Shown: positions 1 to 63,864, counted from the first letter of the whole stretch. The stretch is 63,864 nt of DNA, filler included, from Perkinsus chesapeaki ATCC PRA-425 (GCA_013115145.1; 13 parts of 13 records of this genome joined end to end with filler, not necessarily neighbours in it), one strand, 5' to 3'. Notes: generated from the sequence alone by a model not told the origin. Program-made: numbers and translations.

Positions 1-384
1 CTTGGTGTGGATTTTAATAATTTGTTGGGTTTAATTCCAACACTGCGGCTCAGGTACGATATCCCAGCGAATGAGGAAGTCACCTTGCGTTACTCTTGTA
101 TATCCTACAATCATCAGTCTACATGAACAACTCTATCAGTATAATGAGGACTACGAGTCTGTTAGCGTGTTACCATAACCATGAACGTACGTGGAATGTT
201 TCACTGATAACACAACTGCTGGTCTTCAATGTCGTCTGATAAGTCAAGATATTAGTGGCTCAATTAATTTATTTAGTCAACATCATAGTTTAGTTCATCA
301 CTCTCCGGTTCTGAAGCGGCGGCTCATCTTTCAACCATCACTATTCTTCCTTTCTCCATCAATGAATAGTTGGGTCGCTGCCTC

Positions 385-3132
385 TCACGCAGCCTCTTTT
401 TTAAGAGTACCTACCAGGGACTTGCTTTTTTCATCATTCGTGTCACCCAAAATGTAGCCAACCTCTTCAAACCCTTCGGCTTCTGCGTTTCCTCCCCCAT
501 CCGACTTGGGCTGGTCTTCTTCCTGGACCATCAGTTCCGTAATCGGGGCTTCTTCCTGGACCATCATTTCCCTGAGCGGGTCTTCTTCCTGGACCATCAT
601 TTCCCTGAGCGGATCTTCTTCCTGGACCATCATTTCCCTAAGCGGGTCTTCTTCCTGGACCATCATTTCCCTAAGCGGGTCTTCTTCCTGGACCATCATT
701 TCCCTGAGCGGGTCTTCTTCCTGGACCATAATTTCCCTTAGCGGGTCTTCTCGACGTTGAGCTCCCGTTGGCTGTGTCAAAATGGACCGTGGTCGAGCAT
801 TGACTATTCTCGCTGCCTCTGGAAGGACCGCGGTCGTCGGCATCTGCAGAAAGGCTACTAGCCCAAGGTTCCTGCTATTATGCTCTTCATCTACTTCGCG
901 CGCTGTGGATTTATCATACCTGCGACACTCCATTTTCCTACAATGTTTGCTCAGGACCAGGGTCCCGGGTTCACTCACCGAGGACGGCCCGCTGGAGTAC
1001 CTCCCGGGATAGTGAAGTCCTTCCAATGGTATCCAGTGAGCGCGTTTTCAAGGAGGTAGACGCCAATAAGGTGTTTGCATACCGAGGTTCTGCCTCGTGG
1101 ACAATTGCATTCATAGCAAGGAGTCTTTCGTTCAACCACAATTATGTTGGTCATGAGGAGTTGGAATTCCTCCCACGAAGCCCAGGCTGACGCGTTTTCG
1201 CTCTCGTACTTCATCTCGAAGCCTTGCATTATCCGCTCTAACTCGCCACTCCCGCTCCGGCACGCTTTAACCAACCGGTAACTCGGTATATAATACCTCG
1301 ACTTCTTATCGTTCGTCCAGATATTAGAAGCACTAAGTGTTCTCGTCCACTTCCCACCTTCTCTGACAAACTTCATATCTATTTTACCCTCCTCGGTCTC
1401 GGTTTTCAAGTTTGCTTCCGCCCGACGGCTGTAGTTGAAGCACAGTTCCATTAGCTGTACTGTTAGAGCTGCGATGGATGTCCCCTTTTCGATGTCTCCT
1501 GCCGTACAGAGTAATGCTCTCGGACTACTTTGGTTTTTCAACCTACCCTCCTTCAACGCACGATTCGTAGCTTCGCATGCATTATTCGATCTTGCTATAT
1601 AATTTGGTACCTGTGAGAATGATGTATGTTTCGAGTACCTTGTGAAATCCCGCAGAACCATGCGCTCACCTGAACATCAATCATAACCAGTAAACACATT
1701 GAATGTTCTACCTCGTCAGGCACCCCTTGAGCCCATAGGCACTTCTTCTGAATCCAATTGCCTCTGAAATATGTGATTAGCTCCTTATGGTGTTTTTCCC
1801 ATCTGCTTGTCATTAGCTCGCAAGCGATGCCAAAATGGCGTTCGCTCGAGCAATTCTGCAGAAATGCAACTGCCACACGGAATCGATCCTTCTCTTTTTT
1901 CGCCCACGTGGCCTCCACGGTATTAGAAGCTTTAATATACTTGTTCAGGGCTTTGTTAACGTTGTCTCTTAAATGTACGTGACAGTGAAACCGTAGGTTT
2001 CTCGGGACCGTGCCTGTCACGGAGGGGGTGGGTCGTTCCAGCCTATAGTTTTCGTTCATGGAATCAGGCATGAAAGGCCCGTGTACCTGAATACAACGAT
2101 TTGAATCAATTGAGTCAATTAACGTACGGCTTCGAAACCATTACTAAATGCGCCTGCACAATCAGCAATCAAGATGAATGGATGGTGTGGAATATCCAGC
2201 TTCGCACACCATTCTTTTATAGCTCGCATACCTGCCTCTATATGAATGCCGTCCTCCCTACTACTGTAGCCTATAGCGAGTAATTGGAAACTTCCTCTAA
2301 TTGAGTGAGTTCCAAGTAAAAGGGTGGGGATACCCACCCAGGATAAACCGTGGGTGTAGTCTCCCACCAGCACATTCGAAGTCGCATGATTCTTCAGTAA
2401 AGATACCGAACTGAAATACGCGTAATATTCCCCGTTCGGATCTAAGGACGAAGCGAGACAGAAAGCTTGAGAGTCATCGGTGAGAGGTATGCCATTTTCT
2501 GGACATGGAAGGCTCTCTACGTAGTTTTGTAGCTCAATAAAGGACTTCCCCAGGCCCTTATCTTCGAGTACTTTGGAACGCACGGTGTAACGGCGGTTAT
2601 ATACTTGCCTCCGTACCGCATCAGAAGGTGGGAGAAGCTTCTGGCGATCAAGTTTATACACCGTCTTTCGCGCAGGAAGCTTGTCTCTTGCGTCTGCGTC
2701 AATAATATTCCTCGCAGCAGGGGTCAGTCGAGGAGCCTTCGCGCGGAAAGTAGCTATCCGCTCATGCGCTGCGTGCTCAGCCGGAGCTTCGAGAAAGTAC
2801 TCGTTATTGCCGTGAATAATATGAAGAGTCCATGGGCAGCGTTGCCAGCCGACTCTATCCCCGTACGGACACCGATAAACATCAACTTTTTCGTTTCCCG
2901 CACGTATCTTTCGATCTTTTTTACAGAGAGTTTCCGGACATACGCCAGACAGTACCGTACCAGCTTCCAGAGCAGTGTCGAAGGTATCATAGGGACCGCG
3001 CTGCACTCTGTGTTCCCTACGTCGTCGCGGGAGAGGGCCTAATTGTGGGAAGGGTCTGGAAGGAGTCGGAAGTGGGCCGGTAGTTAAATCCAATGATATC
3101 GGGGCCAGAAATGATCGAGTATTAGAGGTCAT
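385..3132 (-). mobile_element. Mutator-like (MULE) DDE transposase gene, 4 exons, about 854 aa
   Basis: GT-AG introns at 2087-2127, 1611-1711 and 938-978 join four ORFs in frame. Motifs: WRKY/GCM-like finger (YRCPY..CPW..HAAH), VGDYTH (D1), IADCAGAFSN (D2), HCHVH (CxxH), SNNACEATN (E), SWIM finger (CNC..CKH), GRPR, acidic tail. Confidence 0.88.
511..750. repeat. 33-bp coding tandem repeat, about 7 copies (QEEDPLREMMV)n in the transposase tail
   Basis: Unit gggtcttcttcctggaccatcatttccctgagc is repeated head to tail with no spacers. Confidence 0.95.
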
Positions 3133-3336
3133 CAAAATGAATCCGATTCAACGAATACCTAATTCAATGACGGCTCACGGACCGGTTCCCATACTTGTTG
3201 AACCCAACAGGCACTGGCTTTAATCAGAAATGGGAGCTATTTAATTATTAGATGATCCCTATGAGCTATATTCGCAACTTGCAATCAAGAAGTCAGCCCT
3301 AGCCAGGCTACTTGTCATCTTCGGACTCTAAGTTAA

Positions 3337-4085
3337 TCACTTGATTACGTGTAGCGCCACTGTCTTTTCCTTCTCTCGAGGATGTGGCGGGAAACGGATC
3401 TTGCAGTGAGATCTTTTCCATAATCGCGTTGCTTGAGTTGATCGATAACTGAAAACAAGGCACTGGTAGTGTATCAGTGACATCGGAGATATTTTGAATT
3501 GTGCATATTCCTTATCCAAGACTATTCGAGATTTTAAATCTCAAATTTGATAAACTGCATATACTCACCTCGTACACTCCTTGTGGATTGTACTGCGGAT
3601 GAGCTTTTCTGATACTTACTCCATTGCCTTGAAGAATGTAGCAACTAGCCTCTTTGACCATAGGCGAGAAATGCTCACAGGCCTGCGAGTTAAGGACTCC
3701 TTAGCGATGCTGATTCAGCATGAGGACTTCACAAGCGTCCTCAGTGAGGAGTCCTCACTGAGGACGCAGCTTGTGAGGCCCTTGTCGCAGTGATGAATGC
3801 TTACCTTATTCCAAAAGTATGCTCGAATACGCATACCGCATCTATCCACAAACTCTGCCCAAAAGAATTTACCTGGCTTGGCACGGAATTGTCGGCTTGG
3901 TATACGCTTGGCAACGCGCACCATGATTGCCCAACTGGAGAGAAGGTCAATAACGTGAATGCATGTCCATTGTTGTTGTACTCCCGATTAATTCCCGGCT
4001 GCAAATCTTGGATCGGCGTGTAGAGCTGCGCTGCTTCGGGAAGCTTGGTACACTCAACCGTAGACCCAACACGATCCGCAAGCAA
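3337..4085 (-). CDS. RPA70-like OB-fold ssDNA-binding protein (spliced; ends uncertain)
   Basis: Removing introns 3935-3981 and 3683-3804 gives TPIQDLQPGINRDWAIMVRVAKRIPSRQFRAKPGKFFWAEFVDRCGMRIRAYFWNKACEHFSPMVKEASCYILQGNGVSIRKAHPQYNPQGVYE. This follows the RPA70 DBD-A pattern (PI.SL.P...W.I..RV..K..GK.F..EL.D..G.IRA..FN). Confidence 0.78.
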
Positions 4086-4323
4086 CCTAAAAGCAATAAC
4101 AATGAAAAAAGCTAAGTAATGGTGTCAGGGCAGTTTCCGTAGTAAACTTTACGAAGCGAGTCGCATGGACTCCGAGCTCGGAGCAGCTCAAAAGTTCAGG
4201 ATATAAGAGCTTGAGGTTCCCACCAGGCTTTGGCACGACTCCAGATAAAGCTGCAATGATTAGGAAAGTAAGCGGTACTAGTGAGCGATATAAATCGAAA
4301 AAGTGATTCTATGGGCGACCAAC

Positions 4324-4698
4324 TTACGTTGTCTTGCTCCCAAGGGGCGGTGGTCTGTTGTGCGGCATGTGCTGCTTTCTAACAGCTTCCACCACAAACC
4401 GCTTATCCACTGGGCTTTGGATTATACGAGCAGAGAAATCGCACGACCTCTCTCTTCTATAGTACGGGCATACATATCTGGCCACCTTGGATCCATCGGC
4501 AGTATAGTACGGCCCTCCCGGTGTTCGAAGGGGCCCAACAATATTCTCTAGTGCGGACCTGGCCATTGCCTCGCTTTCATACCGATCTGGGGTGCTCTCG
4601 AAGGGTGAGTATGTCCCATTACCGCGCAGGGCTTCGTCCGACATGTGACCAAGTGCAGAAATAAGATAAGCTGAGGAAGCCAATGCTGACAACGTCAA
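4324..4698 (-). CDS. WRKY/FLYWCH/GCM-like C2H2 Zn-finger ORF (probably one exon of a larger gene)
   Basis: YVCPYYRRERSCDFSARIIQ...QHMPH has the same YxCPY..C..HxxH layout as the N-terminal finger of the neighbouring transposase. Confidence 0.55.
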   Translation of the reverse strand: MTLSALASSAYLISALGHMSDEALRGNGTYSPFESTPDRYESEAMARSALENIVGPLRTPGGPYYTADGSKVARYVCPYYRRERSCDFSARIIQSPVDKRFVVEAVRKQHMPHNRPPPLGSKTT

Positions 4699-5408
4699 CC
4701 TGAATTAGAATTAATGATTAATTCTATATTGTGGTCCATAAGATCAGCCAGTATCTGCTCCCTCGCGGGATGCGAAGCTGGCATGTTCCCTTGAGATGTC
4801 TGCATAGCCATTAGTATGGAAAGTATGTAGGTATGAAAACTGTATGAAGCCGTATGAGTTTATCGTGAGCGAACGCAAAGCAGTTTCCAATGTGTTGTGT
4901 GACAGATGCATTCACTTCCGGTGGACTCTCTGATCAAATGCTCCGGACTAGAATTAATTTCCTTACATCTTGGCTCATCATATATGCCAATGACTCTAGA
5001 AAATCTTCTCTCCTCTAACTTTACAAGTTCAGTCACGAGGCCGACGACGGAGGAGCGGTCTGTGGCCTTCACCGACCTGATGAAGCGGATTCACGGGGAT
5101 ACTGTACAGAGCGGAATAGAGAGGTTAGTCGACAAGACTGGACATGCTCATGTGAAATCCCGACTCGATCAACTGATGCACGAGTAATTTTTCGACAGGA
5201 GTACTCGCTACTACTTACTTTCGTGATCTTCAGCTGTGGTCTACTGCTGTTCCCTTGAGGCTCTTGTGTTTGCGAGCCCGCTACCTGATACAAAACGTCG
5301 TGAATGTACGTCAACCCTTTACGAATACACTGCATCTCACATACAACATGAGATTTGTTTAGTTACTGCAGCCTAATCTATTGGATAAATAGATTAGTAG
5401 ATCAGATG

Positions 5409-7134
5409 CTATGGATTAGGCTCATACGAGAATCTCACTTGCAAATCCTCCTCTGTTTGTTTGGGAACATTAGCGTGCTCGTCGGAGATGTTATTCGACT
5501 TGATGGTAATGAATCTCGGGAGGGAGACAACCTCATCTTCTTCGTCGAAGTATTCAAGAGGATATCGCCAGGTTATGGGCTCACCGGGATAAATATGACG
5601 CTTAGCCTTCACGCATACTCCGGCTTGTAGGCCATGCAACTGTGTGTTAGGCTCCGCCGAGTGATTTACCAAGTACCATATATCCCCACTCCCGATTGGA
5701 TCCTCTAGACTGAACGTCGACCGGTTGTAGTAAGCCCACAGACGATTGCCGCGCTCGTCAATCAACCAGACCATACTATCCACAGGGTGCCCTTCAGCGA
5801 GCAGTCCATCGACTTGATCACTTCCATCGTTCCTCGCCGAATGTCTGATTACTCGGCAGAACAGTATGCAATCCCCCGGCTCGAAGCAACGGCTTGCAAT
5901 GAGTACCCGGCCGCACACAGCGTGAATTGCGACACGGAGACCCATAGCTTTAAGAAACAATCGATGAGTACAATCCAGTGGGCTAGGCGGTAGGTCCATA
6001 ACAACCTGTCGTGTACGGGTGTTGAATCTATGTGATAACTGGCCAGTTGGACCACGTGATGCAATTTTTATATCGGTGCGTAAGAGTTTGTCGTCGAAGG
6101 ACGAAGAGGGACCACGAAGCTCCGACCTCATAACAAGCTTCAATGAAGCACACGGTGTCATCCATATATCCTTATATTTATGCTCGAAGTAGGTACAGAC
6201 GCCAGTAGCACCGCTCGTCACAGCTAAACAGAAGCTCGAGTGAGGCCACCACCTTCCCCACAATGAGCCGTCGGCTTCATACAAATTTCCTCTATCACAC
6301 ATCCGTAGCTTACGAGGCTTTTTAGTGTAGGTGCCGGATTGGCAAGCGGCACTACGGGATGCCCACATTACTAATCTAGCCGGGCACTTGGGGAAGCGCG
6401 TCGATATGAGGTCATGGGCATGCAGTCCTTGGTCTATCATGGGGAGGTCAAGCCCTTCAGCATCGCGAGGAATCATATCCCGGGAAAGGTCACCATCGGT
6501 AGTATCACGAGGAATCATATCCCGGGAAAGGTCACCATCGGTAGTATCACGAGGAATCATATCCCGGGAAAGGTCACCATNNNNNNNNNNNNNNNNNNNN
6601 NNNNNNNNNNNNNNNNNNNNNNNNNNNNNNNNNNNNNNNNNNNNNNNNNNNNNNNNNNNNNNNNNNNNNNNNNNNNNNNNCGGTAGTATCACGAGGAATT
6701 ATATTCTGGGAAAGGTCACCATCGGTAGTATCGTCAGAGATCGTTTCCCAGGGGAGGACTACCTGCTCGTCAATAGCAGCATTGTTCATCTCTCGAGTAG
6801 AAGGTCGGCAAATACGAAGATTATCGGCTGCCCATTCCTCGGAATCCGGCCCTAGTCCGCGTGCTACCTTCCAAACTGCGGATGCGTCACCTGGACGAAG
6901 AAACAGGCCGAACGGAGAATGCAAGACCTGTCGGCTGTGAATCAGAGCCCGCCAACGCTGAGAGACTTCCATTATACGATACGGGCGAAGATTTCTCAAG
7001 ATTCGCAGCTCGATGGGATGAGGCGTAACCCCAGCGGACAGTAAGAGTGCTGCGAGGGACCGCAATTCGTTGCGTTTTGCCGCCCCGAGACGTGAGTTCT
7101 TGCGACCCGGTCTCTTGCCCGTGGATGAACTCAT
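5409..7134 (-). CDS. Intronless SET-domain protein spanning the N gap
   Basis: CGRVLIASRCFEPGDCIL (motif I), YLVNHSAEPN (NHS..PN) and IYPGEPITWRY (GE.IT..Y). ORFs 6574-7134 and 5409-6692 share the repeat on either side of the gap. Confidence 0.85.
6467..6733. repeat. 42-bp coding tandem repeat (DTTDGDLSRDMIPR)n
   Basis: Unit gaggaatcatatcccgggaaaggtcaccatcggtagtatcac; the copy number is hidden by the gap. Confidence 0.93.
6581..6680. other. Plain 100-N gap inside a 42-bp tandem repeat
   Basis: No TTAATTAATTAA linker. The same repeat unit flanks both sides, so the repeat was probably collapsed within one scaffold. Confidence 0.95.
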
Positions 7135-7966
7135 AACAGCACCAACCTAGGATGAGTGAAGAAAGTAAGACTGCATCCTGAATACCCTTCTCCCTCGGCC
7201 CAATACTGACTCTATGCTGTTTGGAAGCCTAGAAACTGCATGTGACCGCGCAACTGCGGTGACCGTTGTCACCGGCGGCCACTCGGTTCAGTGTTCGGTT
7301 CAATTCGGGTTTTCAGATGTATTTCGGTTCTCCTGGCTACCACTTGCTTGTGCAAATGAGAGATTGTTAGATGATGTTAGATGGCACCACGTATCTCATA
7401 GGATAATGCTGTCAGCAAAAAGTACAATAGGCATTTCAGTCAGGAAACGGAATAGCTAAAGAACCAAGTGTCTATAGGCAGTTGCGCCATCCGGAATGTG
7501 ATTTATATGTGATTCATATGTTTTATTTAATGTGACATATCGCCAACCACGCAACGGGTGGTTTCCACGAGATGATGATGTCAGTGCGAGCGTCCTCCAC
7601 TATCCACTACGAGAACTTCTTTAGCACCGATTGGGGGCCTCAATTTGAGGAAACTCGACGACAACTGTGGCCACATTGGACAACTGTGGCCACAATTTGC
7701 ACCGGATCGGTAGGAAAATCACCGCTTCAAGCTCGTACTACGCGCCTAGCATTGCCCGACAAACGTGAAGAGAAAATCAAGGTCATTTCTCTGTGATTTG
7801 ATGTGTTTACAGTTATTTCGTCACATGGCCACATAAAACGAAGCGTTTTATAAAAGAGAAGACTTTGGAACAGTTCCATAAACAACCCTAACAACATCGT
7901 GGCTCGCCTTGTACATTGGTGGAAATCGCCCTAGCTTTACCCCATTGCAGCCCTCGAGCCGGTCAA

Positions 7967-8066
7967 NNNNNNNNNNNNNNNNNNNNNNNNNNNNNNNNNN
8001 NNNNNNNNNNTTAATTAATTAANNNNNNNNNNNNNNNNNNNNNNNNNNNNNNNNNNNNNNNNNNNN
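7967..8066. other. Artificial scaffolding spacer (first of 12)
   Basis: N44-TTAATTAATTAA-N44 = 100 bp. The same spacer is at 12364-12463, 13820-13919, 16323-16422, 19012-19111, 23942-24041, 25196-25295, 50127-50226, 51421-51520, 53327-53426, 59803-59902 and 62554-62653. Confidence 0.98.
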
Positions 8067-9203
8067 TACTGGTGGTTGACACCTCAGCAAGTATCGAGAT
8101 CCATACTTGCTCCATCTCTGAATTGAAATCGGGAGCTACTGCGGTTGGAGAATGCGTCAGAGATCGCTTCTTGGCAACATTCCGAGGGGTTTTTATATGT
8201 GAAACGGAGCCGAACAGATCCTCGTCACTTGGGGCACGGGAAGTATCTTCTGGTGTGTTGTCTATCTTCTGATGCCGTACTTCCTCTTCTACATTCAGTA
8301 TTTGGTCTTCAAAAGATGACCATGATCCTATGCTCTCGGCTTTCTCAAAGGTGTCCATTAATATAGCATCCCCTTCGTCATCCTCCTTTTCGCTAGTACC
8401 CCCACCCTCGGCACTACATGAAGCTTCCCAAGAGGATTCCAGTGCCAGAACCTCTGCTAGGTCATCTTTTCCTACTTGGTCCTCGGAAAGCTCCTCTTCG
8501 AGACAACTGGCTGACGCCTGATTGTTACATAACCGCCCATACTCGAATCCTATCAGAGGCAGGGATGCGCAGTCTGGCGGGGCTAGAGTATAATCGGGGA
8601 ACTTGTTAGGATCTAGAGCACCACTCGCGATGAAGAGCTCAATGTCTCTGGGAGTAACCGACACCGGTGGCACCTTCATATTCAAAGCGAGCTGCCGCCG
8701 TCGGTTATAAGACGAGATAAGCCACGAAAGTCGACAGTCATACACCGTTGCAGCTAGTGCATTCATCGGCCCGAACGCCTTCGCCATCACACTGTGAATG
8801 GATTCCACACGCAATGTACCTGAGCACCAACTTCTTTGGGTCATTGTTCGAGACTCGATCTTCGAGTCATATCACCCCTTAAAGAGCGATACTCGCTCAA
8901 CTCTACTGGATCATTTTTGTAGTTTATACTGCCTATCTTTCGATAAGGAGGATCATCAAGGTTATCCTCGCAACACCTGTTCCTGAGGTGTATGATTTGC
9001 CTCTGTGCTACCTTCAGCAGCCGTTTTGTGATGATGGGGGTTGTAGCTTCTGCCTTGGAGTACGATATGGGTTGCCCAGTGCGTTGAGCATTCTCCAGAG
9101 CGACAGCATCAGCTTTTTGGTAGGAGGCGATAACGTGCTTAACGCGCTCGGCAGTCTCGACACCATCACCTATAACCCTCCGAATAAATCGACAGCGATC
9201 CAC
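8067..9203 (-). mobile_element. Probable C-terminal part of a DDE transposase-like gene
   Basis: Intron 8820-8875 joins two ORFs to give YRSLRGTLRVESIHSVMAKAF, which resembles the catalytic-Glu helix of MULE/Kolobok-type transposases. An acidic low-complexity tail follows. Confidence 0.45.
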
Positions 9204-9362
9204 GCGTGAGATTGGAGTAGTATCCCATCACGGGATACTCCATCTCATATAATCGGGCAAGACGGGAACTTCAAAGGTGACCACTCTTCTTTACTTGTCA
9301 TGTCAATACCTACGGCGTAGCATTGCAGACATAAGCTTGACAAGTGGGATTCATATAGCCTA

Positions 9363-9435
9363 TGCGGCCTGCGAGGATCGAACTCGCGACCTTAGGATTA
9401 TGAGACCTACGCGCTACCTACTGCGCCAAAGCCGC
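9363..9435 (-). tRNA. tRNA-Met (CAT), elongator type
   Basis: GCGGCTTTGGCGCAGTAGGTAGCGCGTAGGTCTCATAATCCTAAGGTCGCGAGTTCGATCCTCGCAGGCCGCA: full cloverleaf, U31:U39 pair, TTCGA T-loop. Confidence 0.95.
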
Positions 9436-9671
9436 TTAAATGAAGAATACTCAGACCTTGACGGGAGCACCTGTATCCCAAATTTTGGAGATAGTTGGGC
9501 GTCACGCTTCCCTACGGCCACGGGAGTGAGAGTAGCGCAGCAAGGGTGTTGTTGTGCAACTGCACAACAATGGAGCCTTAAGCTCAGCTCGATGCTAGTA
9601 CTGCTATTAATGTACTAAGTTAAGATTAGATTTCCAGATTCTTGCCTCACTTTGGTTCCTTGAGTTCCCTG

Positions 9672-10780
9672 ATGGTTAACATGGTGGAGAACCCTCCTGC
9701 ATCTACCCCTACGCCTGTTTCTCAACAAATTGCATCTGCTTTTGGTGTTAGTACTGAGAATATCAGTATTTTACGACATATTACGAACGACGAGTTTAAT
9801 ATGAAGACCGACGAACTTCAACAACAACAAGAACTTGGCTTTGCTACTGTACTTGCTTGGCGTGATTACATGGAGGGTATTAAGAACCCCCCATCGCAAT
9901 CGACTGTACCTTCCTTGTCTGCTTCCTCAGGGCACTCAGACGAAGATCCAGAACTAGTGACGGCACGCATCGTGGAGACGGTTACTAAATTACCTGTGCC
10001 GGACGGAGAATGTTATAATGGTTATCAAGACCGACGTAGTATTAGCTGGTACCTGAAGGAAATTCAGGGTACTGTTAGATTGTATCAACTTTCGGCTCGA
10101 GCAGAGTGGTTGTTCCTTACCAATGCCTTTAAACCCCATGCTAGGTCGGCTTTGCTTAAAGAGGTCGAACGCGATTGCGGTCCTCAGGTCTGGATGTATG
10201 ATTTTGGTGAAATGGTGGCTGCTGCTCATGATTATTTATCGACGAAATATCGCCGCTCTGATGATCCAAGTCGTTATGAAGGTCGCATTATTAATATTAA
10301 ACAACGTAATGGTGAGAGTGTGTTCGCTTATCTTGATAGATCGAGCGATTTGGTATCTCAAGGTCTTAACTGTGGTCTACAACTTTCTGAAGAACAAATA
10401 TGTAATGCTTATCGTCGTGGTCTACTATCCAAGTTGCGCAAGACTGCAAATGTTCAGTTCTCGACATTGACCAGAGCGTCTAAACTTGCGAGTGAGTTAA
10501 GTCGGTTTGCTGAACTTAACCCGTGGGTGTTGGATTCTAACACATCGGATAAGTTCAACTCTGCTCAGGTCACTACTGCTAATAACAGCTCCACTAATGC
10601 CACTGATACTCCTAAGTATGTAACTGAAATGTAACTGATGAATTTAACTATATGCGAAGTAATAAATATTGAATTGCTTATGCTAAAGGTTCTTGTCCAA
10701 GGCCGAATTGTAGGTTTACTCATGCCTCAATTGATGGAATTCGTGAGAAGCTGAAGTTGTCGACACCGTCTACTAATAAA
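9672..10780 (+). pseudogene. Decayed LTR-retrotransposon gag with a CCCH finger
   Basis: Retrotrans_gag-like IKQRNGESVFAYLDR...AYRRGL. An 11-nt duplication at about 10620-10639 causes a frameshift, an in-frame TGA is at 10670, and the reading is interrupted at 10781. Confidence 0.8.
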
Positions 10781-12363
10781 CCCCCCTGCAAAATAATGGA
10801 ACATACCGTATTTTCTCGATTATTCCTTCAATATTGCGTGTTGGATCATGATTTCTGTAAGTTTAGTGACTATAATATGCGAAATAGAGTAGTCATACCA
10901 GTGACGTGGAGGGAGAAACACACTTCTTGCGGATCCTCGATGCGACTGTTCATCCGCCCAACGTGTCAGAACGGTCTTAGCGTGGATCTGTAACATGTGT
11001 ATGGGAGCACAACCAGGTTTGTGCACACGTACACTGAAAGAGCACGCGAGCGTCAACGGGGCGTTGAGAATGAAGATGGAGCATGATATGTTAAGCATAA
11101 GATGAAAGCGAGGAAGGAAGCGGTTTCTCGCTCGCCCTATCAACTTTTCTGAAACCGTCGAAAAATTGCGCGCAGCAAAATTATAGAACATTTGGCCTTT
11201 TCGTCGATTTCTTGAGTGATAGTCACCTCTTCACGCTCGTTTTGTTACTTTTCAACGTGAAATACTATGGTCTAAATGAAACGACGTATCTCCCTCAGTT
11301 TGGCTTTATAACGTCACATAATTGGGCAATCTTCTAGGAGGAACTGTTCGTGAGAAAATTGACGTGTTCTCACCCAACTAGATCTCAAGTACGAGTCTGA
11401 GCACTCCCGGTTAAGCACCGGAGTTATTGTGAAGGAGTTATCGTATGAGCGCGGTTGTAATTATGGTCTTTGTGATCAATTGCCGCCTTCTTGAGAACAT
11501 CAGCCCCGATTTGGTCTACTCAGTGCGACCCTCTATCGTTACACCGGGAATATACGGATGCATTTTCACAAGCGCTAAGCTCAGCGCCTTACATTGGTAA
11601 CAATATCGAGTCGTAACTCGCTTTGGTTGTAGAAAAATGCACCTTTTCATCAGCGCGTCGAGAATCTGCACGCAAACACACTGTGGCGCGCCCGCTTATG
11701 GGCCGCGCGCCGCCTTTTCATAATACTATCAATGATGTGGCTTATCTAACTAAATATGAAGCTTGAATTGATAACTAAATATAATATCCTATCGAATGTC
11801 TTGGGAACTGGTGTCGCAAATGAACTGGTCTACACGTAGCATCACTAACTATCTCCGCCGTCGGTGGCGATTACCATTGAAGTTGATGTTCCGACACGAT
11901 ACGTCTCGTTAAACTCGCTCATGTCTGTTCATGCAGGTGGCGAAAGGCCGCTAGCACACCGCTTCGTTACAGAAAGTTTTTCCTAAGTCACCATTTGTGT
12001 GTCTTTGACGCTTTCTTAGGACATACTATCAGTGCTCTAATTTAGTTCTCAAATAAGATTGATGCCACTTAGGATGGCATAGTGTTCTAGACAGAGAACT
12101 TACTAGTGTGAGAGCCAAATTTACCGCAATCCCGTGGCAATTTCCCTTGGTTTTTGTGCAAAAAATGGATGTTCTATAATTTTGCTGCGCGCAATTTTTC
12201 GACGGTTTCAGAAAAGTTGATAGGGCGAGCGAGAAACACGTCACTGGTATGACTACTCTATTTCTATATTATAGTCACTAAACTTACAAAAAATCATGAT
12301 CCAACACGCAATATTGAAGGAATAATCGAGAAAATACGGTATGTTCCATTATTTTGCAGGGGG
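10781..12363. mobile_element. Non-autonomous DNA transposon with about 195-bp terminal inverted repeats
   Basis: 12169-12363 is the near-identical reverse complement of 10781-10908 plus 11124-11191, with about 215 bp extra in the left arm. There is no convincing internal ORF, and the right end abuts the gap. Confidence 0.8.
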
Positions 12364-12463
12364 NNNNNNNNNNNNNNNNNNNNNNNNNNNNNNNNNNNNN
12401 NNNNNNNTTAATTAATTAANNNNNNNNNNNNNNNNNNNNNNNNNNNNNNNNNNNNNNNNNNNN

Positions 12464-13819
12464 CGCATACAAAATGCGCACGATGCACTTCACAGGACGA
12501 AGTACTACACGAAACTATTAATGAGAATAATATAGATAGAGCAGAAAACGCACTTTCACGAGTGCCCGGCGGAACAATTAATTGTGCAATTGATACAAGA
12601 GAGGATAATGTACGACACTGTGAAAATTGTTGGCGATACAACCAAGCGGACATGCCGATTGATTTACAGTCAGTTGCAGGGCATCTCCTCCAGCGGCGGA
12701 AATATGGCAGGTTGTGTGAGGAGGAGCAATGGTGGGACAAAACTTGGGAATTGTGCAGTGAATGTAAAATGTATCTGACACGTGGAACGGTTGCAAAGTG
12801 GAAATATGCCTGGCCATCAGTGATGTGGGCTGTTGCATTCTTCCGCGTGGATGAGGATAGTACTTATTGCACTCCTGAGAAGCGCTGGAAGCTCATACCT
12901 AACACGCTCCGAGAGTCTTGGAAAGGGAGGGCGCAACAATACAGTGCTTACAGTGGCATAGATTTGCAGCAGATCAGTGTGTGCTTCGTGGACAAGACAA
13001 CTGAAAAGAAGTGGCTGAATGATATGAAAAACACGGGGGACTTGCAGAGCATCAGATCTTACTTAGAAGCTTCGTATATTCCATGTGTTCGATGCCCTTG
13101 CGGGGCTCAAGAGTTTACGGATGACTGTAAAAGTATGAGGTTCTACCACATAATAGAAAAGGCATTACCAACCTTCACGAGTTTCGGCAGCGATGCATAC
13201 AAGACTTTACGAGGTATGCGAAATGACTTCGCGGAGCCATGGATTCAGTACGGCCAACACGTGAGCGGTGCAGTGAGAATTGACGGTGAGGGTTTGAGCT
13301 TATTGACCTGCGACGAACATCCCCGAGGGATTCTCCTACAATACGTGCATGCCCCTAGCAGTCCAATAGGCCTTTTACCGGCAGCATACGCGGAGCAACT
13401 CGGCCCAGTAGTAATGGCACCAGCATTGCTGCGAAATCTACAGCCCAAATACTCTTCTCATACGTGGCAGCTCAATGAGGTACGAGGGGGGTATCAAGGG
13501 TTGTCCTCTTGGGTAGTCAGCCAGCGGAGAAAATGGGCGATTAGGTCGGAGTTACTGGCAAGGCAAGAAGCCCTGGTTTATAAAGAGCGAGAAGACCTCC
13601 GATCGTATATAGAGCACCACGTTAGAACTGAATACAACGAGGTTGTTTTCAGACAACTTGAGCAAGAAAGTGTACCTGATAAAAATATTTTGCATGAAGC
13701 AGTCAAGGGAGCCTCTTACATCACAGCACAGGAAAGTGTGGAAATGCTACGCACTAGAAAGACAAAGCCAGATGATAGCAGGACGAGAATGGCAGCCATA
13801 ACGGGTGCGGCCGGTGATG
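12464..13819 (+). CDS. Intronless Cys/Trp-rich ORF fragment, open at both gaps; likely mobile-element protein
   Basis: About 450 codons without a stop. It contains CxxC pairs (CARC, CENC, CSEC), CVRCPCG, WPSVMW and WKLIP. Confidence 0.7.
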
Positions 13820-16422
13820 NNNNNNNNNNNNNNNNNNNNNNNNNNNNNNNNNNNNNNNNNNNNTTAATTAATTAANNNNNNNNNNNNNNNNNNNNNNNNN
13901 NNNNNNNNNNNNNNNNNNNCGTACTGTCTCCGTAAGCTGACCCAGGGAAGTAGCAGCGGAATCCTTAGCCAGAGCTTGGACTTAACATTGGAACCCGTGG
14001 GCAAACCGCTAAGAAGTTGGAGCGAGGTAGGTCTCGAAGCGGCGGAGGAAGATCTCGAACGACTTGCCGGTCTCCCCTCTATCAGAATCAGGCAACCCTC
14101 TAAAGGTCGGTCACAGAGACGAATACTCAGTATTCTCGTTCTGGTTCATATTCTCGGTTCCAGTACCAGGTTGTTATGATCTTGTGTTTTACTGAGCTTG
14201 ACTCTGTAACTGCTGATGAACACAGGTCTCCAAAGCAGAGACGAAACCTGCTCTTAACTTTATGAGCACAGCGGGAGATACAGGCTTAGCTATGCACAAC
14301 GCTAAGCATGAAAAGCGCACAATTGCGCTGTCTACTACAGGTATCTCGCTAGGGCACTACAATCCACAAAGGCCTTCTCAATGCCCCCACACATCCTGAG
14401 AATGAATATAATGTACGCGCCGAAGGCGAGCATTTTTCCAAACCTTCAAGTTCCTCAATACCAAAGAAAGATGTAAAATGGCTCACGTCGATAGTCGGTT
14501 CCCAATATTAAGGCAAGATGAGGAACTCACCAATGACGATGTATCCAACGGCAGTAGCGAATTGCTTGCTACTTGCTACTAGCAAGTGCCCTGCGGGTTT
14601 CGTTAATCCTTCGCCATTATCCAATACATGAAGTATTTCGAAGTAAAACCGACCCACATTCCGACTACGTATCGCGTGACACGTACGCAGGCCCATTGGT
14701 TAAGCCAATTTGGTTTCGGTCTCACGTTTACCGGTGCCTTTTGCGAACCCCCACCCTCCAAAGCCACCCTTTAGTGAGCCTTCATATAGGAAAGAATCAT
14801 CTCGTCTAATGGATAATGATAGCGGTGTGTGTGCCCTATCACGGGTATGTTTTGGTGGGGCTGAAGTGAGAAAGATTCTTACAAAAAACTAACTATACTA
14901 CCTGATAGAGAAAATTACGGGGATTCAGAATATATATGTCACGCCGTTTCAAACGTTTTTTTACAAGAAATTTCGCTCGCCCAAAATTCTGCGCGCTTTT
15001 TACTACGTGCCTGCGCACGCGTACCGTACTAGACCCAAGTTTTGGGTTGGTGACAACGCAATATAATAGCTTAATAGCTGCAACTGATCATAATATATAG
15101 TATACCAAGTTGTATCACTCGACACCGCCACTTGATGAGCTGGAGCTGCTGGAATCATCGTATGGATGACTGGCGGTACTGTTGGCCCTCGCCTTGAAGC
15201 GAGCAGCTTCAAGCCCCACCAAAACATACCCGTGCTATGTGCATTCTTGTGTGCGACGCACACTGTGTGTGACACTACGGAGACAGTCTGTTGTTCCACA
15301 GGGATAGGAATTGTAGGAATTGTGGAAAGCCACCGTTATTGTCGCTGCTTTTCGCCCTAAGTTGGAGGTTCATTTTAACTTCAATAGATCTACTGCTGGC
15401 TTATATTGGGGGAATGTTGCCTCTAAAGAATCCGATTTCGGTATAGGCCCTGTAGTACAGGGTAATTGCTTCACCAATATTCATATGGGAATCATGTTTA
15501 AAGCCCAATAGTAACCGATTCCCAATGAATAGTTAGAAATGTTCTAGGAACACGTCCCCTACTTCGAAATGCGTAGTCAGCGGTTCGGCAGCGGCCCTGC
15601 TGCTGAAACTCTGGCAATCATTCATGCCGCCTGAGTAACGCGACTAAGACCCCAATTCAACTGTCAAATCAATGTTGCTCAACAGCTGAGGCGATTCCAG
15701 ACGTTCCGCCTCGGGGATAGCCATGTCTTGTAAGCGACGAATGAGCAAATAACAGAACGGCCACCTCTCGCAGTCTGTTGACCGATAACTTCGCACTGGT
15801 CACCTAAATACGGCCAGAAGTTCGTGATATATCGTTTATCTCAGTCAACAAAGTGTCTGCACGTTTCGGTCTCGAGCCATGTATTCAGTGAATACTATTC
15901 ACCCCAGATGGATTCCCCCATCGAAGGTTTTCGTTTATTGCGCGCTCGTTTGCTTTATAATATACATATACAGTATATATCGGAGCATCTACTGTGCATG
16001 CATGCACGACTGAAAAATATTCAGTGAAAATCCTCTTGCAAAAATAAAAGTAAGAAAGCTTCGTTGGCCCCCTTCTGAACTTGCGTCCATCATTATAATA
16101 ATGTTGTGAATGTTTAATGTTCAGAATTCGAGTTCGTTAGTGCGGAGTCACTCAAGTTTCGCCCACCAAAGCATTGATCCCATTCAGACAATCATGTATC
16201 ACTTCTGTTGTTTGAACCAGAGTGGTTATCAATGAGGCTTAGGCAGTTTCGGCAGTTTCGGCGACAGGATAGCTCCGGGCAGGGTGTGCATAGTGTGTTT
16301 GAACAACTGTACCTGGTTAGGCNNNNNNNNNNNNNNNNNNNNNNNNNNNNNNNNNNNNNNNNNNNNTTAATTAATTAANNNNNNNNNNNNNNNNNNNNNN
16401 NNNNNNNNNNNNNNNNNNNNNN

Positions 16423-18921
16423 GAATCATCTCTAGGTGATTGTTCGCATTCTACTATTCCCGCTGACCACGAGGCTTTGATCGTTCATTGCGATGCTTCA
16501 TCGGCAGGCTATGGGTATCTGCTACACTCAGTGAGTGGGTCGCAGGAAGATCAATGGGCTGATTTAACTGATCCTTCTAAGGTTCTGCTAGAAGCCTCTG
16601 CCGGATCTTTCACTTTTCGTTCACCAGAATACAGGTGGCATATAAACCGTAAGGAAGCGACGGTGTTACACCGTTCCCTCACATCTTTGGAACACTGGTT
16701 AGGCCTTTTCAGTCCTTACTCGAGACAAGTGAGGAGAGCAGTGGTTTATTGCGATAATAAATCTGCTGTGTCATGGTCTACAAGCTTATTGGTTGGAACC
16801 AGAAGCTACGATAAGATTGCTCTCCAACGCCTGGTTGACTCAATTTCAACCATTGTCTCACATATACGTGATGTATATGGAGTTGAGTTGGAGTTTAAAT
16901 ATCTTGAGGGTAAAAGAAACTCCGAGGCTGATCGCCTTTCGAGATTGAGTGCTTCTACCCCGAAGCTAGTGATTAGCGAATCTTCGGAGTGCGAAACTCC
17001 TAATAATACCGGGCATACTACAATGATGACTGTGACGACCTGTGCTCAGGATGTTTGTTCATTAGATTCTCATTCATGGTCAAGTCACCGTTTTCTCCAC
17101 CCTCACCCCACCACTTTCAGCTCAACTGCATCGGAGACTGTTATGTCCATTCACGAGCAGACCGAGCCGGCTGTATTTAAGGAGTTTAATGATTTAACTG
17201 CAGTTGGTAATATGACGGAGAATGACATCATTAAGCATACTGCATCCGCTCTTGCTTGTGAAGAGTATATTCGTTCTATTGAAGTTGTTCCTAAAATTTC
17301 AATTTTCGATATACTAGTTGCACTAGGTGTGAAACCTGGCCAGGATGTTAAACCTGGAGCAGCGGCTTTATGTGAGGGTCCAAGAGCTTCCTTTTGCTGG
17401 GATAGCAAACGGAAGGTCTTATTGTATCGAGACTTTAAGATGAGTCCTGAATGGTATATTTATCTATTTACTCCCCGAGCACGTTCATGGGTATTGTACC
17501 ACTATCACCATGCTCCACTCACTGGTTGCCACCGTTCTGCTTCGCGGTGTTTACAAGCGGTTCTTAAGGCTGGTTTTTATTTCCCCAAGATTGGATCACT
17601 TGTTCGTCGTGCAACCGAACGATGTCGTAAGTGCCAGTTGAGTAAAGCTGGTGGCCCGAATCCTCAGCAGCCCTTCTCGTATCGGCGTGGGAATTCCCGC
17701 TTTGCTGAGATTCAGCTGGATTTCTTGGGTCCTATGAAAGACTGTGAAGGCTTGGACCAAGATCCTAACAACTGTCCTTATATAGCATTAATGGTTGATT
17801 GTGCTACTAATTTTGTTATTGGTTGCCCCGTGTCTAGCACATCTACTAATTGTGTGATATATGCTTTATTACAATGGATCGCTGTATTTGGTCGCCCCAA
17901 GGTTGTTCAACTTGATTCTCCACCAACTCATTCTTCGGAAGAGCTTCGCCGATTCCTCGAGGTGATGGATATCACCAGATCTCTTGGTATATCACGACGT
18001 CCTCAATGTCAAGGCCGTGTTGAGAATGTTGTGAAGGAAATTAAGATTGCCCTTAAGTGCAATTCCATCGACAAGGTTGACACTCTACCTTGGTGGGTAT
18101 CAGTACAGTGTGCTATATGCGTGCATAATAATGCGCGATCTGCTCCTCATAATAGGAGTCCAACTGAATTATGTTTTGGCACTGAGTCTCCGATTTTGGA
18201 GCTGCCCTCTACTACTGATTCCGTTGAAGGAAAATGGGAGAAGCTTCACTCTCAGATTGCTGATGATTTCTTTATCTGTAATGCGATCCAAAGTGATGAT
18301 GCTCATAGAGCTGAAATGGCTGAGATAGCCCACAAGGCTCCCTTTCGTGTATACTCAGTTGGTGATAAAGTTCGTCTTTCACGGTTGGAAGATGGGAAAC
18401 GCGTACTTCGCGGTCCTTTCACTGTCACTGAGCTAAACGACTCCAACCCCTTTCTTTATCGATTGGATGGATGGTCTCAGGGCTGGGTGTCTTTAAACCA
18501 GCTTCTCCCCTTTAAGGATGATAGTAACCTGGAGCTATTTAATCATGCAGTTCGCCCTCATCAGGCTTACTCTGCAAGCATTTTTAGGCTCAAGTTTCCT
18601 GACGATATTGGTATACCACTTGACGAAGTATCCAGCGGTGATTTTATTATATATCCTGTTGACGAGAACGTCTCTGATGATGGTGAACCTCATCGTACTA
18701 TTTATATTATGGAAGTAATGGATCGTGATGATCATATTCTTCATGCATTGTCGCTTAATAGAGATGGCAAAAATCGCTGGGTGCGTCCTCCGGTCCGTGA
18801 CAGACAAGAGTTTATGTGGGATATTGATGATAGTGCTATCTTGGGAGCTTTTAAGCCTACAAGGACTAGACGTCTTCCAATGAAGGTCAGTTCTTGGCTT
18901 TCTGAACATGGTGCCGCTTAA
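16423..18921 (+). mobile_element. LTR-retrotransposon pol 3' part: RNase H plus DDE integrase
   Basis: RNase H: HCDAS, HINRKE, YCDNKS, EGKRNSEADRLSR. Integrase: HHCC finger (YHHAPLTGCH..CRKC), IQLDFLGP, VQLDSPP, QGRVEN, GPF module. The frame is open from the gap. Confidence 0.93.
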
Positions 18922-18925
18922 GTAC

Positions 18926-19011
18926 AGGCTGGGGGGCATGCAAGCAAAATTGCTATGTCGCCTGTACATTGTATTAATACTGTGACTAATAGTGTATCTG
19001 CGCAGACAATA
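18926..19011 (+). repeat. Polypurine tract and start of the 3' LTR
   Basis: aggctgggggg at 18926-18936 directly after the pol stop, then TG at 18939; truncated by the gap. Confidence 0.6.
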
Positions 19012-19270
19012 NNNNNNNNNNNNNNNNNNNNNNNNNNNNNNNNNNNNNNNNNNNNTTAATTAATTAANNNNNNNNNNNNNNNNNNNNNNNNNNNNNNNNN
19101 NNNNNNNNNNNACCATCCTAACATAATGCCAGGTTCTTGTGTTGATGAAACTACTGTTACGTCTCGGGATGACTTGCTACATTCGTCACATGGCGGAGCG
19201 AAGCGATTTATGTCTTGATATTTTAGAAAATCTTCTTTATCAACTGCAGTGGTTGGTTTGATCGGCACGA

Positions 19271-21155
19271 ATGTCTTTCAACACTAGCTACGCGTCAGCG
19301 GCAGCAGCGGGAGGTCTAGAGGGGTAGGTTGATGGGTTAGTGGGAATCTTAGGTTGAAGCTGGCAAGATTCGCAGGAGGTCAATGTGAGATATTCGCAAG
19401 GCACAGCGATTGTATCTCAGATGGGAGAGGAACCCAGACGCCACTATTTACGTTGGTAATCTCGACGGCAAAGTTGATGAGGAGCTCTTATGGGAGCTGT
19501 TCGTACAGTGCGGGCCGATTCAAAATGTATCCTTGCCGAGAGACAGGTAACGCGGTCCTCTAGTTGTCCGTGTTCGATTCTGGACCCTTCAGAATCGTCG
19601 GCTCTCACCAGGGCTATGGCTTCGTTGAGTTTAAGAACCCCGATGATGCTGAATATGCCGTGAAAATAATGAACTTGGTAAGAGCTATCAACACTTTCCA
19701 TATAAGCGCGTACGGCTTCTGTTTTCAGACTAAACTTTTCAGCAAGCCTATTCGGTGTAACAAGTCTTCCTCTGACAAGATCGTTAGAGATGAGGTAATG
19801 CATGGTCGTCGAATCAAACGCAACTCGGTCGCAAGAGTCCTGACTTTCATACGTGAAAGGAGATACTTCGACTTGGCTTTCTATTGGCGGGCAGGATTAT
19901 GCATATTCGATTTGTTCAGGTCGGAGCCAATCTTTTCATTGGTAACCTCGGCCCAGATGTGGATGAGAAACAGTTATATGACACTTTCTCGGCATTTGGT
20001 AGTATTGGGGGAAGATCTATCTCCGAACCGCCGGGTGTAGCAACTTCTTCATCAGAGGCGGGGGGATATACTGTGGAAGTTGAGAATCTAGCAGTATTAT
20101 TACACTTCGGAAGTTTCGCCATCCGCAGGGCACCCGAAGGGTACCCTTTCTGCTAATAGTTCTGAGACCCGCTGAGCTGGTGTTATGGTATAGAGTCTGT
20201 TGTGACGTATTTGCAACTGAGCTCCAGTCCACTGGCATCATCCCCACTTGTAGCGCTCCTCCCAAAGGTCAGCTGTAAACGTATCTGAGCTTTCCCAGTC
20301 CAAATATACAATTCTACGCATCAGTCTCACAGTAGTTATTGCTGTGACGTGTCCGTCATCTCCCTCAGGTATCGTAGTGTTCTGTAAGATAATGCGAAGT
20401 GAGACCGGCGAATCGAAGGGCTTTGGTTTTGTCAGCTATGATGGGTTCGAGGCATCGGACGCCGCCATGGCCGGCATGAATGGTAACACCTCGCCTTGGT
20501 ATAAATAATCCTTACCTTCGCCGTATCAGGGCAATATCTGTGTAATCGTCAAATCTCTGTGTCGTACTCGTACAAGAAGGACAGTAAGGGAGAGCGACAC
20601 GGAACGGCGGCTGAGAGGCTTCTTGCGGCTAATAGGGATAAGTAGTATTTCGGAGAGTCACCTTGCTTGCATCAATGACTTTGCTTTATAGCGCCCATCC
20701 ACATGGTATGGAGAACGAGTACTATGCCAGTGTGGGGATGTCGGCAATGCCCCAAGCAGCTCCAGCTCCCCTCGCAGGTACCCGAGTTCCGCAGTGGTGT
20801 TGCTTGTAACCTTTTCGCTTCAGGTAGTCTTCCTACCCCTCCTGCCCTCCCACCGGGAATGTCTGCTCCTTCGGTAATATTATCGCTGGTCATCATCTCG
20901 GTATCACTTGTCCTTCCCTAGGGTACGTCTAACTTCCCAACACCCCCGATGCCTCCACCGGGAATGGCCTTCCCCCCTGGCATGCCACCGCCACCAGGCA
21001 TGCCCCTCCCTCCAGGTAGCGCCGCGAGCGTCTCTATAAGTTTATTCTTCGATATAGGAATGCCCCCACCGCCGGGAATGCCGCTTCCCCCGGGAATGCC
21101 CCCACCGCCAGGCATGCCGCTTCCTCCGGGGATGCCCCCACCGCACAGCACATAA
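19271..21155 (+). CDS. SF3B4: Splicing factor 3B subunit 4 (SAP49), multi-exon
   Basis: RRM1 [25 protein letters not shown] / HQGYGFVEF; RRM2 [26 protein letters not shown] / [18 protein letters not shown]; [22 protein letters not shown]; Pro-rich tail. Confidence 0.93.
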
Positions 21156-21271
21156 ACGAATCACTGTAGAAATACGATAGCTGTTTCCGAGCGACTCCCT
21201 TTAGCAGGTACGGAATAGCAGAGGAGGCAAGGCTCTGTTTGGCGGCCTTAAGTACTATTGCTTTTCCTACT

Positions 21272-21914
21272 ATGAGCAAGCTTTGGTGGGAGAAGAGTAC
21301 CAATGAAATAGAGTCACTCTTTTCCACGTCAATCCGGAGATGTCTTTTGTTCTTTTCTTCCTTACAATGTTCAGTTTTATTATGTCCCTTTTGTGATGTC
21401 AACTCGAACTCCGGCAATCAGCGAGGATTTCCCCCATTTTCTGGCATGGTAGCCCGTCGTAACATCTTGGTCGCACTTACCGGCAGGTATGGTCTGATAC
21501 CCGATTTCTCCCACTTGGCGAAAGATGACAAGTTCCACTGCAGAGACCAGTGGTTCCGACTCAAGCAACTCGTCGACTGTAGATACTATGCTCATTTGCA
21601 GTGAGTTATTCTGATAGAAAAATCGAATTCCAATCCATATCCGCATTCGCCAGATACGCTGAGTCCGAAAGCTACAATGCTAAACTCGTTATGAGTCGAG
21701 TAGAGGACATTCGGTGGTGCCAACAGATCAAGAAATTGCCGATGGAGAGCCGACCAGAAGCCTATAAGAAATGGTACAGTGTCCAATTCAGCGTCGGCTT
21801 TGCTGTATAGAAGTTTGCTGCTTTAGGTGGGTCGCGAAGGAATACCGTATCAATGACGTGTGGGAGTATCGAGAGCCTCCGCCGACACAAGGATTGATGG
21901 GCAATATCGATTGA
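21272..21914 (+). CDS. Small spliced hypothetical protein
   Basis: Short GT-AG introns join GMVARRNILVALTGRYGLIPDF..., YAESESYNAKLVMSR... and WWVAKEYRINDVWEYREPPPTQGLMGNID*. Confidence 0.55.
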
Positions 21915-22178
21915 TTTGCCAACGTCATAGTTTCTGTATGTTTCCTGATATACTACTGATTGCGTAATATTAACTTGCTCAACTCTAAACAAATGTAGAA
22001 GTGTACCCCTTTTGCGGCATATTAGGCCGGCTGAGTTTGCATCCCTCAGAGACCGATGCCTCGAGGTCCGCTATGATTGCAAACAACCCTCTCTTGTGAG
22101 AGAAAAGTACAAACCAAGCATGGAGGTCGAAAAGTAGACGGAAAACAAAATAACGGTTTTGCAGGAAATATATAACAA

Positions 22179-23756
22179 TCAAGGGTCGTAGTGGTTGAGG
22201 AAGTCTTCTGCGACCTCTCGGTCCAATCGAATAACCAAATCCTTTACATGCAGCTGTCTATCGATGGGAGCCGAGAATACAAGGTCGGTGAGCCAAGTCG
22301 GAAGACCGTCCTCGGGGCCGGTGATACTTTCACCTTGAGAAATTAGAATATGATTACAAAGAACTTTAACACCATCAATAGAGTCCCATTTATGGGTAAA
22401 TTCTAGATCTGATATTCTACCAGATTTAAGGGCATTTACAGTGGCACATGCAACCACTCTTTGATCCTCAGCAGCAAACTGCGGTGGGATACTTGGTAGA
22501 CCAACAGCTAGAAGAAGCTGCTCGTCAACGAGGTCAACACCAGTGGCCTCCTTGTGCATCATGTGAACGGTACCGCCACCCATTCGGGCATTAACTTCAA
22601 TAAGTCGAGGGCCACGACTGGTATACTTGGCCTCTACGTGGAAGACTCCCATAGTGAATCCCATAGCGAGCACAGAATTGACAGCTAGATCCTCGAGAGC
22701 AGCCACTTGCTCAGTGGGAAGGGCACTAGGAAGAAGATCCCACGTCTCATTAAAATGAGGCTCAAGTGTCGGGCCGTTATCATGCACACAAACGTAGGTA
22801 GCGACACCATCGCTCATGACGATATCGACATCAACTTCCGCACCATCAAGATATTCTTCCAACATGAAGGAACCAAACTCGAAGGCGTGGTCAGCACTGG
22901 CAGCATTATGAACAAACGCACCATTAACAAAAACTAGATCCATAAATTCCTTGCGAGTCGATCGGTACACGTTGACCAAATCGTCCAGATCTGTAACCTT
23001 CTGGACACCGAGCGAGGCGCATCCAGACACGGGCTTCAGCACTGCGGGGAAACCGACATATTCTGCGGCACTTCCAAGATCCGCTTCGGAGAGAATCATC
23101 TTGTGTCGGATGCCCGGTAGTTCGGCCTTGTCGAGAGCGTCTCTAGTCCGCTGTTTATCCCTAGCAAGCTCAATAGCTCGGACGGGACACCCTGGAAGGC
23201 CGAACTCTTCACAGAGTCGAGCGACCGGTAGGATACTTATTTCCCACACGGTGCAGATACCATCAATACGATCGAGCTCACTCAAGGCCTCGACGGCTTC
23301 AGCATGCAGTTTGTCATGATCATGCTGGTTGATGTCTAGGGGAATGTACCTTTGTACGACACCTTCATGGACAAGCTCTTGGACCCATGAATCAGGCTCA
23401 TCAACAACAACGACGTTGACACCAAGCTGAGCTGCTCGCTCATACACGAACCGTTTACTGCGATAACCAGCACCGAAGAATACAATGTTGGTACCACTCA
23501 GGAGCTTCAAGCGGAGGTCTTGGGCAGCAAAGCCTTTGGCAAACAAGGCCTCCTTATTAACATAAGCTAGGCTCTTAAAGTCAACGATACTGGAGTCTAA
23601 ACAGTCAGAGGAACCGTCATCAGTTGCAGTTGTTATGGATTCTGCGCGGCTCAGAGCATGTGAGTCGGAAACAGCCGAGAACATATCGTTGAAGGTGATG
23701 GAAAAACTGAAAGGTAAATTGTAGGTAGACAAAGGCTCGGCTAGCATAGTTAGCAC
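22179..23756 (-). CDS. Intronless ATP-grasp ligase (carnosine-synthase / L-amino-acid-ligase-like)
   Basis: ARDKQRTR, FPAVLKPVSGCASLGV, MLEEYLDGAEVDVD, GVFHVEAK, PRLIEVNARMGG. First ATG is at 23747. Confidence 0.9.
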   Translation of the reverse strand: MLTMLAEPLSTYNLPFSFSITFNDMFSAVSDSHALSRAESITTATDDGSSDCLDSSIVDFKSLAYVNKEALFAKGFAAQDLRLKLLSGTNIVFFGAGYRSKRFVYERAAQLGVNVVVVDEPDSWVQELVHEGVVQRYIPLDINQHDHDKLHAEAVEALSELDRIDGICTVWEISILPVARLCEEFGLPGCPVRAIELARDKQRTRDALDKAELPGIRHKMILSEADLGSAAEYVGFPAVLKPVSGCASLGVQKVTDLDDLVNVYRSTRKEFMDLVFVNGAFVHNAASADHAFEFGSFMLEEYLDGAEVDVDIVMSDGVATYVCVHDNGPTLEPHFNETWDLLPSALPTEQVAALEDLAVNSVLAMGFTMGVFHVEAKYTSRGPRLIEVNARMGGGTVHMMHKEATGVDLVDEQLLLAVGLPSIPPQFAAEDQRVVACATVNALKSGRISDLEFTHKWDSIDGVKVLCNHILISQGESITGPEDGLPTWLTDLVFSAPIDRQLHVKDLVIRLDREVAEDFLNHYDP

Positions 23757-26224
23757 GCATGCTCATTTACGGATCAATACGCGTCGTCTAAATCATTAGG
23801 AAAAAGCAAGTCTGCAAGAGAAAGCAAGTGTTAGAAACCGCCCAGCACTGAACGAAAGACTTCCAACAGCCATAAGCTTACTGGGCACCGGAAAATGCTA
23901 CCGGCGCCCCAAAAATACCTCGCTCGCCCCAAAATTACTTTNNNNNNNNNNNNNNNNNNNNNNNNNNNNNNNNNNNNNNNNNNNNTTAATTAATTAANNN
24001 NNNNNNNNNNNNNNNNNNNNNNNNNNNNNNNNNNNNNNNNNCTTTATCGGGTTTACATTTTATATACGATACCTTTCGTATCCTAATTTATTCCTTTATA
24101 CTTGTTAACCTGTTTAGTTCATATTGAGTCCACCGATTTTAAAGCACAGAGCGACTAGGCAAATGATACCCTATCCTACTGTTTGTCATAATCGTAGACA
24201 AGCATATTACCACTACCGATCAATGGGCGCCTAGCAATGTGCAACAGTCCTCTACACTCTACCATTTCTGCAGGGGCTGTCTATCAGGGGGTTACAGAGG
24301 AGCATGAAGTGTTCACCATTTGCTGCTCCCTTTTTGTATACTGTACCTCTAGCTGAATTCTCATCGTATCTCCGCACAGGGAACTTTTTTGGACCCCTCA
24401 ATTCCGTATTAGGCGACTTCCTGATGGTGCCCAAACACTCCAGCGGCCTAGATATCAAAAATAAATTCGGAATAGTACATAAAATTTCCAAATCATCGTA
24501 GCGCACATTTCCGACGACCGTGCTCCTCGGGGCGGATAGGGAGAGGTGACATATGCGCATGCGTGCAGCGTGCGATGAACGTCGACCTTAATTTTCCGCG
24601 ACACCAAGATGATATGGTCTAAAACAAGCCGCATTACCCTTGGATTAATTGTAGGGTACTCACAGTAATGCTGTTCATTACGTTTATACAGGTACTCTCA
24701 TTAGTAGTCGTAATTTTCGTAGCATCGGGAGCAACGATTCAACTCATCTTCACCAGTGGCGACTACAGTAAACCCTTGGCGCTAACGGTCAGCAGCCACA
24801 CGATTTCCTCTACTCGCGAAGTGCCCTGCTAGGTCTACTCGCTGTCCTTGTCGGCTTTACTGCTACCATTGCAGCCGATACTTCAGCGCTGTCGAAAGCA
24901 TCGGCGCTTCAGACGGAATGATGATGAGGAGCCGCCTAAAACTCAATGGCCAAAAAAACGGTATATTTGCATTCTTGGTGAGAAGGGGTCAGTGCAACTC
25001 CTGCCACATAGTGTTAGGTTTCATTTGGTTCGCGGCCCAACTGACTTATAACGTATCACTTCTGTAGGAGAATAAAGAACAATTGCTTTAAGATCGATTA
25101 TTATCAGACACACATCAGTAGCAACTGCTGTTCCGTAGAACTGTAACCAACTCAAACGCGCAAAGCAATAAACCAGATACTTGTCCTTTGAGGCCNNNNN
25201 NNNNNNNNNNNNNNNNNNNNNNNNNNNNNNNNNNNNNNNTTAATTAATTAANNNNNNNNNNNNNNNNNNNNNNNNNNNNNNNNNNNNNNNNNNNNCCTTA
25301 CCAGTGCGCAAACCCTCTATTCGCGATATTTCACTACCGCTACAGTCCAATTCTCCTTCCGCTAACCATGAACCGTCAGAGCAGTTGCTATCTTGCTCTC
25401 TTACTCTACCTCAAACTTCCTCAACGCAACTCCAGGGCGTCTGCGGGATTGAGTCCGGTCTCCTCTTCCTAGTGGAGTTGTTGTCGATCCCTAACACTCG
25501 GAGTGTGACTCGACCATATAGGTGAAAGCCTTTAGCAGATTATTATAGTACTTCATGTTCACAGGTCCGCCTTGTTGAGTTTGGAAGTATGCGACAAAAT
25601 TCACGTTTCTAAATCCCTTTTTTCCACAAATGCTTCGAAATTGAAAATCCTAGGGCGTCGTATCTTAATTGAAGTTCCTGAACCAACTCTCCGTCCAAAG
25701 TCCTCAACGATAATCTCAACGTTCCAAATTGAAATTAACCGTTGAAAAGGTGTAGGGGATCTCCCTCTCGACTTTGAGGGTTGTTGTATTCGGAAGAGTA
25801 TTTCCGCGGCAGTTATTTATTCCCTAGTTCTTGCTTGTGGTAATTCATATCGTACCACATTATGGCTTGGTTCACCTACGTACCACATAATGTATTCTAC
25901 ATTTGCTCCCACTTCTACATTGAGGAGCTCGCCACTATGGTAATTGCTTCAGTTTTGATGCTATCCCTGACCACTGCCAACCACGTAAGTGTCATCTCAC
26001 TAGGGGGTACTTCTCATTTCAATATCCTATAAAGTATGAACTTATCCCATTGAGGATGGTGGTGCTGCCTACACATACGGCCGCTACTTTTATACAGTGT
26101 ATGCATAGCCTACAGTATACCTTTCAATAATATCTAGCAGAGCACCACATAGTTTACCCCTCATGCATTAATCTCGGAGTGAATTCAGTTGGTATAACGG
26201 TCTGTCTCACCTACCATTAAACTC

Positions 26225-29200
26225 ATGGCGCCTCATGCGTCTTCTCAGATTCTCAGTGATTCCGATTTGTTCTGGTGGACGGTGGTAGGCTGCTGGGCAT
26301 CACTGGGTTGCGCGGTGATCTTCAAAATGTACTAGCGTCTATTGCTTTCACTATTTCAACTGATTAATCAGGGGAGTGCTAAGCAACCCGCGGTTTGCCC
26401 TGCGCCCCAAGTCCTATGAGCCCTCCATTAGGGAGCCTGACGATTACTCTAAGTAGGCTTCACATAGTAGCGCTGCTGCGCTAGGTTTATGGGATCAGAT
26501 TCGGTGCTCCTGCTCAAGTTGGCCGTGATGTTGTTCTTGACGGGACTTCCTTCAGAGACTCTCAGGGCCGTAGAGTTCATTTGAGAGGCATCAATGTCGG
26601 TGGGATGTCCAAGATGCCTATAGGTCATAACGGGGTCAACTTACCCGGGTTTTGGGTTTTCGTGACTGATTGTCGGAATAAGAGGATTGCCTTTGTTGTT
26701 ATTTGTTGCAGGCAGTAGCAGCAATGAGCCTAGTATCCCGTACGGTGATGGAGTAAGCTTTGTTGGAAGACCATTCCCATTGGATGAGGCTGATGTACAT
26801 CTCCAACGTCTAAGAGCATGGGGCCTTACTTTCGTAATAGCAAGGGGGGCATGGAAGAGGTGTGTTACGAATGACTGCTCGCCAAAGTGGATTAGTATCA
26901 CTCTATAGGGAGCACCGACGCCCATCGGTCAGTAAAAATCAGCTCTATTTTTGTAATGTATCAAATCTACCTTTGTAATGTGGCTTCACACAAGTTCGCA
27001 ACCTCCGTCATTGGCGGCATTCCATGACAAAATAGGATACTTCACAGGATATCGTGGCGTAGATGACGGCAGGTTGTAGTGGCGGCGAAATGGATACGTT
27101 GCTCACACATAGGAGCTTGTTACTTGCTTTAAGGATGTGCTCTCTGAATGACAATTTTTCGAGTATATCGTCCAGTGCATTTGATGATGGTCGTTGTTTG
27201 CTGTTTGTTAGTTACGATTCATCGTCACTTGGGAGGCACTGGAGCCTCATGCACCAGGCGAATACGATGAGGACTATATACAGTACTTAGTTGATATAAT
27301 ACGCAAATGCCGGGAGTAAAGGAATGGGCTAATGTGGCGATGATTAGGATATCAGGTACGGTATAAGTGTCCTGATCGATCCACACCAAGATGTAATAAA
27401 GCGGGGGTTGAGATACAGTACATAGGATGTAATAGACGCTAGTAGACACACTCCATAATTACCATACATTAGACATATAGTATAGAGACACTGTGAACAT
27501 CAGAATTAGAATCAATAGCGGAATGTTAATCCGAAAAGTTCGCTGTAGAATAGTGGTGAGATATTATAAGTAGGGGATAGTTGGAGGCATGTGGTAAAAT
27601 TGAGGTGTAGCGTATGGAGGACAAGACTTGCACTACAACAAGCTGGAGCATTACTGTTATGCTGTCTTGACTATAAATTGTACAGCTTAGAGCCGTGATG
27701 GATGCTATATGAAGGTATAGGAACGGTTCTCAGATATAACGGAATATCTCGATATAACGTCTGATCGCAAGCTGAGCTTAAAAGTATCTTGTTAGAATAA
27801 GCTAAGATTCGTGCGTATCTTCAGGCCTGGTCTCGCTGGACTGGTGGTGATGGTGCACCTCGTTGGACTCTAGAAAAGATAGGCTTCAATCCTGAGAAGC
27901 TTTCTGAATGTGGGACCTGCTTCTTACACCAGCATAATCTGTCGGATGAGGCCAATCCTGAGGGGTAGGGGGGAGGATGACCGTGTGAAAAAGACCGTAT
28001 GGAGCTGGTTGGGTTCAGATTCTTCCCAAGGATGAGTTGGCCTGTTAATAACTTGTTTTATCCGGCTGCTACCATGTGGGCAATATTCTTTGCTGGTGAG
28101 GATTATGCCCCAAATACTAAAATAGGTAAGTATAAGTTAATAATTATAATAATATTAAATAGATAATGAGAATGCTGGAGTATATCTTCGTCGTCATTAT
28201 TATAATGCTATCAGTACATTAGCTGATGCATTAAAAGATGAACCAAATGTATTGGGCTTTGAGACACTTAATGAGCCTAATATGGGATGGGTTGGAAGAA
28301 GTCTACCGTTGGATAAGTAATAGCCCATTATCGCTCTTTTCTGCATTCCCTATGTCCACTGACAATGCGAGTTTACTTTGACATTTTTGAATGGTCCGGT
28401 AAAATAGCTTTCGCTGGCTTTATGGGAATGGTTGTCCTAATAATGGTCTCGTTTGGATTGTGCAGTTGGTCTCGATGGTCTCGATAATCAGATTCAATGC
28501 ACCTCAGCCATTAGGCTTCTTAATGAGCCCATGGGAAACAATTCAGCTGGCTAACGGGAAATCGATGAAGTTGCCAAAGTACGGGGAGGACTTTAAATAT
28601 TTGGGGCACTTCGTAAGAAATAAGGGCATTGTGTCGTTGTCTATATGTGCGTTTAGAATGTTAATGAGAATAATAGTAAAGTATTCTTAGCTGGTTATAA
28701 TGATCCATGGTACGATAATGGTGTGTGGGATTATGATAATAATGGTAATATGAGATTATTGAAGAAAAGATATTTTGATTTGAAGACTGATGAAGATTTC
28801 CAAAGTAAGACAATCCTTTCTTTCAACTATCCCACTCATCATCATCCAACTTACTTCAGCTCGATACATGAGACCATTCTGGAGGGACTTCGCCAAAGCT
28901 GTTACCTCAAAGATGCCTGATGGGATTATCTTCCTGGGTAAGTCACGCGCCTCAAAATTCCTCATTATACGTACTTACTTTCATAGGTCCCACCATGGAT
29001 ATGGAGTGGCCCAAGTTGCATGTTGCTACCAAGGACGATGTACCAGCTGACACTCGTATTGTTTGGGCCCCTCATTGGTGGGACGGTTTGGCTGCTTCTA
29101 TTGCGGACAATTATGTTGTCAGGTACGATGGTCCAACACTGCAGTACTCTTCGTATCGCACCTGGGTGGGCTGTGAGATCGCCACAAGTGGTCTGAAGGT

Positions 29201-30631
29201 AGACAGAAATTGTGCAACACATTTCTTAGGGTGTTTCCCATCAGTTCGATGTCGGTCCGGGTGTAGCCCCTAATACCCATAAAAGGTGTCTGCGTAATTT
29301 AAAGGCAAGTGGCAAGGAGGCTGGCCCGACGCTCCTGGGAGAAGTTGGTGTGCCGTGGTGCGGTGATTATGGTAAGGAATATTATCTATCGTCGTTCGCT
29401 ATTAAATCATTTCCATTGTTGAAGCCTGAAATATATGCTGCTGAAGCCATGTTGGTATGATACGCTTTTTGATCGGGGGATTGAAGATTGACATGTGGCA
29501 TTGGCAACATCCAACAAATTGCTAGTCTTATCCCACAGTCTCGGCGTTGAAGATTGTAACAGAGATAAGCGTGTTTCAAGTTGGTCGTATCGCGATGGTA
29601 TAATAGGGCGGCTGGACCTCTAGGATATCGGGATGAGGGAATCCTCTAGCCTAATGGAAATTGTGTTCCTGATGCGGATATACAGTGAGCATTCTGCTAT
29701 AGAATTTCCCTGGTCGCAATTGCATGGGTTTTAATGGAGTCTTGGTGTTTATTAGGTACCACAGACATGGCCATGAATGATACAATGCAGGCTGTTGAGA
29801 GCACTAACCTATCGGCTGTTACGGTATGGAATTATGTACCCACCAATACTAAGAAGTATCAGGTAAGGGTGGACGGGGAGGAGGAGGAGGAGGCGTTGGT
29901 GATGTTGGTATTGTTCAGGACGGCTGGAATAAGGAAGATCTCTCTATATTTACCAGCGACCCTAACCCACGTGCTGACAGCAATGGCGGCCCTCATCTCA
30001 GAATGCCAGCAGTAGTCCGACCTTATCCCTTCAAGTAAGAGTGTAAGATACCACCATTATTGTGACGTCTATGATAGGCTTGCCGGCAACCCTCTCACTG
30101 TTAACTTTGACGCCCTAAGTGATGATAAAACCTTCATGGTGCGATTTGAACAGGATCCGGCTTCAAGTAGCGCTGTTTGGTGGGAAGTGTCCATGTACTA
30201 TGTCTTTTTTTAGAGACTACCGAGTCGGAGTTCTTCGTGCCTTTGGGTGTCCACTACCCTCGTGGAGTTGATATAGAGGTAGGAAGTGGGAGGGAGGGAC
30301 TTTAAAACCACTTATGAACGCTTATACTGGCTCTCATTTCGCTGCTAAGTTTCCCTGCTTGGCAATAGCACTTGTCCGGTATTTGATAATAATAACGTGA
30401 GTTGTGGCGATAGGTATCTGATGGAGGCTACAAGCTGGATGAAGCTAAGCAGACGTTAACCTTGACTCATGATCCTAAGGTAAGACATAATGTAATGTGA
30501 GAGTATTATTATAATAGGTTGAATCACATTGGCTACGCATTCGCCATAAGTCCTCCGGCGATATGTCTTCCAGTAGAGCCCCGTCCACCAAGTTCCTCGC
30601 GACCTCTCCTATGTTGGAGGCTCGTGCTTAG
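26225..30631 (+). CDS. GH5 endoglycoceramidase-related glycosidase (EGCrP/Egh1-like), copy 1, many exons, N-terminal TM
   Basis: FRDSQGRRVHLRGINVGG, SFVGRPFPLDEADVHLQRLRAWG, IDPHQD, GFETLNEP (acid/base), LGEVGVPW (nucleophile), DGWNKEDLS. Gene ends are approximate. Confidence 0.85.
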
Positions 30632-30689
30632 TACCCCATCTTTGACAGTAGCAGAAAAACAAGAAGAAGCTTTATTATAGTGCGTCGAT

Positions 30690-31800
30690 AATTAGCGAGT
30701 GGCTGCTGCTGTTGCTGCCAAGCCGTTTACTGTTGTTGCCTTTGTAGCTTATCCTTCGATACTCTTTGCAGCTCATCACCGGCCCGCTCCGCTCGATAAT
30801 AGCGATTCTGCTATCTTGTTTACTAGCGATCTCTCCATTGCGTTGATGAAAGGCTCTCGACAGTTCCTAGATGTTGACGGCTGCTCTGGCGATGGAGATA
30901 TAGAATTTAGACCAGCACTTGGTCGTTTACCGTCGTTGTTGTTCTGAAAGGCTGTGCTTATCGAGCTTAGTCCTTCTATACTGATAATATCAATTCTATT
31001 GCCGATGCTGCCCATTGTTGGAATTGGCATTATGGGAGTATTGCTGATAGTGTTGTGATGGCAGTGATGTGTTGCGTTAAGGGGTTAATGGCGCAGGAGG
31101 CGGCTGCGAACTGCTGATGGTAAAGGAGCAGGAATGTAAGGGAATGTATAACATCTTTCCGGAGAGGATACATTATATTTCACCCACTGGGGCAATTAAA
31201 TTTATTTGTGTCATGTGGTCGACGGTTAACGGTTATTAGTCGAATAGCTTTTGGATTGTATGGCTGCTGCAGTACATTTGTTTTTACTGTCTCAGTGTAA
31301 TGGCTTGGTTCACCCACGTACCCCATCAAGTATTCACCGTCATTACCGTGTTTTATGCCGAGGAGCTCGTTGCAATCCTCTTTGGTGTGTCTATGGCTAT
31401 ATGGTTGCCTATTGTGGAATATGTAATAGTAGGGGGGGGGGGTAATGTGTGACGTAGTAGAGTCACCTTTACGGAAGAGTAGCACATAACGTGATTAATA
31501 GCCTTGTGCATCTTCCTCCCGTTTTGTATTCGTTTAGCTCGCGCAGAGTTATGGATAAGAGTGGTAGCCGATATTATTTAGACTGTCTGTGATCCGCTGG
31601 GGAGATACTACCTTACTCGTTGAGAGACAATGATTCTAGGGGGGCCTGCTCTCTTTAGTACGTTCCGAACAACCGTCTCTAATGAGTCCCGAGCAACTGT
31701 CTTTAACGACTTCCGAACAACTGTCTTTAACGAGTTCCAAACAACTGTCTTCAATGAGTCCCGAATGACTGTCTTTAATGAGTTCCGAAAATCCGGACAT
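30690..31800 (-). CDS. Spliced hypothetical protein between the GH5 copies
   Basis: ATG at 31800 opens an exon of 8-aa repeats with a GT donor. Downstream minus-strand ORFs are at 31180-31485 and 30776-31030. Confidence 0.35.
31660..31791. repeat. 24-bp tandem repeat, about 5.5 copies
   Basis: Unit gagttccgaacaactgtctttaac with point variants. Confidence 0.9.
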
Positions 31801-31831
31801 TCTCCCTAAAAATCATTCATTCACAATCAAC

Positions 31832-34800
31832 ATGTTTAGTTTCTACAAGGCAGCTCTACAGTTCTGTCATGGTTGGTACTTGGTGGACTAGGCTCAATAG
31901 GATGTATAATTATGTTTGAGATGTAATAATGTTGCTATAGCGAAGGGGGGCATGGCATTTGTCTGGCAGGGGTTTTATGAGGAACCCTAGGTTTGTGTTG
32001 AAGCCCAAGCACGATATGCCCAGTGTTGTTGAGCCTGAGGATTATAGCAAGTAGCATGGTAGACTGGGGAAGAGCGTGATGGAAGGGATTTAGGTTCAAA
32101 GCACCTCGGCAAGTCGAGCGGGATGTTATTATAGATGGTCCTCAGTTTAGAGATATCGAAGGTCGACGCGTGCACTTGAGAGGGATTAATGTGGGGGGAA
32201 TGTGCAAGCTGCCGTATGGTAATAAATGATGGAAGGAAGGCTTAGCAGTCGGAGCGATTTGTACTCGAAAGATAGTGCGTATTGGGGGGGGGCTCGATCA
32301 TTGCATTTGAAAACTGGGTGTAGTAGTCATAAGCTGAATTGTTAATCCGTTCGCTGATCAAAGGGAATCTATTGACGACTGGGAAGCTGCGAAGGATCGA
32401 AGATGGTGTTTGCCTTCTTTCTCGATTTGCTGCGTTACTCAGGAGTATTGGTGTTGGACTTGTCATCGATTCCGGTTCAGGAAGCACAACCCATCAGCCG
32501 ACTTTACCGTATGGCGATGGAGTTACCTTTGTTGGACGACCGTTCCCTTTAAACGAGGCAGACGTCCACTTGGCCAGATTGCGTGCTTGGGGCCTCACTT
32601 TTGTAGGCAGTAGCTGTTTATAAGGGAGCATGAGTTGTGTATGATAGTTACGATTTTTGGTTAGCTGGGAGGCATTGGAGCCTCGAAGACCGGGAGAGTA
32701 TGATAGAGAGTATATTAATTATGTTGTGGAGATAATAAGGAAATGCAGGGAGTACTAAGGGGGCACGAATTGGAGGGGAGATTTATAAATAGTCGGGCCA
32801 AGGCGAAATTTGGCAACGAGTGTTAATAGTGATAATGAGGAAATGCAGGGGATGTTAGGGGCACAAATTGGAGGAGAAAATATACGTGGTTTTGCCGATA
32901 TGAAATTTTTGGCAGCGATGCGTTGAATGCTGGTATCCATGATTGTCCAATGCAATGGGTGAAGGATTTCCTTCAGATACGGTATAAGTGTTGTTATCGA
33001 TCCTCATCAGGATGTAAGGTTCCGTGTGAGGTACAGAATATAGTAGCATTATTAGTAGGCATGGTGTCGATGGACTGGTGGTGATGGTGCTCCGAGATGG
33101 ACGTTAGAGAAGATCGGTATGAATCCTGACAAGTTGTCCGAGGCTGGGGTGGCGGTGTTGCATCAGGACAATCTGGCAGATGACGAGGATGATGATCCGA
33201 AGAGGTAATAAGGGTTGTGCCTAGGGAATGGAATTGTGGCTCCGGGGGGCAGTTTCATAGCATACTAAGGTCATCGCTCTACCTCATCCAAGCTATTCGG
33301 CTCGTGTTCCCTGAGGCTCAGGTTGAGCGTGGTGCAATAACGCTGGGTTATTAATGGGTAAATCTGCTATGGCTTGGAAATGTTGCCTTCTCCGATCGGG
33401 GGCTCGGATGGTTGAAGTTAGGTTCTATCTGCATATGATTTGGCCAACTAATAATTTTATGTATGCGGCTGCTACTATGTGGGCAATATTCTTTGCTGGT
33501 GAGGACTATGCCCCAAATACTAAAATAGGTAAGTATAAGTTAATAATTATAATAATATTAAATAGATAATGAGAATGCTGGAGTATATCTTCGTCGTCAT
33601 TATTATAATGCTATTAGTACATTAGCTGATGCATTAAAAGATGAACCAAATGTATTGGGCTTTGAGACACTTAATGAGCCTAATATGGGATGGGTTGGAA
33701 GAAGTCTACCGTTGGATAAGTACGATTATGGATGACGGAAGGTGTTGCGAGATTTTCCTGTTTTTCTATTAGATATGACTCCTCCCAGCCTTTAGGCTTT
33801 CTGGCTAGCCCATGGGAGAGTATTCAGCTTGCACAAGGACATTCTGTTTCCGTACCGAAGTACGGTCAGTCTTACAAATACCTAGGATACTTTGTAATAC
33901 AGTGGAGGATGGCTCTCGGCCTTTTTCGTAACCTCCGCTCGCGTTATGGCTAACAGTAATAGTGGTAGTACCAGGGCGACCTTGGCAGGGTCTGGTGAGA
34001 ATACTCCACTGTGGTGTAAAATAGTCGGTTTGAAACGGTCCTTAATAAGTAAGATAGTCAGTAGAGTGAGAGCTGATTTATCCAGCTCGTAATGTATTGT
34101 TATTAAAGTCGTTGAACTCTCTCAAAAACGAAGTCGACTTGCTAGATTCACCATTCTGTCTATATGTGCTCAGACGTTGAATGAGAATAATAGTAAAGTA
34201 TTCTTAGCTGGTTATAATGATCCATGGTATGATAATGGTGTGTGGGATTATGATAATAATGGTAATATGAGATTATTGAAGAAAAGATATTTTGATTTGA
34301 AGACTGATGAAGATTTCCAAAGTAAGACAATCCGTTCTTTCAACTATCCCACTCATCATCATCATCATCCAACTTACTTCAGCTCGATACATGAGACCAT
34401 TCTGGAGGGACTTCGCCAAAGCTGTTACCTCAAAGATGCCTGATGGGATTATCTTCCTGGGTAAGTCACGCGCCTCAATATTCATCACGCTATCTGCAGG
34501 CCCCGCTTTGGATATGGAGAAACCCAAGCTGCATGTAGCAGATAAAGGAGATGCTCCCGCGGATACTCGTCTGGTTTGGGCACCGCATTGGTGAGGCCGC
34601 CTCCTCTCGGCTTGTGTTTATAGCCTACCTTTGGATAGGTACGATGGATTGACTTTTCAATTCTGTATTTATCGCACCTGGACGGCCATTAAGGCGTCGG
34701 ATGAGGGTCTTAGTGTAAGCTGAAGGGGCGCTGGTTCGAATCCCAGTAGAGGTATTTTTTAGATTGGTTTTGGTCCGGATATTGCCGCTCGGATTCACGC

Positions 34801-35951
34801 GGAAACCTTAAAGCATCTCGCTAGTAGCGGTGATGCAGTGGGGCCGACGCTACTAGGAGAAACGGGTGTTCAGTGGTGCGGCGATTATGGTAGGTTTAGT
34901 CGCTTGGAGCTGGAAGGGCTATAGTTGTTTGGATAGAGATGACCGATATGGCTCTGAATGATAGCATGTGTGCGATTGAGAGTAGTTATGTTCCGGCGGT
35001 AACGTTGTGGAATTATGCTCCCGGGAATAATTTCAAAGAGAAAGTAAGTTGGGTGAAGGAGAATGTCTCGGGCTGAGAGCTGTGTGTTGTAAGGGTGTGT
35101 AGCTCAGTGGTAGAGCGGCTGACTGCAGATCAGCAGGTCCTCGGTTCAAATCCGGGCGCGCCCTTTCGCGAGATTTTTACGGATTTACAAAACATCGCGA
35201 AGCAGTATAGAGTATTTTAGGATGGATGGAATGATGAGAATCTTTCGATCTTCACCAGCGACCCCAACCCTCGACCGGATAGCAATGGAGGACCTCATTT
35301 ACGCATGCCATCGGCAGTCAGACCATATGCCTTCAAGTAGTAGAAAAGACTTGCTACCTTTTACTTGCACTTAAGTCGTTTTCCTCAGGCTAGCTGGTAA
35401 ACCAGTAAAAGTTCACTTTAATGGGCTCACTCCTGATAAGACATTCACACTTCGGTTTGAAGAGGATCCCGCCTGCAGTAAGAAATATTGTTCTTATCCA
35501 GCTTCACCAATATCATCAGAGAGCTGCGTGTCTGAGATATTTGTGCCACTGTGCATTCATTATCGTAATGGTATCGACGTTCAAGTAGGCAGCCCGTCTG
35601 CTGTAGTGTGGACGGCACGGTGGTCTTCAGGTTTCCGATGGCAGCTGGAAGCTCGACGAAGATGGCCAAACTTTGTTGTATAGGCACGATCCCGATGTAA
35701 GGGTATCTTTTAAGATACGTTGCGCACAGTCAAGATTCCTCGTGAGCGTGGAATTGTTTCTCAATAGCAAGAATTGGTAGTCGACGTCTCGACCGCTTTC
35801 CAATTCATAATTGTCTATAATTTGTCTAAGTGCTTCTTCTCGTCTTCAGTTCAAAGTTCATACGGTAGTCGTGCGGCAGCAGGCAGGGCTTACCTCAAGC
35901 ACTATCGCACCATTGTCGGGCGGCGCAGTGACTAATAACGGGCATAAGTAG
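31832..35951 (+). CDS. GH5 endoglycoceramidase-related glycosidase, copy 2
   Basis: FRDIEGRRVHLRGINVGG, TFVGRPFPLNEADVHLARLRAWG, IDPHQD, GFETLNEP, LGETGVQW, DGWNDENLS. Largely the same exon layout as copy 1; ends approximate. Confidence 0.85.
35093..35164 (+). tRNA. tRNA-Cys (GCA), intronic
   Basis: GGGTGTGTAGCTCAGTGGTAGAGCGGCTGACTGCAGATCAGCAGGTCCTCGGTTCAAATCCGGGCGCGCCCT, inside intron 35044-35220. Confidence 0.95.
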
Positions 35952-36749
35952 GCGATGCGCAATCATTGTCTACACAGAACGCTCGACATCATCATCATAA
36001 TCATCATCGCTGTCGCTTTCCTGCCTACTTCATACTTAATATGGACGGGACAACGCAGCTTAGCATATCTGCAACCACCGTCTGCAACGACAAGCTACTT
36101 GTACTGCAAAGCCTTTGAGGGATTTTGTTCACTGAGTTTTTTCTCCTGTGATAGTTGGGCTTTCGCGTTGATGTAAGAATACGGGCTGGGACTTGCTTGG
36201 CGTCAGTTTGTCTGCACTGCTGTCCATTTCCCAAGCTGCGATCTCTCGCTATCAATGGGCACACAGATCCGGACAACATTAGATCCGAAATTCCAGCACG
36301 AGCTTGACCAGTCTCCTCTTGCACCCGATGACATCAGTCGGGCGGTGGCGATGTTCGTCGAGGAACGGGTAGTAGCTATTCATTGGCATTTGGGGATCTA
36401 TACCCAACAACTATAATACATATCCTTTTGTATCTATGATGTTCTTCCTTCGAGAGGGACACTTTTGGGGTTCAATTTTCGGGCACTCGTACAGCGCGAT
36501 GCACAGTAATAATACGCCGTTTAATTAGCGTGCATTCGTTGCTCGTGAAATCCGTAATTTCGTTATCAAGGATGAATTGAAATTATCGACATCATCGGTA
36601 TTATGATAACGGTCCATGATGATATTCAATTGGGTTGGCGAGAAGTTTGAATTTGAAAATTCCCCAAAAAATGGTTTCAATGAGAAAGGTCAGGTTTTGC
36701 CAATTGTAAAACTTGTTCGCCAACCCAATCGAATATCATCATTGGCCGT

Positions 36750-39700
36750 ATACCGTTAGACACTCTCGAGGGCTTTCGGACGTCGTACTTGTCGTCGGAA
36801 TATCCGCCCTACTGATGAAGTTATTCAAAAAAGCACTTTTATAGGGGGGCACACCCTGCAGTATACGGTAGATACGACGCAAGAGACACCGAACGCCGCA
36901 TTGGTTTCGTGAAGTGTTGGCTGCTACTGGGAGAAACTGCATTCTCAGGTATTCACACTACAGCAGCTTGGTCAGCTACCTGAAAAGGAGTTTGAGGGAT
37001 TGATGAACGAGCAGCAGCCGAGGCTCCAGCGAGGCATCAAGGTGGTTCTGAAGGACCTGTGGTCGACCTGGCACAAATGGGTAGGAGAGCGTGGGAGCTG
37101 ATGGTAGGGGAATTGTGTGGCAGGCGGAGCAAAAGAAGAAGGAGGAAGAACTAGCACAGAAGGAACGGATTAGAGAGGTGAGGTGGGCGGCGAAGGGGGC
37201 TGGGGATGAGCTGGTGGTTTAGGAGGAGAAGCTGAAACGAATTAAAGAGAAGGAGGAAATGAAGGTGAGCTGGAAGTGATGGTGGGAGGGAAGGCTGACT
37301 TAGTTGCAAGCAGCAGACTTGAAAAGAAGGATGCAGGAGGAGGCACGACAGCAGAAATTACTGGTGAGGGATGGGGGAGGTGTAGAGGAGAGTTAGTGGG
37401 TGGTGGTTTAAGGAACGGGAAAAGGTGAAGGAGCAAGAAAGGATCGCTAGGGAGAAGCTGAAGGAGGAGGAGAAGCTGGCTAGACAGGCAGCTAAGGAGA
37501 AGGCAAAGGAAGAGGAAAGGCTGAGGAAGGAGGTATGGTGGGAGGGAATAGGAGTTGGGGCAGGTGGTGGCGGTGGTGGTGTTAGGAGGAGAGGAAGCAA
37601 CGGAAAGAGAGAGGGTCATCAGCTAAGGTGAGAACAGTAGATTTACATACCTCAGTACTTTCCTATATCATCTTGGTGTCACCTCGTAGCATTGATCTCG
37701 TAAAATCAAAATCGGTGAGACTCTCACTGAGAGTTGACACCTGTTATGTAGCATTTCGATGTCACCTTATATTTTCCATCTACCGAAGAGGTGCCAGAAC
37801 CAATAGTCTGCCTGAACGATTGCCTCTTTTTATTCAGAGTGTTGGTAAGAAGTCCTCCGTAGCATCAGGGCGGAGACAGAGCTCAGTAGGTGTCGCCACC
37901 CAATCCTCTAGTGGTCAACTCTCATTGTAGATATCATCCTTTTTAATAACACCGAATGCTGCGAATGTATCGCCAGGCAAGGCACCGAGGCCGAGCCTGG
38001 ATAAAGGTGAGCATCAACGACCGTCCTTGGGGCTGCGGATATATAGGCGACTATGCTATCAATGCCTGGGTAGCTGAGGACGGCTGTCCATGGTGCCAAG
38101 AGGGGGCCTCGGAAGCTAGGCCTCGGACTTTGAACACGCGTAGCGGCAGTAGCCTCTAGAGAGTGTTCTGCTTCGTTACGCATTACTGTATGTGGAATTA
38201 GTGCGACCGTGCTCAGTGGTGGGAAGTGTGTATTAGCTCTTGAGCTCAGTTGAGGAGATCGTGGGGTCTGCTGAACCTTCCCTGGATAGCTGGCGGAGCT
38301 ATTGGAGGAAAGAGAGGATAAAATTCACTAGGGAAGAGTGGAGGGAATGGGGTAGGTCTCGAGGTATTCGCCGTCCATCGGAACTGGATGCCAGATCGTC
38401 GACGGTTCATTTCTAAGAAGAGTGGCGATGATGGGGCGAGTGGCAGCCAATCGGCTGGAGAGAGCCAGCAGGAGGGCCATGTTGTTCCTCCAGCCGAGCT
38501 GGACACTAAAGGCGCTACTACCGCTGTTTATGCATTTGGTGAGCTCCCGGGAATCTTTCGCGGTTCGGCTAAGTTTGGTATCTTTTTTAACATGGCACTT
38601 GGCCTACTGAGATGATTTGAGATTTCCTGTAGTGCTGAGCTCTATCTCTCGCCGTGCAGCCTGGAGCCAGCTCTATTCCACAGGTGCTGCTAAACCAGCG
38701 GACTCGAGAGAGAGGTATACCGGTCGCAGGAAGCCCCGATGCGTTCTGGTCGATCTGGACGACCGTGATCGGCCGCCTGTGCAGCTGGTGAGCTGGAAGA
38801 ATATCCTAGTGTTAATGCAGTGGTCCACAGATTGTTACGTGTGATTCCAAGGCGATATCGGGGCGTAATCCCTTTGGAAAGGACCCGGGCCTTGACTACG
38901 AGGTTGACAGGTGGGCGAGCGCGGTACGGTATCCTTGGTGAGGGGTGATCCTGTAGTGATGCCGAGTGGGAGGAACAAGATGAAGGAGAAGAGATAGGCG
39001 ACGATGACGAAGATAGTGATGATGATGACACTGTGAGCGAGGCAGATGTAAGGATGAAACTGATCTGGGGCGCGCGGTCATTGACAGTGTTGCTAGTCGG
39101 GTGTGGTATCGGATGGAAAGCTAAGTGCGGATGAGATGTCGGAGGATGAGGAGTGTGCGGCGGCGGAGAGGGAACTTATTAAGAAGAAGACCAGGAAGGT
39201 AGGCTGCCTAGAAGCGTTCCCGGCAGCAGCTCGAGGGTGTTTTGGAATCTCCACCATTTTAACTATTGAGAGTGGTTGTCGGCCAACTCGTTGGAAAGCT
39301 CTCGGCGGTACGATGTAATCTGTATCTCCTCTCAGCGCCGGTCAGCGACCGTTCTCGCCACTTCTTGGATATCACTAGAGGAGATCGACGCTGAAGTCTG
39401 GCCATCGCCACCTGCCCATCCTGGCACTCAAGAAGCATTCAAGGCTGCCCTGCGTGAAACAGTGCTCAACGACTTCACGGTGGACACATTGGACCAAAGT
39501 AGGTCAGCTTGTAGGGCATCGCCAAGTCGAGCTGCGCTTAATAGACCTTTTGGATGCTCCCGGGGAGGATGATCCGAAGCCGGTAGTGCAACCGGCTGTA
39601 CAGGCGGGAGGGGCCTCTGGAGCGGAGGGGCCCATGAAATCGCCGTCTGGCAGCGACGCTGGGCAGCCGAGCGATTCTGATGCGTAGGAATCTTAGTATC

Positions 39701-40834
39701 ATTTGTGACATGGTGTCCTTTAGTAACGGTGGAGGTAAATCTCAACAGCAACGAAGGAAGGTGAGAGGCATGTGTGGTGTTGGGAGCTACCCGGGGTCAG
39801 ATTTGGAACGACGTGAAGCTGCGACGGAAGCTCGCTAAATTCGTGCATGCTAATTCTATTGGACTGGATAAGCTGCGGCAAGGCTTTGAGGAGAAGTAAG
39901 CCCGCTGATGTCGGCAGCGTGGCATTGTGCTCCATTAAGACACTCCGAGTGCGCGGGCTGCGGTACAGCTGCGCAGATCAAGCGCATCGCCAAGTATGAG
40001 CGACGGGGGGCTAATTCGTGCATGGCCTGGTGGGTGACACCAGAGGCAATCAAAGAAGTGAGGGGCTACCTTTGGGCGGTGCTGTTGGATGGCACCTTTG
40101 GTAGCTGAAGCTGCAACCGAAGACTATGGAGAACTTGGCGGAGAAACGGAGTTGGTCGCTACACCGGGTGAGACGGTCTTTGGGTTGTGCTGGAGGATTC
40201 CCTATTAGAGCGCCCCAGTACAGTCTCGAAAGCGGCGCAAGCCGGGGCCGACGCCGCCGACTAATCGGGAGACTGCGAATTCGGGAGGAGGAGAGTCGGG
40301 TGACGGCGGCAGTGACAGTGCTGGTGGGGAGGAGACTGATGTGACCAAGCAAGGTGAGTGGCGGTGATCGTCGAGGAACATTGGGTGGCTCAAGCCGGAT
40401 CAAGGCACCCAAGTTTTAAATACTCTTCTGAGTTTTACATGGCGAGGTATGATAGATGCTATTATAGTGTCTTGCCATGACTTGTCTGAGACCGGATGGA
40501 TCCTCAAGCGTCTACGGGTCGTTTCTGTGCGTTGAATTAGTTCCACTTGATGGTTGTTGGATTGCTTATCAGATGCCAAACGTATCCGACGGATAACTGA
40601 TTACTTCCCAACCAAAGCTAGCTCGGCCTCTCCTACCGATGAGCCAAAAACTGCAACGTCCCCATCACCTCAGGTTAGTCCCATATCATTTCTTTTGGTA
40701 ATGCCAGTCTTCAGGAGACCATATCTTCGACCGACAACGAAGTCAAAGAGGAGACCGCGCTGCCCCAAGCAGCGAAGGTTTCCCCCTGTGACGTAATCGG
40801 CGGCCTCACTGTGGTGTCTTCCAACTCTAATTGA
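36750..40834 (+). CDS. CHAF1A: Chromatin assembly factor 1 subunit A (p150/Cac1), multi-exon
   Basis: K/E/R coiled coil, DRPPVQLVSWK, GRNPFGKDPGLDYE, SDAEWEEQDEGEEIGDDD, DGKLSADE, winged-helix-like QIKRIAKYE...WWVTPEA. Start approximate. Confidence 0.8.
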
Positions 40835-41103
40835 CTGGCCCACCATCCAAGGCGGTGCCGTTGCTATATTGAGCGGTTATTGCTTACTGTACGTTTATGC
40901 TATTGCTGCTTGCTCTCCCGTGCTATAACTACTCTGTCCATTTCTTAACGTAGTACAATAGGCAATGCTGCTGCTCTATAAGCACTGTCCAATGCATAGT
41001 AAACATTTCGTTAGTGATATAGTCTTTGGTTCGAGAGGGCCCTTCGACTAGAGTTGCTTGCCAGCTTCCTGCGTTGCTCCTCTATGGAGGTGAATCGATG
41101 GGC

Positions 41104-41600
41104 ATGGCTCGGCGAGGAGCTGACGAATCAAGTTCGTTTCCTTTGTCCATATAGTGAGTGCTGCCCTTCACTATTTGTGTGGATGCCCGAAAGTGTTGCT
41201 TGAATGTCACCGATTATAGGTACAGATGAGGATATCACTGCAGCGCTTAAGAAGTGCGGTGGTGATCCTAACCAAGCTAGTAAGGAGTTGGCTACTTTGC
41301 AGGCTAATAAGAAATATCCTGCCTTTGGACAAACGTGAGTGTCTCTCGTTTTTTGTCGTTTCCTGTTCCCCTTTTTATTCACCATCAGCTTCATTGTGTT
41401 CAACTTCTGTGTTACGAAGCTAGCAGCCCTCCGGGTCTTCCTTAGAAGTAACCTATAATGTCTTCATTGTTAGGTTCATGCGAGCCCCTCCCAATACCAG
41501 CAGAGCTGAGGTGAGCTCGCTATGTGGTCGCCCCAATCGTGATTGGTTTGTTGTTAGAATGGAGCCGCTCAGCCGGGTTACAGAGCAGTCCACATCGTAT
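41104..41600 (+). CDS. Small spliced protein with a UBA-like helix
   Basis: Exon TDEDITAALKKCGGDPNQASKEL followed by GT-AG introns. Confidence 0.35.
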
Positions 41601-44595
41601 GTGGTAACTGTACCTATGTCTCCACGATAGGAATATCAGCTAGATGTAAGTACACGATTATTCATTCGTTTACTTAATGCTTTGCTTCCGCGCTGACTTG
41701 GTTGAAGGAGGCGTTTAATCTTGGACGTTTGATCGCCTCCCGAGGCGCCAGGTTCCTGTTGCTTTGTACTGCGCCTCTTTCAGCTTCCCTTTGACTGTTA
41801 TTTCAAACTAATTTCATCCTTTCCCCCCCATTTAGCTGATAGGCAGGCCACGGGCCGCACCTACTGTCCCTACTGCAAGACTCTGCAAGAATATACTGTT
41901 CCTGCTATCCGTTAAACAGGGAAAATCGTCAAAGCTGGATGAAAGGCTTTCGCCTATTAACTATTCGCCAAATGATGGCATGCAAATATTACTACGTGGA
42001 GTGAGCAGTATACCTGTCGAGTTCGTAATCAATGCAGATTCTCCATTACGCGTTGTCGCTAGTTATCCCTTTGTCAAAGCCTATCTTTAAGGGAACCGTT
42101 ACCCTTCTAATGGTTTTGTTATTCAAAATATAAAGAATGTTACGTAAAATATTTTCCTATTTACGGGATCGTTCTTTCACTTGTTAAGGAATCAACTGCT
42201 TACTTCATCCACGACGCACTTTCAGTTATTAGCGGAATCTTCCTTTACTTATTAAATGACTTTCATCGATCCCGAGAAGGTATGTGAAGGTGCTCAACAG
42301 TACCTACGAACCGCGGATCGTCTGCCACAGTTTCAAGATCCCGCGGCCAATGGGACGCTGGTAGCAATGAACAGCTGTGAAGTGTCTCGGTAGTGGTGTT
42401 GGCAGGTTGAAACTCCCTATGGAGTTGGCGTTATGTGTGGTGTGGACTCGCAAGGGCGGGCTTCAGTGCAGCTCGGCTCGATGCGGCTGTGCATAAATCA
42501 GGCCCAGGTCAGATTTCTGCCAGAGAAGATGCCTTTAGGAGGCTCTGGAAGAGACAACGCTGACCAAGTGGCATTCAAGCGAGACCGACCATTCAGCGAG
42601 GAAGCAACTGGCTTCTGCGAGAGCGGCAGAAAATGCAAACGGCCTCTGGCCTAGAATTAGCAGGTCCTTCTAATCCCGGTGTTATCTGGCCGGCGAGGGC
42701 CGAATACTGCTTTATTTCCGGAGTGAAAGAGCTTTGTTATCAGAGAATAATTGCCTCCCCCACCATTGTTGTATAACTACACTACTGCGTGGCCGCTGGT
42801 GGCCATGAGGGGGAGTATTGCTCAGAACACTGGGATTTGTCCATCCGTGATTTGTAGAGTTCGCTAGTAAATCAGGGGGAACTGTGGTCCTGTGAATTGC
42901 TGTTGGTTGTAGGAAAGTGAGGAGCTGATTGCAACCGTTGTCATCGGTGATTAGTGGTAACGAACTTCGGGGGTTCCTCCGAACCTTTCTGTTCTTATGG
43001 TGGTGCGGATTCATTCCGCTTTTCTAGTCATGGCTGCTGGCATTGTCGTGTGCATGACAAAGGCTCTATTGCCTGATCCTTGGGAGTCACCAACGTGACC
43101 AGAGACATGAGATTCTGAGATTTGTTTTTTTCAGTTGCCTCGAGAGAAGCTAAGGGTGAGCCACACTCGGCGAAGCGTGCGGGGCCGAGGCAACACTTGA
43201 GAGAAGTCTCTGTCTAGGCCAAAGGAACAACTCTCCCCTGGTAAAAATTGTTGTGACAGTTCTAGCAAGCAGTAGCTTGCATATGAGTTGTCACACTCAT
43301 AAGAACAGATACATACACTTGATACATACACTGTGTGCGATGCGGCCGATAAGTGGTAGAAATTGATGTCACCCGCCCAGAAGTGCCTCCCGCAGCGAAA
43401 TAACACAAAGACGCTGTCCCTGCTGAGTATTTCCGCCACGACGGTTGCGGGTCATTTTGGCAAGAGTTATTACCGAGTACATCGCTCACTTGCACAATTC
43501 TATAGCGTGGGAGAAACCAGTATTGTGAAGTCAGAGGATCTTTTGGAGGTTTGGAGCTTCTATGGAAGCCCTGCGAGCGTTGCACCGGTTCTCCCTAGAT
43601 TTAGCGGTTGATCTACTGACATGCTTACAGATACTTTTTGGTATCACCTTCCAACGTAGAGATTGGCCGCCCGACTGACACATTCTCGAGATCACCGCCA
43701 TCCCTGGGAGAACTCGTCGGACCCACTGGTCTTCTGCAGCAGAAGTAAAGCGTAAAGCAGAAGTTCTGCTTTACGCCCCTCTGTAGACGAAGATATCCCT
43801 TTTCCGCCCTGATGTGGTTTATCTCGTCAAATATCTGCGTTTTGGTAAGCACCAGATAAAATAACAGTACCGCTCCGTTAAACGCGTGCAATTGATTTGT
43901 CAGTTGCCCGACATCGAGCGCCCTAAAAATTGCGATAAGATCCGCTAGAATCTTACGACGGGAATTGGAGTAGTTTTCAACTAGCAAAAAGCGCATCTCC
44001 GGCGCTAGGGCGGCAGCAAGCTAATGCCCTTGGTGATCTGGAAGAAACGTGGTTTAAATGCCAGCGGAGCGAAGCGCGCCATGTTCAAATGTTTTTTTCA
44101 TCTCTGGCTCTTATTATGGTAAACAAATACTACCGTTTTTCCACAGAATTGTTGTTATTGGCTTTCACCCGATTGCAGTTGTTGCATCAGGCCTATCCGT
44201 CTGATAGCCTGCTTGAGAGTGCATAGTGGAGGAAATGAGCAAAAATTGTGCTAATTGGGACAAATTCGTGTCACGCTAAAACAGAACCCTTCCCAGGATT
44301 CGACTTGTGCGCTTCCGTGTCTCGAGGACTTTAATGTTGGCAGCAACGAATGAAGGGAACTCACAATTTTAGCGCAGTTCGGATTGATATGTGCTATTCG
44401 GACAACCATAGATATTTCTACGAGATGGGGGCTTGCGCTAGCTGTAACTTTCTAGGCCTAGCGCTCAGCGGTATGATTCGCGCGGACTTGACGGACAGAT
44501 ACTGAGGGAGACTCGGGGCTGGCTCTCATCTGCTGGACTTCTCTATGTTATGGTCATAATTCAATTCGCCGCAGTTCCTCAGTGTATTTGCTCCT

Positions 44596-45756
44596 ATGTT
44601 CGGCCGCCTCTGCGCTCTCGCAATCGTTACTGTTCCTTGTGTGTCGGCATGGGGTGTCGATGGACATTCTACCGTTGCTGAAGTCGGTGACAATCGTCTA
44701 TCTGTTAATGCTAGACAAGCTGTGAATGCTATCATGGGTGATGGTGTTCGTCTCGGAGAGTTCTCCAGTTGGCCCGATTTCATCGTGCACGGTACTCCTG
44801 AAGAGAAAGAGGAATGGGGATGGTCCAGCGGACTTCACTACGCGGACTCTCAGAACTGCACCTTTGTGTATGACAGAGACTGCAAGAACGACTGGTGTGT
44901 CGCCGGTGCTATCAAGAACTACACTAGGAGAGTTGCCGATGAGTCTCTGTCCCGTTATGAGCGTCAAGTCGCTATGAAGTTCCTGGTCCATTTCATGGGT
45001 GATATCCATCAGCCCCTTCATGCTGGCAGCTCTGAGAATCTTGGTGGCAATCTCATCAAGGTTACAGTTGACTTCGCTAATAACAAGAGCACTAACCTCC
45101 ACTCCACTTGGGATTTCAGCCTTCTTGACGAGTGGGAGCTCGAGCGTTATCCTGGTCAATATGTCTTCCAGGATGATCCGGCTGATCACCCAGGTGAAGA
45201 TGATGAGATCCAGAGAATTGACCGTACTCGCTTCTGGACCAATATCGTTGATTCTATCGGAGTTGATCTGATGGTTGGTGGCAAATATGCTGACCGTGTC
45301 GATGACTGGCTGAGGGACTGTGAGACTAACGGTATTGACGAGTGTGTGAATACCATGCTAGAGGACGATGTCCAGCTCGCCTGCAGTATGGCTTATACCA
45401 ACGTCGACGGTACTCCAGTCAAGAGCGGCGACGTCCTTTCTCGCGAGTACTATGAGACTCGCATTGAGACTGTCAGGGAGCAACTGGCTAAGGGTGGTGT
45501 GCGTTTCGCTTGGTTGCTTAATAATATCTTCGAGGATGGCACCACTGTTATTGATGATGCTACTACAACCAGTGCACCTGTCGCCACCACTACTGCCGCT
45601 CCTACTCATATGACCTGCGAGGAGGCTGATAATAACTGTTCTAAGTCTTACCCTGGATCATATTGCAAGTATTGGTTATCGGTTCCTGTCTGCTCTGGCA
45701 GTGACGAGCCTTGCTCATGTTCCAGTCAATCTTCTACAACAGCCGTTGATTTCTAG
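44596..45756 (+). CDS. Secreted S1/P1 nuclease, copy 1 (intronless)
   Basis: Signal peptide, WGVDGH, SSWPD, LHYAD, FLVHFMGDIHQPLH, NLHSTWD, Thr-rich linker and a Cys-rich tail. Confidence 0.95.
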   Translation: MFGRLCALAIVTVPCVSAWGVDGHSTVAEVGDNRLSVNARQAVNAIMGDGVRLGEFSSWPDFIVHGTPEEKEEWGWSSGLHYADSQNCTFVYDRDCKNDWCVAGAIKNYTRRVADESLSRYERQVAMKFLVHFMGDIHQPLHAGSSENLGGNLIKVTVDFANNKSTNLHSTWDFSLLDEWELERYPGQYVFQDDPADHPGEDDEIQRIDRTRFWTNIVDSIGVDLMVGGKYADRVDDWLRDCETNGIDECVNTMLEDDVQLACSMAYTNVDGTPVKSGDVLSREYYETRIETVREQLAKGGVRFAWLLNNIFEDGTTVIDDATTTSAPVATTTAAPTHMTCEEADNNCSKSYPGSYCKYWLSVPVCSGSDEPCSCSSQSSTTAVDF

Positions 45757-46104
45757 GCTTCTTAGCTACTAGTGAACGGCCGCTTGTTCCCGATGTGTTT
45801 CTATACGTTTTAGTGATGCCAAGTAAATGGCAAGCACGGCCCTTCTTGGAGTCTTTGCTCTCACTTCGTGTGTGTCTGTTGTGTACCTATATAGCATCAT
45901 GTCTCTGCTATCCTATTCATCTCGTTACATTACTTTATGTTGATGCGGAGGCCCTGGAAGCCCAGCATTGCTGCAATAGATCATAATCTACTCGCGGTTT
46001 CCAGCCCGAATAAGCGTCACTAATTCCGTAGTTGTGTTGTCTTCAGAGAGACCGAATGAGGTTTTGTCAAGGGGATTCCGGTGTGGTTCAGTTTCCTTTA
46101 CTCC

Positions 46105-47232
46105 ATGTTTGGACGCCTCTGCGCTCTCGCAATCGTTACTGTTCCTTGTGTGTCGGCATGGGGTGTCGATGGACATTCTACCGTTGCTGAAGTCGGTGAC
46201 AATCGTCTATCTGTTAATGCTAGACAAGCTGTGAATGCTATCATGGGTGATGGTGTTCGTCTCGGAGAGTTCTCCAGTTGGCCCGATTTCATCGTGCACG
46301 GTACTCCTGAAGAGAAAGAGGAATGGGGATGGTCCTCCGACCTCCATTATGCCGACACTATCAACTGCACCTTTGTGTATGATAGAGATTGCAAGAACGA
46401 CTGGTGTGTCGCCGGTGCTATCAAGAACTACACTAGGAGAGTTGCCGATGAGTCTCTGTCCCGTTATGAGCGTCAGGTCGCTATGAAGTTCCTGGTCCAT
46501 TTCATGGGTGATATCCATCAGCCTCTCCATGCCGGCCGTATCGATGATTATGCCGGTAACCTCATTTCCGTCACGGTCGACTTCGCTAATAACAAGAGCA
46601 CTAACCTCCACTCCACTTGGGATTTCAGCCTTCTTGACGAGTGGGAGCTCGAGCGTTATCCTGGTCAATATGTCTTCCAGGATGATCCGGCTGATCACCC
46701 AGGTGAAGATGATGAGATCCAGAGAATTGACCGTACTCGCTTCTGGACCAATATCGTTGATTCTATCGGAGTTGATCTGATGGTTGGTGGCAAATACGCT
46801 GACCGTGTTGATGACTGGCTGAGGGACTGCGAGACCAACGGTATTGACGAATGCGTCAACACGATGTTGGAGGATGACGCTCAGCTCGCCTGCGATATGG
46901 CTTATACCAACGTCGACGGTACTCCAGTCAAGAGCGGCGACGTCCTTTCTCGCGAGTACTATGAGACTCGCATTGAGACTATCAAAGAGCAATTGGCTAA
47001 GGGTGGTGTGCGTTTCGCTTGGTTGCTTAATAATATCTTCGAGGATGGCACCACTGTTATTGATGATGCTACTACAACCAGTGCACCTGTCGCCACCACT
47101 ACTGCCGCTCCTACTCATATGACCTGCGAGGAGGCTGATAATAACTGTTCTAAGTCTTACCCTGGATCATATTGCAAGTATTGGTTGGCGGTTCCTGTCT
47201 GCTCTGGCAGTGACGAGCCTTGCTCATGCTGA
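46105..47232 (+). CDS. Secreted S1/P1 nuclease, copy 2 (tandem, offset 1509 bp)
   Basis: Same motifs; long stretches are identical to copy 1. Confidence 0.95.
   Translation: MFGRLCALAIVTVPCVSAWGVDGHSTVAEVGDNRLSVNARQAVNAIMGDGVRLGEFSSWPDFIVHGTPEEKEEWGWSSDLHYADTINCTFVYDRDCKNDWCVAGAIKNYTRRVADESLSRYERQVAMKFLVHFMGDIHQPLHAGRIDDYAGNLISVTVDFANNKSTNLHSTWDFSLLDEWELERYPGQYVFQDDPADHPGEDDEIQRIDRTRFWTNIVDSIGVDLMVGGKYADRVDDWLRDCETNGIDECVNTMLEDDAQLACDMAYTNVDGTPVKSGDVLSREYYETRIETIKEQLAKGGVRFAWLLNNIFEDGTTVIDDATTTSAPVATTTAAPTHMTCEEADNNCSKSYPGSYCKYWLAVPVCSGSDEPCSC

Positions 47233-63864: not shown

Follow-up and report, generated by a model that had tools for sequence, protein, structure and literature searches.

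Canonical transposases of Mutator-like elements (MULE/MuDR) combine a WRKY-GCM1/FAR1-type finger, a DDE core and a SWIM domain (Babu et al. 2006, PMC1702500; Dupeyron et al. 2019, PMC6446971). Cargo domains are also described: Table 1 of the second study gives "SET for 14 members" among MuDR elements and an OTU domain for MuDR-6_HM (PMC6446971), and the introduction of another paper attributes SET-carrying MuDR and HarbingerS elements of Phytophthora to Kojima and Jurka (2014, Repbase Reports; via PMC12730594). Helitrons, which are rolling-circle elements with a Rep/helicase protein, encode RPA-like proteins as separate ORFs (reviewed in PMC7385966). FAR1/FHY3 are domesticated MULE transposases (PMC13306707).

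We compared these systems with a locus in 63,864 nucleotides of Perkinsus chesapeaki ATCC PRA-425 sequence (the window; 13 parts of 13 records of GCA_013115145.1 joined end to end with filler). The locus lies on contig C6 (7,966 bp) of this parasite of oysters and clams, which we examined over its full extent. All four domains that a sequence-only reading had placed on one strand (SET, WRKY-like finger, RPA70-like OB fold and MULE transposase) were recovered, on the minus strand. That reading counted four separate genes. Most likely there are two co-oriented neighbours, as the OB exons lack a start ATG and the stop of the finger ORF lies inside a GTAAGT splice donor. Contig C6 contains no further gene. 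On balance, we lean towards an account in which a SET host gene (gene 1) sits beside a multi-exon MULE transposase gene carrying an added finger and OB fold (gene 2).

Gene 2 runs on the minus strand from 4644 to about 385, with about 10 GT-AG introns and all exons open. The first exon (4327..4644, ATG at 4644) encodes WRKY/FAR1-type zinc finger 1 (Cys pair 4435-4476, HxxH 4357-4374); the TAA that ends this ORF is part of the GTAAGT donor. Four short exons (4085-3984, 3933-3805, 3682-3569 and 3448-3311) yield, when spliced, an RPA70 DBD-A-like OB fold and a linker, and contain no ATG upstream of the fold (3311..4085). The first half of the MULE DDE core lies in the large exon (2122..3135), together with a second WRKY/FAR1-type finger (2761-2877); the first catalytic D is at 2359-2361 and the second at 2161-2163. 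An exon that follows after an intron of ~41 nt with GT-AG ends (1724..2086) carries the MULE CxxH motif (HCHVH, 1961-1987); the GenBank model skips it, and homologs P0006 and P0009 indicate that it is coding. One or more exons at 978..1610 carry the catalytic-E motif CEATN (E at 1572-1574) together with a SWIM-like CxCx8CxH motif (CYECNCPRGRTSVCKH, 1071-1118). The last exon (385..936, TGA at 385-387) encodes an acidic tail built on a 33-bp in-frame repeat (11 aa, EDPLREMMVQE; 7.2 copies, 513-751). The GenBank model, P0005 (KAF4651813.1), joins finger, OB fold, finger, MULE, SWIM and tail through nine introns, all with GT...AG ends and mostly near consensus. In this reading, a single transcript would carry all parts of gene 2.

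Identification of the transposase came through its relatives, as no C6 transposase exon matched Pfam directly. Among 53 homologs of exon 2122-3135 (E<=1e-3, exhaustive search), PF10551 was present in 38, PF00872 in 6 and PF04434 (SWIM) in 10. The profile of these homologs matched PDB 6xg8, annotated "Mutator family transposase" (E 8e-9), and transposase paralogs in the same genome matched PF10551 weakly. Thus, a DDE RNase-H-like core of the Mutator/MULE type is recognizable through homologs. D259 and D325 occupy nearly invariant alignment columns, and HCHVH and CEATN are matched in the alignment by P0009 and P0006. The proposal of an apparently intact MULE transposase was therefore borne out: no catalytic residue (D, D, E) is missing, CxxH is present and every exon is open. 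These features suggest a transposase that still works rather than a domesticated protein.

The finger ORF described earlier as WRKY-like has no Pfam match, but through its C..C...H..H pattern it aligns with the finger at the transposase N terminus and with those of the paralogs, all of which share this module, as in the WRKY-GCM1/FAR1-type fingers of MULEs. For an AF2 model of finger 1 (pLDDT 72), the six best PDB matches were WRKY18, RRS1-WRKY and AFT2 (Foldseek probability 0.87-0.99, with E only ~0.1-0.2), and a profile comparison with WRKY18 gave only E 0.73. With a WRKY-like predicted finger fold, a DDE core with CxxH and a C-terminal CxCxnCxH, gene 2 resembles canonical MULE/MuDR transposases, whose Pfam families and PDB structure its homologs match. 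It differs in the second finger and RPA70-like OB fold that precede the usual finger, in the acidic repeat tail and in exons that score below Pfam thresholds; in addition, neither terminal inverted repeats (TIRs) nor a target-site duplication (TSD, 8-11 bp) were found, and the assembly has only one DNA copy. In the account we favor, gene 2 would be a Mutator-superfamily transposase in which a second WRKY-type finger and an OB fold lie ahead of the canonical finger, DDE/CxxH core and SWIM-like motif. The two fingers could recognize element ends or target DNA, the DDE core would carry out cutting and joining, and the OB fold may add binding of single-stranded or distorted DNA, such as melted ends or hairpin intermediates of MULE cut-and-paste.

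The OB fold emerges only from the spliced protein. Residues 130-234 of P0005 matched RPA70 DBD-A (PDB 4gnx_C, residues 5-108; E 1.2e-4) contiguously across three exon junctions, while single OB exons gave no match in Pfam or PDB. Structure matches in the ESM Atlas led to RPA70 clusters (TM 0.62-0.71), so that an RPA70 DBD-A-type fold is indicated by both sequence and structure; against the genome's own host RPA70 exons, similarity was weak (E ~1e-3). We take human F238 and F269 to be the aromatics that stack on single-stranded DNA (ssDNA) in RPA70 DBD-A. At the first position C6 has F (GKFFW); at the second the alignments place L or I (CYILQ), preceded at a distance of two residues by a Y. The OB fold may bind ssDNA. 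The earlier claim of an RPA70-like OB-fold gene was correct as to the fold, but not as to an independent cargo gene: most likely the transposase gene itself includes the OB fold and upstream finger as exons, or they make up one small ORF directly before it.

The same association occurs in P. olseni, where P0014/P0069, from two isolates, combine PB1, OB, WRKY finger and MULE. RPA70 DBD-A of human, yeast and Ustilago is matched by their OB folds (E 4e-9 to 2e-6), and that of P0014 keeps both stacking F residues. The C6 and P0014 OB folds are 28% identical (E 2e-11), and the transposase parts of C6 and P0014/P0069 are about 25-26% identical. Since the order OB, finger, MULE is repeated in a P. 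olseni transposase only about 26% identical, the link between OB fold and transposase is probably real. Thus, one part of the element originally proposed survives, namely the physical link of a transposase with an RPA70-like OB fold and an additional finger. Against this, no OB fold was found in the ~2.3 kb upstream of paralogs C119 and C243, and the closest P. olseni homolog (P0058) has another domain upstream (see below).

An RPA-like module has so far been regarded as a hallmark of Helitrons. Like the RPA70-like genes of Helitrons, the C6 locus has a transposon-associated RPA70-type OB fold, presumably for ssDNA binding, but here it is a single DBD-A-like fold within or before a cut-and-paste DDE transposase. 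We searched the literature and found no MULE that carries an RPA-like domain. We consider it an open contest, tipping slightly towards no, whether an ssDNA-binding OB fold of the RPA70 DBD-A type was recruited by a Perkinsus MULE lineage, either as part of the transposase or as an ORF immediately in front. If so, the OB fold would be flanked by two WRKY-type fingers in the C6 copy, its association would predate the split of the two divergent transposase lineages, and this would be the first reported RPA-like module in a cut-and-paste DDE transposon.

Because Perkinsus gene models often merge neighbors (P0064, P0058, P0069), reading gene 2 as one gene may be a model artefact. Finger 1 and the OB fold could instead form a separate accessory gene of ~268 aa, running from ATG 4644 to a TAG at 3308-3310, before a transposase that starts at ATG 3132. 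Such a gene would resemble a second ORF such as mudrB. Its in-frame TAG directly follows the last OB exon, the donor at this junction is weak (GTAGCC), the intron between OB fold and transposase is, at 256 nt, the second longest of the nine in KAF4651813.1 (most are 41-122 nt), and ATG 3132 within the large exon offers an alternative start. However, OB fold and transposase are joined in GenBank models of two species, and position 3055 provides a good polypyrimidine-AG acceptor. We regard two genes here as a credible but less probable arrangement.

Another alternative concerns mobility: gene 2 could be a domesticated, immobile MULE-derived host gene, comparable to FAR1/FHY3 or MUSTANG, whose fingers and OB fold serve a nucleic-acid-binding regulator. 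The likeness to FAR1/FHY3 is that finger, core and SWIM-like motif lie in a low-copy, intron-containing gene for which no TIRs were found. Its many introns with every exon open, homologs in P. olseni at 46-60% identity and non-transposase modules (OB fold and acidic repeat tail) are all compatible with domestication. A search for other copies with the same gene order, as had been suggested, found no second DNA copy in the assembly, but a single copy is weak evidence because short-read assembly collapses near-identical copies. Unlike FAR1/FHY3, gene 2 keeps the catalytic D, D, E and CxxH, and its relatives are scattered and partly decayed. At the protein level the genome holds at least 7 transposase paralogs (~30% identity, some with stop codons), and the family includes many decayed, stop-containing copies on short, repeat-like contigs. 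Moreover, the closest P. olseni homolog (P0058, 60% identity) has a UCH protease (deubiquitinase) domain upstream rather than an OB fold, which argues against conserved synteny; this fusion may itself be a gene-model merge. Domestication is thus unlikely in our view. Kaonashi MULEs carry a ULP1 protease, and such elements show that MULEs can carry accessory enzymes; the UCH domain upstream in P0058 is similar, whereas C6 has no protease.

Gene 1 (5409..7134, minus strand; ATG at 7134, TAG at 5409-5411) is an intronless SET-domain ORF, as first described: ORF 5412-6578 matches PF00856 (E 5.6e-8; 33.6 bits, cut-off 22.4). The SET core (5562..5912, minus strand) contains CGRVLIAS, NHSAEPN and GEPITWRY, the last two invariant across the family alignment. 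The nearest solved relatives of the family profile are KMT5B/SUV420H1 (E 1.3e-5, through C-terminal motifs only), and the product is probably a protein or histone lysine methyltransferase. The family is small, intronless and fast-evolving (39-45% identity); its five members, in which the SET motifs are invariant, are all from Perkinsus. A word-based search with the ORF returned Perkinsus proteins only, and no oomycete SET borne on a transposable element.

We examined whether gene 1 is tied to gene 2. The P. chesapeaki genome has only two loci of this SET family. On the 108-kb contig C2871, the paralog has ePHD-finger, Tim17 and WD40 ORFs as neighbors and no MULE remnant within 20 kb. None of the at least 7 other MULE loci of the genome has a SET of this family, and the other Perkinsus MULE gene models have no SET. 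In P. olseni isolate FOZ63, the nearest SET (FOZ63_011905, on a 17.7-kb contig) and the nearest transposase (FOZ63_005785, on a 1.8-kb contig) are on separate contigs. Thus, the earlier proposal of a single cargo-carrying element was not supported: a tie between SET and transposase was not found beyond adjacency, and SET was found neither within element boundaries nor in a gene order kept in other copies. Gene 1 would be a host gene, from a tiny Perkinsus-only family, that lies beside the transposase by chance.

The opposing idea is that the ~6.7 kb form one autonomous MULE whose SET methyltransferase cargo acts on chromatin at or around the element. The SET stop lies ~700 bp upstream of the first exon of the transposase gene, on the same strand of a contig with no other gene. 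This adjacency may not be chance, since SET is known MuDR cargo in Phytophthora, where TIRs are mostly absent; as described in those sources, SET-carrying MuDR of oomycetes have 1-2 ORFs (PMC6446971; PMC12730594). C6 is likewise from a SAR-group host, with a SET gene adjoining a MULE transposase. Unlike in Phytophthora, which we compared by description, the linkage is seen once, and this SET has relatives in Perkinsus only, one of them a host-like paralog. By analogy, the precedent keeps SET cargo alive as an idea and is no proof for C6; if SET were also cargo, the strongest version of the OB-recruitment reading, C6 would be an alveolate counterpart of Phytophthora SET-MuDR. The small, intronless, fast-evolving SET family would also suit cargo. 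So would the position of C6 as a short island between two repeat families: its right end (7863..7966, no strand assigned) forms the margin of a repeat family, dispersed or tandem, that has 7 further copies (82-98% identity), and is unrelated to the left end (1..99, no strand assigned), where the assembly forks. The left end shares a 73-bp graph overlap with both C1976 and C2101 and includes part of a small-contig repeat tangle. In agreement with the sequence-only reading, we found no inverted repeat between 1-500 (plus C1976) and 4600-7966, and the best local alignment of the two ends did not exceed shuffles; the contig may stop short of the termini, and some MULE clades have no TIRs. Given no TIRs or second copy, a SET paralog in a normal host neighborhood, MULE loci lacking SET, separate P. 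olseni contigs and Perkinsus-only SET matches, we judge a single SET-carrying element improbable.

The gene 1 product (at least 541 aa) consists of an N-terminal region, 14-aa repeats, a family-specific middle and the C-terminal SET domain. The repeats form an in-frame array of 42-bp units (14 aa, DGDLSRDMIPRDTT; 6462..6745, minus strand) that spans an assembly gap (N-gap, 6581-6680), and this internal repeat broke the assembly. Copies on either side of the gap (6681-6732 and 6497-6548) match at 94%. As the flanks abut in exact repeat register, with the junction triplet GAT encoding D, the frame is continuous across the gap if whole units are missing. Position 7134 therefore marks where the SET ORF really begins and is no separate feature.

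Gene 2, which runs on the minus strand from 4644 to ~385, was examined with a single spliced sequence, a public model. An exhaustive HMMER search with the exon at 2122-3135 recovered this GenBank protein, KAF4651813.1 of Perkinsus chesapeaki (P0005; 902 aa, 99% identity), and mapping it back to contig C6 gave ten exons between 4644 and 415. All introns of the model have GT...AG ends, for example with donors GTAAGT after the finger exon and GTAAGC and GTGAGT within the OB region, and with polypyrimidine-AG acceptors. When every single exon and ORF of C6 was compared with Pfam, the SET domain alone was found. An AF2 model of the whole 902-aa protein was too poor for use (pLDDT 41, with the OB region below 50). 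At its C-terminal end, gene 2 encodes seven in-frame copies of an acidic 11-aa unit.

The transposase core was characterized through its homologs. Coding continuity over 2122-3135 was shown by P0006 (60%), P0007, and P0009, and homologs place a GT-AG intron of ~41 nt after this exon (GFEA/VHGPF), followed by coding sequence at 2086-1724 and 1610-1167. Two aspartates, D259 (2359-2361) and D325 (2161-2163), are near-invariant across 53 homologs, with HCHVH, CEATN, and CxCx8CxH motifs downstream of D325. Pfam detected MULE in 38 of the 53 homologs, SWIM in 10, and Transposase_mut in 6, and the homolog profile matched a solved Mutator-family transposase (PDB 6xg8, E 8e-9). The sequence-only reading had called this MULE transposase apparently intact, and the description holds for its coding sequence. 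Because KAF4651813.1 skips from 2338 to 1747, the model lacks D2 and the CxxH motif, half of the DDE core. The skipped stretch is open, and homologs conserve it; the GenBank annotation is probably wrong here. The closest transposase homolog, P. olseni KAF4707310.1 (P0058, 60%), has at its N-terminus a UCH deubiquitinase domain (PF00443, E 3e-20) that is flanked by a duplicated VDDLMDVEDD, and the model joins the transposase mid-finger. This is a MULE that carries a protease, or else a model that was merged or truncated.

Upstream of the OB region lies a finger that can be aligned both to the N-terminal finger of the transposase itself and to those of three same-genome transposase paralogs (C119, C243, and C561), all sharing the pattern F.S...A...L...G...Y.C(7-9)C...H..H. 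Its AF2 model (pLDDT 72) has one helix, then four strands, and the six best PDB matches were WRKY18, RRS1-WRKY, and AFT2, with weak E values (0.1-0.2) and a consistent ranking. Of the WRKY-like finger ORF proposed earlier, the finger stands, but the end of the ORF probably does not, as the closing TAA lies within a GTAAGT donor.

Single OB exons were too short for any match in Pfam or in a PDB sequence search. After splicing, residues 130-234 of P0005 matched Ustilago RPA70 DBD-A (PDB 4gnx_C, E 1.2e-4); since this alignment is unbroken at three exon junctions, it supports the three introns of the OB region. An ESM Atlas model of residues 100-260 matched RPA70 clusters with TM scores of 0.62-0.71. 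An RPA70-like OB fold had been proposed as a gene of its own. The fold is borne out, but because the OB exons have no ATG before it, they can form a gene only together with the finger exon. The genome also has two host RPA70-like loci, on C3059 (~96.2 kb) and C2915 (~74.0 kb), each with recognisable DBD-A and DBD-B exons, and the C2915 locus contains stop codons in the matched DBD-B stretch.

We asked whether the OB fold is tied to the transposase. In P. olseni, two models from different isolates, P0014 (682 aa) and P0069, contain, in order, PB1, OB, a weak Myb_Rap1 match, a WRKY-type finger, and MULE. Their OB matched human, yeast, and Ustilago RPA70 DBD-A (E 4e-9 to 2e-6) and the C6 OB (28% identity, E 2e-11), and the transposase parts of the C6 and P. 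olseni models align collinearly (25%). In HMMER, the C6 OB scored ~40 bits against the P0014 OB versus 23 bits against RPA70. Word-based protein searches with the P0005 OB region found only P0005 itself, and those with the P0014 OB region only P0014 and P0069. The two OB folds may come from a shared, old acquisition, which fits these comparisons but is not proven by them. Alternatively, the transposase could be a separate gene starting at ATG 3132: an in-frame TAG comes directly after the last OB exon, where the donor is weak. Perkinsus gene models frequently fuse neighbours, as in P0064 (glycosyltransferase domains) and P0058 (UCH domain), and a search for OB exons ahead of the transposase paralogs C119 and C243 found none. 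Whether fused or adjacent, the transposase and the OB module probably belong together.

A WRKY-type finger and SWIM are textbook parts of MULE transposases (PMC1702500). Helitrons are known for RPA70-like proteins (PMC7385966), whereas here the OB accompanies a cut-and-paste Mutator transposase. Full-text literature searches combining MULE or Mutator-like with RPA or OB-fold returned nothing relevant, and a eukaryote-wide MULE survey includes no RPA/OB-fold domain and no Perkinsus element. What would be new here is a MULE transposase with an OB fold and two fingers. If the OB truly belongs to the transposase, a cut-and-paste Mutator element has gained a host replication-protein module like that of rolling-circle Helitrons, which would indicate that MULE transposition passes through single-stranded or melted DNA. 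The short list of MULEs with non-canonical modules (SET, OTU or ULP1 proteases, and VANC) would also gain an alveolate member.

Gene 1, on the minus strand from 7134 to 5409, is the SET ORF of the sequence-only reading, and that identification was confirmed: translated 5412-6578 matched Pfam SET above the curated cut-off (E 5.6e-8) in an uninterrupted ORF. Among 5.8 billion proteins, only three relatives were found, from P. olseni (44%), P. marinus (40%), and Logan (one protein, 38%); the same genome contains one paralog (C2871:8670-9731, 43%). Members of this family are single uninterrupted ORFs, and GRV..A, NHSxxPN, and GEPITWRY are invariant in a five-way alignment. The nearest match of the family profile was KMT5B/SUV420H1 (E 1.3e-5), through C-terminal motifs only, while an Atlas search returned only generic SET clusters and a PDB sequence search with the SET ORF was blank. 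An F-box-like match at the N-terminus was rejected as not significant (E 0.12).

The SET ORF contains an assembly gap of 100 N. A 42-bp array occupies 6462-6580 (TRF), and 6681-6732, to the right of the gap, matches it with 94% identity. Read on the minus strand, the flank upstream finishes ...GATACTACCG and the one downstream opens ATGGTGACC..., exactly the junction of successive units, and the codon split by the gap is GAT (Asp), as expected at that position of the 14-aa unit DGDLSRDMIPRDTT. With the flanks in unit register and the split codon intact, the 100 N probably represent a whole number of repeat units. The data are consistent with, but do not prove, one frame from ATG 7134 through the SET ORF ending at TAG 5409, provided that the gap hides a multiple of 42 bp. 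For annotation, what the gap would conceal is coding-minisatellite units and nothing else. In this family generally, the SET region may be preceded by a repeat that breaks assemblies.

It had been proposed that positions 385-7134 form one mobile MULE carrying SET as cargo. The component features were largely confirmed and the interpretation as a whole is partly supported, but SET cargo remains unproven. The SET and transposase genes are close and co-oriented, and SET cargo in MuDR is described in Phytophthora families, mostly without TIRs (PMC6446971 Table 1; PMC12730594, citing Repbase Reports 2014). However, the assembly contains one DNA copy of this locus, three different TIR searches found nothing above chance, and the contig ends in two unrelated repeat families. 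The genome has at least seven other MULE loci (~30% identity), yet only two loci of this SET family, with none at the other MULE loci. The second SET locus is host-like: its neighbours on the 108-kb contig C2871 are ePHD-finger, Tim17-family, and WD40 ORFs, and none of ~65 MULE-family proteins matched the surrounding 20 kb. P. olseni isolate FOZ63 has its nearest SET and its nearest transposase on separate contigs. On C2871, the paralog lies on the minus strand with an N-gap directly upstream of its conserved part, and the ePHD-finger ORF (5814-8216, plus strand) faces it in convergent orientation.

C6 is covered in its entirety by positions 1-7966, in an assembly of 41.7 Mb and 3,544 contigs. 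The minus strand holds all its coding sequence of appreciable length, with Perkinsus proteins as the best matches, and Rfam and tRNA scans over C6 returned no matches. Bases 1-73 form a graph overlap: C1976 terminates in the same 73 bases, and C6 and the reverse complement of C2101 both open with them and diverge from base 74. Because small contigs at this fork (550-750 bp) have units in common that are 82-88% similar, the left end is a small tangle of repeats or a fork caused by heterozygosity. The last 104 bases (7863-7966) are the start of a repeat that recurs in 7 other copies (82-98% identity), spaced 580-690 bp apart in some contigs and satellite-like in appearance. This repeat family has no kinship to the C6 interior or the left end, and comparing the flanking repeats of the two ends as inverted copies gave no matches. 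Both genes contain in-frame coding minisatellites, at 513-751 (33 bp x 7.2) and 6462-6745 (42 bp, at least 4 copies), with units 94-98% identical.
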